Assembly (NCBI GenBank): GCA_964276145.1
Contig: CAXYDN010000007.1
Location: forward strand, 271,686 to 335,685
DNA: 64,000 bases
Direction of reading: 5' to 3'
Source of the DNA: an uncultured SAR86 cluster bacterium
Lineage (GTDB): Bacteria > Pseudomonadota > Gammaproteobacteria > Magnimaribacterales > D2472
Of the stretch, positions 1 through 64,000 are shown piece by piece. The first letter of the stretch is position 1. Every line of letters begins with the position of its first letter. The notes under the pieces are model-generated. The model saw nothing but the letters and a program-made list of their open reading frames with translations, did not search any database and had not been told where the DNA came from. Both the position numbers and the translations under genes were made by a program.

Positions 1-1
1 C

Positions 2-571
2 TTAGCTGTTTTGGGAGAATCAATTGTTGCAAGTCACTATATTGCTATTAATATAGCTAGCTTATTCTTTATGATTCCATTATCTATAGGATTAGCAGCT
101 GCTACGAGGACTGGAAACTTAATTGGAGAAGAAAATCCTAGACAAGCAAAAACTGCATCCTATTCAACAATATATATGTGCATAATTGCTGCATTATTAA
201 ATATAGTAATTATTCTAAGCTTTAAAGAATTTATAGTTGGTATTTATACAACAGATGAAGTCGTATTTAACTTAACAGTTGGTTTATTAATATTTGCAGC
301 CATCTTCCAACTACCTGATGGAATACAAATGGGAGCTTTAGGAAGTTTGAGGGGTTATAAAGATACCTTTGTTCCAATGGTGCTATTATTTATTTCTTAT
401 TGGATCTTTGCATTGCCTGCTGGTTATTACCTAACCAATATTGGTTTTGGAAGCCCTTTTGGGGCTTCTGGTATGTGGATAGGAATGATTGTTGGTTTGA
501 GTATTTTCTCGTTCCTTTCTATATTGAGACTAAGATGGGTTATACGGAAAAATTTAAGATCTAGTATTTAG
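2..571 (+). CDS. MATE-family efflux transporter, C-terminal part; the 5' end lies outside the window
   Basis: The frame is open from base 2, so the TTG at 11 is probably not the real start. The product is a hydrophobic multi-TM protein with a NorM/MATE-like C-terminal half ([19 protein letters not shown]). Confidence 0.7.
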
Positions 572-1430
572 AGAACTTCTTTTACTTTAGTCCCAATTTC
601 TACTAAATTATCAGCAATATGAACACCACACTCTTTTAATTTAGAAATCTTATCTGCAGCAGTTCCTTTACCACCAGCAATAATAGCACCAGCATGACCC
701 ATTCGCTTTCCTGCAGGAGCAGTCTGACCTGCAATATATGAGATAACTGGTTTAGTTACATTATTTTTAATAAATTCTGCAGCCTCTTCTTCAGCAGTTC
801 CACCAATTTCACCAACCATAACAATGGCTTTTGTTTGTTCATCTTTTTCAAACAGCCTTAAGATATCAATAAAAGATGAGCCTGGTATTGGATCTCCCCC
901 TATTCCAACACAACTGCTTTGTCCAAAACCTAAATCAGTTGTTTGTTTTACAGCCTCGTAAGTAAGAGTACCCGATCTAGAGATAATACCTATCGATCCA
1001 GGCTTATGAATACTTGCTGGCATAATACCAAGCTTTGCTTCGCCTGGAGTTATCAGACCAGGACAATTTGGCCCTATTAATGTCAAACCTAGTTCATCTA
1101 CCCTTTTCTTAACATCTAACATATCTAATGTTGGCACTCCCTCAGTTATACAAACAATAAGTTCAATGCCTGATTCAGCAGCTTCAAGAATAGAATCTTT
1201 ACAAAATGGAGCAGGAACAAAAATTAATGATGCATTGGGTTGAACTGTATTTACAGCTTCCTCCATGGTATCAAATACAGGCCTACCCAAATGGGTCTGA
1301 CCTCCCTTGCCAGGCGTTATACCTCCAACAATATTAGTTCCATACTCAATAGCTTGTTCTGAATGAAGAGTGGCTTGCGAGCCAGTAAACCCTTGGACAA
1401 TTACTCTTGTGTCTTTATTAACTAAAATAC

Positions 1431-1434
<4 letters not shown>
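568..1434 (-). CDS. sucD: Succinyl-CoA ligase alpha subunit
   Basis: 288 aa. It has the SRSGTLTYE motif and the phosphohistidine loop MGHAGAII. It overlaps sucC by 4 nt and sits last in the sucAB-lpd-sucCD order. Confidence 0.96.
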
Positions 1435-4021
<2,587 letters not shown>

Positions 4022-4026
4022 CTAAT

Positions 4027-5238
4027 TTATAAATTTAATAACAATCTTTCAGGCGACTCTAATTGTTCCTTAATCGAAACTAAAAACCTTACTGCCTCTT
4101 TACCATCTAATAATCTATGATCATAACTCATGGCTAAATACATCATTGGCCTAATTACAACCTCACCATTAATAGCTACAGGTCTATCTTGAATAGAATG
4201 CATTCCTAAAATAGCTGTTTGGGGTGCATTAAGAATTGGAGTAGATAATAAAGAACCAAATACACCGCCATTGGAAATAGTGAAAGTTCCGCCTTGCATT
4301 TCTTCAATTGTTAACTTGCTGTCTCTAGCTTTTTCAGAGTATTCAAGAATAGACTTTTCGAGTTCGGGTAAAGACTTTGTATCAGCATCTTTAATAATTG
4401 GAACTACTAAACCTCTTTCAGTTGATACTGCAACGCCAATATCTTGATAACCATGATATATAACATCTGAACCATCTATTGAAGCGTTAACAATTGGAAA
4501 TTTCTTTAAGGCTTGGACGGCAGCAATTATAAAGAAACCCATAAAACCAAGCTTAATGCCGTGCTGCTTTTCAAATTCTTGTCCATATTTTGCTCTAAGT
4601 TCTTTTATTGGAAGCATATCAACTTCATTAAAAGTTGTTAGCATTGCGGTTTCTTGCTGAACTGATACAAGTCTTTTTGCAATAGTATTTCTTAATCTAC
4701 TCATTGGAACTCTTTTTTCAGGTCTGCTTGATGAGCTTATTGAAGAGGCATTATCACTTGATTCCATTGCTGGCGATTTAGATTCTAGATGATTAATAAC
4801 GTCAGCTTTAGTAATTCTTTGATTTTTTCCAGAGGCTTGAATTAAAGATGAATCTAAATTATTTTCAACAATAAGTTTTTTTGCTGCTGGTCCAGATTTT
4901 TTGTGATTTACATCGTCTTTAATTTTTGGGTCATCTTCTTCAGCGCTTGAACTCTGCAAGTTAACTTCTTTTGAAATTTTTTCTTCTTTTATTTTTACAG
5001 CTGTTTCGTCAAATTCTCCAATAATTTCTGCACTATTAACAATATCTCCTTCATGCTTAATGATTTTTGTTAATACTCCATTTGATGGGGCAACAACCTC
5101 CAAAACAACTTTATCTGTTTCAATTTCTGCAATAATTTCGTCTTGATCTACAGATTCTCCTTCTTTTTTTACCCAATTTGCCACAGTCCCATCTGCAACT
5201 GATTCTGGAAATGTGGGTGATTTAATTTCAATCGTCAT
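4027..5238 (-). CDS. sucB: 2-oxoglutarate dehydrogenase E2, dihydrolipoyllysine succinyltransferase
   Basis: 403 aa. It has one lipoyl domain (IETDKV), an Ala/Ser/Pro-type linker and a catalytic C-terminus with DHRLLDG. Confidence 0.95.
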
Positions 5239-5246
5239 AATATTCC

Positions 5247-8052
5247 CTATTGTAAAGCTTCTGTAACAAGATTACTTTGTTGCTCGAGATGTAATTTCAT
5301 CATTCCAACAGCTGGAGCTGCAGCAGGAGGTCTGCTAACTAAAGTAATTTCTTTATCTTTTCCAAGTCTATCTAATACTCTCTGGAGTCTATGTCTATGG
5401 CTAAACCAAGCACCTTGATTTTGAGGTTCTTCTTGACACCAAACAATGTCTTTAACATTCTCATATTCCATGAGAATTTCTTCAAGATCATCATATGGAA
5501 ATGGATAAAGCTGTTCTATTCTTACTATTGCAATGTTATCTTTTTGTTCACTATTTTGTCTGTCTTTGAGATCGTAAAAAACTTTACCTGAACATAAAAC
5601 AACTTTCGTTATTGAAGGTTTATTTTTAACTTCATCATCAATTACACATTTGAATGAGCCTTTTGTAAGATCTTTGAGTGAAGATGTTGCCTTAGGATTT
5701 CTTAATAAACTTTTTGGAGAAATAACCACTAATGGTGTTCTCATTTTTCTAATCGCTTGACGTCTTAATAAATGAAAAATCTGTGAAGGAGAGCTAGGAA
5801 TACAAACTTGTATATTTTCTGATGCACATAACTGAAGAAACCTCTCAATTCTAGCGCTGCTATGCTCAGGCCCCTGGCCTTCATATCCATGAGGTAAAAG
5901 CATAACAAGGCCTGATAGCCTTTCCCATTTATGTTGAGCTGAAACAATAAATTGATCAATAACAACTTGAGCTCCATTAACAAAATCACCAAATTGAGCT
6001 TCCCAGATAGTTAAACCTGTTGGCCATGTAGCTGAATACCCGTATTCAAACGCTAAAACAGCTTCTTCTGAAAGCAATGAATCATATATATCAAACCTAG
6101 TATTATTCTCTCTAGCTATTTTAGATAAAGGGATGAACCCTTCTCCTGAATCTTTATCAAAAACACATGCATGTCTGTGAGAAAATGTACCTCTTCTTAC
6201 ATCTTGGCCTGTAATTCTAATCGGATAACCCTCTTCTAATAATGAGGCATACGCCATGCTTTCAGCATAACCCCAGTTTATATCTAGACTTCCATCGGTC
6301 ATCTTTTTTCTATCATTAAAGATTTTTAACGCTTGATTTCCTAGTTGAAATGAATCAGGTACTTCACAAACTTTCCTGCCTAAAGATGTAAATTTTTTAG
6401 CATTATATGAGGTATCAACTTTTGGCCACCATAGAACATCCATATAGTCAGTCCAGTCAAACCAGAGAGAGTTATTTGAATGATCTGAAAGGCTCTTTGC
6501 TACTGTTTTACCAGCCTCTAAAGATTCTCTGTAATTATTTTTAATATTTAATGCAGATTCTTTAGTTATAAACCCTTCACTCATTAATTTTTCTTGGTAC
6601 TGATTTAAAACTGAAGGATGTTTTGCAATTTTCTTGTACATTGAAGGTTGAGTTGCAGATGGATCATCTGCCTCATTATGCCCCCTTCTTCTATAACAAA
6701 ATAAATCAATCACAACATCTTTGTGAAACTTTTCTCTGTATTTACAAGCAATTTTTACAGCCTTGATAACCATTTCTGGATCATCGCCATTTACATGTAT
6801 TACTGGAGCCTGGATCATTTTTGCAACATCAGTTGAATAATCTGTTGATCTTGCATCATTCTTGTTGCTCGTAGTAAAACCAATTTGATTATTTACAATG
6901 ATATGGATTGCGCCTCCAACATTAAAACCTCTAGTTTGTGACATTTGCAAGGATTCCATCACAACCCCTTGGCCAGAAAAAGAAGCATCTCCATGAAGTA
7001 GGACTGGTACTACTTTTTTTCTATCATTATCATCTAGCCTATCCTGCCTTGCTCTAACTGAACCAAGAACAACAGGATCTACTATTTCTAAATGAGATGG
7101 ATTATTGTTAAGAGATACATGAACCTCACCGCCAGGGGTATTGATATTTGATGAGAATCCTAAATGATATTTAACATCTCCAGTATTTGCACCCTCTAGC
7201 TCTCCACTTTCATCAAATGCAGAGAATAAGTCAGCTGGAAATTTGCCTAGAACATTTACTAATAAATTTAATCTTCCCCTATGGGCCATTCCGAAACATA
7301 TCTGATTGGCACCAAGACTTCCACAATTTTGTATAACAGCATCAACTAAAGGCACTAATGATTCACTCCCATCTATACCAAATCGTTTCATACCAGGATA
7401 TTTAGCAGCTAAATATTTTGCTAAACCCTCTGCAGAATTTAGTCTTTCATATATATGCAATTTTTCATCTTTTGAAAAAGAATAAGATTCAATTTTTGAT
7501 TCAAATTTCTTTTGGAACCACCTTCTTTCATTTGAATTCATAATATAGTTGTATTCGATACCTATATTTCCACAATAAATTCTTCTTAAATCGTCTAAAA
7601 TATTTTTTAAAGATGATTTTTTTGAGCCTGAATTAAAAGTATCTGTATAAAACTCAGTATCTAAATCATCTTCTGATAGTCCATGAAACTCAATTTTAAG
7701 ATCTTCGATTGGATTTCTATCCATCATGTCCAGCGGATCTAAAGTTGCCTCTTGATGACCTCTATTTCTATATGATTGAATAAGTCTTATTACCTTACCT
7801 TGTCTTTCATCAATCTCCTCTTTTGCAGAAACAGCTCCTCTTGAAAGATTTTTAAATTCATTAATTACGCTTTGATGCGATATTTCTCCATTTCTATCTT
7901 GTTCACTAGGAAGATTTGAAAAAGAAATCAGACCATTCTTTTGAAAGATTTTCTGGAGTTGTTAGGTATATTTCATATAGGGTTTCTAGGTAGGCCGCAT
8001 GTCCTGCTGACAAGTGTGAACTCCCCCATAGTTCTTGCATTGATTGACTCAT
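5247..8052 (-). pseudogene. sucA: 2-oxoglutarate dehydrogenase E1, reading frame broken by one extra base near codon 45
   Basis: The 826-aa ORF 5247-7727 is SucA-like but lacks about 110 N-terminal residues. Its frame stays open upstream to 7961. A second frame starting at ATG 8052 encodes MSQSMQELWGSSHLSAGHAAYLETLYEIYLTTPENLSKEWSDFF, the canonical SucA N-terminus, and stops at TAG 7906-7908. Deleting one T from the T5 run in GATTTCTTTTTCAAATC joins the frames to give ...EWSDFFSNLPSEQ... and a protein of about 934 aa. Confidence 0.85.
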
Positions 8053-8058
8053 CGCTAT

Positions 8059-8805
8059 TTAATTCATAACTCCATCAGATGTAATAATTTCTTTTTTATC
8101 TTTTAAAAGCATTGTTTTTATCTTGCCTATAGCTTTATTTGGATTTAAACCTTTTGGACATGCACTTACGCAGTTCATAATTCCATGACATCTATAAACA
8201 CTGAATGGATCTGATAATTCATCAAGCCTTTCATTTGTTTTTAAATCTCTTGTATCAGCAAGAAATCTATATGCTTGAAGTAAAGCAGCTGGACCTAAAA
8301 ACTTATCAGGATTCCACCAAAAAGATGGACAACTTGTTGAACAGCATGCACATAATATACATTCATATAAACCATCCAATTTATCTCTATCTTCAGGTGA
8401 TTGGAGTCTTTCTTGCTCAGGAGCAGTTGTACTATTTTGTAAAAAAGGTTTAATTTTTTCGTACTGAGCATAGAATTCAGTCATATCAACTACCAAATCT
8501 CTTATTACTGGAAGTCCAGGCAGTGGCCTGAGTTCTATTTTATTATTTTTTAACACTGATGAAATTGGCGTGATGCAAGCAAGACCATTTTTTCCATTAA
8601 TATTCATACCATCTGATCCGCAAACACCTTCTCTACATGATCTTCTGTATGAAATTGATTCATCTTGCTCCTTTAATAGGTGGAGTAAGTCTAGAACCAT
8701 AATATCTTTTGTGGGTTTTTTTATAATATAATTTTTAATGTAAGGAAATTTATCCTGCTCAGGATTGTATCTATACATATTAATTTCGAGTTTATCTTTT
8801 GGCAT
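8059..8805 (-). CDS. sdhB: Succinate dehydrogenase iron-sulfur subunit
   Basis: 248 aa with three Cys clusters: CREGVCGSDGM, CILCACCSTSCP and CHGIMNCVSACPK. Confidence 0.96.
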   Translation of the reverse strand: MPKDKLEINMYRYNPEQDKFPYIKNYIIKKPTKDIMVLDLLHLLKEQDESISYRRSCREGVCGSDGMNINGKNGLACITPISSVLKNNKIELRPLPGLPVIRDLVVDMTEFYAQYEKIKPFLQNSTTAPEQERLQSPEDRDKLDGLYECILCACCSTSCPSFWWNPDKFLGPAALLQAYRFLADTRDLKTNERLDELSDPFSVYRCHGIMNCVSACPKGLNPNKAIGKIKTMLLKDKKEIITSDGVMN

Positions 8806-10590
8806 TTAATAGGTCCTTACAATAGGTGGAAATGCTTCAACTTCAGAGGGACTAAAGTTTACGTCTCTTTTTGAGATTGATTTAGATTCAGGATCATAAA
8901 GTGAATGACATAACCATTTTTCATCATCTCTGTCAGGGTAATCATCTCTTGCATGAGCTCCTCTACTTTCATCTCTACTGTATGCAGCAACAGCAGTTGC
9001 TTCAGCCACTTCAAATAGATTTTGAAGCTCAATAGCCTCTACTCTACTTGTATTAAAAGCATTACTTTTGTCTTTTAGGTGAAGGTTATTTACTTTTTCT
9101 CTAATATCTTTGAGCTCGTTTAAGCCTTTTTTCATAAATTCTCCACGCCTGAATACACCAAAATAATTTTGCATACATTCTTGCAACTGCTTCTTAACCT
9201 CTGCTGTGTCATATCCACTATTAGATTCATTTAATCTATTTAATCTTTCTAGTGCTGAATCAATATCATCTACATTTGCGGACTTTACTCCTCCACCAGA
9301 TTTAATTTCTTCTTGGATAAACATTCCAGTAGCTCTTCCAAATACAACCAAATCAAGCAAAGAATTCCCACCCAATCTGTTTGCTCCATGAACCGATACA
9401 CATGCGGCTTCTCCAGCAGCAAATAAACCTGGCACTATCGAATCTATTTCATTTATTCTATTGAATGCCTGTCCATTGATATTTGTAGGAGTTCCTCCCA
9501 TCATATAGTGGCAGGTTGGAACTACGGGTATAGGCTCAAATATTGGATCTACATGAGCAAAAGTTCTAGATAGTTCACATATGCCTGGAAGCTTTGCATT
9601 TAATACATCAGCACCTAAATGGTCTAATTTTAAATAAATATGATCTTTGTTTTCTCCGCACCCTCGTCCTTCAAGTATTTCCAAAACCATAGATCTTGCA
9701 ACTACATCTCTGCCAGCCAAATCTTTTACATTAGGTGCATACCTTTCCATAAATCTTTCGCCATCTTTATTGACTAAGTAACCTCCTTCCCCTCTACATC
9801 CTTCTGTAACTAAAGATCCAGCACCATAGATTCCTGTTGGATGAAATTGCCACATTTCCATGTCTTGAGCAGGAAACCCAGCTCTTAGTGCCATGGCTAA
9901 ACCATCACCAGTATTAATTAATGCATTAGTAGTTGAGGCATAGATTCTTCCAGCACCTCCGGTAGCCATTACTGTAGATTGAGCCTTTAGATAAGCAACT
10001 TCACCATATTCAATAGAAAAAGCAATTACTCCTGTAACTTCATTTTTATCATTTTTAACAATATCAACAGCAAACCATTCATTAAGAAAATCTGTGCCTT
10101 CTTTTACATTATTTTGATAAAGCGTGTGAAGCAATGCATGACCTGTTCTATCTGCAGCTGCACATGTTCTCGCAGCTTGACCACCTTTTCCAAAATCTTT
10201 TGACTGACCTCCAAATGGCCTTTGATATATTCTTCCATTATCAAATCTAGAAAATGGTAATCCCATATGTTCAAGTTCAAAAACTGCCTTAGGGCCCTCT
10301 GAACAAAGATACTCAATTGCGTCTTGATCACCAATAAAATCTGCACCTTTGACTGTATCATACATATGCCATCTCCAATCGTCATTTGGATCTGCGCTTT
10401 GAATAGCACATGTTATGCCTCCTTGGGCTGAGACTGTATGAGATCTTGTTGGAAATACTTTAGAGACTACTGCTGTTTTTAAGCCAGATTTGGCAAGCTC
10501 TAAAGATGCCCTCATACCTGAGCCACCCCCACCGATAATTAAAGCATCAAATTCTAAAGTTTTAATATTTGTAGAATTATAGTTTGTCAT
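8806..10590 (-). CDS. sdhA: Succinate dehydrogenase flavoprotein subunit
   Basis: 594 aa. It has the FAD dinucleotide motif GGGGSGMRA, the covalent-FAD His context SHTVSAQGG, and HPTG plus a C-terminal RGAHAR motif. Confidence 0.97.
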
Positions 10591-10592
10591 AT

Positions 10593-10955
10593 TTAAAACC
10601 AGATAATTGAAAAATAAAGAAAAATGATAACCAAACCCAAGATAAAAAATGAAGTTTCATATATTTTTCTAATGATGTCAGCACTGTTACTTAGTCTAAT
10701 AGAGATAAAACCTAAAGTTCTTTTTGTTAAATAATCAGTTCCAACTGTCCAAAGTCCAATAAAAGCATGAATGCAAACTAATAGTATAAAAATTGATAAT
10801 AGGGCCTTAAACGAAAAAGAAGTAGTTATAAAATTAAATGATAGGCTGGAAGTCCAAAATAGATACTCAACATAACCTAAAAAAAATAAAAAGTAAAAAG
10901 CGCTATAACGCTGCAGAAACCATGATAATTTTCCAATATTCATAGCATTATCCAA
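10593..10955 (-). CDS. sdhD: Succinate dehydrogenase membrane anchor subunit
   Basis: 120-aa protein with three TM segments, located between sdhC and sdhA. The call rests mainly on position and topology. Confidence 0.8.
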
Positions 10956-11323
10956 ATAGTTGCAATTGCATTTAATAAAAATAAAAATAAAGTTATAACT
11001 GCTGAACGGAATGACGAAGTAAGAGTTTCATTCAAAAAATGAAAATCTATCAACATATGCCTTGTACCTGTAAAAATATGATATTGAAATATTAAGACCA
11101 GGACTACGAAAGCCAATTTAAGAGTTAAACTATTTGAATAAAATTTAATGAAACTATCATATGAATCCTGGCTTTCAAATATTAAAGATAAGGCAATTGC
11201 AGAAATTGGAAGTACTAAAAAAAATATGAGTATTCCACTAATTCTATGAGTAATTGAAAGCAATGCAGACAAAGGCAGCTGTATTTTAAAGAGATTAATA
11301 TTTATTGGTCTTTTATGTGTCAT
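10940..11323 (-). CDS. sdhC: Succinate dehydrogenase cytochrome b556 subunit
   Basis: 127-aa protein with three TM segments and a heme-ligand His context (SITHRISGI). It is the first gene of the sdh block. Confidence 0.85.
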   Translation of the reverse strand: MTHKRPININLFKIQLPLSALLSITHRISGILIFFLVLPISAIALSLIFESQDSYDSFIKFYSNSLTLKLAFVVLVLIFQYHIFTGTRHMLIDFHFLNETLTSSFRSAVITLFLFLLNAIATIWIML

Positions 11324-11427
11324 TCAGAAAGTGACAAATGTCATTTTTTATGTGCTTTTATGCCATAATTATAACTGATTATAAGGAATTTAAATAATTG
11401 AATTGTTAAAAAAAATAAGAAATATAC

Positions 11428-12810
11428 TTATTTTTTTCTCCTCACATGCTTTATCAATCTTTGTCTCTTTTTAACTTGTCTTTCAGTTAACTTATTCACT
11501 TTATTTTCAAATGGATTTTCTGACTTCCTAAAAATTAGTTTAAGCTGAATACTTTGGAGCTTTAAAGATGCCCTAAATGAATTCTCTAAATATTTCCTAT
11601 AGTTTTGTGGTATTTTTTTATCTTGATTTGAATGAATAATTAAAGTTGTAGGATTAATGCCCCCAAAGTGAATATGTTTTAATTTCAATTGCCTTCCTCC
11701 GACAGATGGAGGAGCACTTTGTGATGTAAACTTATTTAATAATTTATTTAAAGATGCCGTAGTATATTTTTTTTGAGCTCTATCAATTACATTATTAGTT
11801 ACCCTAAACAGTCTTTTAAGGCCAGTACCCTTAATACCTGAAATTTCTACTTTAATAAAATCAGCGACAAAGTTCGACTGAGCTCTTTTAGATTCGTACA
11901 ACTCCTCTTTTTCTTTTTTAGAGAGTAAATCCATTTTATTTAAAGCTACGACAGTGGGCTTACCCATTTCACATATCATATTTATTATTTTAAGATCTTG
12001 ATCAACCAGGCCCTCTGCTGCATCACAGATAAAAATTACAACATCACACTCTTCAACTGAATGCATTGCGCGAACGTAAGAAAAATATTCTATTTTATGA
12101 GCACTTCGGTATCCTTTTCTAATTCCAGCAGTATCTATAAATATAAAATTATCTTCATTTACAGAGAATGGAATACTTATTGCATCAATTGTTGTTCCGG
12201 CTATTTCTGAAACAATGAGTCTATCTTCATTTATAAATTTGTTGATAAAGGTAGATTTTCCAGCATTGGGTCTTCCCAATACTGCTATTTTTTTACCTGC
12301 AGGAATTTTAATTTTTTCTTCTGGTAAAGATTGTTTAATATAAGATCTAAGATCTAATATATTTTTAGAGTGTTCAGCACTTATCTCAAAAATATCAGTA
12401 ATACCTTTTTTAATTAAATCTTCTTTTATCAAAGATTCAGATTTTTTATCTATTTTATTTAGTGCTGTAATAAATTTTTTATCTAACTTTCTTAATCTAG
12501 TTAGTATGTCTAAGTCTTCTTTGGTTAAATTTTGAGAGCCATCTAACAGAAAAAGTATTAAACTTGATTCTTCTGCAGCTATCCAAGCCTGCTCAGCGAT
12601 ATCTTCTTTTAAAATAGAATTATCTTGTGCAATGCCACCAGTATCAATTACTAAACTTTTTTGATCTCCAAAAGAAATGTATCCATAATTTCTATCTTTT
12701 GTTAAACCAGAAAAATCAGAAACTATGGCTTGTCTTGATTTAGTTAACTTATTAAATAAGGTTGACTTTCCGACGTTTGGTCTTCCTATGATTGCAATTG
12801 AGGTAAACAT
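11428..12810 (-). CDS. der: Ribosome-associated GTPase Der/EngA (tandem GTPase domains)
   Basis: 460 aa with two P-loops (GRPNVGKST and GRPNAGKST), two DTAG motifs, and a KH-like basic C-terminus. Confidence 0.95.
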   Translation of the reverse strand: MFTSIAIIGRPNVGKSTLFNKLTKSRQAIVSDFSGLTKDRNYGYISFGDQKSLVIDTGGIAQDNSILKEDIAEQAWIAAEESSLILFLLDGSQNLTKEDLDILTRLRKLDKKFITALNKIDKKSESLIKEDLIKKGITDIFEISAEHSKNILDLRSYIKQSLPEEKIKIPAGKKIAVLGRPNAGKSTFINKFINEDRLIVSEIAGTTIDAISIPFSVNEDNFIFIDTAGIRKGYRSAHKIEYFSYVRAMHSVEECDVVIFICDAAEGLVDQDLKIINMICEMGKPTVVALNKMDLLSKKEKEELYESKRAQSNFVADFIKVEISGIKGTGLKRLFRVTNNVIDRAQKKYTTASLNKLLNKFTSQSAPPSVGGRQLKLKHIHFGGINPTTLIIHSNQDKKIPQNYRKYLENSFRASLKLQSIQLKLIFRKSENPFENKVNKLTERQVKKRQRLIKHVRRKK

Positions 12811-12824
12811 TATTAATTAGCATC

Positions 12825-14006
12825 TTATATGCTTAATGAAAATAAATTAAATGCCTCATCAAGAACATAGAAGTTCTTACTCCTGCTTATAATTTTTTTT
12901 ATTGGTTTCCTTGATATCTTCTTTCTTCCAATTGTTTTACCATTAAGAGGGTCAATAATATGAATATAACCTTCAAAATCTCCAAAAACTAGATATCCGT
13001 TAAAACTGACTGGATTTGACAAACTTCTATTAAAATACTCATTAGATTTCCAAGATTCTTCTAAGTTTTTACTAACAAAGGTTTTTAGATTTGATTTAGA
13101 CTCTACAAGAATTATTAAGCCTCTCATTAATAAAGGTGAATAAAAAGAAGATGCTTCGGACTGCCAAATAGATCTTTTTTGAGCAATATCAAATATATTA
13201 ATGTTACCTTGATAATTAGTAGTAAAAATTAAACCATTATCAACAACTGGGCTTGAATCAGAATCAATAAGGTTTTCAAGCTCAGATGAGCCAGTTACAT
13301 AAGAAATAGCTCCATCCCAGACAGGATATCCTGAGTCTAATTCAAACACACCAAGTCTACCATTATCAAAAGTTGCATAAACCATATTGTTATCTATAAC
13401 GGGACTGCTACTACCTCTAATAGTTAAAGCTGGTAGCTTTGATCTATATGACCAGACAATTTCACCAGATGTTTTATCAAGCCCAAGTAATTCACCTGAG
13501 CCTGTTTTTACAACTACAAATTTAGTATCTATTGTAGCCGGCGCCAATACTTCGCCCTTTACATTAGATGTCCACAAAGTAGATCCATTATTTTGGTCTA
13601 AACTTATAACGTTTCCATCGACATCTGCAATAATCAATATTCCAAAACCGGCAGATATTCCAGCTGATAGAAAATTTGTTTCTTTAGTCCATTTAGTTTG
13701 TCCAGTTAAGGAATTAATTGATTTAATGTTTCCAGAAGAGTCAGCAAAATATATATCATCTCCCGCAAATGATGGAATAAAATTTCCTAATGAGTTATTG
13801 CCTGAAAATGAAATATCCCAATTGACGTTAATATTTTTATTGTTAGCAACTTTTTCTAATTTTCTAGGTTCATCTAGCTCGAAATCATTTTCTTCACTTC
13901 CCCAAAATTTTAAAGAGCTTAATGAAGAACATGATGATAGTAGTGACCCTAAAAATATAATCAAAAAATAATTTAGAGCTTTAGATTTCTTAAATTGCTG
14001 ATACAT
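12825..14006 (-). CDS. bamB: Outer-membrane protein assembly factor BamB (PQQ-like beta-propeller lipoprotein)
   Basis: 393 aa with lipobox LLSSC and repeated beta-propeller W-containing blades. It keeps the conserved der-bamB-yfgM-hisS synteny. Confidence 0.88.
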   Translation of the reverse strand: MYQQFKKSKALNYFLIIFLGSLLSSCSSLSSLKFWGSEENDFELDEPRKLEKVANNKNINVNWDISFSGNNSLGNFIPSFAGDDIYFADSSGNIKSINSLTGQTKWTKETNFLSAGISAGFGILIIADVDGNVISLDQNNGSTLWTSNVKGEVLAPATIDTKFVVVKTGSGELLGLDKTSGEIVWSYRSKLPALTIRGSSSPVIDNNMVYATFDNGRLGVFELDSGYPVWDGAISYVTGSSELENLIDSDSSPVVDNGLIFTTNYQGNINIFDIAQKRSIWQSEASSFYSPLLMRGLIILVESKSNLKTFVSKNLEESWKSNEYFNRSLSNPVSFNGYLVFGDFEGYIHIIDPLNGKTIGRKKISRKPIKKIISRSKNFYVLDEAFNLFSLSI

Positions 14007-14013
14007 TTTTAGT

Positions 14014-14655
14014 TTATAAAGATAGATTTGATATTTTCATTGCAACTATTGAAATAGACATTTCATCAGAATACTGCTCTTTTGCAAGTAAATATTGTTC
14101 TTTTGCAAGTTGGTTTTTTTCTTGTTTATTTAAAATATCACCAGAAAGCTCATGAATAATAGGGCTTGAAGAGGAAGAATATTTTTCAAGCATTTGTAAT
14201 GCTGAATCATAGTTTTTATCCACATAAAGCAATCTTGCGGCATTGACTCTGGCAATCTTGTTAAATAAGTCATTCCCACCAATACCATCGGTTATGTCTA
14301 TAAGTAATTTAAATAATTCTAGAGATTTGGTAAGCTCTCCTAATCTTGCATATGATGAAGCTTGATTAAGTAATGCAACTTTTGTGTATCCAGTGTTTTT
14401 ATAGGAATCTACGAGTTCATTAAATAGCTGATCAGACAACATCTGGCCTTCTTCCGTTTCTATTTCTTGCGCAATCCAATCATTATAAATCTTTGCTGCT
14501 TTTTCATTATTGACTTTTGATAGCTGATTTAAAATAATAAAACTGGATACTGCTATTATTGATATGGCAGTAAGTACTAAAATGTAATTACGATACTTTT
14601 CATAAAAATTTCTTACTGATGCTAATCCAGCATTGTGTTCGTATACTTCATTCAT
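14014..14655 (-). CDS. yfgM: YfgM-like membrane-anchored TPR protein (ancillary SecYEG-associated)
   Basis: 213 aa with a single N-terminal TM segment and a helical TPR-like body, placed between hisS and bamB as in E. coli and Pseudomonas. Confidence 0.75.
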   Translation of the reverse strand: MNEVYEHNAGLASVRNFYEKYRNYILVLTAISIIAVSSFIILNQLSKVNNEKAAKIYNDWIAQEIETEEGQMLSDQLFNELVDSYKNTGYTKVALLNQASSYARLGELTKSLELFKLLIDITDGIGGNDLFNKIARVNAARLLYVDKNYDSALQMLEKYSSSSSPIIHELSGDILNKQEKNQLAKEQYLLAKEQYSDEMSISIVAMKISNLSL

Positions 14656-14669
14656 AATTATTCTTATTC

Positions 14670-15932
14670 CTAAATAGTTTGATAGAAACTGTATAACTCA
14701 TCAATAGAGACAGTTTGCTGATCTTTAAGTTCATCATTTAAATGCTTTATAACAGCAGTGTTATTTTTTAACTCATCTTCACCAATGATGATTGCATAAT
14801 CTGCATTATCTTTATTAGCTCTTCTTAATTTTGATTTAAGACTACCTTCTGATAAATGAATATCTAAAACTATCTTTTTATTTAAAGACCTAAGTTGGTG
14901 GGCTATTTTATATGCTTTTGGCTCTAAATTACTAGTAACAACAAGAAATGAAACAATTTTTCTAGATGGAACATCAATGCTAACCAAATCCGCAAATCTC
15001 TCTATTCCTATCGCCATTCCGATTGATGGCAAATCTTTGCCCCCTAGCTTTTTACAAAGATGATCATATCTGCCACCTCCTAAAAAAGAATCTTGAGCAC
15101 CTAGCTCTGATGAAATAGCCTCAAATACGAATCCGGAATAGTAATCCAAACCTCTCACTAATGAATAATCTATCTCAATATTGCATAAATCTGAAAATTC
15201 ATTTTGAATTGACCTTAATAAATTTATAGATGTTTTATCTATAAAGTCTTTAATTGAAGGAGCATTTTTTAATAATTCTTGTGTTTTTATACTCTTGCTA
15301 TCAAGAACTCTTAAAGGATTTTTACTGAGTCTTTGAAGATCTTTATTATCTAACGAATCTTTAAATGGCTGAAGATACTTAACAAGTGCATCACAGAATG
15401 CTTGTTTGTTTTCTTTTGTTCCAAGATGATTAATCTTTATTGAACAATTTTGTAAATTAAATCTATTAATAATTGTGCATACTAGAGAAATCATTTCAAA
15501 TTCTGGAAATCCTTCTTTTATTCCAAGTATTTCTACACCAGCTTGATTGAATTGCCTATATCTACCTTTTTGAGGTCTTTCATACCGCCACATTGGACCC
15601 ATGTACCAAAGTTTATGCGATGTTTGATCTAATTTTTTTTCTATAATAGACCTTATTACACTTGCTGTACCTTCTGGTCTTAGAGCAATAGCTTTATCAT
15701 TTCTATCATTAAATATATAAATTTCTTTATTAACAATGTCTGATGTATTGCCAACTGATCTGTTAAAAAGATTTGCATCCTCAAGAGCAGGTGTTCTTAT
15801 CTCATCTAGCTTATAACTAATAAAAATTTCTTTAATTATTTGCTCTACTTCAAAGAGCTTAAAAGATAAATTATTTTTATCGCCATCACTATGATGGTCT
15901 GGCATGCCGGTCAATGATTTAATCTTGTCCAA
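14670..15932 (-). CDS. hisS: Histidine--tRNA ligase
   Basis: 420 aa with class II motifs (LRPEGTAS, YRYERPQKGRYRQF, GGGRYD) and a C-terminal anticodon-binding domain. Confidence 0.96.
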   Translation of the reverse strand: MDKIKSLTGMPDHHSDGDKNNLSFKLFEVEQIIKEIFISYKLDEIRTPALEDANLFNRSVGNTSDIVNKEIYIFNDRNDKAIALRPEGTASVIRSIIEKKLDQTSHKLWYMGPMWRYERPQKGRYRQFNQAGVEILGIKEGFPEFEMISLVCTIINRFNLQNCSIKINHLGTKENKQAFCDALVKYLQPFKDSLDNKDLQRLSKNPLRVLDSKSIKTQELLKNAPSIKDFIDKTSINLLRSIQNEFSDLCNIEIDYSLVRGLDYYSGFVFEAISSELGAQDSFLGGGRYDHLCKKLGGKDLPSIGMAIGIERFADLVSIDVPSRKIVSFLVVTSNLEPKAYKIAHQLRSLNKKIVLDIHLSEGSLKSKLRRANKDNADYAIIIGEDELKNNTAVIKHLNDELKDQQTVSIDELYSFYQTI

Positions 15933-15933
15933 T

Positions 15934-17034
15934 TTAGCTCCTTGCTATTATTTCTGTTGAATTTCTTAGTGAGAGTTTTTCTCTAACCTTTTCTTCGATT
16001 TCTTCAACAAGATTTTCACTACTAATTTTTTTATCAGGAGCGCCATCAACATATAATAAATTACTTGGGCTTGCTCCGGTAAGACCTATTTCTGCTGCTT
16101 TACTCTCACCTGGACCATTTACATAACATCCAATAATAGCGACCTCTATATCTTCAGAGATGTCTTCAAGTCTTTCTTCTAATTCATTTACGACCTCTAT
16201 AACGTTAAAGTTTTGTCTTGAGCAGCTTGGACAAGCGATAATTTTAACCCCTCTACTCCTGATATTAAGACTTTTTAAAATATCCCAGCCTACTTTAATT
16301 TCATCAACAGGATCAGATGCTAGAGAAATTCTAATAGTATCTCCAATACCTTCCGACAAAAGCATACCAACACCAATGGATGACTTTACAGTTCCTGCCC
16401 TATAACTTCCAGCTTCTGTAATTCCAAGATGAAGAGGTTGCTTAATTAAATTAGATATTTTTCTATAAGCCTCAACCGTCATTTCAATATTCGATGCTTT
16501 TAGGCTCATTTTATAATTTTCAAAATTAAATTTATCTAAGATATCAACATGCCTTAAAGCAGACTCGACTAAGGCATCAGCATTGGGTTCTCCATATTTT
16601 TTTTGGAGATCTTTTTCTAATGATCCTGCATTAACTCCAACACGAATGGGAACATTATTATAGATAGCTGCAGAAATGACTTCTTTAATTTTTGATTCTT
16701 TTCCAATGTTACCAGGATTTATACGTAAACAATCTGCAGTATCGGCAACCGCAAGAGCAATCTTGTAATCAAAATGAATATCTGCAACAAGCGGAATAGC
16801 TACAGCACTTTTTATTTCTTTGAAGGCCTTTGCTTCATCAAACCCTGGAACTGAAACTCTAACTATGTCTGCTCCAGCTGCTTCTAAATCATTGATCTGT
16901 TTTACAGTTGACAAGACATCACGTGTATCAGTATTTGTCATAGATTGAATAGCTATTGGATTAGATCCACCTATTGAAACATCGCCAACGTTGACAACTT
17001 TTGTATCTTTTCTAGTAATCCAGTTACTCATCAT
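15934..17034 (-). CDS. ispG: 4-hydroxy-3-methylbut-2-enyl diphosphate synthase
   Basis: 366 aa with a TIM-barrel N-domain (IQSMTNTDT) and 4Fe-4S Cys residues (CPSCSR...GCYVNGPGE). Confidence 0.96.
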
Positions 17035-17806
17035 TAAAAATAATAGTATTTACTCTAAGTCTATTAGCATTAGTAATAAAATCAATGCTATCTCTATTAT
17101 ATGTTCCCTCTATATGGTCCGCATTTCCAACAACAACCTTGAAGGGTTTTTTAATATCTAACAAATAGGTATCACCTGATTTAAAGAGTTGGTTTGCAAC
17201 TAATTCGTCTCCTGAGTAAACCTCAATCCAGCATTCATCTGAAAAAGTTAAAGTTAATCTATTTTCTATATAATTATTCGTTTTATCAGTCTCTTCATAT
17301 AGCTCTATAGAATCTATTAAATTGTCAGTTACTTTCAAGTTAGTATTTATTGGTATTTCTTTTATATCTGTATTTTTAATATCATCCACAGTGCTTTTTG
17401 AAACATCTTCAATATCTATTTGATTAAAAAAGAAAGACTTGGATAAAATAAATAATATAATAAATACGGCTAATATCACCGCACCTTTTTTTATATTGGG
17501 TGTTAATGAAGAATTAAGTTTTGTTATTGATTTTTCAATGATTTCAGATTTTCTTAAGTTTTCATCATAAATTGATGGGAAGTCACAACTAAGAGATAAG
17601 AAATCTTGATATTTTATAAAATAAGCTCTAGCAAAACTCTCGCTTGGAAAAATAGAATAGTCACCAGATTCTATGGCTTCAATATATTTTATATTCATAA
17701 TAGAAGCTTTAGCTACTTCATTTTTACTAAGGCCAGCTTTTATTCTTCCTGCTATAAAGACTTTTCCAATTTTTACAGAATTTGCTGACTTTGCTTCTAG
17801 TGTCAT
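17024..17806 (-). CDS. rodZ: Cytoskeleton protein RodZ (XRE HTH, one TM segment, C-terminal DUF4115-like domain)
   Basis: 260 aa with an N-terminal HTH ([25 protein letters not shown]), a central TM segment and a beta-rich C-terminus. It sits between rlmN and ispG. Confidence 0.8.
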
Positions 17807-18888
17807 GATATGGATTGATGTGATATAAGTTTTTTTCCTTTAACTGATTTAGCTAATTTACCAACCAATTGTCCACAAGCTCCATCTATAGCATCACCCC
17901 TAGTCACCCTAAGTGTTGTTATAAAACCCTTATTCATTAGAACCTTTTTAAAAACTTCTATATTTTTATTATTAGATCTTTTATAGTTTGAGCCATCAAA
18001 TGGATTAAACGGTATCAAATTTATTTTACATGAAATGTTTGATAACAACTTTGCTAACTTTTTAGCAAGCTCCTCAGAATCATTAACTCCATCTATAAGA
18101 ACATATTCAATAGTAATACTTCTTTTACCATCATAAAAATCTAGATACCTGTTGCATGACTTCATTAATACACTAATTGGGTATTTTTTATTAATTGGAA
18201 CTATTTCATCCCTAAGCTCATTAGTTGGAGCATGAAGAGATATTGCAAGTGATACGTCAATCTCATTAAAAAGCTGATCAATTTGCGGAGTAATTCCAGA
18301 AGTACTAATTGTAATTCTTTTTCTGGATAGGCCATATGCAAGCTGTTCTTTCATTATTTTTGCTGATTCAATCACTGGTATAAAATTAAGTAAAGGTTCA
18401 CCCATTCCCATAAAAACAACATTCGTTATTAGAGGTTCATTATTGCTACTAAAGTTTGCAAGCCAAAGCTGGCCAATTATTTCATCTGCAGTTAAATTTT
18501 TTTCGAAGCCCTGAGCTCCAGTTGCACAAAATGTACACTGAAGTGCACAACCAGCCTGTGAAGAGATACACAATGTCATTCTTTTCTTTTCAGGTATCCG
18601 TACCATCTCAACCATTGAACCTGATTCGAGTTTTACTAAATACTTTATAGTCCCCTCAGGAGAAGTATGAATTTCTTCAATTTTTGGTGGTAATAATATA
18701 GCCAAAGATTTTAGCCTAGATCTTAAATGTTTATTAAAATCAGACATTTCTTCAAAATCTAGAATACCTTTTTGATGGACCCATTTAATAAGCTGTTTAG
18801 CTCTAAACCTCGGTTCACCAATTTTTGCAAAGAAATCTTCTAGAGATTGAAGTGAAAACCCTAAAAGATTTACCTTTTTCTCAGACAA
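17803..18888 (-). CDS. rlmN: 23S rRNA m2A2503 / tRNA methyltransferase RlmN (radical SAM)
   Basis: 361 aa with the radical SAM motif CALQCTFCATG and the C-terminal catalytic Cys context DGACGQL. Confidence 0.94.
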   Translation of the reverse strand: MSEKKVNLLGFSLQSLEDFFAKIGEPRFRAKQLIKWVHQKGILDFEEMSDFNKHLRSRLKSLAILLPPKIEEIHTSPEGTIKYLVKLESGSMVEMVRIPEKKRMTLCISSQAGCALQCTFCATGAQGFEKNLTADEIIGQLWLANFSSNNEPLITNVVFMGMGEPLLNFIPVIESAKIMKEQLAYGLSRKRITISTSGITPQIDQLFNEIDVSLAISLHAPTNELRDEIVPINKKYPISVLMKSCNRYLDFYDGKRSITIEYVLIDGVNDSEELAKKLAKLLSNISCKINLIPFNPFDGSNYKRSNNKNIEVFKKVLMNKGFITTLRVTRGDAIDGACGQLVGKLAKSVKGKKLISHQSIS

Positions 18889-18890
18889 AT

Positions 18891-19316
18891 TTATTTAGAT
18901 ACTATTTCTTCATCTTTGAAAAAATAATTAATCTCCCTCACTGCACTTATTTCTGAATCGGATCCATGAACAGCATTAGCATCAATACTGTTAGCAAAAT
19001 CAGCCCTTATAGTTCCAGGAGCAGCATCTTGAGGATTTGTATTTCCCATTAGCTCCCTATTTTTTATAATAGCTCCCTCACCTTCGAGAACTTGGACAAA
19101 TACTGGGCCTGAAGTCATAAATTTCTTTAAATCGTTAAAAAATGGCCTGCCTTCATGTTCAGCATAAAAACCTGATGCCGCTTGGTCATCAAGTTGTATT
19201 AGCTTGCCAGCTATTAAATGAAGACCATTTTCTTCAAATCTTGAAATTATTTTTCCAATGATATTTTTAGATACTGCGTCAGGTTTAATAATAGATAATG
19301 TTTGTTCAATTGCCAT
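18891..19316 (-). CDS. ndk: Nucleoside diphosphate kinase
   Basis: 141 aa with TLSIIKPDA and the active-site NAVHGSD. Confidence 0.97.
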
Positions 19317-19357
19317 GTTTAAATTCCTTATAAAAAATTTTAGCTATTATATGGGAC

Positions 19358-19561
19358 TTATAGATATTCTTCTATCCATAACATCTGAATAGCTTCAAGA
19401 ATTTTTTCATTTGAACTTTGTGGATCGCCATTAAAATCGTCTAATTCACATATTTTTTTATGCAGATCAGGAAAACTAATCCATTGAGGATCAATTTCAG
19501 GAAATTTATCGAATAACTCCATAGCTATTTCATTTGTATCAAGCCATTCTATATTAGTCAT
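19358..19561 (-). CDS. iscX: Fe-S assembly protein IscX
   Basis: 67-aa acidic protein immediately after fdx, sharing 1 nt in a TAATG stop/start overlap. It has an IscX-like W..D...A.EL motif. Confidence 0.85.
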   Translation of the reverse strand: MTNIEWLDTNEIAMELFDKFPEIDPQWISFPDLHKKICELDDFNGDPQSSNEKILEAIQMLWIEEYL

Positions 19562-19899
19562 TAGTGATTTTCTGAGACCATATTTATATTATATTTAGGT
19601 ACTTCTATCTCTATGTCTTGGTCTTTTGGAAAGGCCTGACAGCTTAATCTTGAGGTTTGTTCAAGGCCCCATGCTTTATCTAATAAATCCTCTTCTATGT
19701 CACTTGCATCATCAAGGCTTTCAAAGCCTTTTCTTACAATACAATGACATGTCGTGCATGCCGCAGACATTTCACAAGCATGCTCTATCTGAATTCCATT
19801 TCTTAGTGCTGCCTCGCATATTGTTTCATCTGGAAGACTTTCTATAGTAATACCCTCTGGACATAATTCCTCATGAGGTAAAATTTTAATTCTACTCAT
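19561..19899 (-). CDS. fdx: ISC-type [2Fe-2S] ferredoxin
   Basis: 112 aa with an adrenodoxin-type Cys pattern (CEMSAACTTCHC ... C at about +36). Confidence 0.93.
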   Translation of the reverse strand: MSRIKILPHEELCPEGITIESLPDETICEAALRNGIQIEHACEMSAACTTCHCIVRKGFESLDDASDIEEDLLDKAWGLEQTSRLSCQAFPKDQDIEIEVPKYNINMVSENH

Positions 19900-19902
19900 T
19901 AA

Positions 19903-20244
19903 TTATATTGTGAAGCTTTCACCACATCCGCAAACAGCTTTAGCATTTGGATTAATAAATTTAATACCTTGATTTAATCCCTCTTTTTTGTAATCGACCA
20001 AACTTCCTTTTAAGAAGCTAAGACTGTTGTGATCAACAAAAATTTTACAGCCATTTTGGTCAAAAATTATCCCATTACTTTCAAAGTTATCAACAAAATC
20101 AAAATAATACTCATAACCTGAGCATCCAGCCTTTCTTACTCCAATTTTAATACCTTCCCCTTTGCCCCTATTTTTTAAGCTAGATATAAAATGATTAATG
20201 GCCTCATCTGAAAAATTTAAATCTGATGAACTGAAAACTTTCAT
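19903..20244 (-). CDS. iscA: Iron-sulfur cluster insertion protein IscA
   Basis: A-type carrier with GCSGYEY and C-terminal CGCGESF. The tracked ORF runs to 20304 but would then overlap iscU by 53 nt. I prefer the internal ATG at 20244 (MKVFSSSDLNF...), which gives a canonical length of about 113 aa. Confidence 0.9.
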   Translation of the reverse strand: MKVFSSSDLNFSDEAINHFISSLKNRGKGEGIKIGVRKAGCSGYEYYFDFVDNFESNGIIFDQNGCKIFVDHNSLSFLKGSLVDYKKEGLNQGIKFINPNAKAVCGCGESFTI

Positions 20245-20251
20245 AATGTAT

Positions 20252-20656
20252 TTATTGTTTAGATTCGTAATCTTCGATTGCTTGTTTAATTGAATCTTCT
20301 GCAAGCACCGAACAATGTATCTTAATTGGAGGTAGCTCTAAAGCATCAACAATTTCTTTATTTTTTATCTCTTTCGCTTCCTCTAGTGTCTTCCCAATTA
20401 ACATCTCAACAAGCTCACTAGATGATGCTATAGCTGAGCCACAGCCATAAGTCTTAAATTTAACATCTTTAATAACATGGGTATTACCTGATGGTTCGCA
20501 TTTGATTTGTAATTTCATGACATCTCCACATGCTGGAGCTCCAACCATACCCGTTCCAATATTTTCTTCAGACGGATCAAATCTGCCAACATTAAAAGCC
20601 TTAGGATTATTTAAAGTATTTTCAAATTTATCTACAACTTTTTTACTATAAGCCAT
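20252..20656 (-). CDS. iscU: Fe-S cluster assembly scaffold IscU
   Basis: 134 aa with GAPACGDVM, the Hsp70-binding LPPIK (LPPVK-type) motif, and the HC context (IHCSVLAED). Confidence 0.97.
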   Translation of the reverse strand: MAYSKKVVDKFENTLNNPKAFNVGRFDPSEENIGTGMVGAPACGDVMKLQIKCEPSGNTHVIKDVKFKTYGCGSAIASSSELVEMLIGKTLEEAKEIKNKEIVDALELPPIKIHCSVLAEDSIKQAIEDYESKQ

Positions 20657-20671
20657 AATTTATCTCCATAT

Positions 20672-21892
20672 TTAGTGTGCATCCCATTTTACTGTGTCTA
20701 GATCAATTCCGTCTAAATGCATCTCCCATAAAGGTGAAAGCTCACGCAATCTATCTACAACATTATGTAAAATAGATAATGTATTATCTACTTCGTCATC
20801 ATTCGTAAACCTTCCAAAAGAAAATCTTATTGAGCTATGCGCCAATTCATCTTTTCTTCCCAACGCCCTCAATACATATGATGGCTCTAGACTTGCGGAT
20901 GTACATGCAGACCCTGATGAGACTGCAATATCTTTTAGTCCCATGATGAGCGACTCTCCTTCAACGAAATTAAAACTTATATTGAGTATGTTAGGTACTT
21001 TATTGTTAATGTCTCCATTAATATAAGCATGTTCAATTTTCATAGCTTCTTTAAGAAATTTTGTATGAAATGCTGTAACTTTTGCATGATCTTCTTTCAT
21101 TTCTTCTTTAGCAATTCTGAATGCTTCACCCATACCTACTATTTGATGTGGAGCCAGTGTTCCTGATCTCATGCCTCTTTCATGCCCACCGCCATGAATT
21201 AAGGCCTCAATTCTAACTCGAGGCTTTCTTCTAACAAACAATGCGCCAATTCCTTTTGGACCATAAGTCTTATGCGCTGAAAATGACATAAGATCGACGG
21301 GTAAAACTGATAAGTCAATTTCAACTTTACCAGTACTCTGAGCTGCATCTACATGAAAAAAAACACCAGAATTTCTTGTGATCTCGCCGATTGCATCTAA
21401 ATCATTTAAAGTTCCAAGCTCATTATTGATATGCATTAATGAAACCAATATTGTATTTTCTTTAATGGCATCTTTAACTTGACCAGGGTGAATAATACCT
21501 CCATCATCAGGTTCCAAATAAGTTACCTCAAAGCCTTCTCTTTCAAGTTGTCTACATGGATCAAGGACAGCTTTATGTTCTATTTTTGAAGTAATAATAT
21601 GATTACCCTTTGATTTATAGAATCTTGCAACACCTTTGACAGCTAAATTATCAGCTTCAGTAGCCCCTGATGTCCAGACAATTTCTCTTGGATCACAGTT
21701 AACTAAATTTGCGACATGCGATCTAGCTTCTTCCACTGCATCATCAGCCTTCCAGCCATATCTGTGTGAGCGTGAAGCTGGATTACCAAACTCCCCATCT
21801 GGAGTTAAAAATTGCATCATTTTTGATGCAACCCTTGGATCAACAGGAGTTGTGGACGCATAATCTAAATATATTGTTGAATTGATAGTCAT
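20672..21892 (-). CDS. iscS: Cysteine desulfurase IscS
   Basis: 406 aa with the PLP-Lys context [12 protein letters not shown] and the active-site loop SSGSACTS. Confidence 0.97.
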
Positions 21893-22323
21893 AATATTTC
21901 TCTTAACTCTATATATGGGTTTTTATTTGATTCTACAAGGTTGTTAATTGTTATTTTAGTTAAATAATTATCTACAACTTGATTAAGTTCATGCCATAAA
22001 TTATGTGTGTTACATTTTTTTCCATCATTACATGAATGTAAACCATTACAATTTGTAGCATCTAAATCTTCCTCAACTGCGTTCATGATTTCTTTAATAG
22101 AAATGCTAGATGGGTCTCTTGCATATATATAGCCACCATTTCTGCCTCTTGAACTTTGAACTATTCCAGCAATTCTTAGTTTCCTAAATATTTGCTCAAG
22201 ATAATTTAGTTCAATATTTTGTTTAGTAGCTATATCAGATAAAGAGACTGGACCTGATGATTCTAGTAAATGAAGTTCTGCAAGAGCACTTACAGCATAC
22301 TTACTTTTTGTAGTTAGTTTCAC
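21889..22323 (-). CDS. iscR: Rrf2-family Fe-S regulator IscR (GTG start)
   Basis: 144 aa with an Rrf2 wHTH ([12 protein letters not shown]...ISLSDIA) and a Cys cluster (C..C.....C) for 2Fe-2S. It heads the isc operon and has a perfect IscR type-1 box just upstream. Confidence 0.92.
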
Positions 22324-22336
22324 GCATGAATTATAA

Positions 22337-22361
22337 ATACCTGACTAATTTAGTCAACTAT
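22337..22361 (-). promoter_or_regulatory. IscR type-1 operator, with a putative iscR promoter at 22360-22387
   Basis: On the iscR strand the site reads ATAGTTGACTAAATTAGTCAGGTAT. This matches the E. coli type-1 consensus ATASYYGACTRWWWYAGTCRRSTAT at 25/25 positions. Immediately upstream are TATAAT (22360-22365) and TTGCCG (22382-22387) with a 16-nt spacer. The box spans the purC stop codon. Confidence 0.75.
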
Positions 22362-23072
22362 TATATTCATTCCTAACCTATCGGCAACTTGATGGTAAGA
22401 CTCAACAACGTCTCCAAGGCCTTGCCTGAATCTATCTTTGTCCATTTTTTTAAGTGTTTCTGAATCCCATAGCCTGCATCCATCAGGTGTAAACTCATCA
22501 GCTAATAAAATTCTTCCCTTGCTGCAAACTCCAAATTCAACTTTAAAATCAACTAAAATTAAACCAGAATTGATGAATAGATCTGAAAGAATTGCATTAA
22601 CTTTATAGGTTAATTTCTTCATATCGTCAATTTGATCTTTTGAAGCCCACTTAAATGAAATAATATGCTCATCATTAATAAGCGGGTCTCCAAGATCATC
22701 ATCTTTAAGGAAAAATTCAAATAAAGGACTTTCCAAAACAAGGCCATCTTCGGTTCCTAGTCTTCTGCATATCGACCCAGATGCTCTATTTCTTATAACG
22801 CATTCAATAGGAAACATACTCAATTTCTTAACAAGTGAATCATTATTATTAATAATTTGTATGTGATGGGTTTCAACACCATTCTTTTCTAAATGATCCA
22901 TGATAAAAGCATTGAATTGATTATTAACAGCTCCTTTGCCAAGCAATGCTTCCTTCTTTTTTCCATCAAAAGCAGAAGTATCGTCACTAAAGTGCATTAC
23001 TAATTGCTCTTCATTAGTTGTAGTAAAAAGAGATTTTGCTTTACCTTTAGTTAATTCTTTAATTTTTTCCAT
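22350..23072 (-). CDS. purC: SAICAR synthetase
   Basis: 240 aa with GKAKSLF, FSDDTSAFDG and LADEFTPDGCRLWD motifs. Confidence 0.96.
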   Translation of the reverse strand: MEKIKELTKGKAKSLFTTTNEEQLVMHFSDDTSAFDGKKKEALLGKGAVNNQFNAFIMDHLEKNGVETHHIQIINNNDSLVKKLSMFPIECVIRNRASGSICRRLGTEDGLVLESPLFEFFLKDDDLGDPLINDEHIISFKWASKDQIDDMKKLTYKVNAILSDLFINSGLILVDFKVEFGVCSKGRILLADEFTPDGCRLWDSETLKKMDKDRFRQGLGDVVESYHQVADRLGMNIIVD

Positions 23073-23080
23073 TTTATACC

Positions 23081-24052
23081 TTAGCTTAATGATTCATTAA
23101 TAATTGATATTAGCTTCTCTGATTCAATGATATTATCATCTTTTGAAAAAGCCCTGACATAAGTTTTATTATTTTTTTCTATAATTTTTACTTCAAACTG
23201 TGAATCATCAAATATGATATTTTCATTAGTATTTTTTCTAAAATTTAAGAAAGATAAAAATCCACCATCTTCCTCATTTGAATAACTAACATAGAATATG
23301 CCATTGCTCCTATCCCTATCATTTGTATAAATATTTGATGCATCCATCGCTTTTGAAACTGAGGACCAGGCTCTATCAAAATTTAAATCAAGTTCTATAA
23401 CTGTTCTTCCATCTTCTACAAAGATTTTAGCTTTCTTCATTTCATTTAGGTTTTGTGCTGCCAATGAAGTTCCAGAAAATTGACCAACAGATTCAGCAAA
23501 ATAACTAACTAGACTACTAAGCTCTGTCTGAATAAGCTCAGGATTACTAAGTATTTCTTCAGATTCTATGTCTATCTGAGCAAGAAAGATTTCTGTTGAT
23601 GCTTCTTTTATTCCATGCTCTATTTTCATCTTTAATATACTTGTTTCATCATAACTAATATCTATGACTCCACTAATAGGATTATTTTCAATGATTTCAT
23701 AAGACGACGTTTCCCAAAAACTTTTTGATATTGGCCATGATGTCGATGGAAGAGTTTCAACATAAATCCACATCAATTCTCCAAGCCTTCTTAACTGAAC
23801 AGAGCTGTTTCCTGATGAAGAAAATATTTGCCTAGGCTTGGGGACATCTTGATTTTCTAGGAGCTCCTTTGTCTTATCAACTGGGTAATGATTTTCAGCT
23901 ATAAATAACTCTAAATCCATTGGAAGCATGATATTTTCTTCAACCTTTTCTTCAAGAAATTTGTCTTTTGTTGGAGGAAATAATCCTTCAGGACCAGAAA
24001 TATATGAACATGAAGTAAGAAGAAGAGAAATTGTTAATATTCTTTTTGTCAT
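23081..24052 (-). CDS. bamC: Outer-membrane protein assembly factor BamC (NlpB-like lipoprotein)
   Basis: 323 aa with lipobox LLTSC and two helix-grip-like repeats that resemble E. coli BamC segments (SWPISKSFWE..., FDRAWSSVSKAMD...). It keeps the conserved dapA-bamC-purC synteny. Confidence 0.75.
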   Translation of the reverse strand: MTKRILTISLLLTSCSYISGPEGLFPPTKDKFLEEKVEENIMLPMDLELFIAENHYPVDKTKELLENQDVPKPRQIFSSSGNSSVQLRRLGELMWIYVETLPSTSWPISKSFWETSSYEIIENNPISGVIDISYDETSILKMKIEHGIKEASTEIFLAQIDIESEEILSNPELIQTELSSLVSYFAESVGQFSGTSLAAQNLNEMKKAKIFVEDGRTVIELDLNFDRAWSSVSKAMDASNIYTNDRDRSNGIFYVSYSNEEDGGFLSFLNFRKNTNENIIFDDSQFEVKIIEKNNKTYVRAFSKDDNIIESEKLISIINESLS

Positions 24053-24939
24053 ATTAATCTATGTTTATTTAATTCAGACATTATCTCATCATGAAAAGTT
24101 TCATCGAGCTCAATCAAAGGTAATCTGATATATTCTTTAATAAGCCCCATCTTATAAAGCATCCATTTTACAGGTATAGGATTAGATTCAACAAATAATA
24201 ACCTATATAAATTTGCATTTTGTAAATTAAGAGCATCCGCTGCATCTTTCTCGTTTTCACGAATATGCTGACAAATCTTAGAAATTGATTTTGGTATTAC
24301 ATTTGCAGCAACAGAAATGACTCCATGCGCTCCAATATTTAATGAATTCATGAAAGTTGGATCATCTCCTGAAAATATTGAAAAATTACCACTACAACTA
24401 TTAGAAATGTTTATTAACTCTTCTATTCTTTGCTCATCATCAATAGCTTCTTTAATGCCTACAATATTTGAGTGTTCAGATAATATCTCCACACTTTCTG
24501 GAAGAAGATCGCAAGCAGTTCTCATGGGGACATTATATAAAATCTGTTTTATTTGAGAAGAGTCAGCTATCTTCTCGTAGTGAGCGATAAGACCTTTTTG
24601 ATTTGGTTTATTGTAATAAGGAGTAACTAATAAAGCATAATCAGCACCTTTTAGTCTAGCTTCCTCAGAGAGCTCAATCGCCTCATCAGTAGAGTTTGCT
24701 CCTGTTCCAGCTATTACTGGTAACTTGTTGTTAGCATGTTTTACTGTAAATTCTATTACATCTACATGCTCTTTAATATTTAAGGTAGCTGACTCTCCAG
24801 TTGTTCCTACAGAGACTATTCCATCTGTACCTTGATTGATATGCCAATCTATTAAATGTTTTAAGGCATCGTAATCTACCTCTCCATCTTCAGATAGAGG
24901 TGTAACTAAAGCTACTAAACTTCCTTCTAATGCTTGCAT
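24049..24939 (-). CDS. dapA: 4-hydroxy-tetrahydrodipicolinate synthase
   Basis: 296 aa with GTTGESATL, YNVP and Schiff-base Lys (GIKEA) motifs. Confidence 0.96.
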   Translation of the reverse strand: MQALEGSLVALVTPLSEDGEVDYDALKHLIDWHINQGTDGIVSVGTTGESATLNIKEHVDVIEFTVKHANNKLPVIAGTGANSTDEAIELSEEARLKGADYALLVTPYYNKPNQKGLIAHYEKIADSSQIKQILYNVPMRTACDLLPESVEILSEHSNIVGIKEAIDDEQRIEELINISNSCSGNFSIFSGDDPTFMNSLNIGAHGVISVAANVIPKSISKICQHIRENEKDAADALNLQNANLYRLLFVESNPIPVKWMLYKMGLIKEYIRLPLIELDETFHDEIMSELNKHRLI

Positions 24940-25007
24940 GAATAAATATTTCAGTAAAAAATAGGACTATACACTATTTTATTAAAAAAAATCATAAGGT
25001 AAAAAAT

Positions 25008-25478
25008 ATGTCAAAAAAATTAGAAGGAAAAAAATGTCCTAAATTTCGAGCAGAATGTACAAACAATAAAACTTACTCAAATAAAGACTTTGAAGGAAAA
25101 AATCTTGTAATATACTTTTATCCTAAAGATAGCACTCCAGGATGCACCACTGAAGGACAAGAATTCAGAGATAACTATAAGCAATTTAAGAAAAAAAATA
25201 CTGAAATTCTTGGCGTTTCACGAGATTCAATAAAGTCTCATGAAAATTTCAAAAGCAAGCAATCATTTCCATTTGAGCTCTTGTCTGACCCTGATGAAAA
25301 AGTTTGTAATAGTTTTGATGTAATGAAGTTAAAATCTATGTATGGTAAAGAATACATTGGAGTTGATAGAAGTACTTTTTTAATAAATGAAAAAGGTGTC
25401 ATCATCAAGGAATGGCGTTCTGTTAAAGTTAAAGGCCACGTAAAAGAAGTTCTTGAAATAGTTAAAAGTTTATCTTAA
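25008..25478 (+). CDS. bcp: Thiol peroxidase Bcp (peroxiredoxin Q)
   Basis: 156 aa with the peroxidatic motif PKDSTPGCTTE. It is divergent from dapA, as in enterics. Confidence 0.93.
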   Translation: MSKKLEGKKCPKFRAECTNNKTYSNKDFEGKNLVIYFYPKDSTPGCTTEGQEFRDNYKQFKKKNTEILGVSRDSIKSHENFKSKQSFPFELLSDPDEKVCNSFDVMKLKSMYGKEYIGVDRSTFLINEKGVIIKEWRSVKVKGHVKEVLEIVKSLS

Positions 25479-26531
25479 TTGCTCTGCCGAAGATGGCCAT
25501 GCATTCCATACTGCTTTGATGAAAGTTGCTATTGGTATTGAAAAAAAGACTCCCCAAAAACCAAACATACTGCCAAAAATAAAAACAGCAAGAATTATTA
25601 TTACGGGATGCAGTTTTACTGTTTCAGAGAATATCAATGGGACAAGTAGATTTCCATCCAATGCCTGAAGAATAAGATAAAGAGATATAAGTATATAAAA
25701 CTGAGTGTCCAATCCGAACTGCAATAATCCAACTATAACGATTGGGATTGTTACTAGAAAAGCTCCTACATATGGAATGATAACAGACAGGCCAACTAAG
25801 ACTGATAACAATGCAGAGTATTTCAATCCCAAAGTTGTAAAAATAATTGCAGCTAAAATTCCAACTATAAATATTTCTATGGTCTTGCCTCGAACATAGT
25901 TACTAAGCTGCTCATCCATTTCAGCCCAAATACTTGTAAACATTTCCCTTTTGCCTGGAATAACTTTAAGAAATCCATCAATAATATTTTTTCTGTCAAA
26001 CAAAAAGAAAAAGACTAGAATTGGAAACAATATTATGTACAAAAGAATCGTAATTGTACTTTGAATACCTGAGATTGATGATTTAACAATATTTTGAGCT
26101 ATAAAAGTTATTTCTTCTGACACAGCTTGAAAAAAAATTGTTATCTGTTCGGACGAAACTAATTCAGGAAACTTGGCTGGCAGATCTGATATAAAGTCTA
26201 GAAAGTTATTAAAGAGGTTTGGCACATCTAACACAAAAGCTTGAAGCTGAATATATAGCAATGGAACTAACCAAATTACTAAAGCAGCACCTGTTACTAT
26301 AAAAATGGTAAAAGTTATAATTAATGCAGCGTTCTGACTCAAATTATATGATTGAATTTTCTTCTGGAGACCTACTAGCAAGTAGGCAACAACAATACTT
26401 ATCATGAATGGTGTTAATACCGATCCAAAAAAAGAAATAACTACAAAAAATGCTAATATTGCAAAAGAGAATACTATTGTTTCTTCATTGCTAAAAATCT
26501 TTTTGAAAAATGTATTTAATTGCTCTAACAT
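25470..26531 (-). CDS. perM: AI-2E family transporter (PerM/YfgO-like permease)
   Basis: 353-aa membrane protein with about 8 TM segments and AI-2E/UPF0118-like organisation. It is divergent from bepA, as E. coli perM is from bepA. Confidence 0.65.
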   Translation of the reverse strand: MLEQLNTFFKKIFSNEETIVFSFAILAFFVVISFFGSVLTPFMISIVVAYLLVGLQKKIQSYNLSQNAALIITFTIFIVTGAALVIWLVPLLYIQLQAFVLDVPNLFNNFLDFISDLPAKFPELVSSEQITIFFQAVSEEITFIAQNIVKSSISGIQSTITILLYIILFPILVFFFLFDRKNIIDGFLKVIPGKREMFTSIWAEMDEQLSNYVRGKTIEIFIVGILAAIIFTTLGLKYSALLSVLVGLSVIIPYVGAFLVTIPIVIVGLLQFGLDTQFYILISLYLILQALDGNLLVPLIFSETVKLHPVIIILAVFIFGSMFGFWGVFFSIPIATFIKAVWNAWPSSAEQLR

Positions 26532-26693
26532 TTATTTTTAAGCCTCGGTTTATATGATTGCCAAAAATTGAACTATTGAATATAAAATATAGTCAAAATC
26601 AATAAATTAATAACAAATTTATCTATAACATGGGATATATTAATCTAAAAAGCTTATTTATGTTAGTTTTGATAGATAAAGGTATTTAAGGTA

Positions 26694-28127
26694 ATGATAA
26701 TGAAAAAGTACATCCTTTTTATAATTACAATCATTTCTATACCTTTTTTAGCTCAAGAGAAAAATGATTTACTTTTGCCAGAGCTGGGCGATAGAGTTTC
26801 AGGAGCAGTATCCTCTTCTCAAGAAAAAATGATAGGAAAAGAGTTTTTAAAACAAGTTTATTCACAAGCTCCACTAATATCAGATGCATTAATTCAAGAA
26901 TATACTGAATTGCTAATTTATAGACTGTCAGAATATAGTGAAGTTACGGACAGAGAGTTCACTGTTATATTAATCAATGATGATTCACTAAATGCTTTCG
27001 CAGCACCTGGGGGGATTATTGGTGTCAATGGAGGTCTTTTTCTTAATGCAGATAATGAAGGTCAATTTGCTTCTGTTTTATCACATGAGCTGGCTCATTT
27101 AAGTCAGAGACATTTTGCTAGAAACGTATTGAATGCAAAAGATAGGAGTCTAACATCTTCTTTAGCAATGATCTCATCAATCGCGCTTGCTCTGATAAGC
27201 AACAATCCTCAAGCTATGATTGTTGGGCAAGCTTTTTTGCAAACCCAGAGTTTAAGATACAGTCGTTTATTTGAAAAGGAAGCTGACAGAGTTGGTTTTG
27301 CAAATCTTGTTAGAGCTGGTTATAACCCAAAATCAATGGGTGAAATGTTTGAAAATATGAATGATTTAAGAAAACTTTCAGGAGAGACTCCTCCCGAATT
27401 CCTTTTAACCCACCCTCTTTCGTCATCTAGAATTAATGATGCTTTGAATGCTGCTGAAGGCCTTTCTGGTGAGGGAACGAAAAAAGATAGCCTTGAATAC
27501 TCTCTAATTAAATCAAGATTAAGTGTTTTATATGAATCTATACCAGTTCAGTCTATTAGATATTTTACTGCGAAGATTGATGAACAAGAAACTGATTCTA
27601 ATATTTATGGCCTGGCTTTAGCTTATAGCGCTAATAGTAATTTTGATGATTCACTGAGCCTTATTAATTTATTGATTAGTAAATATCCAAAAAATTTATT
27701 CCTAAATACTTCCAAGGTTGAAATTCTGATTGAGGCTAAAAGATATAATAAAGCACTTAAATTAGTAAATGAATTTCTTGAGATTTCGCCTAAAAATTAT
27801 CCTCTAACAATTAACAAATCAAAAGTCTTACTCGAAATGAGTAGATTTTTTGAATCTGAAGAAATTATTAGAGACCTTATAATTAGAAGAAATGAAGATC
27901 CTGAGCTTTGGTTAATGCTCTCAGAAATTCAAAGAAGTAGTAAGAATATAGTCGGCTACCATCAGTCTAGAGCAGAGTACTTTCTTTTGTTAGGTCAAAA
28001 TGAAGAAGCGTTAAGTCAATTAGAATTTGCTTTAAATTTAACAAAGAATAATTTTCAAGTTTCTGAGAGAATTATGGATCAAATTATTTCAATTAAAAAA
28101 GAAATGAGTAAGTCTAGGTCTCTTTAG
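26694..28127 (+). CDS. bepA: Periplasmic M48 metalloprotease-chaperone BepA (YfgC), with C-terminal TPR
   Basis: 477 aa with a signal peptide, the HELAHLSQRH zinc motif, a downstream EKEADRVG and a TPR-rich C-terminal half. The start could instead be the ATG at 26700. Confidence 0.88.
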   Translation: MIMKKYILFIITIISIPFLAQEKNDLLLPELGDRVSGAVSSSQEKMIGKEFLKQVYSQAPLISDALIQEYTELLIYRLSEYSEVTDREFTVILINDDSLNAFAAPGGIIGVNGGLFLNADNEGQFASVLSHELAHLSQRHFARNVLNAKDRSLTSSLAMISSIALALISNNPQAMIVGQAFLQTQSLRYSRLFEKEADRVGFANLVRAGYNPKSMGEMFENMNDLRKLSGETPPEFLLTHPLSSSRINDALNAAEGLSGEGTKKDSLEYSLIKSRLSVLYESIPVQSIRYFTAKIDEQETDSNIYGLALAYSANSNFDDSLSLINLLISKYPKNLFLNTSKVEILIEAKRYNKALKLVNEFLEISPKNYPLTINKSKVLLEMSRFFESEEIIRDLIIRRNEDPELWLMLSEIQRSSKNIVGYHQSRAEYFLLLGQNEEALSQLEFALNLTKNNFQVSERIMDQIISIKKEMSKSRSL

Positions 28128-29346
28128 AATTATCTTTAAAGCTATTCGAAATTTTGTATCCTGTTAAGGAAAATAAGGCAGCAAATGGAATTGCTATCAT
28201 TGGCATAAAACTTACTCCTATAGATGCCATCTTTCCAATTCCCATAAAAATACTTCCTGAGAGGTCTCCAAACCTGGTTACAAATGTATCTATAAATACT
28301 GTTGATTTATATCTATCAGCTTTTTTGAGCTGACTATAAATAATTTCTCTGCTAGGTTTATTAAAACCATATTCAAAGACTCTCAATAAAGCTTGAGCAA
28401 AGACAACTATCCCAACAGACGGAGCTAATCCATATAATAGAAAAACTATAACAAACAATAAGCCATAAATTATTAAGATAAAACTTATGCCGAAGTAAGA
28501 AATAACAAAATAAGTTAAAAATAATTGAGCAAATAAAGTTAGAGGAGACACTAGCTGCTCAATTCTTGCAAATAACTCTATTCTATCTGGAGGAAGATCT
28601 GAATATGCTTCAATTATTGGGATAGCACTAATCCATTGAATAGTCATCAGAGATGTAAATAACCATGAGTATATAGCAATGGACCTAACATCTTTCTTAG
28701 TTATGATGTTTGAAATTGCGTCTGACCATTGTCCTCCAACCTTCTGAGCAAGAACAATATTATCATTAGTATTTACTATATATCTTGCAAGTAAAATTGC
28801 TAAAAATAATAAGGCAGCAGATGAAAAAGCAAATAATTCTAGACCAAAGTTTGTAAAAGATTCTGATAGTCTTACTGAAATTTCAGAACCAAAAATAGCT
28901 CCCAGAGATCCACCTGCCATAATAAAGCCATATAATTTTCTAGATTTTATATCTCTAAATATATTAATTACTAATACCCAAAATATTGAAACTACAAAAA
29001 AAGAATAAATGTTGCACCATACATAAAAAAATCTACCTAACCAGATTGCTTGAATGTTGTCATTCACTCCTAATGAGCTTGAGTAAAAAATAAAAATAAG
29101 TAAATTGAAAATTAAGAAAGAATAACAATAAGTAATTATTATCTTAAAATTTTCCCTTGAGGCAATCCAGGAGTATAGGGGATTTATCAATAACATTGTC
29201 AAAGCAGTTATTGAAAGTAATATCAACAGAAAATCTTGGCCATAGTTTTCAACTGCCATTTCATTTCTGACAGCCCTTAAAACATACCATGACGAAAGCA
29301 CTAAAAAAAATAAAAGGCTTGTTAATATTGTATTTTTGACTCTCAT
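28114..29346 (-). CDS. Polytopic transporter resembling the TLC/NTT (ATP:ADP antiporter-like) branch of the MFS; substrate unknown
   Basis: 410 aa with about 11-12 TM segments. Several segments resemble TLC family signatures by eye: YVLRAVRNEMAV, FFYVWCNIYSFFVVSIFWVLVINIF...SRKLYGFIMAGGSLGAIFG and KKADRYKSTVFIDTFVTRFGDLSGS. No profile search was run. Confidence 0.5.
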   Translation of the reverse strand: MRVKNTILTSLLFFLVLSSWYVLRAVRNEMAVENYGQDFLLILLSITALTMLLINPLYSWIASRENFKIIITYCYSFLIFNLLIFIFYSSSLGVNDNIQAIWLGRFFYVWCNIYSFFVVSIFWVLVINIFRDIKSRKLYGFIMAGGSLGAIFGSEISVRLSESFTNFGLELFAFSSAALLFLAILLARYIVNTNDNIVLAQKVGGQWSDAISNIITKKDVRSIAIYSWLFTSLMTIQWISAIPIIEAYSDLPPDRIELFARIEQLVSPLTLFAQLFLTYFVISYFGISFILIIYGLLFVIVFLLYGLAPSVGIVVFAQALLRVFEYGFNKPSREIIYSQLKKADRYKSTVFIDTFVTRFGDLSGSIFMGIGKMASIGVSFMPMIAIPFAALFSLTGYKISNSFKDNSKET

Positions 29347-29367
29347 TAAAATATTATGCCTGATGGA

Positions 29368-29443
29368 TGGTGGGTCGCACAGGATTCGAACCTGTGACCA
29401 ATTGGTTAAAAGCCAACTGCTCTACCAGCTGAGCTAGCGACCC
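29368..29443 (-). tRNA. tRNA-Lys (anticodon UUU), CCA encoded
   Basis: The minus strand reads GGGTCGCTAGCTCAGCTGGTAGAGCAGTTGGCTTTTAACCAATTGGTCACAGGTTCGAATCCTGTGCGACCCACCA. I folded it manually: 7-bp acceptor stem, GCTC/GAGC D stem, CTTTTAA anticodon loop, ACAGG/CCTGT T stem and TTCGAAT T loop. It follows cpoB, as lysT does in E. coli. Confidence 0.95.
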
Positions 29444-29470
29444 AAGGTAATGCATAATAAAAAAAGGTGA

Positions 29471-30121
29471 TTATTCCATATTTTTCAATAACTGCAAGGC
29501 TAAAGATGAAGCAGTATCATTTGGATATTCTCTAATAACAAAATTATACTTCTCCATGGCTTTATCTAGTTCATTATTTTTTAGTAGGATATCTCCAATT
29601 TTTTTGTGTGCTAGCGGGATTCTGTAATGCTCTGGATAAAGAGTTATAAGATCTAGAAAATATGCATTAGAGATTTTGTAGTCATTTTGAATATATGCAA
29701 TCTCCCCAAGCCAAAAATATGACAATGGAAGTTTTTCTTCATCCTTAAAGCTTTTAACAAAATACTCAAATAAAGATGATGCCTTAACGAAATCTTGGTC
29801 TCCCAGTGCATTTATTGCTAACTGATAGACTTCCTCTTTACTTTTAGTATCGTCAACACCAGAAAACTTTATTGTATTATTTGAATCAAAATTATCTTCG
29901 TTAGTTTTATTAGTAGCAATGTCATCTTCTTTTACTGATTCTTGAATTAATTTCCGAATTAAAAAATCTTGAGATTCTAATCTATTTCTTAAGTCCGCAA
30001 TTTCTATCTCGAGTTCCTGTATCTTTAGAAATAAAAGATCAACTTCTACACTGCCATCTTCTTGCGCAAAAGAATTTAAGCTAATTAATAAAATAGAGAA
30101 AATTAAAAAATTTTTTTTCAT
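29471..30121 (-). CDS. cpoB: Cell division coordinator CpoB (YbgF)
   Basis: 216 aa with a signal peptide, an N-terminal coiled coil and C-terminal TPR repeats. It is the last gene of the tol-pal block. Confidence 0.85.
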   Translation of the reverse strand: MKKNFLIFSILLISLNSFAQEDGSVEVDLLFLKIQELEIEIADLRNRLESQDFLIRKLIQESVKEDDIATNKTNEDNFDSNNTIKFSGVDDTKSKEEVYQLAINALGDQDFVKASSLFEYFVKSFKDEEKLPLSYFWLGEIAYIQNDYKISNAYFLDLITLYPEHYRIPLAHKKIGDILLKNNELDKAMEKYNFVIREYPNDTASSLALQLLKNME

Positions 30122-30124
30122 TAA

Positions 30125-30628
30125 CTAGTTAATTTCTGCCCGTCTATTTTTACTGTAACTAGCTTCATTGGAGCCATCTAAAATAGGTCTTTCTTCTCCA
30201 TAACTTTTAACCATTATTCTATTTGCATTGATGCCATTAATAGCAAAATAATCTCTTACAGATTCAGCTCTTCTCTGCCCAAGAGCTAAATTATATTCTC
30301 TAGTTCCTCTTTCATCAGCGTGACCAGAAATTGTAATTTTAATGGAGGAATTGTCTTTCATTGCAGCAACTGCACTTTTTAGAGTTTGAAGTGACTTACT
30401 ATTTAAATTAAATTTATCAAATTCAAAATAAACTGTAGCATTTGTAAAAATTGCTTTGGATTCATAATCTAAGCTTGTCTCTTCCTGAATAGCTGCTTCT
30501 ACAGTTCTTATTCCACCATCGTATACAACCTCTTCTGTTACATTCATGCTTGAGCATGATGAGATTAAAAAAATTATGATCAAAAGATTAAATAAATTTT
30601 TATTGCCTATTTGTTGAATATTAAACAT
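30125..30628 (-). CDS. pal: Peptidoglycan-associated lipoprotein Pal
   Basis: 167 aa with lipobox ISSCSS and an OmpA-like C-domain (GHADERGTREYNLALGQRRA). Confidence 0.95.
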   Translation of the reverse strand: MFNIQQIGNKNLFNLLIIIFLISSCSSMNVTEEVVYDGGIRTVEAAIQEETSLDYESKAIFTNATVYFEFDKFNLNSKSLQTLKSAVAAMKDNSSIKITISGHADERGTREYNLALGQRRAESVRDYFAINGINANRIMVKSYGEERPILDGSNEASYSKNRRAEIN

Positions 30629-30648
30629 TACATTTCTCCTTTCTTAAA

Positions 30649-31926
30649 TTATCTTAAAAAACCGGACCAAGATGGCTCTCTAACTTCACCTTTTTTCATG
30701 GGTAGTCTAAATCTTGCCCCACTTAAAGTTACTCCAGCTAGAAGACCTGTTTCGTTCTCCGATATTGCATAGATTATCACATTACCATTAGCAGAAATAC
30801 TAGGTGACTCATCTAATTGAGAATTAGTTAATGGTCTTACAAAATTTTCATTAAAATATTTTAGTGCTATCTGAAAATTACTATTTTTTCTATGAACAAA
30901 AACAACTCCTTCACCATTTGGAAGGTAAGATCCTTTAGCATTATAGTTTCCTTCAAATGTAATTCTTTGCGGTTTTGCATTAAATTTTTTTAAATTAATT
31001 TCATACAATTGAGGCGAGCCAGATCTTCCGGAGGTAAACATAATTTTTGAGCCATTGGGTGACCATGAAGATTCTGTATCTATAGAGTAATGATTTGTTA
31101 ATCTAGTTAGATTTTTATTCTTTAAATTAAGTATGTAAATTTCAGCATTTCCATCTTGGTATAAGGTTAATGCCATAAATTTTCCATTTGGGGACCATGA
31201 TGGTGAGCTAATTTGAAACTTGTTTTCTAAAACAATTTCTCTTTTGCCAGTGGCAATATTTTGAATAAATACTTTTGCCATACCTGTCTCAAAAGAGACA
31301 TATGCTACTTTTTTCGAATCTGGAGACCATGAAGGAGATATAATCGGCTCATTACTTCTTAAAAGTATTTGCTCATTTGAACCGTCAGCATCAGCAACAT
31401 TTAATTTAAATTGCGAGATGCCTCCTGAGAACTCTTCTGTAACATATAATAACCTAGTCGATGAAACACCCTTTAAACCTGTGATTTCTTCATATATTCC
31501 ATCACTGATGTAATGAGCTAGCTGTTTAAGCTTATTAGGCACACCATAAACTGTTGATGTTCTTAATTGTGATTCTTTTTGTACACTAAATATTTTATAA
31601 ACTGCTGAGATATTACTTGTGTCTTCTTCTTCCAATGACCCCATAACGATGTAATCAATGCCTAATAATTTGAAATCACTATAATTCAAATTATCTTCAT
31701 TTGTTGGAATTGATAAAAGCTGTTTGTTATCCAATATTCTAAATTCGCCGGTTCTATTCAAGTCATTTTTTACAATGTTACTAACTTCGTATATTTTGGT
31801 TTCACTTCCATCGAAGTTTAGTAATGCTAATGAATATGGATTATCTGATCCCTTTGTGATTTCCAATACTAGCTCGGAAAAAATAGGTTGGGCTATTAAT
31901 AATATTGTTAAGATGTATTTCTTCAT
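30649..31926 (-). CDS. tolB: Tol-Pal system beta-propeller protein TolB
   Basis: 425 aa with a signal peptide and repeated SPSWSPD/SWSPNG propeller blades. Confidence 0.96.
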   Translation of the reverse strand: MKKYILTILLIAQPIFSELVLEITKGSDNPYSLALLNFDGSETKIYEVSNIVKNDLNRTGEFRILDNKQLLSIPTNEDNLNYSDFKLLGIDYIVMGSLEEEDTSNISAVYKIFSVQKESQLRTSTVYGVPNKLKQLAHYISDGIYEEITGLKGVSSTRLLYVTEEFSGGISQFKLNVADADGSNEQILLRSNEPIISPSWSPDSKKVAYVSFETGMAKVFIQNIATGKREIVLENKFQISSPSWSPNGKFMALTLYQDGNAEIYILNLKNKNLTRLTNHYSIDTESSWSPNGSKIMFTSGRSGSPQLYEINLKKFNAKPQRITFEGNYNAKGSYLPNGEGVVFVHRKNSNFQIALKYFNENFVRPLTNSQLDESPSISANGNVIIYAISENETGLLAGVTLSGARFRLPMKKGEVREPSWSGFLR

Positions 31927-32531
31927 GCTGGGTTGAATGTGATAACTATATTTTTAAAACTAGTTTGATAAATATTAAATGGGATTTTAGTAAAAAAAGA
32001 AAAGGTTTCAACTCTTGATATGGCTTTAATAGCTGAATTATCAAATCTGATGTTTCCACTACTTTTTATTAAATCTATATTGATAACCCTCCCATTTTTA
32101 TTTATTGTCATTCTTAAATCACAAATAAGGCCATCTTGAATATTTTTTGGCTTTATCCATGCTGATTGAATTGCTTTAATGATAAGACCGCTGTACTCAC
32201 TAACTAATAAATCGTCAGTTTGTTGAGATATTAGTTCTTCTTCTTGAAGTAACTGATTGATATTAATATCAGGAATTGTAGGAGTAAATTCAATTTTGTT
32301 GTTACTCTGATATACAGTTTTAGATCTAACTATTTGTTTTGATTGCGATATTTCGAGTTCTTTTTGTTTTTTTATTTCCTCTTTAAATACAAGGCTCACA
32401 CTTACAGGCTTGCTTAAAACTTGTCTTTGCTGCTTTTCAAAATAAAAAAAATCAGTTAAAAATAAAATAATAGATGCATGAATTGCAAATGAGATAAATG
32501 AAGCAGAAAAATAATCAGACTTAATTTGCAT
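31923..32531 (-). CDS. tolA: Tol-Pal system protein TolA (short form)
   Basis: 202 aa with an N-terminal TM segment, a short charged helical linker and a TonB_C/TolA-III-like C-terminus. It sits between tolR and tolB. Confidence 0.8.
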   Translation of the reverse strand: MQIKSDYFSASFISFAIHASIILFLTDFFYFEKQQRQVLSKPVSVSLVFKEEIKKQKELEISQSKQIVRSKTVYQSNNKIEFTPTIPDININQLLQEEELISQQTDDLLVSEYSGLIIKAIQSAWIKPKNIQDGLICDLRMTINKNGRVINIDLIKSSGNIRFDNSAIKAISRVETFSFFTKIPFNIYQTSFKNIVITFNPA

Positions 32532-32943
32532 AGCCTGTTGTTACTATTCCTATTTTTGTTATTCCCACACTCTGCACAGCAGCCATTGCCTTAGCAACAC
32601 TATCAAAAACAACATTTTTATCACTTTGAAAAACAATTTCAATATCAGGATTTGCTTCAAAAATAATACTTGATTTTCTTTTTAATTCATTAAGATCGAT
32701 TGGCAAAGACTCATCACCAACATTAATATAATATTTTCCATTTAGGTCTATTGATATTACTAACGGTTCATTTTGCACAGACATTTTGGTTGTATCAGTA
32801 CTTGGAAGATTTACCTCTATACCTTGAATTAATAAAGGAGAAAGAACCATAAAGATTATTAATAATACAAGCATCACATCAATATACGGAACTACATTAA
32901 TTTCAGCTTTTAAGTTTTTTTTCTTTGCCAACCTATAGATCAT
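32521..32943 (-). CDS. tolR: Tol-Pal system protein TolR (ExbD family)
   Basis: 140 aa with the ExbD/TolR motif INVVPYIDVMLVLLIIFM. Confidence 0.93.
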   Translation of the reverse strand: MIYRLAKKKNLKAEINVVPYIDVMLVLLIIFMVLSPLLIQGIEVNLPSTDTTKMSVQNEPLVISIDLNGKYYINVGDESLPIDLNELKRKSSIIFEANPDIEIVFQSDKNVVFDSVAKAMAAVQSVGITKIGIVTTGYAN

Positions 32944-33615
32944 TTATTTTTTTATTGATTGTTTATAAAAAATACTCGCTAGCTCTTCAGAAAAAATTAA
33001 TGTTGACTGACTAATTGTATCCAGCTCAGACGTATATTTATTAAAAGCTATAACTGCAGGAATTGCTGCAAATAAACCCATTGCAGTTGCTACCAAAGCT
33101 TCTGAAATTCCAGGAGCAACAGCATTTATTGTTGCCTGAGTTGCATCTGATAAACCTTGAAAAGATGTCATAATACCCCAAACTGTTCCCAGAAGTCCTA
33201 TATATGGACTTACAGACCCAACATTAGCAAGGAAAGGAAGGTGCTTATTCAATTCTTCCTCATCTGATGCTATTGCAACTCTCATTGATCTATTAATTCC
33301 CTCAAGATCAAGCTCAGTTATTTGATTGCTCTGATCAATTTGAAGAAATTCTTTAAATGAACTTTTAAAAACACTTAATGCTCCATACATTGGAACTGTT
33401 TCATCTTTGATTTCGTTGTATAAAAGATTTAAATCCTCGCCACTCCAAAACCTTTCAAGAAAACTATCATTAATAAGCCTTATTTTTCTATAAAAATTAT
33501 ATCTTTCAACAATCACTATCCATGTTAATAATGACGCAATTAAGAGAATAACCATTACGGTTTTAACAACCATTCCAGCTTCGAGAAAAAGATTTAAAAC
33601 AGAAATATCATTCAT
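32944..33615 (-). CDS. tolQ: Tol-Pal system protein TolQ (MotA/ExbB family)
   Basis: 223 aa with three TM segments and the ExbB/TolQ signature GLLGTVWGIM...EALVATAMGL. Confidence 0.95.
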   Translation of the reverse strand: MNDISVLNLFLEAGMVVKTVMVILLIASLLTWIVIVERYNFYRKIRLINDSFLERFWSGEDLNLLYNEIKDETVPMYGALSVFKSSFKEFLQIDQSNQITELDLEGINRSMRVAIASDEEELNKHLPFLANVGSVSPYIGLLGTVWGIMTSFQGLSDATQATINAVAPGISEALVATAMGLFAAIPAVIAFNKYTSELDTISQSTLIFSEELASIFYKQSIKK

Positions 33616-34036
33616 TTACTTCACCTTTATCAAAAATTAATAATAAATCATTAGGGAAAGGTTTGGGTTTTTTTGTTTCTATATTTACCAAACATGCCTC
33701 AACAAAACCACTGCATATCTTTTCAGATGTCTTAGAATTATAAATATCTTGGTTAAAAATTAACCTAGCCTTAGATTTTTTTGTGACAAGAGTTTGAACA
33801 GTAAGTTCTTCGCCAAGTGTTGCAGGAAGTAAGTAATTTATTTCTATACTTTTTATAACAAATCCAAGTTGAAGCTTTCTTAGTTTTATTTGTGAAATGT
33901 TATTTGATATTAAAAAATCTGAGCGCGCTCTTTCAAAGTACTTAATATAATTAGCATGATAAACAAAGCCTTGAAAATCAGTATCTTCAACATATACAAC
34001 TAAATTAAAGTCTTTATGCTTGAAAATTTTGCTCAT
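33608..34036 (-). CDS. ybgC: Tol-Pal-associated acyl-CoA thioesterase YbgC (4HBT hotdog)
   Basis: 142 aa with the hotdog-fold motif VYVEDTDFQGFVYHANYIKYFE. It lies directly upstream of tolQ. Confidence 0.9.
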   Translation of the reverse strand: MSKIFKHKDFNLVVYVEDTDFQGFVYHANYIKYFERARSDFLISNNISQIKLRKLQLGFVIKSIEINYLLPATLGEELTVQTLVTKKSKARLIFNQDIYNSKTSEKICSGFVEACLVNIETKKPKPFPNDLLLIFDKGEVNE

Positions 34037-34439
34037 GCAATTCTATGTCTTCTTGAAATAACTCAAGGATTATTTGAATGAAATCAGGCCATAATAAATC
34101 AACAGTTATTAGATTATTTGCTATTTTACTGTTGATGCATGAAGCTAAAACTCTAACTTTTATTGGTCTATTATTGAATTTATATACTAAAGCTGGTTTG
34201 AAGTTCTCCTCTCTTGATGAGGCAATCACTTGATCCCACCAATCAGGTCTTGGCTCAGCGCCAGCACCATAAGCTTTACATTCAATACACCAGTTACCAA
34301 GCATTAAATCTGGTAATTCTTTAGTTCTAGTTTGTTCTAAAATTCTTTTTACTGGATTCTTCAGATTTAAATCTTGTATAAGAGCATTAGCTATTTGTCT
34401 TTCAAATGCAGCTCCTTTATTTCTTGAATTAATAGACAA
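34014..34439 (-). CDS. Small PD-(D/E)XK nuclease resembling archaeal Hjc / phage Holliday-junction resolvases (TTG start)
   Basis: 141 aa with an ordered E...D...ExK signature: NKGAAFERQIANAL, ELPDLML and WCIECKAYG. It shows no RuvC-like motifs. It is wedged between yebC (stop 4 nt upstream) and ybgC (23-nt overlap), where ruvCAB lie in Pseudomonas-type synteny. Confidence 0.55.
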   Translation of the reverse strand: MSINSRNKGAAFERQIANALIQDLNLKNPVKRILEQTRTKELPDLMLGNWCIECKAYGAGAEPRPDWWDQVIASSREENFKPALVYKFNNRPIKVRVLASCINSKIANNLITVDLLWPDFIQIILELFQEDIELHEQNFQA

Positions 34440-34442
34440 TTT

Positions 34443-35180
34443 TTATTCTTTAACCTCAAAATTTTCTGGGAATTCTGCATTTGTATGAACTTCTTGAACA
34501 TCGTCTAACTCATCCATAAAATCCATGATTTTTAGAACTTTTTCAGACATTTCTTGATCAACCGAAACAGAGGTTTCTGCTCTGAGTGTTAACTCGGCAT
34601 TAGTATTTTCAATATTATTTTCTTTTAGTGATTTAAGTACATTTTCAAGATCTGAGCTTGAAGTAATAATTTCAAAATAATCCTCTTCGTCAACCAAGTC
34701 ATCAGCACCTGCTTCTAAAGCTATGTCTAATATATCCTCTTCTGAATAACTCTTAGCAACATGAATAATTCCTATTTTATTGAAAAGATACGAAACAGAA
34801 CCATCAGTTCCAAGATTTCCTCCAAATTTAGAAAATGCATGTCTCACATCTGAAACAGTTCTATTTCTATTATCTGACATTGCCTCTACCATTATTGCAA
34901 CCCCACCAGGTCCATAGCCTTCAAGAACTATTTCTTCAAGAGCACCAGTGTCTCCTGTGCCCGAACCTTTCTCAATAGCTCTTTTAATATTATCTTTGGG
35001 CATATTAGCTGCATTAGCTTTATCTAATGCAAGTCTTAGTCTAGGATTATCATCAGGATCTGGGCCACCTTTAGCTGCAACGGTTATTTCTCTAATAACT
35101 TTAGTCCAAACCTTTCCTCTAGACGCATCTTGCCGAGCTTTACGATGCTTAATATTTGCCCATTTGGAATGTCCTGCCAT
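34443..35180 (-). CDS. yebC: YebC/PmpR (TACO1) family transcription/translation factor
   Basis: 245 aa starting [14 protein letters not shown], with further family motifs throughout. Confidence 0.95.
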   Translation of the reverse strand: MAGHSKWANIKHRKARQDASRGKVWTKVIREITVAAKGGPDPDDNPRLRLALDKANAANMPKDNIKRAIEKGSGTGDTGALEEIVLEGYGPGGVAIMVEAMSDNRNRTVSDVRHAFSKFGGNLGTDGSVSYLFNKIGIIHVAKSYSEEDILDIALEAGADDLVDEEDYFEIITSSSDLENVLKSLKENNIENTNAELTLRAETSVSVDQEMSEKVLKIMDFMDELDDVQEVHTNAEFPENFEVKE

Positions 35181-36949
35181 TACTGTTCTTCCTTATGTGT
35201 ACTAATAATTTTAAGCTCTTCTAATTGTGATTTATCTACTTTGCTTGGAGCATCTGTAAGTAAGCAAGTTGCACTCTGAGTCTTAGGAAATGCAATGACA
35301 TCCCTAATATTAGTTGTATCAGTAATTAACATTACCAGCCTATCTAAACCAAATGCAATACCGCCATGTGGAGGACATCCAGATGAAAGAGCTTTCAAAA
35401 GAAAGCCAAATTTACTTTTTGCCTCTTCTTTTGAAATATTTAAGATATCAAATATAGTTTTTTGCATATCAGCATTAAAAACTCTTAATGATCCTCCTCC
35501 TATTTCATACCCATTTAAAACAATGTCATATGCATGAGCAATAGCTTTTTCTGGTTCATTCTGTAATTCTTCAGCTGAGCAATTTGGTAAAGTAAATGGA
35601 TGATGAAGTGATGTTAAATTTCCTTCTGAGTTCTTTTCAAACATAGGGAAATCAACAACCCAGCAAGGCGCCCATTTTGACGTATATAAATCTAGATCTT
35701 CTCCAATTTTTTTAATTAAACTACTCATACTTAAATTAACTACGCCACTCTTCCCAGCTCCAAAAAATATTAAATCATCATTATTGAGTTCTAATTCTGA
35801 TAATAAAGTAGAGATAGTTTCATCTTTTAAGAATTTTAAAATTGGGGATTGAAGACCATTTTCAATATCAGTTTTATCGTTTACTTTTATGTATGCCAAT
35901 CCTTTTGCTCCAAGTTTTGAAACAAAATTTGTATACTCGTCTATCTGACTTCTAGTAAGAGAGTTTCCACCTGGAATTTTTAATGCGACAACCCTAGAGT
36001 TTATATCTTTTGCGGGCTCAGCAAAAACTTTGAATTCCTCATTCATAACTAAATCAGATATTTCAACAAGCTTTAGTGGGATTCTTAAGTCAGGTTTGTC
36101 ACAGCCATAATCTCTTATAGAGTCATGCCAGTCTAAAATAGGAAAATCATCTAATTGATCATCACAAAATCTATGAACTAGTTGCTTAACCATGTCTTCA
36201 CCAACTTGCATGATATATTTTTGATCTATAAAAGAAGCTTCAATATCAATTTGGGTAAATTCAGGTTGTCGATCAGCCCTCAAATCCTCATCTCTAAAAC
36301 ATCTTGCAATTTGATAATATTTATCTAGACCACCCATCATAAGCAACTGTTTAAATAGCTGAGGAGACTGCGGCAAAGCAAAGAAATTACCAGACTGAAC
36401 TCTGCTTGGCAGTATGAAGTCTCTAGCACCCTCTGGAGTTGCTCTTGTTAATATTGGTGTTTCAATTTCGTGGAAATTATTTTCATCTAAATAATTTCTA
36501 ATCAAAGATGTAATTTTCGATCTTGTTACAATCCTTTGATTCATTTCAGGCCGTCTTAAATCTAAAACTCTATTTTTTAATCGAACATCTTCATTAACAT
36601 CTTGGTAGTCATCAAGAGGAAAAACTGGTGTCTCAGCCTTACTTAAAATTTGAATATCTTTGCTTTCAAGCTCTATTTCTCCCGTTGGCATGTTTTTATT
36701 TATGGTGCCTTTAAGCCTTGCTCTAACTATTCCTGAAATTTGAACAACATATTCATTTCTTAAACTCTCAGCGATGGCAAAGGATTCTTCGTTATTAGGA
36801 TTGATTACTGCCTGGCATATACCTTTAATATCTCTTACATCAAGAAATATTACACCTCCATGATCACGTCTTTTATGAATCCACCCACAAATAGTTACTT
36901 CATGCTCAAGGTCTTTTGATGTTATTTCTCCACAATAGTGAGATCTCAT
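35180..36949 (-). CDS. aspS: Aspartate--tRNA ligase
   Basis: 589 aa with an OB anticodon-binding domain ([19 protein letters not shown]), class II motifs ([23 protein letters not shown]) and the bacterial GAD insertion. Confidence 0.97.
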
Positions 36950-36963
36950 AATATTTCCTATAT

Positions 36964-37254
36964 TTATTTACTAATCTTATCTTGTTTAGGTCCTTTCTTG
37001 GAGTCAGAACCTGAATTTTGTGAAGATTTATTAGTTGATTCTTTATCATTTGATACTAAGTTCTTTTTTTGGCCAGTCTTAAAGTCAGTCTCATACCAAC
37101 CGGCGCCTTTTAATCTAAATGAAGGTGCAGAAATTTGCTTAGTAAGAGACTCTTCTCCACAGTTTGGACATAATGTTTTAGGTTTATCACTAAACTTTTG
37201 AATTATTTCAAGTTCCTGTCCACAATTTGAACATTTATAGTCATAAATCGGCAT
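36964..37254 (-). CDS. FmdB-family zinc-ribbon protein
   Basis: 96 aa beginning [12 protein letters not shown]...CPNCG, followed by a low-complexity basic/Ser tail. Confidence 0.8.
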
Positions 37255-37317
37255 AAGTCATCAAAAAAAGATAAAATTATAAACTAATAAGATTTATACA
37301 TATAACTAATTTATAAA

Positions 37318-38598
37318 ATGTTGTTTTCAAAATTATTACTACCGACACTAAAAGATGCGCCTCAAGAGGCAGAAGTTATCAGTCATAAATTAATGCTTAG
37401 AGCTGGTATGGTTAGAAAAGTTGCATCCGGCATCTACACATGGCTTCCATTGGGTCTAAAAGTTCTCAGAAAAATTGAAAATATCGTGAGAGAAGAAATG
37501 GATAATTCTGGTGCTCAGGAAGTTTTAATGCCCATGGTACAACCAAAAGAATTATGGAATGAAACAAATAGATGGGAAAAAATGGGTCCAGAGCTTTTAC
37601 GAATTCAAGACAGGCATGAAAGAGATTTTTGTTTAGGTCCAACTCATGAGGAAGTTATCACAGATCTTATAAGAAATAATGTAAAAAGCTATAAAGAATT
37701 ACCACTTAATATTTATCAAATACAAACAAAATTTAGAGATGAAGTCAGACCAAGATACGGAGTCATGCGAGGAAGAGAGTTTCTTATGAAAGATTCTTAT
37801 AGCTTTAATATTGATGAAGCCTGTCTTGAAGAAACTTACTTAGCAATGAGAAATACCTATAAAAAGGTTCTTGAAAGAATGGGTCTTGAATACAAGATAG
37901 TATCAGCTGATTCGGGTGCAATTGGCGGTGATGCTTCAGAAGAGTTCCATGTTCTTGCTGAAACAGGTGAAGATACCATTGCAGTTAGCAATAGCTCTGA
38001 ATATGCAATTAATACTGAATTACTTCTAAAAGAAGGTGATGATATATCTTCTCTTGAGGGTAAGCCATCGCCTGATGGAAAAGGAATAATCGAAATTAAA
38101 AAAGGTATTGAAGTAGGCCATATATTTCAATTAGGCAAAGTATATGCTGAAGATATGAAGGCAAATGTCTTAAATAATGAAGGCAAGGCATCAACTTTAT
38201 ATATGGGCTGCTATGGAATTGGTGTTTCTAGGCTTGTAGCAGCAACTATTGAACAAAATAATGATGAGAAAGGAATTATATGGCCACAAAGTGTTGCCCC
38301 TTTTGATATCAATATCATTGCTATTGGATTCCAGAAAGATGAAAAAATAGCAAAAGCTTCAAACAGTCTCTATAAAGAACTTACCAATATGGGCTATGAC
38401 GTTTTGCTTGATGATCGAAAAGATGGGTATGGAACAAAGATTAAAGACTCTGAGCTAATTGGCATTCCTCTCAATATAATCATCGGTAAACAATTTATAG
38501 AAAAAGAAGAAATAGAATTTAGAACAAGAACCGGAGATACATCGCTAAGCAATATATCAGATTCAAAAACAATATTAGACTTCTTTAAAAATAAATAA
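37318..38598 (+). CDS. proS: Proline--tRNA ligase, bacterial type but lacking the INS editing domain
   Basis: 426 aa with motif 2 [25 protein letters not shown] and motif 3 [13 protein letters not shown]. Only about 14 residues separate ...SEYAINTEL from GKPSPDG, where E. coli ProRS carries an INS domain of about 165-180 aa. Confidence 0.92.
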
Positions 38599-38601
38599 TT
38601 C

Positions 38602-39780
38602 TTACAATCTTTCTATAATTGTAGCGTTTGCAGTTCCACCACCCTCACAAATAGCTTGAAGTGCATACTTGCCCTTTCTTCTTTCAAGTTCATGAACTAA
38701 AGTCGTCATTAGTTTAGTGCCTGTTGCTCCTAAAGGATGGCCTAGAGCAATTGCACCACCATTAACATTTAGCTTATCTTTGTCAGCATCTAACTCTGCA
38801 GCCCATGCAAGTGGTACTGGAGCAAATGCTTCATTTACCTCATAAAGATCCATATCATTGATTGATAAATTCGCTTTTCTAAGTGCTAGCTTTGAGGCTG
38901 GAATTGGTCCGGTCAACATATAAACAGGATCATCTCCTACAACTGTGATGGTCTTTATTAATGCTTTTGGATCTGCTGTAATCTTTTTAAGACCTTCTTC
39001 ATTACAAACCATAATTGCTGACGCGCCATCAGTAATTTGACTTGCATTACCAGCAGTTATAACGCCGCCCTCTGAAACAGTTTTTAAGCCAGCAAGTGCT
39101 TCTAAAGAAGCATCATATCTAATACCTTCATCATGAATAACCATTGAATCATTACCATTTTCATTTTTTCCTTGCAAAGGTAGAATTTCCTTAGAAAAGT
39201 AATCTGCTTTTGTTGCTGCAGCAGCTCTTAAATGACTTTCTAAAGCAAAATTATCTAGATCTTCTCTTTCAAGATTCCACTTTTTAGCGACAAGCTCAGC
39301 TCCTGTGAATTGTGAAAAGAACACATCTGGGTAATTTTTTTGTATTCCTTCAGCGTTAAAAGGAAATCCATGATTTGCATCCATACCATCTGTAATACTT
39401 GCTCCAATAGGAACTATAGACATGACCTCCACTCCTCCAGCAATAACAATATCTTGTGTACCAGACATGACTGCCTGAGTAGCAAAATGAAGAGCTTGTT
39501 GAGAAGATCCACACTGTCTATCAACAGTAGTGCCTGGAACCGATTCAGGTAAACTTGAAGCAAGTACGGCATTTCTAGCTAAGTTACCAGCCTGAGCACC
39601 GACTTGATCTACACACCCAAAAATTACATCATCTATGTCTTTAGGATTTACTCCAGATCTTATTACTAATTCATCTAAGACTTTTGCTCCCATATCAGCA
39701 GGATGCCAGCCTGATAAAGAGCCATTCTTCCTACCGCCAGGCGTTCTAACTGCAGAAACTATATATGCATTTTGTGCCAT
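38602..39780 (-). CDS. Acetyl-CoA C-acyl/acetyltransferase (thiolase II-like)
   Basis: 392 aa with N-terminus AYIVSAVRTPGG, the active Cys context DRQCGSSQQA, and C-terminal NVNGGAIALGHPLGATG and CEGGG. Confidence 0.92.
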   Translation of the reverse strand: MAQNAYIVSAVRTPGGRKNGSLSGWHPADMGAKVLDELVIRSGVNPKDIDDVIFGCVDQVGAQAGNLARNAVLASSLPESVPGTTVDRQCGSSQQALHFATQAVMSGTQDIVIAGGVEVMSIVPIGASITDGMDANHGFPFNAEGIQKNYPDVFFSQFTGAELVAKKWNLEREDLDNFALESHLRAAAATKADYFSKEILPLQGKNENGNDSMVIHDEGIRYDASLEALAGLKTVSEGGVITAGNASQITDGASAIMVCNEEGLKKITADPKALIKTITVVGDDPVYMLTGPIPASKLALRKANLSINDMDLYEVNEAFAPVPLAWAAELDADKDKLNVNGGAIALGHPLGATGTKLMTTLVHELERRKGKYALQAICEGGGTANATIIERL

Positions 39781-39813
39781 AAAAAATCCCTATTAAAAAT
39801 ATTTAATAGGGAT
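39781..39813 (-). terminator. Rho-independent terminator downstream of recA
   Basis: The minus strand reads ATCCCTATTAAA-TATT-TTTAATAGGGAT, a perfect 12-bp stem, followed by a T-run of five more T residues. It begins 18 nt after the recA stop. Confidence 0.75.
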
Positions 39814-39831
39814 TAGTGTATCAAGAAATAG

Positions 39832-40848
39832 TTATTTTGTAGATTTTGCTTTACTAGCAATAAAAGCTTCTCGAATTTCCATTAAGAGACTCTCTCTAAT
39901 CTTAGCGTTTTCTTTTAGAAACATGCTGGCTTTAACCTTGCCTTGACCGATAGTCTCTCCATTCATTTTATAAAATGCTCCTGACTTCTCTATCAATCCA
40001 AGTTTGTGGCCATAGTCTAATATTTCACCTTCTGAATTAATGCCCTGACCATACATTATTTGGAATTCTGCTTGCTTGAATGGAGGTGAAACTTTGTTCT
40101 TAACAACTTTAACTCTAGTTTCATTACCCATAATTTCATCGCCTTCTTTAACAGCTCCAATTCTTCTAATATCCAATCTAACTGATGAATAAAATTTTAG
40201 AGCATTTCCACCTGTAGTGGTCTCAGGGCTTCCAAACATAACACCTATTTTCATTCTAATCTGATTAATAAATACTACCGTTGCTCCTGATCTTTGAATA
40301 TTACCTGTTATTTTTCTAAGTGCTTGTGACATAAGTCGGGCTTGAAGACCTACATGATGATCTCCCATCTCTCCCTCTATTTCAGCTCTAGGAACAAGAG
40401 CAGCTACAGAGTCGATTATTACTAGGTCAACACTATTTGATCTGACTAACATATCGGCAACCTCTAATGCTTGCTCACCAGTATCAGGTTGAGAAAGCAA
40501 TAACTCATCAACATTTACTCCAAGCTTCTCTGCATACTGAGGGTCTAACGCATGCTCAGCATCAATAAAAGCACATGTCCCACCATCTTTTTGACATTGA
40601 GCAATTATTTGAAGTGTTAAAGTTGTTTTTCCAGAAGACTCTGGACCATATATTTCAGTAACTCTTCCTTTTGGAATACCACCAATGCCAAGAGCAATGT
40701 CTAGCCCTACTGAACCAGTTGATATTGATGGGATGTCTAGAATCTCTCTATCACCCATCCTCATAACGGTACCTTTACCGAAATGACTATCTATGTCTGC
40801 AAGTGTATCTTTTAATGATTTTGAACCGGTATCTTTTGATTTAGCCAT
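39832..40848 (-). CDS. recA: Recombinase RecA
   Basis: 338 aa with Walker [10 protein letters not shown], the IDAEHALD motif, and L1/L2 loop regions. Confidence 0.98.
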
Positions 40849-40858
40849 GTTATCTCCT

Positions 40859-40878
40859 TACTGTATATTTATACAGTA
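40859..40878 (-). promoter_or_regulatory. LexA (SOS) box overlapping the putative recA promoter
   Basis: TACTGTATATTTATACAGTA contains a perfect CTGT-N8-ACAG core (40861-40876). On the recA strand it is flanked by TTGTAA (40897-40902), a 16-nt spacer and TATACT (40875-40880). An AAGGAG SD (40854-40859) lies 5 nt from the ATG. Confidence 0.85.
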
Positions 40879-40975
40879 TAATGCTAATTAAGAAATTTAC
40901 AACTTAAAAGTATATTTTTTCTTAATTTTATCTTACAGTCACACTTTTATAATAAAGTTTCACTAAAAAATTATT

Positions 40976-41299
40976 ATGGCTTTTGTAGTAACTGAATCGT
41001 GCATAAAATGCAAATACACAGATTGTGTAGAAGTTTGTCCTGTTGACTGTTTTTATGAAGGGCCTGATTTTTTGGTTATACATCCAGATGAATGTATTGA
41101 CTGCGCATTATGTGAACCAGAATGTCCTATAGACGCAATTTTATCGGAAGATGAACTTCCTGATGACCAGATAGATTTTATTGAAATTAATGCACGTCTT
41201 TCAGAGGTTTATGAGAATATCACTGAGGCAAAAGACCCTCTTCCAGAAGCTGATAAATATGAGAATGTTAAGAACAAACGAGAATTAATAGGTATATAA
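40976..41299 (+). CDS. fdxA: 7Fe ferredoxin (Azotobacter FdxA type, [3Fe-4S][4Fe-4S])
   Basis: 107 aa with [14 protein letters not shown] and [12 protein letters not shown] cluster motifs. Confidence 0.93.
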
Positions 41300-41304
41300 A
41301 TTCA

Positions 41305-42036
41305 TCAGTTTGGGAAAATAAGAACACCACTGATAAAGATCAAAGCAGCAAAGAAAATCATTATATTTAATTTATATTGGGACAGTAAAAAATTAATGAG
41401 CCTTGGCATTATCAATAGTGAAACTATTGAACCAATTGCAAAGGGTATTAAGACTTCAAATTGAATATTTGCGATTGAACCAATAATAATCTCGTAGACC
41501 CCGATAGATAATAAAATTGCACTGCCTGAAATTCCTGGCATTAGAAAAAAAGAAAATGCTATAAATCCAATTAATATGAACTCGATGAATGATGGGTCAA
41601 TTGATAGAAAATTAATATTATTTAAGATAATTCCAAATATCGCTCCTGCAAGAAAATAAATTATCCAATTTATATTGATCCTAAATTCTTTTTTTAATCT
41701 GTAAGTAATTAAAAAAGATATTAAACACATCAAAATTGCTAAAAACATTAAAAAATAATTTGTATATTCAACGTATAAAAATAAAATCAATTTTGAAGCA
41801 AATATAATGCTTAAAGCCATTGCTATAAAAAATGGAATTATTAAATCAAGAAAAAAAACTTGATTTAGTTTTTTAAGACTAAATGAAAAATTACTAATTT
41901 TTAAATTAGATAAGAATAGTATAAATTTTTCATAGACATTAAATGCTATGGCTACTGTTGAGCCAGATATTCCTGGAAGAAGTTCAGCTAGACCAACAAA
42001 AAAACCTGAAATAATAAACCTCAGCCTTTCACTCAT
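41305..42036 (-). CDS. DUF368 family membrane protein (PopT-like candidate undecaprenyl-phosphate translocase)
   Basis: 243 aa with about 7-8 TM segments and a duplicated PGISGS motif (LLPGISGSTVAI and LMPGISGSAILL) typical of DUF368. Confidence 0.7.
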   Translation of the reverse strand: MSERLRFIISGFFVGLAELLPGISGSTVAIAFNVYEKFILFLSNLKISNFSFSLKKLNQVFFLDLIIPFFIAMALSIIFASKLILFLYVEYTNYFLMFLAILMCLISFLITYRLKKEFRININWIIYFLAGAIFGIILNNINFLSIDPSFIEFILIGFIAFSFFLMPGISGSAILLSIGVYEIIIGSIANIQFEVLIPFAIGSIVSLLIMPRLINFLLSQYKLNIMIFFAALIFISGVLIFPN

Positions 42037-42716
42037 GAATCATTTCCATCAATAGATGTTCCTGAGAGCATAGGCACAAAGGCAACTTCTTCAAATATAT
42101 CCTCTTTAATTTCTTCCGCATCTAATTTAGTTATAACATGTAACTGTTGGGATTTAGTGTTGCCAACCGGAATTACAATTTTTGAATTTATATTTAAGCA
42201 ATCAATTAAGTCTTGAGGATATTGTCTTGGGGCGGCTGCACATAAAACTCCATCAAATAATAACTTCTTATCCCAATCAGTGAATCCATCGCCGTATTTG
42301 AATAAAACATTCTTAATTTTTAACTGACTCAGATTTTCTCTTGATTTTGCAACTAGTGGTTTAATTCTTTCTATTGCATGCACTTCTTCACAAAAATAAG
42401 ATAATACAGCTGATTGATATCCGCATCCTGAACCAAGCTCTAGAACCTTATCAAAAATTTTACCTCTAGATTTAGTATGTGAAATTAGATGCTCTGTCAT
42501 TTTTGCAACTATATAAGGTTGAGATATAGTCTGCTTATAACCAATTGTTAAAGATCTATTTTCATAAGCTCTAGAATGAAAAGCTTCATCTATAAATATA
42601 TGTCTTGGTACTTGGGATATTGCATCTAAAACTCTAAAATCTTTTATGCCCATCTCTAAGAGATTTTCTATCATCTCTTCTCTGACTCTTCTAAATGTAA
42701 AGCCAGAACTATTCAT
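42033..42716 (-). CDS. pcm: Protein-L-isoaspartate O-methyltransferase
   Basis: 227 aa with TISQPYIVA and the SAM motif VLELGSGCGYQSAVL. It follows surE. Confidence 0.94.
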   Translation of the reverse strand: MNSSGFTFRRVREEMIENLLEMGIKDFRVLDAISQVPRHIFIDEAFHSRAYENRSLTIGYKQTISQPYIVAKMTEHLISHTKSRGKIFDKVLELGSGCGYQSAVLSYFCEEVHAIERIKPLVAKSRENLSQLKIKNVLFKYGDGFTDWDKKLLFDGVLCAAAPRQYPQDLIDCLNINSKIVIPVGNTKSQQLHVITKLDAEEIKEDIFEEVAFVPMLSGTSIDGNDS

Positions 42717-43455
42717 TAAAAAAAGGTTTTAAATTTTCTCTTAATGATTCCTGATCTAAATCATAGTCTAAAATAGATATTGAAATATATCCCTCTTTGA
42801 CAGCATTTGCATCTGTTAATATTTGCTCATGAACAGGCTCTCCAGAAAGATTATATCTATATTTTTTTATATCTCCGCTAGAACTTATTTCAATTGGTTT
42901 TGAGGGCACTCCCCTTTTTGCTAGTGATGTTACTTTAATACCCTTGCATTCATTTGCTGGTAAATCTGGAAAGTTGACATTAAATACTTTGCCATGAAAT
43001 TCCTTGGGTAAGTTTTTAATAGAATTAACAATATCAACAGCTTTATTTACTATAAAATCTGTATTAATGGTCTCATATGAGGCTATAGATAATGCTAAAG
43101 GAGGATATTTTAATTTTCTCCCTCCAACTGCAGCGCCCACTGTGCCAGAGTAAATTACATCTGTTCCTATATTTGCTCCATGATTAATTCCTGAAACTAC
43201 CATGTCAAATTCAAAATCTACAATTCCCAATAAACCAAAATAAGTACAATCAGCAGGGGTTCCATCAACAGCATAAATTCTTTCTTCAACTTGCCTTATT
43301 TTTGTTTCTTTTAAAAAAGAAATGGCAGCACTCATACCACTGCAATTATTTTCAGGGGCAATCATCCAAACATCATGATTTTCAGATAATTTTTTGTATA
43401 GATTTTGGATATTGGGTGCTTGATATCCATCATCATTTGTCAGTAAGATTTTCAT
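42709..43455 (-). CDS. surE: 5'/3'-nucleotidase SurE
   Basis: 248 aa with N-terminus MKILLTNDDG and the GINHGAN and YSGTVGAA motifs. Confidence 0.96.
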   Translation of the reverse strand: MKILLTNDDGYQAPNIQNLYKKLSENHDVWMIAPENNCSGMSAAISFLKETKIRQVEERIYAVDGTPADCTYFGLLGIVDFEFDMVVSGINHGANIGTDVIYSGTVGAAVGGRKLKYPPLALSIASYETINTDFIVNKAVDIVNSIKNLPKEFHGKVFNVNFPDLPANECKGIKVTSLAKRGVPSKPIEISSSGDIKKYRYNLSGEPVHEQILTDANAVKEGYISISILDYDLDQESLRENLKPFFNE

Positions 43456-43460
43456 GGGTA

Positions 43461-44615
43461 TTACTTAAGGTTTACTAGTGATTGAACCGCTATTGCTTTA
43501 TTTTTTCCTATGATACCAATCTTTTCAGATGTTGTTGCTTTTAAACCAATTTTTGATTTAGAAATTTGTAAAATTCTTGAGAGGCTTTCGATAATAGCAT
43601 CTCTATGAGGACTAATTTTTGGTGACTCACATATTATTGTTGCATCAATATTATATATTTCGAGATTGAGTTCTTTAATTTTTTTAAGACAAAAATTAAT
43701 TATCTTTATGCTATCAAGATCTTTATTAGACTCATCTGTATCTGAAAAAAATATTCCAATATCTCCTAAAGCTGAAGCTCCTAAAATTGAATCAGCAATT
43801 GAATGCAGAAGCACATCGCCGTCTGAATGAGCTTCTATTTCATAGCCACATTTTAGGAAATAGCCACCTATCAAAAAACCTTTTCCATCTTTATATGTGT
43901 GTAAGTCAAAGCCAGTTCCTGCTCTAGTAGAAAATTTTTCTAGAAGATGTAAATCTTCTATGTGAGTAATTTTTATATTTGAAGATCGCCCCTTAAGTCT
44001 CGAAATACTAAAACCTTTTCTTTCCATAGCAAAAGACTCATCAGGAATATCAATACCCTCTTCTAATAATGATGCTAGTGAGGAGCGTAATTTACTAAAA
44101 TTAGATATTTGAGGTGTTTGAACTAAGTAGTATTCAGATTTATCAAGTGTTGAATGATCTTCATGTTTTATAGAGTCAACAATTGGTATATAAAAAATAG
44201 AACAGTCTGTCTCTGATGAGCTTATTTTTTCATAAATATTTACAATATCTTCTTCAAGAATATTTGGTCTGGCTGCATCATGAGTGATTACGTATGTGTA
44301 ATCTTCTGTCTGGGCATTATTTAAAGCATTTAATACCGATTGAGCTCTAGAATTACCTCCATTAACAATATTAATTTTTTCATTTTTAAAAAAATCTTGA
44401 TTATTAATATAAGAATCTGATTCTGAAACAGCTATTATTACCTTGGATACCAAGTGAGAATCAAGAAATGGTTGAACTGATTGTTCAATTACCGATTTTC
44501 CATTTAATTTTGAATATTGTTTTGGGAGTTGTTTATCAAACCTTTGTCCAATTCCAGCAGCTGGAATTACAACTAACAATCTATTTTTCATCTTTATTAT
44601 TTTCTTTTTTTTCAA
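43461..44615 (-). CDS. ispDF: Bifunctional IspD/IspF (MEP cytidylyltransferase fused to MEcPP synthase)
   Basis: A single 384-aa ORF. The N-terminal half carries the IspD motifs VIPAAGIGQRF and THDAARP. The C-terminal half carries the IspF motifs GTGFDLH, HSDGDVLLHSIADSILGA and DIGIFFSDTD. The alternative start ATG 44591 would overlap ftsB by 11 nt rather than 35 nt. Confidence 0.93.
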   Translation of the reverse strand: MKKKKIIKMKNRLLVVIPAAGIGQRFDKQLPKQYSKLNGKSVIEQSVQPFLDSHLVSKVIIAVSESDSYINNQDFFKNEKINIVNGGNSRAQSVLNALNNAQTEDYTYVITHDAARPNILEEDIVNIYEKISSSETDCSIFYIPIVDSIKHEDHSTLDKSEYYLVQTPQISNFSKLRSSLASLLEEGIDIPDESFAMERKGFSISRLKGRSSNIKITHIEDLHLLEKFSTRAGTGFDLHTYKDGKGFLIGGYFLKCGYEIEAHSDGDVLLHSIADSILGASALGDIGIFFSDTDESNKDLDSIKIINFCLKKIKELNLEIYNIDATIICESPKISPHRDAIIESLSRILQISKSKIGLKATTSEKIGIIGKNKAIAVQSLVNLK

Positions 44616-44892
44616 ATGATATTAATTCTTCTTCAGGATAAACTAAATTTAATTTTTCCCTAGCAAAATTTTCAACATGCTCGTTAGACTGTTGAGCATT
44701 TTTTATTTCAAACTCTAAAATATCATTTTGATTTTTTATATCGTTATTCTTTTTAATTTGAATATCATTCTCATTGATAAGCTCTGCTTTCTTTTGGTAT
44801 GAATTCGTACCAAAAAAAATACTGTTCAATAATAATATAATTAAAATCAATAGCGATGCTATTAAAACAACAAATAACCTACTCATTGACAA
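44581..44892 (-). CDS. ftsB: Cell division protein FtsB
   Basis: 103 aa with an N-terminal TM segment and a coiled coil (septum formation initiator family). It keeps the conserved eno-ftsB-ispD position. Confidence 0.82.
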
Positions 44893-46160
44893 AGGTCTAA
44901 CTCAGGAGACTCCTCTTCAATCCACAATAATCGATTATATTTTGCAACGCGATCTGAGCGACAAGGTGCACCTGTCTTAATTTGACCAGCCCCTAACCCA
45001 ACTGCAAGATCAGCAATTGTTGTATCTTCAGTTTCTCCAGATCTATGAGAGATTATTGATTTATAATTATTAGAGTTTGCTATTTGTATAGTCTCTATTG
45101 TTTCAGTGATTGAGCCTATTTGATTGAATTTAATAAGTATTGAGTTTGCTAAGTTTTTATTGATACCCTCTTGAAAAATAGCTTTATTAGTAACAAATAA
45201 ATCATCTCCAACTAATTGGCATTTAGCTCCAATTTTTTGAGTTAAGATTTTCCAACCCTCATAGTCATTCTCATCCATTCCATCTTCAATAGAAATTATT
45301 GGATACCTGTCTACCAGTTCTTCCAAATAATCTGCAAAAGATTCTGAATTTAAAGATCTTCCTTCACCTAGTAAATTATAATTATCTCCATCAAAAAACT
45401 CACTTGCTGCACAATCTAAAGCAATAAAAATATCTTTGCCTGGAATAAGGTTTGAATTTTCAACTGCTTCTATTATTAATTTTATTGCCTCCTCATTTGA
45501 CTGTAGATTTGGAGCAAAACCACCCTCATCACCCACAGCAGTTGAGAGTTTTTGTTTTTTTAAGATAGATTTTAGGTTCCAATATATTTCTGAAGACCAT
45601 CTCATAGCTTCTTTAAAACTTTTAGCTCCTTTAGGAATAATCATAAATTCTTGGATATCAATATTATTATCGGCATGCTCGCCGCCATTCAAGATATTTA
45701 ACATAGGCATTGGGAGATTACTCTTAACAGATGAGTTAGTAATTTCCTGGTAAATATCTGAGAAATGAGTGTAGAGATCTATTCCCTTATCTTTCGCAGC
45801 AACATGAGACACTGCAAGAGAAACTGCTAAAATTGCATTTGCTCCAATATTAGACTTGTCAGAAGTTCCATCAATTTTAATAATAATGTTATCAATTTCT
45901 CTTTGTTGACAAGGATCCAAATTGATTAATGCAGGTTTTAGAATGTTATTAATATTGTTTACAGCCTTTTGAACACCTTTACCTAAATAATCTGTATTTC
46001 CATCTCTAAGTTCTAATGCTTCTTTAGTTCCAGTGGATGCACCACTTGGGACAATTGAATGAGCTGAAATATTGTTGTCTAAAGTTATTGAGCAAGATAC
46101 AGTCGGCACACCTCTTGAATCAAGAACTTGGATAGCTTTTATCTCGGTGATTTTTGACAT
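44883..46160 (-). CDS. eno: Enolase
   Basis: 425 aa with [13 protein letters not shown], the C-terminal SHRSGETED motif and [11 protein letters not shown]. Confidence 0.98.
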
Positions 46161-46163
46161 TTT

Positions 46164-47002
46164 TTACTTAATATCTATTATTTCTTGAGCCTTTACGAAG
46201 TCATCGAGATCTTTTACTTGCTTTAAAAAAGGCTCTAGCATTTCTAATCTTAAAGCGCATGGTCCATCACACTTTGCATTATCTGGATCTGGATGAGCTT
46301 CTAAAAACAAACCGGCAATGCCTTGAGATATTCCAGCTTTAGCCAAACTAAGAAGGAACTCTCTTCTCCCACCAGCAGCATTTCCAAGCCCTCCAGGTAG
46401 TTGAAGTGAATGTGTGACATCAAAAATAGTTGGTTTATTTAAGTTTTTAAGAATTTGGAAATTTAATGTATCAACAATTAAGTTATTGTAGCCAAATGAA
46501 TTACCTCTTTCACATAATGTAATTTTATTATTTCCAGCTGACTCGCATTTTTCAATGATATTCTTCATTTCTGGAGCTGACAAAAATTGTGGTTTCTTGA
46601 ACTGCAAAATAGAATTCGTCTGAGCAGCTGCCACCACTAAATCAGTCTGTCTCGCTAAGAATGCAGGTATTTGAACAACTTCGCATACTTCGCTGACAGG
46701 CACAGCTTGTTCTGGCTCATGGATATCTGTTATCACAGGAATACTTAACTGCGTTGAAATTTCTTGAAGTATTTTTAAGCCCTCTTCCATGCCAGGACCT
46801 CTAAAAGAGGTTACAGAACTTCTGTTTGCCTTATCAAATGAGCCTTTAAAAATATAATTTATTTCTAATTTGTCCGATACTGTCTTAAATTCTTCAGCAA
46901 CCCTCATCGCTAAATCTCTTGATTCGAGTACATTCATTCCACCCATCAGAGTTAAGGATTTTGAATTCCCAATAGTGAATTCTCTTAATTGAATATCGTT
47001 CA

Positions 47003-47003
<1 letters not shown>
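46164..47003 (-). CDS. kdsA: 3-deoxy-8-phosphooctulonate synthase
   Basis: 279 aa with [30 protein letters not shown] and DVTHSLQ motifs. Confidence 0.96.
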
Positions 47004-48631
<1,628 letters not shown>

Positions 48632-48709
48632 TTAATTGAATCATGATGGGATAACAGAATAACAGAATTAATTTAATAGGGGAATATAATTTATAAAATG
48701 TGATTAAAA

Positions 48710-49771
48710 TTAACCTAATTTTTTATAAATTCTTTTAACTCTTGATTTAATTCTAATCATCATGTCATAAGAGATAAGATTATTTGATGAGGTTATATTA
48801 TTAATAGAATGATTTGGAGAGAAAAATTCGCACCAATCACCAATTTTACATTCATCAATATTAGTTACATCAATAGTCGTCACATCCATGCTCACTTTCC
48901 CAAAAATTTCTGCATCCTGTTCGTTAACTTTTACTAAAGTTCCATCTTTTATGTGATTGGGGAATCCATCTGCATAACCTATATATACAGTTGCTATTTT
49001 CATTTCTTTTAAAGCAACTGCTCGACCGTCATAACCTACTTTTTCACCCTTTCTTATTTTCCTTATATTTACAATTGGTGATTTAAGAGTCATGGCTGTT
49101 TTAAGATCATGATTTCCAATATATCCGCCAAAAATGCCTATACCCACCCTAACCCAATCAAATGATTTTTCAGGAAAATTAAGAATACACCCAGTATTAG
49201 CAATACTTTTAGATACGTTTGAGTGAAGTTTGCTTGCCAAGCTATCAAATCTTCCAAACTGTTTTTTGTTTGATGGGTCATTTGGAATATTAGATGCAGA
49301 TAAATGAGACATAAGAGTGAAATCCTTATCATTTAAATATTTATCATAAATTTTTAAAAAATCTTCCACTTCAAACCCAAGCCTATTCATACCAGTATTA
49401 ACTTTAAACCATAGATTTTCATATGAATTATTATCTTTAACTATATTAAATTGAAGCTCATTATGAATAACTAGATCAAAATTATTTTTTCTAGAATTAA
49501 TAAAATCTTCTTGTGAGTAAACTCCTTGCATAAGAAGAATTTTCTTATTTGAAATTTTTCTTAACTCTATTGCTTCTTCAAGTCTAACAACACCATACCC
49601 ATCTACCTGATCATCAATATCAGCGACAATATTTGGCAAGATATGTCCATAGGCATCAGATTTAATAATCGCCATAAAATTTGAGGATTTTTTAATTTTA
49701 TTTTTTAGAAATTCAATATTGCTTATAACAATAGAGGGATCTATTTCAAGCTGAGTTGATAGCGTTGTCAT
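48710..49771 (-). CDS. alr: Alanine racemase
   Basis: 353 aa with the PLP-Lys context AIIKSDAYGHI and the typical C-terminal beta domain (Y..GYADG). Confidence 0.92.
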   Translation of the reverse strand: MTTLSTQLEIDPSIVISNIEFLKNKIKKSSNFMAIIKSDAYGHILPNIVADIDDQVDGYGVVRLEEAIELRKISNKKILLMQGVYSQEDFINSRKNNFDLVIHNELQFNIVKDNNSYENLWFKVNTGMNRLGFEVEDFLKIYDKYLNDKDFTLMSHLSASNIPNDPSNKKQFGRFDSLASKLHSNVSKSIANTGCILNFPEKSFDWVRVGIGIFGGYIGNHDLKTAMTLKSPIVNIRKIRKGEKVGYDGRAVALKEMKIATVYIGYADGFPNHIKDGTLVKVNEQDAEIFGKVSMDVTTIDVTNIDECKIGDWCEFFSPNHSINNITSSNNLISYDMMIRIKSRVKRIYKKLG

Positions 49772-51138
49772 TCAAAATCTTGATAATACCCATCATTTGA
49801 AAAATTTTCAAAACGAGTTATATCTTCTAAGAAGGTTAAATAAACTTCACCAATTGGCCCATTTCTTTGTTTTCCAATTAACACTTCTGCTTTATCACCA
49901 ACATCGGTCTCTCTGTCATATGCTTTTTCTCTATACAAAAAAAGTATTACATCTGCATCTTGTTCAATTGCTCCTGAATCTCTTAGGTCAGACATGACAG
50001 GTCTTCTATTAGGCCTTTGTTCAACTGCTCTATTTAACTGAGATAATGCAACAACAGGAACATTTAATTCTTTAGCCAAAGACTTTAGCGCTCGTGAAAT
50101 TTCTGAAATTTGATTAACTCTATTTTCTGCAGAAGTTGGCAGTTGCATCAACTGAAGATAGTCAATAACTATCAAGGACAAGCCATCTTCTTCCTGTCTA
50201 GCCAATCTTCTAGCTTTTGCTCTTAGCTCCATTGGAGTAAGTAAAGAACTATCATCTATCCATAGGGGAAGATTTTTTAGTCTTTCTCCTTCTTGAAGTA
50301 GTGATTTGAGCTCATTGTCTTTTAGCATACCTGAACGAACTTTTTGTTGATTTAATCTACTCATTCCAGAAAGCATTCTAGTTGTTAGTGATTCACCTGG
50401 CATTTCCAAACTAAAAATAAGAACAGCACCTTTTTCATCACGATTTAATAAAACATTTTCAGCTATATTCATTGCGAAAGACGTTTTTCCCATACTTGGC
50501 CTACCTGCAACAATTATTAAATCGCCTTTCTGAAATCCAAGCGTCTTTGAATCTAAATCTTTAAAGCCTGTTGAAGCACCAATTAATCCACCTTTTTTAT
50601 TAGATATTTCATGTAACTGATCCATAGTGGATTGAACAAGAGTATCCATTGATTTGAGAGAATCGTTATCTTTACTAGCATCATCATTTAGAGCAAATAT
50701 CATGCTTTCTGCTTGATCTAAAATAGCAGCTCCATTTTGACCTTGAGGATTATTTATTAATTCAGAAATTTCTGAATTTGTTTTCATTAATTTTCGAGTA
50801 ATAGATCTTTGTCTAATGATTTCTGCGTAAGCTTCAAGGTTAGCAGCTGATGGCGTAGAAGTAGCTAATTGAATCAAATAGTCTTTACCACCAACCTTAT
50901 TTAAGGAGTTTTTATTATCTAACTTCTCTGAAACTGTTAAAGGGTCTAAGGGCTTATTTTCTTCAATCAATTCTGACATTGATTGAAAAATAATTTGATG
51001 ATCTTTACCATCAAAATCATTTTCTTTTATAACTTGAATAACTGTATCAAAACGATGCGTTTCAAGCATCAAACCACCGAGAACAGCTCTTTCAGCCTCT
51101 CTAGCTTGTTCGTTTTGATTTATAGATAAGTCAGACAT
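49768..51138 (-). CDS. dnaB: Replicative DNA helicase DnaB
   Basis: 456 aa with N-terminus AERAVLGG, Walker A GRPSMGKTSFA, Walker B VIDYLQLM, and SQLNR. Confidence 0.97.
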   Translation of the reverse strand: MSDLSINQNEQAREAERAVLGGLMLETHRFDTVIQVIKENDFDGKDHQIIFQSMSELIEENKPLDPLTVSEKLDNKNSLNKVGGKDYLIQLATSTPSAANLEAYAEIIRQRSITRKLMKTNSEISELINNPQGQNGAAILDQAESMIFALNDDASKDNDSLKSMDTLVQSTMDQLHEISNKKGGLIGASTGFKDLDSKTLGFQKGDLIIVAGRPSMGKTSFAMNIAENVLLNRDEKGAVLIFSLEMPGESLTTRMLSGMSRLNQQKVRSGMLKDNELKSLLQEGERLKNLPLWIDDSSLLTPMELRAKARRLARQEEDGLSLIVIDYLQLMQLPTSAENRVNQISEISRALKSLAKELNVPVVALSQLNRAVEQRPNRRPVMSDLRDSGAIEQDADVILFLYREKAYDRETDVGDKAEVLIGKQRNGPIGEVYLTFLEDITRFENFSNDGYYQDFE

Positions 51139-51176
51139 CGGAATATGATTTTTACATCATATTTTAAAATATACAA

Positions 51177-51623
51177 CTACTCTGCTAATACTTTTACAAT
51201 TACTTCAGCAGAAACTTCAGGATGAACTGCAATAGTAATAGAGTGTTCTCCAATTTCTTTAATTGGTCCCTCTGGAAGCTGTACTTCACTTTTATCTATT
51301 TCGATACCAGCAGCAGTAAATGCATCAGAGATTTCTCTTGTGCCAACAGAGCCATATAAAGCTCCTTCTTCAGTTACAGGTACAGCTATTTCACAATTTG
51401 AACCATTTATTGTTTCAGCTCTTGCTTGTGATTGTGTTAATTGATCAGCTGATGCTGCAGCAAGCTCATCTTTTCTTGCTTCAACCTCAGCAATATTTTT
51501 GTCACTAGCGAATGCAGCTTTTTTTTGAGGTATTAAAAAGTTTCTTGCATAACCAGAGTTAACTTCAACAACATCACCAATTTCGCCCAGTCGTTGTATT
51601 TTATCTAAAAGTATAATTTTCAT
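51177..51623 (-). CDS. rplI: 50S ribosomal protein L9
   Basis: 148 aa beginning MKIILLDKIQRLGEIGDVVEVNSGYARNFLIPQ. Confidence 0.97.
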   Translation of the reverse strand: MKIILLDKIQRLGEIGDVVEVNSGYARNFLIPQKKAAFASDKNIAEVEARKDELAAASADQLTQSQARAETINGSNCEIAVPVTEEGALYGSVGTREISDAFTAAGIEIDKSEVQLPEGPIKEIGEHSITIAVHPEVSAEVIVKVLAE

Positions 51624-51627
51624 AATC

Positions 51628-51822
51628 TTATTGGTGCATGTCCGTATATGGTAAAAGCGCTAGAAATCTAGCAATTTTAATTGATTTGGTAATTTTTCTT
51701 TGGTTAGATGCTGAAACGCCTGTGACTCTAGCAGGAATGATTTTTCCTGTTTCAGTTATGAATGGCTTTAAGATATCTATATCTTTATGATCAAAATTCT
51801 TTGGTAAATCATACTTACTCAT
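51628..51822 (-). CDS. rpsR: 30S ribosomal protein S18
   Basis: It has the conserved [15 protein letters not shown]...[17 protein letters not shown] region. The tracked ORF starts at 51882 inside rpsF. I prefer ATG 51822 (MSKYDL...), which overlaps the rpsF stop by 8 nt. Confidence 0.93.
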
Positions 51823-52267
51823 TATCGTCTCCTTCTTTTTTGCTATCTTCAGCTTCTTCTTTAGGAGAATCTTCTTCAGCAATCTTTGGTTTCTCTGTTT
51901 TAACTTCCTTTTTTTCTTCGATTTCTACTGTTTCAGGCTTTTTATTTTTTGATTCAATTAATAGACTTGAATCTTCTCCATTGTGAACTTTTACAACTAA
52001 AAATAAATGTCTAATGATTGACTCGTTGTATTTAATTTTTGTTTCAATTTCTAAAAGCTTGGAAGGGTCACCTTCAAGATTAAATAATATATAGTGACCC
52101 TTATTATGATTGGCTATTGAATAGGCTAGCTGTCTTCTTCCAACATCCTCTGTCTTAAGAATCTTAAAAGAATTATCTGTTAATAATTTATCAAAATCTT
52201 TTTTGAATTCATCAACCTTAGAGGAAAGATTGGGGTTAAGAATTATTACTGCTTCGTATTTTTTCAT
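51815..52267 (-). CDS. rpsF: 30S ribosomal protein S6, with an extended acidic C-terminal tail
   Basis: 150 aa beginning [12 protein letters not shown]...GRRQLAY, followed by a Glu/Lys/Asp-rich tail. Confidence 0.96.
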
Positions 52268-52348
52268 TGTTTACCTTATGGTTATAGATTTATACCTTTA
52301 TTGGTGTAAACCAAGGAAAACGCATTCTAATTGAATTGATATATAGAA

Positions 52349-53575
52349 TCAATACTCGCTTTTAACTATCTTTAAGAGTTTAGTAATCCAACTTTGACTC
52401 TGTTCAGCTATTAAATCATCATTCATTTGCTTAAATCCATGGTCAACTAAGCCGATTGAGGTTGCGTATATTGGGTTTTGTAGGATGCTTTCCATTCCAG
52501 AAAACTTATTAGGTATGCCAAGTCTAACTGAGGTTTGAAAAATAGACTCAGCTAATTCTACAACCCCTTCCATTTTTGATGTTCCTCCAGTAAAAACTAT
52601 TCCTGCAGAAATCTTTTCCTCAAATCCATTTCTGGAAATCTCAGCTTTAACTAATTCAAATAACTCGGTATATCTTGGTTGTATAATATCAGCCAGCGAA
52701 CTTCTAGAAAGCTCTCTTGTTGGTCTTCCTCCAACTCCAGGAACTTCAATACTTTCATCATCTTTTGTAAACTCAGCAACTGCACATCCATGCTTTTGTT
52801 TAATATCTTCAGCCTGAGGTGTTGGTGTTCTTAGAGCTTGCGCAATATCACTCGTCACTTGATCGCCAGCTATTGGTATAACTCCAGTAAAAACAATTGA
52901 ACCTGAATTAAATATTGCAATATCAGTGGTGCCACCTCCTATATCAACCAGACAAACTCCAAGATCCTTTTCATCTTCAGATAAAATAGAATGAGAGCTG
53001 GCTAACTGCTCTAAAACAAAACCATCCACTGACAAGCCACAATTTTTTATACATTTTTCAATGTTTTTTACTGCGCTATTTGCGCATGTTACAAGATGAA
53101 CTTTAGCTTCTAGCCTTACGCCGGCCATCCCAAGGGGATCAAGACTAACTTCTTGATTATCAATAACATATTCTTGAGGTAATACATGTAAAACATTTTG
53201 ATCTGATGGAATTGATACAGCTTGAGCAGAATCAATAACTCTATCAATATCATATGGGGTGACTTCTTTGTCTTTTATGCCTACTGCACCTTGAGAATTT
53301 AAACTTTTAATATGGCTTCCAGCTATTCCAACATAAACAGACTTAATCTTTTCTTCGATCATAGATTGCGCCTGTTCTACTGCTTTCTTAATAGCATCAG
53401 TGGTTGCATCTATATTTACTACAACTCCTTTTTTAAGGCCGCTGGATGGATAAGCACCTAAAGAGATAATTTCTAATTTTTGATTTTCATTGTATTTACC
53501 AACGATGCAAACTACTTTAGAGGTTCCAATGTCTAAACCAACAACTATATTAGAATTTTTAACATTATTTGCCAT
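52349..53575 (-). CDS. ftsA: Cell division protein FtsA
   Basis: 408 aa with an actin-fold ATPase (VGLDIGTSK, DIGGGTTD) and a C-terminal amphipathic helix. Confidence 0.96.
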   Translation of the reverse strand: MANNVKNSNIVVGLDIGTSKVVCIVGKYNENQKLEIISLGAYPSSGLKKGVVVNIDATTDAIKKAVEQAQSMIEEKIKSVYVGIAGSHIKSLNSQGAVGIKDKEVTPYDIDRVIDSAQAVSIPSDQNVLHVLPQEYVIDNQEVSLDPLGMAGVRLEAKVHLVTCANSAVKNIEKCIKNCGLSVDGFVLEQLASSHSILSEDEKDLGVCLVDIGGGTTDIAIFNSGSIVFTGVIPIAGDQVTSDIAQALRTPTPQAEDIKQKHGCAVAEFTKDDESIEVPGVGGRPTRELSRSSLADIIQPRYTELFELVKAEISRNGFEEKISAGIVFTGGTSKMEGVVELAESIFQTSVRLGIPNKFSGMESILQNPIYATSIGLVDHGFKQMNDDLIAEQSQSWITKLLKIVKSEY

Positions 53576-54194
53576 AATTTAATGCGACTCCATCTTTGTT
53601 TCTTAAATCTATCATACTAGGAATTTTTCTATTTTCGTATAAGTAATTCAATGTATCTTGTAATGATTCTAATTTGACATTACTTATAGTCTTACCAAGT
53701 TTTATTTGAAAAGAATTAGTATGCATTTCCCAACCACTAACATAGGTAAAAATAATCTTTTTTAAATATAATTCATCAGGATTATATTTTTCAAAGAAGC
53801 TTATAATATTCAGGGGATCTTGAAGATCTTTGATAGGTCCCTCTACTAATATTAAATTTAATTGAGTTTCATCAAATTTAAATTTTTTAAGATCTTTATC
53901 AATAAAATAATTATTATTTAAAATGAAAAAGGGATTCCTACTTTTTATATTCAGTTTTGCAAATTTTGTAAAAGGCTTAAAATTTATTTTGTATTCATCA
54001 ATCCAATCTTGAGCTTTAATAAGATTTTCTAAATCATTTTTAGTATTAATTTTATTTAAATCTTCAATAAATATTTTTTGTGATTCTAAAAAAAATTTAT
54101 CTAATGTTAGATCAATTGTAAAATCTTTTGCGTATAAGACTGCCGACGATAAAGAAGTAAATAGTATTAAAAATACTTTCTTATATAGATTCAT
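53565..54194 (-). CDS. ftsQ: Cell division protein FtsQ (short form)
   Basis: It has a single N-terminal TM segment followed by POTRA/FtsQ-like beta domains, and sits between ddl and ftsA. The tracked ORF extends to 54257. I prefer ATG 54194 (MNLYKKVF...), which overlaps the ddl stop by 14 nt. Confidence 0.78.
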   Translation of the reverse strand: MNLYKKVFLILFTSLSSAVLYAKDFTIDLTLDKFFLESQKIFIEDLNKINTKNDLENLIKAQDWIDEYKINFKPFTKFAKLNIKSRNPFFILNNNYFIDKDLKKFKFDETQLNLILVEGPIKDLQDPLNIISFFEKYNPDELYLKKIIFTYVSGWEMHTNSFQIKLGKTISNVKLESLQDTLNYLYENRKIPSMIDLRNKDGVALNYGK

Positions 54195-55086
54195 TGACAA
54201 TTCTTTTAACAACATCATGGTAATCAAGCCCAGAAAATTTTCCAGACTTGGGAACACAGCTATGTGATGTCATTCCAGGCACAGTATTAATTTCAAGAAC
54301 ATAAAATATTCCACTATCATCTTGCAAAATGTCCACTCTAGCCCAGCCACTGCAATTGATTGCATTGAATGCGTCTATTGATATTTTATTAATTTGTTCT
54401 TGCTCTTCAGTTGTTAAATTTGCTTCCATTAAGCCAGTATCATCTGAAATATATTTTGCTTCATAATCATAAAATTCATTCTCAGTAACTATTTCTATTG
54501 CAGGAAAACACTCATTTCCAATAATCGTTACTGTAAATTCTTTCCCAGAAATTAATTCTTCTGTAATAAAAGATCTATTTGGGTTTATTGATTGATTAAC
54601 TGCATCAATAAAACTTTTATTGTCATCAATTTTAAAAATATCTACACTTGAGCCATCTCGACATGGTTTTAGAAATACATTATTGAAATCTAAAGAAGTA
54701 ATAGGCATATCTAAATACTTATTGATGGACTCATGTAATTTCCAAGATGGTGTATTAATATTATTTTCTCTCAGAATTGACTTACAAATATGTTTATCCC
54801 AAGAAGACTTACAAGCATCCGGACCTGATCCGGTATATCTAATGCCTAAATTATCTAAGTTTTTTTGAAAGTCTCCTCCCTCTCCCTCAAAACCATGAAG
54901 TGCAATAAAAACTAAGTCATATTTTTTAAGGACTCCAAAATCATCTAGGTCGTTATAATCAATCAATTCTGCCTCAAACCCCAGCTGATTGATCGCATCA
55001 AAAATTCCTCTGCCACTTTTTAATGAAATCTCTCTTTCAGAAGAAGATCCTCCATAGATAACAACAATATTATTTAATTTTTCCAT
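54181..55086 (-). CDS. ddl: D-alanine--D-alanine ligase
   Basis: 301 aa with GGSSSEREISL, the ATP-grasp domain, and EINTVPGMT. Confidence 0.96.
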   Translation of the reverse strand: MEKLNNIVVIYGGSSSEREISLKSGRGIFDAINQLGFEAELIDYNDLDDFGVLKKYDLVFIALHGFEGEGGDFQKNLDNLGIRYTGSGPDACKSSWDKHICKSILRENNINTPSWKLHESINKYLDMPITSLDFNNVFLKPCRDGSSVDIFKIDDNKSFIDAVNQSINPNRSFITEELISGKEFTVTIIGNECFPAIEIVTENEFYDYEAKYISDDTGLMEANLTTEEQEQINKISIDAFNAINCSGWARVDILQDDSGIFYVLEINTVPGMTSHSCVPKSGKFSGLDYHDVVKRIVNESI

Positions 55087-56469
55087 TTATTCTTAATTAA
55101 TTCAGTTACAGCAGAAACGCTACCTGCTCCTTGTGTAATCAAAATATCAAATGAATTTTTTTTAGTATCTATCATCTTAAGAACATCGCTATGTTTTTTA
55201 ATATGCATCGTATCTTTGTGACCTAATTGTTTAATACTTTCAACGAGAGTTCTAGAATCTATGCCCTTTATTGGCTTTTCGCTGGCAGCATATATGTCAA
55301 GAAGTATTAATGAATCTACTGTTTTAAGAACTTTTACAAAATCATCAAAAAGCTGAGCTGTCCTAGAGAACCTATGAGGTTGAAAAATCATACATATTTT
55401 TTTATTTGGAAACTCTTCTCTGCAAGCTTTTATATTTGAAAGAATTTCTATTGGGTGATGTCCATAATCATCTATTAAGATCTTTTTATGAAAATTAAGA
55501 TTGATTTCATGCTTTTCATATCGCCTGCCAACTCCTGTAAATTCTTTTATTCCTCTTTTGATAGAACTAATTGGTATACCTTCCTCAATTGCAACTGCTA
55601 TAGATGCTGCAGCATTAAAGACATTATGTATTCCAGGTTGTTGAATACAAAAAGAATATTTTTTGTTTCTTTGGTTATCATTGATATCAAAATTTTGATA
55701 GCCATTCTTGTACATTACATTTGAAATATAAAAATCTGAAGTTTTAGTTTTACCAAAAGTCACCTGCTTCCTAGATATTCTTTTAGCAATTTTTCTTATA
55801 TTTTTATCATCAGCATTGATGATAATGTACCCATAAAAAGGAATGTTCTCTGAAAATTGGATAAAAGCATTTAAGAGATTTTCAAAATTATTCTCATAAT
55901 GAACTAGGTGGTCGTCATCTATATTTGTTAAAACTGCAACATCTGGATTCAGATGTATAAAAGAGCCATCACTTTCATCAGCCTCAGCAATAAGATAGTT
56001 ACCTTGTCCAAGATTTGAATTTTCATCAGTGCTTAAAACTTTACCGCCGACAACGTATGTTGGACTTAGATTTGCTGAGCTAAATATTTTTGCAATCATG
56101 CTAGTGGTTGTAGTTTTGCCATGGCTTCCAGCAATTGCTATGCTTTCATAGCCCTCTCATTATACTTCCAAGCATTTCTGCTCTTGGAATTATAGTTATA
56201 TCATTTTTTATGCCTTCTATAATTTCAGGATTTTTCTTATCGATAGCACTAGAAACAACTATTAGGTCTGCTGATTTTATGTGAGACTTGTTATGGCCTA
56301 TAAAGACTTTAGCTCCCTCTTTTTTTATTTTTTTCAACTCATAGGATTGATTTATATCAGACCCTGAAACTTTATATCCTTTTTGAAGAAGCAACCTAGC
56401 TATACCAATCATGCCAGCACCACCAATGCCAACAAAATGTATATTCTTGATTTTTTTAAAAAAATTCAT
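55074..56469 (-). pseudogene. murC: UDP-N-acetylmuramate--L-alanine ligase, split by a one-base frameshift just before the P-loop
   Basis: ORF 56146-56469 encodes the MurC N-domain (HFVGIGGAGM...RAEMLGSIMRGL*). ORF 55074-56099 encodes the rest. The downstream frame read across the gap gives (E)GYESIAIAGSHGKTTTTSMIAKIF, the MurC P-loop. The two frames can only be joined within AGAGGGCTATGA (56146-56158). Removing one G gives ...IMRGYESIAIAGSHGKTTT. Confidence 0.85.
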
Positions 56470-57515
56470 TTTTTTATATTAATATTTTCAATTACTTGAC
56501 TGGCAATATTTGATGCAGATGTATGATGATTGTTGTTATGTATTTTTTTCCATTCATTGTATGTTTTTTTATCTATAATTTCTTTTAATATAGTTGTTAA
56601 GCCGTTTAATTCATCCTTTTCCTCATGGATTAAACCCATATTAATTTCTTCAATATGTTTTGCATTATGAAATTGATGGTTATCTATCGCAGATGGCAAA
56701 GGTATCATCAGAACTCCTCTTGACATAGATGTGACTTCAGAAATAGTCAAAGCTCCAGAGCGTGATATCACAAAATCAGACCACTCTATTAATAACTCTG
56801 GATTGTCATAAAACTCTCTTACTTCTGCATCTATTCCAAGCTTCTTATATAAATTAATTACTAAATCTTTTTTGTCTTTACCGCATTGATGTTTTATATA
56901 AACTTTTTGTTTTAATTCATTTAAAGATTTGGGAAGATTGGTATTAATATATTCTGCTCCCTGACTCCCACCAGTAATATAAATTCTTATTGGATCTTCG
57001 TTTGTAAAATCAGTTGATGTAGGTTTAAAATTTTCTCTTATGGGGTTTCCACAAACTATATTATTTTTTATGGGGTTTTTAAGTGGAAAGGCTGTAAAGT
57101 TTATATTTGAAATTTTAGAAAGAAGCTTGTTAGCTGATCCTAAAATAGAATTCTGCTCATGAATGAAGATTGGCTTCCTGGCTATAAAGAATGCCAAGCC
57201 AATAGGTACAGTTATAAAACCTCCAAATCCGACCATAGCATCTATTTTTTCATTTCTTATAATTCTAATAGTTGTGAAAAAACTTATTGGGATTAGGGTA
57301 AGTGATTTTATTTTAGCAAAAATATTTTTGCCTCTAAAACCCTGCATAGATGATACAAAGTATTTAAATTTAGTTGCCTTTAAAGCATTAACCTCTATAG
57401 GCTCTCCACTTCCCATGAAAATAACATCATGCCCAAGCTTGCTTATCTCATGTCCTACTGCAATTGCAGGAAATATATGCCCGCCTGTTTTTGCTGCAGA
57501 AACTAAGATTTTCAT
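56466..57515 (-). CDS. murG: Lipid II synthase MurG (UDP-GlcNAc transferase)
   Basis: 349 aa with N-terminus GGHIFPAIAV, and GGSQGA and C-terminal RSGALTISE motifs. Confidence 0.95.
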   Translation of the reverse strand: MKILVSAAKTGGHIFPAIAVGHEISKLGHDVIFMGSGEPIEVNALKATKFKYFVSSMQGFRGKNIFAKIKSLTLIPISFFTTIRIIRNEKIDAMVGFGGFITVPIGLAFFIARKPIFIHEQNSILGSANKLLSKISNINFTAFPLKNPIKNNIVCGNPIRENFKPTSTDFTNEDPIRIYITGGSQGAEYINTNLPKSLNELKQKVYIKHQCGKDKKDLVINLYKKLGIDAEVREFYDNPELLIEWSDFVISRSGALTISEVTSMSRGVLMIPLPSAIDNHQFHNAKHIEEINMGLIHEEKDELNGLTTILKEIIDKKTYNEWKKIHNNNHHTSASNIASQVIENINIKK

Positions 57516-57519
57516 ATAG

Positions 57520-58626
57520 TTATATTAATTTGTTTTCTTTATTTATTCTAAGAACTATAGCAATTAATGACATCATTATAATAATGCTAGTTCCTCCATA
57601 GCTTATAAATGGCAGTGTTAATCCTTTTGTAGGTAATAATCCAATATTGACAGCTATGTTAAATAAAGATTGGATTGCTATAAGAATTAGTATTCCAAAA
57701 GATGCATATCCTTGAAATAGTCTATCTTTGCTAAAAGAATCTAGCGCAACTTTTAATATGCCGATAAAAAGAATTAAGAATAAAAATATTAAAAATAATC
57801 CTCCAATAATCCCTAGCTCTTCAACAAGAATAGCAAAAATAAAATCCGTATGAGCTTCTGGAAGAAAAAAATTTTTTTGAAAACTATTACCTATTCCTAA
57901 CCCAAACCATCCTCCCTGACCAATACTAATTAATGAATTAGATAATTGCCATCCTGCATTTCTAACGATGTCTTCTGCAAAAGGATCAGTGAAAGCTAGA
58001 ACTCTTGCTAATCTCATCGGGGAGGTAGAAATAGCCATATATCCTAACAAAGCTATTAAAATTGATAGTAAGCTAAATTGAAAGAAGGATATGCCTGCAT
58101 AAAATAGAATTGCTACGACTAACAAGCAAATAATTGCTGTTGACCCTAAGTCAGGTTGACTCATTACTAATAATGAAATTGTAAATAGTAAAAAAAGAGG
58201 TTTTAAGAAACTTCTTAGCGAATCTATTTCAGACATCCTTCTTACTGAATAGCCTGAAATGTAAAGAATTAAACTAAATTTACAAAGCTCTGATGGTTGA
58301 ATATTAATTGGTCCTAATCTTATCCACCTTATACTTCCATTCACACTAGTTCCAACATCAGGAATGAATAGTGCTATTAATAGCCCTATGCTTATTAACA
58401 TAAAAATCCAATCAAATTTATAAAGAAGATCTGATGGAATTAATAAAAATAAAGACATCGATAATAGGCCCATTGAGACAAATAACATTTGACGAGAAGC
58501 GAAATGGAATGGGTTTCCTGTTAAATCATCAGCCACATATATGCTTGAGGAAGCTACCATTACTAATCCTAATGACATTAAACATATAAACGGGATAATT
58601 ATGAGAAGGCTATTTTTGTCAGTCAT
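57520..58626 (-). CDS. ftsW: SEDS peptidoglycan polymerase FtsW
   Basis: 368 aa with 10 TM segments, a SEDS family profile (QPSE, HTDFIFA, LPTKGLTLPFISYGG) and the expected dcw position. Confidence 0.93.
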   Translation of the reverse strand: MTDKNSLLIIIPFICLMSLGLVMVASSSIYVADDLTGNPFHFASRQMLFVSMGLLSMSLFLLIPSDLLYKFDWIFMLISIGLLIALFIPDVGTSVNGSIRWIRLGPINIQPSELCKFSLILYISGYSVRRMSEIDSLRSFLKPLFLLFTISLLVMSQPDLGSTAIICLLVVAILFYAGISFFQFSLLSILIALLGYMAISTSPMRLARVLAFTDPFAEDIVRNAGWQLSNSLISIGQGGWFGLGIGNSFQKNFFLPEAHTDFIFAILVEELGIIGGLFLIFLFLILFIGILKVALDSFSKDRLFQGYASFGILILIAIQSLFNIAVNIGLLPTKGLTLPFISYGGTSIIIMMSLIAIVLRINKENKLI

Positions 58627-59644
58627 CCAATACCTCTTTAACTAAGAGGTTAAAATGAGCACCCCTCTCTTCAAAATTTATGTAATCTTTTCCACTGGGG
58701 TACCCGGGAGAAAATAAAATATTCTCTTTACCTTTGAGATATATTAAAGATTCTTTTAAGCCTCTAAACACTTGCACTTTTTTATGAGTCAAACATTTTT
58801 GTATTTCGTCTCTATGATCTCCAAAGACTATTACTTCTCTTGGGCCTTTAATATTAATTTTTGTATACAACTCTTTTGAAGGGTCGCCACACATTATTAA
58901 AGAATAATTATTTTCATTAAAAATGAAATTTGCTTCCTTGATTGCATAAAAGAGTGAGTTGGAGTTTGTAGATTTAGAATCATTGACAATATTTTTTTTT
59001 ATAAACTCAAATCTTAAAGGTAAATTCTGAAGTTCTAATTTCTTAGATTTTTTACCAGTAATCCATTCATACAAATTATATGGATCGCTTTCATGAGATG
59101 AATGTTTTGCCTGTAGTATTTTTTCTTTTGCCGCTTTGTATTTTTCAAAACTATTGTGATAATTAAGATGATCCGGTGCTATATTTAATAAAATTCCATA
59201 ATCTAGAAAATTTTTAGACATTTTGTCTAACTGAAAACTTGATAATTCAATTATTGAATATTTCTTTCCATTATTAATCTCGTCTAAGACAGGATTGCCT
59301 ATGTTGCCTATTAGATTAGTTGAATCTGATTGAGATATTAGTTGAGATAAATGAAAACAGGTTGTACTTTTGCGATTAGTTCCAGTTATTCCAATTTTTA
59401 TAGATTTATCCTCTTTAAAAAAAATATCAATGTCTGTTAAAACTTTATTTGTTTTTTTTAATGATTTAAATTCTTCTCTTGGGATGCCAGGACTGCAATA
59501 TATTTTTTTATATTTAGAAAAATCTTTATTTGAGGAATAATCAGAGATATTAATGTCATAAATATCAAAATCTATATTTTTTTTTATAAGATATCTTTCA
59601 AAAGATTTTCCTGTAATTCCATAACCATAAATTAAGGATTTCAT
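58619..59644 (-). CDS. murD: UDP-N-acetylmuramoylalanine--D-glutamate ligase, unusually short
   Basis: 341 aa, against about 440 aa in typical MurD. It retains GYGITGKS, the P-loop region GITGTNRKST, NIAPDHL, NDSKSTN and the C-terminal NFEERG. It occupies the dcw position between mraY and ftsW. Confidence 0.85.
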   Translation of the reverse strand: MKSLIYGYGITGKSFERYLIKKNIDFDIYDINISDYSSNKDFSKYKKIYCSPGIPREEFKSLKKTNKVLTDIDIFFKEDKSIKIGITGTNRKSTTCFHLSQLISQSDSTNLIGNIGNPVLDEINNGKKYSIIELSSFQLDKMSKNFLDYGILLNIAPDHLNYHNSFEKYKAAKEKILQAKHSSHESDPYNLYEWITGKKSKKLELQNLPLRFEFIKKNIVNDSKSTNSNSLFYAIKEANFIFNENNYSLIMCGDPSKELYTKINIKGPREVIVFGDHRDEIQKCLTHKKVQVFRGLKESLIYLKGKENILFSPGYPSGKDYINFEERGAHFNLLVKEVLDD

Positions 59645-59653
59645 GTTTGGGGT

Positions 59654-60739
59654 TTATCTCAACTTTAAAGTTGCTAAAGCAATAAGAATAAAAACTAGCG
59701 TAACAATCCAGAAACGCACAATAATTTTTGGTTCAGGCCATCCTTTTAACTCATAATGATGATGGATAGGAGCCATTAAAAAGACTCTTTTACCTCTCGT
59801 TTTATATGAGATAACCTGAATAGCTACACTCAAAGTTTCAATTACAAAAACTCCAGCCATAATGGCAAAAACAAGCTCATGCCTGAGAATGATTGCAATA
59901 ATTCCTAAAATAGCACCAAGAGTTAATGAGCCAATATCTCCCATAAATATTTGTGCTGGATAAGTGTTATACCAAAGAAATCCAATGCCAGATCCTATTA
60001 AAGCTCCGCAAAAAACAATAAGCTCTCCAGATAATTCTAGGTGGGGCAAGTAAAGATAATCAGCAATAATTTGATTACCCATACTATAGGCTATTAAACC
60101 CAATGCACCTGCAATAAGTACTGAAGGGAGAATGGCCAAACCATCAAGACCATCTGTAAGGTTGACTGCATTTGAAGAGCCAACAAGAATAAACATTCCT
60201 GTAAAAATAAATACAAATGCACTCATAGGTATTATTAAATCTTTAAAGAAAGGAACAATAAATGATGTTTCTGGTGGTGTTTCTGCTGAATAAAATAAAT
60301 ATGACATTGTAAAAAATGAAAATAAAATCTGAAGAAGTATTTTTTGTTTTGAGCTAAGTCCGTCTGAACTTTTTTTTGTTATCTTTATGTAGTCATCAAG
60401 AAAACCAATTAAAGCAAAAGCTATTGTTACGAATAAAACAACCCAGATATATCTATTTCCTAGGTCGGCCCACAGTAATGTAGAAATTACTAATGAAGAT
60501 AAAATTAGAAGCCCTCCCATTGTAGGCGTTCCTGATTTTTTGTAATGAGATTCCGGACCATCTGTGCGAACATGTTGCTCAAATTGCATTGATTTAAGAA
60601 GGTTGATAATTGCTGGCCCTAGTAATATTGATATTAAAAGTGCAGTAACTGTTCCTCCAAGAGTTCTAACTGTTAAATATCGTAAAACATCAAAACCTGG
60701 ATCAATATCAACTAGCACTGTTCCTAAATATTCAAACAT
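59654..60739 (-). CDS. mraY: Phospho-N-acetylmuramoyl-pentapeptide transferase
   Basis: 361 aa with TPTMGG, NAVNLTDGLDGLA, MGDIGSL and PIHHHYE motifs. Confidence 0.98.
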   Translation of the reverse strand: MFEYLGTVLVDIDPGFDVLRYLTVRTLGGTVTALLISILLGPAIINLLKSMQFEQHVRTDGPESHYKKSGTPTMGGLLILSSLVISTLLWADLGNRYIWVVLFVTIAFALIGFLDDYIKITKKSSDGLSSKQKILLQILFSFFTMSYLFYSAETPPETSFIVPFFKDLIIPMSAFVFIFTGMFILVGSSNAVNLTDGLDGLAILPSVLIAGALGLIAYSMGNQIIADYLYLPHLELSGELIVFCGALIGSGIGFLWYNTYPAQIFMGDIGSLTLGAILGIIAIILRHELVFAIMAGVFVIETLSVAIQVISYKTRGKRVFLMAPIHHHYELKGWPEPKIIVRFWIVTLVFILIALATLKLR

Positions 60740-62072
60740 CTATATACCTCTCCATCTTCATTCCTCTGGACCCCTTAATTAGAACTACATCTTTAGATTG
60801 AATATTTTTCTTTAAAAATTCCCTCAAAAGAATCTCATCATTAAAAAATATACCATTTTTACCAAAGCCTTCTACAGCATATTTTGTTAAATCACCAAAT
60901 CCAAGAAAAATATCGATTTTTTTTGTGGCAGCATATTTACCAACGTCTTTATGCATCTTCTTTCTCAGTCTTCCTAGCTCTAGCATGTCTCCTAATACAA
61001 CAATCTTTCTTTTCGATGATGTTGCTAATAAATCTAGTGCTTTTTTAACAGATTCAGGGTTAGCATTATATGTATCGTCAATAAGGACTGAGCCTCGTAT
61101 CCATTTGGATTGTTTTTGTCTAATAATTGAATCTAAATTATTTTTAAGTTTAGTAGAAAATATTTCATCAGAATTTTTGACAATATATGAAACTGCATAG
61201 CTTGCAAGAATATTCTTTAAGTTATGCTCACCTGACAAAGATGTCTCAATGTGTATATTTGTATTATATTTTTTTGATTTAATTATAAATTTGCTTTTAT
61301 TTAAGCTGTATTTAATTTCCTCAGGATAAAAATCTGCTGATTTTTTTATTCCAAAAGTAATTACATTAATATCATTTCTTAAGCTTTTCCAAAAACTTAA
61401 ATGTTTAGAATTTTCATTTGGCACAATAAGATATCCATCTTTTTTTATATTTGATATGAGTTCAGATTTAACCTTTAAAACTCCGTCGATATTTTTTAAT
61501 TTTTCTAGATGTGAATTACCAATATTGGTTATTAGCCCAATATTAGGTTTTAGAACTGAGCTTAAATACTGAATATCTTTAGGTTTAGCTGCGCCCATCT
61601 CAATTACCAAATGTTTAGCTTTTGGATTTGCATTTATAATGCTTAAGGGCATTCCTATTTCATTATTATAGTTTTTTAATGTTCCTGAACTTTTATTTAA
61701 AACACTTGAAATTATTTTTGTCGTGGTTGTCTTTCCATTGCTTCCAGTTATACCAATTACATTGCCTTCAAATGATTTAAGAATATTTTTTGCAATCTTT
61801 CTTAAACTAACAACTGTATTATTGACATAGATTATTCTCTTTTTATTAGAGCCTTTAAATCTTTTACTATCGGTTATTACTAAGCAGGCTCCTTTTTTTA
61901 TAGCATTTTCTACATAATCATTGCCGTTAAATTTTTCTCCTTTTATTGCAAAGAATAAAGATTCTGGCTTAAGGTCTCTTGTATCAGTTGATACATTTGA
62001 AATTTTTATATCTTTAGCAATTTTTATATTTAAGAGTTTTGCAAGATCATTTGAGTTATTTATAAATTTCAT
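60732..62072 (-). CDS. murF: UDP-MurNAc-tripeptide--D-Ala-D-Ala ligase
   Basis: 446 aa with P-loop GITGSNGKTTT, DTYNANP and LGDMLELG. Confidence 0.95.
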   Translation of the reverse strand: MKFINNSNDLAKLLNIKIAKDIKISNVSTDTRDLKPESLFFAIKGEKFNGNDYVENAIKKGACLVITDSKRFKGSNKKRIIYVNNTVVSLRKIAKNILKSFEGNVIGITGSNGKTTTTKIISSVLNKSSGTLKNYNNEIGMPLSIINANPKAKHLVIEMGAAKPKDIQYLSSVLKPNIGLITNIGNSHLEKLKNIDGVLKVKSELISNIKKDGYLIVPNENSKHLSFWKSLRNDINVITFGIKKSADFYPEEIKYSLNKSKFIIKSKKYNTNIHIETSLSGEHNLKNILASYAVSYIVKNSDEIFSTKLKNNLDSIIRQKQSKWIRGSVLIDDTYNANPESVKKALDLLATSSKRKIVVLGDMLELGRLRKKMHKDVGKYAATKKIDIFLGFGDLTKYAVEGFGKNGIFFNDEILLREFLKKNIQSKDVVLIKGSRGMKMERYIDV

Positions 62073-63552
62073 TAATCACCTCATGATCACTAAAATAAAT
62101 CTTGCTTCCATTAATTTCTTGGGTATCTTCATGTCCTTTTCCAAGGACAACTAGGCAATCATTTTTTTCTAGCATTAGGCTTCCTTGGATGATTGCCTCT
62201 CTTCTATCCTCAATAGCAATAACTTTATTTTCTTCATTTTTATTTGTTGCATCTGAATAGATTTCCCGAAAAGATTCGAATCTAGAGTTATCACTTGTAA
62301 AAATTACCTTCTTACCATGGTCAATCGCAGCTTTAAGCATTTTTGGTCTTTTCTTTTTATCTCTATCACCCCCACAGCCAAAAACTATTATTAAATTTTC
62401 AAAGTAATTCTTAATAGAAGACAAGAAAAATATAAATCCTTCGGCATTGTGAGCATAATCTATTATTACATTTGCGGGAATATCTGAAATAAAATCTGAA
62501 CGACCTTTGGGAAGTTTTAAAAAAAATAAATCGTTAATTTTAGTTTCTGAAAAAATAGAAAATCCAACTGAGCATATGGCAAAAACAAGATTGCTTATAT
62601 TAAAGTCAGGAAAAATTGATGTCTCGAATAAGTATTCTTTTCTTGAAGATGGTTGATATCCGATCGGTGGATTATTAATTGATATTTTAAAAACAGTATT
62701 ATTTATAGATGATTCAATAATTTCATAAAAAATATCTGATGAGGTTGTTTTATTGCTAACTACAGTTGTGTTGTAACGACTATTTTTAATATAAGGATAT
62801 TTATTAGCATCTTTCGCTAAATCTTCATGAATTAACTTTAATGGACATGTATTTTTAAATATTTTAAATTTAGCATCTTTGTAGGACTGAATATCTTTAT
62901 GATAGTCGAGATGGTCAGATCCAATATTTAGAATGCAGGCCGAGTTTATAAATGAGATATTTTTTAATCTGTTCTGATCAAGAGCGTGTGATGAGATCTC
63001 TATACATACTGATATGGGCTCATTTATTTTGAAATAGTTAAAGATTTCAAACAGTTCAAATATATCTGGAGTTGTTTTAAATGAAATTGCATTATTTATA
63101 TCTTTATCTTTATATTGAGCTCCAAGAGTTCCTATATACATAGATTTATATCCAGCATTTACAAGAATTTGATGACATAAGTATGCCGATGATGTTTTTC
63201 CATTAGTGCCGGTAAATGTAAAAAAATTATTTTCATTCTGAAGATCATTCAAATCATAAAATTCAGTTAAAAAATCATAAACTTTATCTCTTGAATTATT
63301 TTGCTCGTTTTCTTCAAGATCTTCGATAAAAAAGATATTACTTTTGTTAGATAGAAAATTTGGATCATTATGAACAATAATAGATGCTCCTAACGTTAGT
63401 GCTTTATTAATATATTTGCTCCCATGATTAAAAGTTCCTTTTAATCCAAAAAAAATTGAGCCATCTACTACTTTATCAGTTGAATTAGTAACGTTAGATA
63501 TTTTTAATCCTTTTGGGAAATTAATACCTAGTATTTTTTCTAACTTATTCAT
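62056..63552 (-). CDS. murE: UDP-MurNAc-L-Ala-D-Glu--2,6-diaminopimelate ligase
   Basis: 498 aa with P-loop TGTNGKTS, DYAHN, GCGGDRDKKKRP and a DNSR-like (SDNSR) motif. Confidence 0.94.
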   Translation of the reverse strand: MNKLEKILGINFPKGLKISNVTNSTDKVVDGSIFFGLKGTFNHGSKYINKALTLGASIIVHNDPNFLSNKSNIFFIEDLEENEQNNSRDKVYDFLTEFYDLNDLQNENNFFTFTGTNGKTSSAYLCHQILVNAGYKSMYIGTLGAQYKDKDINNAISFKTTPDIFELFEIFNYFKINEPISVCIEISSHALDQNRLKNISFINSACILNIGSDHLDYHKDIQSYKDAKFKIFKNTCPLKLIHEDLAKDANKYPYIKNSRYNTTVVSNKTTSSDIFYEIIESSINNTVFKISINNPPIGYQPSSRKEYLFETSIFPDFNISNLVFAICSVGFSIFSETKINDLFFLKLPKGRSDFISDIPANVIIDYAHNAEGFIFFLSSIKNYFENLIIVFGCGGDRDKKKRPKMLKAAIDHGKKVIFTSDNSRFESFREIYSDATNKNEENKVIAIEDRREAIIQGSLMLEKNDCLVVLGKGHEDTQEINGSKIYFSDHEVINEIYK

Positions 63553-64000
63553 CTTCGATATAACCCAAGTAATTTAGAGAACTTTCTGCTATTTCAGCAA
63601 ACAATGGAGCAGCTACCATACCTCCAGAGTATGCATTTAAACCCGGGTCTTCTATCGATACAAAAATAGTTAATGATTCGTCTGAAAGAGGAGCTATTCC
63701 AACAAAAGAAGCTCGATATAAATCTTTTGCATAACCCGATCCAGAGATGGTTCTATGAACTGTGCCGGTTTTACCACCTTCACTAAAACCTTTTATATCT
63801 GCTTTCTTGCCAGTACCAATTTTTACTACTTGTTTAAGTGCTTCGAGGGTATGATCTGCAGAAATCTTAGAAATTATTCTTTTTGAAGTAACTTCATCAT
63901 TCATTAATAATTTGAAATCTTTTCTGACTCCTTGATTTGCAAAAATAGAATAAGCAGCAGTTATCTGGAAAGGACTTACTGTGAAACCATAGCCATACCC
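63545..64000 (-). CDS. ftsI: Peptidoglycan D,D-transpeptidase FtsI (PBP3), C-terminal part; the 5' end lies outside the window
   Basis: The frame is open to base 64000 (GYGYGFTVSPFQITAAYSIFANQG...). It contains the KTG box (GGKTGTV). It lies upstream of murE. Confidence 0.9.
   Translation of the reverse strand, partial: GYGYGFTVSPFQITAAYSIFANQGVRKDFKLLMNDEVTSKRIISKISADHTLEALKQVVKIGTGKKADIKGFSEGGKTGTVHRTISGSGYAKDLYRASFVGIAPLSDESLTIFVSIEDPGLNAYSGGMVAAPLFAEIAESSLNYLGYIEDE

Follow-up and report, generated by a model that had tools for sequence, protein, structure and literature searches.

A small phage-related nuclease with an Hjc-like fold occupies the ruvC-ruvA-ruvB position in SAR86 bacteria and probably substitutes for the lost RuvABC system

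Analysis of a 64-kb stretch of SAR86 DNA (hereafter the window) revealed a gene for a 141-aa PD-(D/E)XK nuclease (34014..34439, minus strand; Pfam family PF24608/PDDEXK_15, Hjc-like fold) at the position where gammaproteobacteria usually carry ruvC, ruvA, and ruvB. Our data make it probable that this gene encodes a small endonuclease of the Hjc fold that was derived from a phage, became fixed in the ruvCAB slot of the SAR86 ancestor, and resolves RecA-made junctions without RuvAB. An initial annotation of the window had proposed that the canonical resolvasome was displaced in situ by a minimal archaeal/phage-type enzyme. That proposal is supported by the fold of the protein, its conserved residues, its slot, and the published loss of RuvABC, and it is from these that we infer cleavage of junctions.

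The nuclease ORF has a TTG start codon and lies immediately downstream of yebC (TACO1/YebC family; 34443..35180, minus strand), which was identified by the 51% identity of its product to E. coli YebC and by Pfam on an orthologous locus. Beyond yebC is aspS (aspartate--tRNA ligase; 35180..36949, minus strand; Pfam on an orthologous locus), which bounds the conserved block on its upstream side, and on the other side is ybgC (4HBT thioesterase; 33608..34036, minus strand), with which the tol-pal cluster begins. We confirmed the 141-aa ORF of the initial annotation, in which the strand had been unstated, and also its 23-nt overlap with the start of ybgC. The yebC stop had been placed 4 nt upstream; we measured a gap of 3 nt, and the values agree if counted base to base. 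The three motifs that had been quoted from the product (NKGAAFERQIANAL, ELPDLML, and WCIECKAYG) were all found.

In E. coli the corresponding gene order is aspS-nudB-yebC-ruvC-yebB-ruvA-ruvB, and in P. aeruginosa PA0964-PA0967 are pmpR, ruvC, ruvA, and ruvB. Across bacteria, RuvABC has YebC, YbgC, and TolB/Q/R as its top-ranking neighbours in the genome (PMC3403352), so that the earlier assertion that the slot from yebC/pmpR to ybgC normally contains ruvC-ruvA-ruvB holds. In other bacteria the gene upstream of ruvC is usually yebC.

The SAR86 (Magnimaribacterales) arrangement was found to be highly uniform. An orthologue of the nuclease was present in at least 207 species genomes, with orthologue identities spanning 52-95%, and in all loci inspected (154/154) it was located between yebC and ybgC-tolQRAB-pal-cpoB. 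The order aspS-yebC-nuclease-ybgC-tolQ was observed in 70/70 loci, in 80/80 loci, and on four further contigs, where the locus listings comprised the best 80 loci by similarity to the query. The closed genome of the isolate HIMB1674 (chromosome CP151794.1) has the nuclease gene in the same slot, and the SAR86 sequences formed one clade in a neighbour-joining tree.

Comparisons between species also showed that the gene is real and functionally constrained. The ORF was exactly 141 codons in 68/68 species genomes, and its start codon was at the same position in each (ATG in 14/68, TTG in 54/68). The dN/dS of the nuclease was 0.06-0.08, versus 0.06-0.07 for aspS, 0.10-0.12 for yebC, and 0.26 for ybgC; the gene is therefore under purifying selection that is about as strong as that on aspS. 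A chance ORF or annotation artefact was ruled out because of this selection and the conservation of start and length. Seven residues, G9, E13, R32, Q36, D44, E53, and K55, were invariant both in 51 homologues with 28-56% identity and in 138/138 evaluable SAR86 orthologues. Included among them are the E/D/ExK residues that the initial annotation had singled out as catalytic. The putative catalytic codons, E13 (34401-34403), D44 (34308-34310), E53 (34281-34283), and K55 (34275-34277), encode residues that were also invariant in a set of 69 PF24608 members.

The family and fold of the protein were established by several searches. It matched Pfam PF24608 (PDDEXK_15, "phage putative PDDEXK endonuclease") over residues 4-98 with a score of 40 bits, where the gathering threshold is 27 (E 5e-10), and every listed homologue carries the same domain. 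At E <= 10 PF24608 was the sole Pfam family returned: there was no match to Hjc (PF01870), RusA (PF05866), RecU (PF03838), VRR-NUC (PF08774), Endonuc_Holl (PF10107), or UPF0102/YraN (PF02021), nor to RuvC (PF02075), in line with the earlier remark that nothing in the product resembles RuvC. NCBIfam gave no match. The protein also matched PHROG 244 (E 5.9e-13), a phage family that is classed under DNA metabolism and labelled as a junction resolvase. The "RusA-like" wording of the PHROG label is a functional label only, as there was no Pfam RusA match, and a true RusA relative was ruled out on the same basis. The "resolvase" labels of JGI and PHROGs are themselves predictions. To our knowledge, PF24608 has no biochemically characterised member.

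An AlphaFold2 model of the single chain (pLDDT 86.6, pTM 0.84) was compared to known structures with Foldseek. The best 15 PDB matches were all archaeal Hjc (2wcw, 2wiw, 2wcz, 1gef, and 2eo0), with a best E of 3e-4, probabilities of 0.97-1.0, and TM values of 0.41-0.59, and so the Hjc-like PD-(D/E)XK nuclease that had been read from the sequence was recovered by both profile and structure. Structures of RecU and RusA were absent from the top 50 PDB matches. Among viral predicted structures there were 34 matches at E <= 1e-3, several of which are annotated as Holliday junction resolvase. In an hhalign comparison to P. furiosus Hjc (a sequence verified to be identical to 1gef), E13/D44/E53/K55 paired with the catalytic E9/D33/E46/K48 of Hjc (E 8.4e-5, probability 60%). 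Searches of PDB sequences with the protein and with the family profile matched no Hjc or other nuclease sequence, and so the Hjc link is seen only through fold comparison and hhalign. The likeness to Hjc is modest (Foldseek E about 1e-4, TM 0.5-0.6 on a predicted structure, hhalign probability 60%), being one of fold and motif and not of sequence-family membership. The PD-(D/E)XK fold is common to many nucleases that are not resolvases.

The more distant relatives of the SAR86 nuclease (31-53% identity) were located in phage recombination modules. One adjoined ERF and YqaJ, another a Sak SSAP and PDDEXK_14, and another DNA polymerase A and PDDEXK_1. Other PF24608 members that we sampled were likewise in phage genomes, in recombination, replication, or packaging modules. 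For locus scanning with phage-type members we used a 10-member subset alignment, since one of 47 diverse members was too divergent. The nearest relatives of the SAR86 nuclease are phage proteins, not archaeal ones.

Published data show that SAR86 has lost RuvABC. Table S1 of Ramfelt et al. 2024 (PMC11582366), which is a marker-HMM screen and not an exhaustive search, lists RuvA_N, RuvA_C, RuvB_C, and RuvC as absent from closed HIMB1674, with the RadA and MutS/L markers likewise absent. In the SAR86 entries among the 47 genome columns of the table that our analysis covered, PF02075, PF01330, PF07499, and PF05491 are all given as 0, and the MutS and MutL markers are absent there also; RecA and RecR are kept, according to the same source. 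A ruvCAB operon elsewhere in the genome had been considered as a possibility in the initial annotation, and none is reported in these published data, either for HIMB1674 or in the SAR86 columns. According to the text of that paper, 27 of the 28 missing markers are systematically lacking in 732 SAR86 genomes, and absence throughout the order rests on this statement because our reading of the table covers 47 genome columns. Our own tblastn searches with E. coli RuvA, RuvB, and RuvC gave nothing significant, either in the window or across 150 related loci (16-20 kb), and it is the published marker table together with these negative searches that defines genome-wide absence here. We found no paper that links the SAR86 loss of RuvABC to this gene, or SAR86 to PF24608.

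Based on these data we propose that an ancestor of the SAR86 order acquired the gene once, from a phage recombination module, and that it was then fixed between yebC on its upstream side and ybgC-tol-pal on its downstream side, in the usual gammaproteobacterial place of ruvC-ruvA-ruvB. The product would be a Mg2+-dependent endonuclease which, by analogy with Hjc, may bind RecA-made four-way DNA junctions as a homodimer and introduce paired nicks in opposing strands to give ligatable duplexes. By the same analogy, the metal would be bound by E13, D44, and E53, with K55 as the catalytic lysine. The enzyme would act without the RuvAB motor that the lineage has lost, and possibly without other factors, with branch migration being left to another translocase (e.g., RecG if present) or occurring spontaneously or driven by RecA.

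That the protein is instead a nuclease of broad specificity for branched DNA, acting mainly on stalled or reversed forks, flaps, and D-loops and not dedicated to Holliday junctions, seems unlikely to us, and this reading overlaps with and is compatible with resolution of junctions by the enzyme. The phage affinity of its nearest relatives is in keeping with such a role, as phage junction nucleases are described as typically more promiscuous than cellular ones (PMC3864405), and without RuvAB the reversal and processing of forks must also be handled differently. Against it, the best structural matches are to archaeal Hjc, which is junction-specific, and the gene sits exactly in the position of ruvC.

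Far less probable is a repair nuclease that offsets another SAR86 loss, for example an EndoMS/NucS-like mismatch endonuclease in place of MutS/MutL. NucS/EndoMS is also a PD-(D/E)XK enzyme, but it is a two-domain protein, and the 141 aa of the SAR86 product leave room for the nuclease core only. The absence of MutS and MutL markers from HIMB1674 and the SAR86 columns of Table S1 (PMC11582366) fits with this reading; however, no NucS structure was among the top 50 Foldseek PDB matches, the phage homologues have single-strand annealing proteins and exonucleases as neighbours, a setting of recombination and not of mismatch repair, and the slot is that of ruvC and not of mutS.

Equally remote is a captured phage gene with a role outside repair that adjoins yebC by coincidence, for example a nuclease acting in defence or in a restriction-like manner, a toxin, or a selfish remnant. 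In its favour, the family is mostly phage-borne and defence systems often contain PD-(D/E)XK domains. Against it, PADLOC returned nothing at E <= 10, and the inspected loci showed no phage, methylase, or immunity genes near the nuclease. Defence and selfish genes are as a rule mobile and patchily distributed, whereas this one keeps its position in at least 207 species with orthologue identities of 52-95% and is under selection as strong as that on aspS. A prophage remnant in particular was ruled out, because no phage genes were found within 10 kb of the nuclease in any SAR86 locus inspected.

A phage-derived resolvase in the place of RuvABC thus remains our preferred explanation, and its parallels to known systems differ in instructive ways. 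Archaeal Hjc (PF01870; e.g., 1gef, 2wcw, 2eo0) and the SAR86 protein are both small (about 120-140 aa) single-domain PD-(D/E)XK proteins in which K-G-x-x-x-E lies in an N-terminal helix and the second and third strands carry a D and an E-x-K, respectively, and their catalytic residues pair one to one, Hjc providing the best PDB structural matches. In contrast to Hjc, the SAR86 protein is bacterial and phage-related, not archaeal, is outside PF01870 by sequence, and has an additional conserved R32, Q36, and W67-W68-x-Q70 motif. PF24608/PHROG 244 is its own sequence family, with the same catalytic residues and length, but the sampled members are in phage genomes whereas the SAR86 gene is chromosomal and fixed in the core genome of an order of cellular organisms.

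Such a replacement has its established precedent in RecU of Firmicutes and Mollicutes, a PD-(D/E)XK resolvase that takes the place of RuvC in a whole lineage (PMC1193525). As in the RecU type of scenario, the canonical resolvase is, by the published data, absent from SAR86, and its substitute has been passed on vertically as a core gene under purifying selection. Bacteria with RecU, however, keep RuvAB, with which RecU works, whereas SAR86 is without RuvA and RuvB markers. RecU adjoins ruvAB in only two genomes (PMC1193525), whereas the SAR86 gene is in the ruvCAB slot itself, and the SAR86 protein has no RecU Pfam match. RusA, from a cryptic prophage of E. coli, is similar in being a phage-derived resolvase that is able to replace RuvABC in a bacterium, a substitution that may depend on RecG as described in PMC3403352. 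It differs in belonging to another fold and family and in being a silent prophage gene activated by mutation and not a fixed core gene. To RuvABC itself the SAR86 nuclease is comparable in genomic position and, presumably, in the end function of removing RecA-made junctions, but RuvC has an RNase H fold and is part of a three-gene system with the RuvAB motor, whereas SAR86 has one 141-aa gene of unrelated fold.

Nearly all bacteria have RuvAB and RuvC/RecU in the core of their recombination machinery. Of 117 genomes surveyed, just two RecA-positive ones lacked RuvAB, and only ten were without both RuvC and RecU (PMC1193525). SAR86 bacteria are free-living, dominant heterotrophs that are among the most abundant bacteria of the ocean. 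On balance we favour the view that the whole SAR86/Magnimaribacterales order carries out RecA-dependent recombination without RuvA, RuvB, RuvC, and RadA, and that its junctions are resolved by one Hjc-type nuclease of phage origin, which became fixed in the ancestral ruvCAB position when the order arose. If so, SAR86 would be the first lineage of bacteria in which an "archaeal-style" stand-alone resolvase serves as a core housekeeping gene and the RuvAB motor is missing. The replacement would then be the second natural lineage-wide displacement of a resolvase after RecU, here without RuvAB. It would also assign a function to the uncharacterised phage family PF24608. If the nuclease is a resolvase, streamlining in a free-living bacterium can reduce a three-gene machine to one phage-derived gene. 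The findings bear on SAR86 recombination and mutation rates and explain part of the underestimate of SAR86 genome completeness by CheckM. The hypothesis is directly testable now, because the isolate HIMB1674 and its closed genome exist.

Downstream of ybgC, the tolQ-to-cpoB/ybgF block spans 29471..33615, all on the minus strand, and consists of tolQ (32944-33615; Pfam MotA_ExbB), tolR (32521-32943; ExbD), tolA (31923-32531; TonB_2), tolB (30649-31926; TolB_N), pal (30125-30628; OmpA), and cpoB/ybgF (29471-30121; TPR). The tight packing of the nuclease gene between its two neighbours suggests that it is co-transcribed with yebC and the tol-pal division genes, gene spacing being the basis for this suggestion. 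Further upstream in the window is recA (39832..40848, minus strand; Pfam RecA_N/RecA_C on an orthologous locus); the organism has thus retained the strand-exchange protein that makes Holliday junctions.

The nuclease gene (window 34014–34439, minus strand) encodes a protein of 141 amino acids from a TTG start codon. It lies between yebC (34443–35180, minus strand; YebC family, 51% identical to E. coli YebC), whose stop is 3 nt before the nuclease start, and ybgC (33608–34036, minus strand; a 4HBT thioesterase), whose start it overlaps by 23 nt. Downstream are tolQ, tolR, tolA, tolB, pal and cpoB; upstream is aspS, with recA ~5 kb further on. The initial annotation had described the ORF, its spacing and its neighbors correctly, without stating the strand, and the nuclease motifs it quoted were found in the translated 141-aa ORF. 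In a simple scan of 29.0–37.6 kb, promoter-like sites were at chance level (39 versus 42.5 ± 6.5) and weak terminator-like sites showed a modest excess (9 versus 3.5 ± 1.8 expected), none of which fell within the nuclease gene or where it adjoins yebC and ybgC.

The ORF is a real gene. A scan with one genome per GTDB species returned 70 loci, all from the SAR86 cluster, whose protein was 69–94% identical. All 68 full-length copies were exactly 141 codons long, 54 starting with TTG and 14 with ATG, and the start is confirmed because these codons occupy the same position across the 68 copies. Pairwise dN/dS was 0.06–0.08, the same level as aspS (0.06–0.07), with higher values in yebC (0.10–0.12), tolQ (0.11–0.13) and ybgC (0.26).

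The only Pfam match of the protein was PF24608 (PDDEXK_15, “Phage putative PDDEXK endonuclease”; E 5e-10, 40 bits, above the threshold of 27), and in PHROGs it matched phrog_244 (E 5.9e-13), labeled “RusA-like Holliday junction resolvase”. Searches of NCBIfam, PADLOC and PDB sequences gave no match. HMMER run exhaustively against 1.84 billion cluster representatives recovered only 239 relatives at E ≤ 1e-3, every one a small protein. A profile searched against 5.8 billion clusters recovered 1638, all with PF24608, several of which JGI names “Holliday junction resolvase”. Across 51 members at 28–56% identity, G9, E13, R32, Q36, D44, E53 and K55 were invariant, and R6, K8, L34, Y57, W67, W68, Q70 and P82 nearly so. 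The ordered E...D...ExK signature proposed from the sequence is thus borne out, and this invariance makes it the family's most conserved feature. Every key residue was likewise invariant in the 138 evaluable SAR86 orthologues (52–95% identity).

An AlphaFold2 model built from 69 homologues was confident (pLDDT 86.6, pTM 0.84) and supports the earlier suggestion of an Hjc-like structure. The 15 best Foldseek matches in the PDB were all archaeal Hjc Holliday-junction resolvases, including those of A. fulgidus (2wcw, 2wiw, 2wcz, 2wiz, 2wj0), P. furiosus (1gef) and S. tokodaii (2eo0), with a best E of 3e-4, probabilities of 0.97–1.0 and TM scores of 0.41–0.59. Among predicted viral structures, 34 matched at E ≤ 1e-3; the best were unnamed phage proteins (TM 0.77–0.78), and several of the rest carry the annotation Holliday junction resolvase or Hjc. 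Compared with the P. furiosus Hjc sequence (identical to 1gef), the profile gave an E of 8.4e-5 and a probability of 60%, pairing KGAAFE with KGAQAE, PDL with VDL, IECK with IEVK and PALVYKF with PVLAVKF. This alignment places E13, D44, E53 and K55 on Hjc E9, D33, E46 and K48, which we take to be the catalytic residues of Hjc. The nuclease is predicted to be Hjc-like in fold and active site, yet by sequence it is not a member of the Hjc family.

The gene order in E. coli K-12 is aspS-nudB-yebC-ruvC-yebB-ruvA-ruvB, and P. aeruginosa PA0964 to PA0967 are pmpR (YebC), ruvC, ruvA and ruvB, followed by ybgC-tolQRAB-oprL-ybgF at PA0968–PA0974. In a STRING-based study, the top neighbors of RuvA, RuvB and RuvC were YebC, YbgC, TolB, TolQ and TolR (PMC3403352). 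The initial annotation held that RuvABC had been displaced in place, and two lines of evidence agree. Queries with E. coli RuvA, RuvB and RuvC matched nothing in the 64-kb window, nor in any of 150 SAR86 loci, each 16–20 kb long. For whole genomes we relied on the published marker table of Ramfelt et al. (2024), who state that, of 28 missing markers, 27 are systematically absent from 732 environmental genomes (PMC11582366). Its Table S1 scores RuvA_N (PF01330), RuvA_C (PF07499), RuvB_C (PF05491), RuvC (PF02075), RadA (TIGR00416), MutS domains I and IV, the MutL C-terminal domain and Rep helicase as absent in HIMB1674, the first SAR86 isolate, whose genome is closed. The Ruv, RadA, MutS/MutL and Rep markers were also 0 in the SAR86 columns examined, including SAR86A, whose scaffold is one of our homologue-bearing loci (L028). 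YbaB/EbfC, LolA/LolD, FtsY, the SRP signal-peptide-binding domain and PrfC are further markers missing from HIMB1674 and these columns; YqgF (PF03652) and RecR were both scored present. Overall, this order has an unusually small toolkit for recombination and repair.

Exceptions were seen among the columns traced in Table S1. The Ruv markers were 1 in GCA_002402175.1, a 3.9-Mb genome that is mis-assigned, since GTDB places it in Pseudohongiellaceae. RuvB_C alone was 1 in GCA_002400575.1, to which the authors gave no SAR86 family, and RuvA and RuvC were 1 in a single MAG that has 4.3% contamination and whose congeners scored 0 (PMC11582366).

More distant SAR86 lineages carried orthologues at 55–60% identity in the same slot, aspS-yebC-nuclease-ybgC-tolQ. 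When the species-genome collection was scanned with a profile, at least 207 genomes had a relative; the best 80 of these were all SAR86 or unnamed gammaproteobacterial MAGs, and the local order was the same in 80/80, including the HIMB1674 chromosome (CP151794.1). Homologues at 31–53% identity were located on phage contigs. One adjoins an ERF annealing protein and a YqaJ exonuclease, another a Sak annealing protein and a PDDEXK_14 nuclease, and a third DNA polymerase A, a PDDEXK_1 nuclease and a small terminase. On the phage contig L074 (10001–10817), the PDDEXK_15 gene overlaps a PDDEXK_14 gene that directly follows it, forming a tandem of two different small PD-(D/E)XK nucleases beside an HTH regulator and opposite a Sak annealing-protein module. 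Among GenBank phages, a homologue was detectable in only six, namely phage C72C1 and five Roseobacter CRP phages.

Even when seeded with phage-type members, a locus scan returned SAR86 genomes nearly exclusively; the remainder was one Thaumarchaeota-labeled contig and five short contigs (1–19.5 kb) lacking SAR86 neighbors. A SAR86-type block, recA-proS-aspS-yebC-nuclease-ybgC-tolQRAB-pal, was observed on L205 (PAWD01000035.1, labeled “Thaumarchaeota archaeon SAT137”), and the same block from proS onward on L053 (PAQA01000034.1, labeled “Rhodospirillaceae bacterium SP147”, an alphaproteobacterium). Because this block is typical of SAR86, both have almost certainly been mis-binned in the public record.

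The SAR86 sequences grouped into one clade of a neighbor-joining tree; a single marine phage copy (P0356, 53% identity) was nested within this clade, and the other phage sequences fell outside it. On the simplest reading, the ancestor of the order acquired the gene once, from the recombination module of a phage, and passed it on vertically, possibly with one transfer back from SAR86 to a phage; the phage carrying P0356 may be a SAR86 phage. Its contigs (L081, 713–4510; L082, 1384–5181) encode a phage lysozyme and very large virion-type proteins. They also have genes for a FecR-domain protein, a weak curlin-repeat protein and curli secretion proteins resembling CsgF and CsgG, which is unusual phage cargo.

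The best-supported role for the nuclease is that of the junction-resolving enzyme of SAR86. We hypothesize that it would act as an Hjc-like dimer on four-way junctions made by RecA, nicking opposing junction strands via E13, D44 and E53 with K55, and would do so without RuvAB, with any branch migration coming from elsewhere. It would probably be expressed together with yebC and tol-pal from the tightly packed gene string. The protein could instead have a broader role on branched DNA, or be an EndoMS-like substitute for the missing MutS and MutL, but both readings are less consistent with its match to Hjc, the recombination-module context of its phage relatives, its position exactly where ruvC would lie, the absence of defense signatures in PADLOC and its housekeeping-level constraint. 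A phage-derived protein with a non-repair function fits these same observations less well too.

Known PD-(D/E)XK junction resolvases include Hjc, RecU and T7 endonuclease I. A junction-resolving role in SAR86 would have precedents in kind in RecU, a lineage-wide replacement of RuvC in Firmicutes, and in RusA, a phage resolvase able to stand in for RuvABC in E. coli. The SAR86 configuration differs by the additional loss of RuvA and RuvB; in a survey of 117 genomes, only two with RecA lacked RuvAB (PMC1193525). What is new is this configuration, in which a free-living proteobacterial order has an Hjc-like enzyme of a phage family as a fixed core gene where ruvCAB would normally lie. The Pfam family (PF24608) and the supplementary marker table (PMC11582366) were already public separately; our literature search found no statement joining the two and no paper tying SAR86 to ruv or resolvase genes or to PF24608, and the main text accompanying the table nowhere mentions ruv, Holliday or resolvase. 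We therefore consider the kind known and the configuration new.

Other features of the window were noted. A tRNA-Lys(UUU) gene (29368–29443, minus strand), the sole tRNA and sole Rfam match in the 64 kb, lies directly 3' of cpoB. In E. coli a lysT tRNA cluster likewise directly follows ybgF/cpoB, and this placement at the end of the tol-pal cluster looks like deep synteny. A 96-aa zinc-ribbon protein (36964–37254, minus strand) has two CxxC pairs and a lysine/serine-rich tail; its gene is kept between aspS and proS in SAR86 loci reaching that far, and its Pfam match, seen on an orthologous locus, is Zn_ribbon_8. Positions 1–20656 hold ordinary housekeeping genes (a cut MATE efflux gene, sucDC, lpdA, sucBA, sdhBADC, der, bamB, hisS, ispG, a RodZ-like gene, rlmN, ndk, iscA and iscU) and a 213-aa ORF (14014–14655) with no NCBIfam match. 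The sucA ORF (2-oxoglutarate dehydrogenase E1; 5247–7727, minus strand) is 826 aa long and aligns to positions 106–917 of the 919-position NCBIfam model, with ~105 N-terminal residues missing, owing either to a genuinely shorter SucA or to decay of the 5′ end, and a 331-nt non-coding gap (7728–8058) separates it from sdhB.
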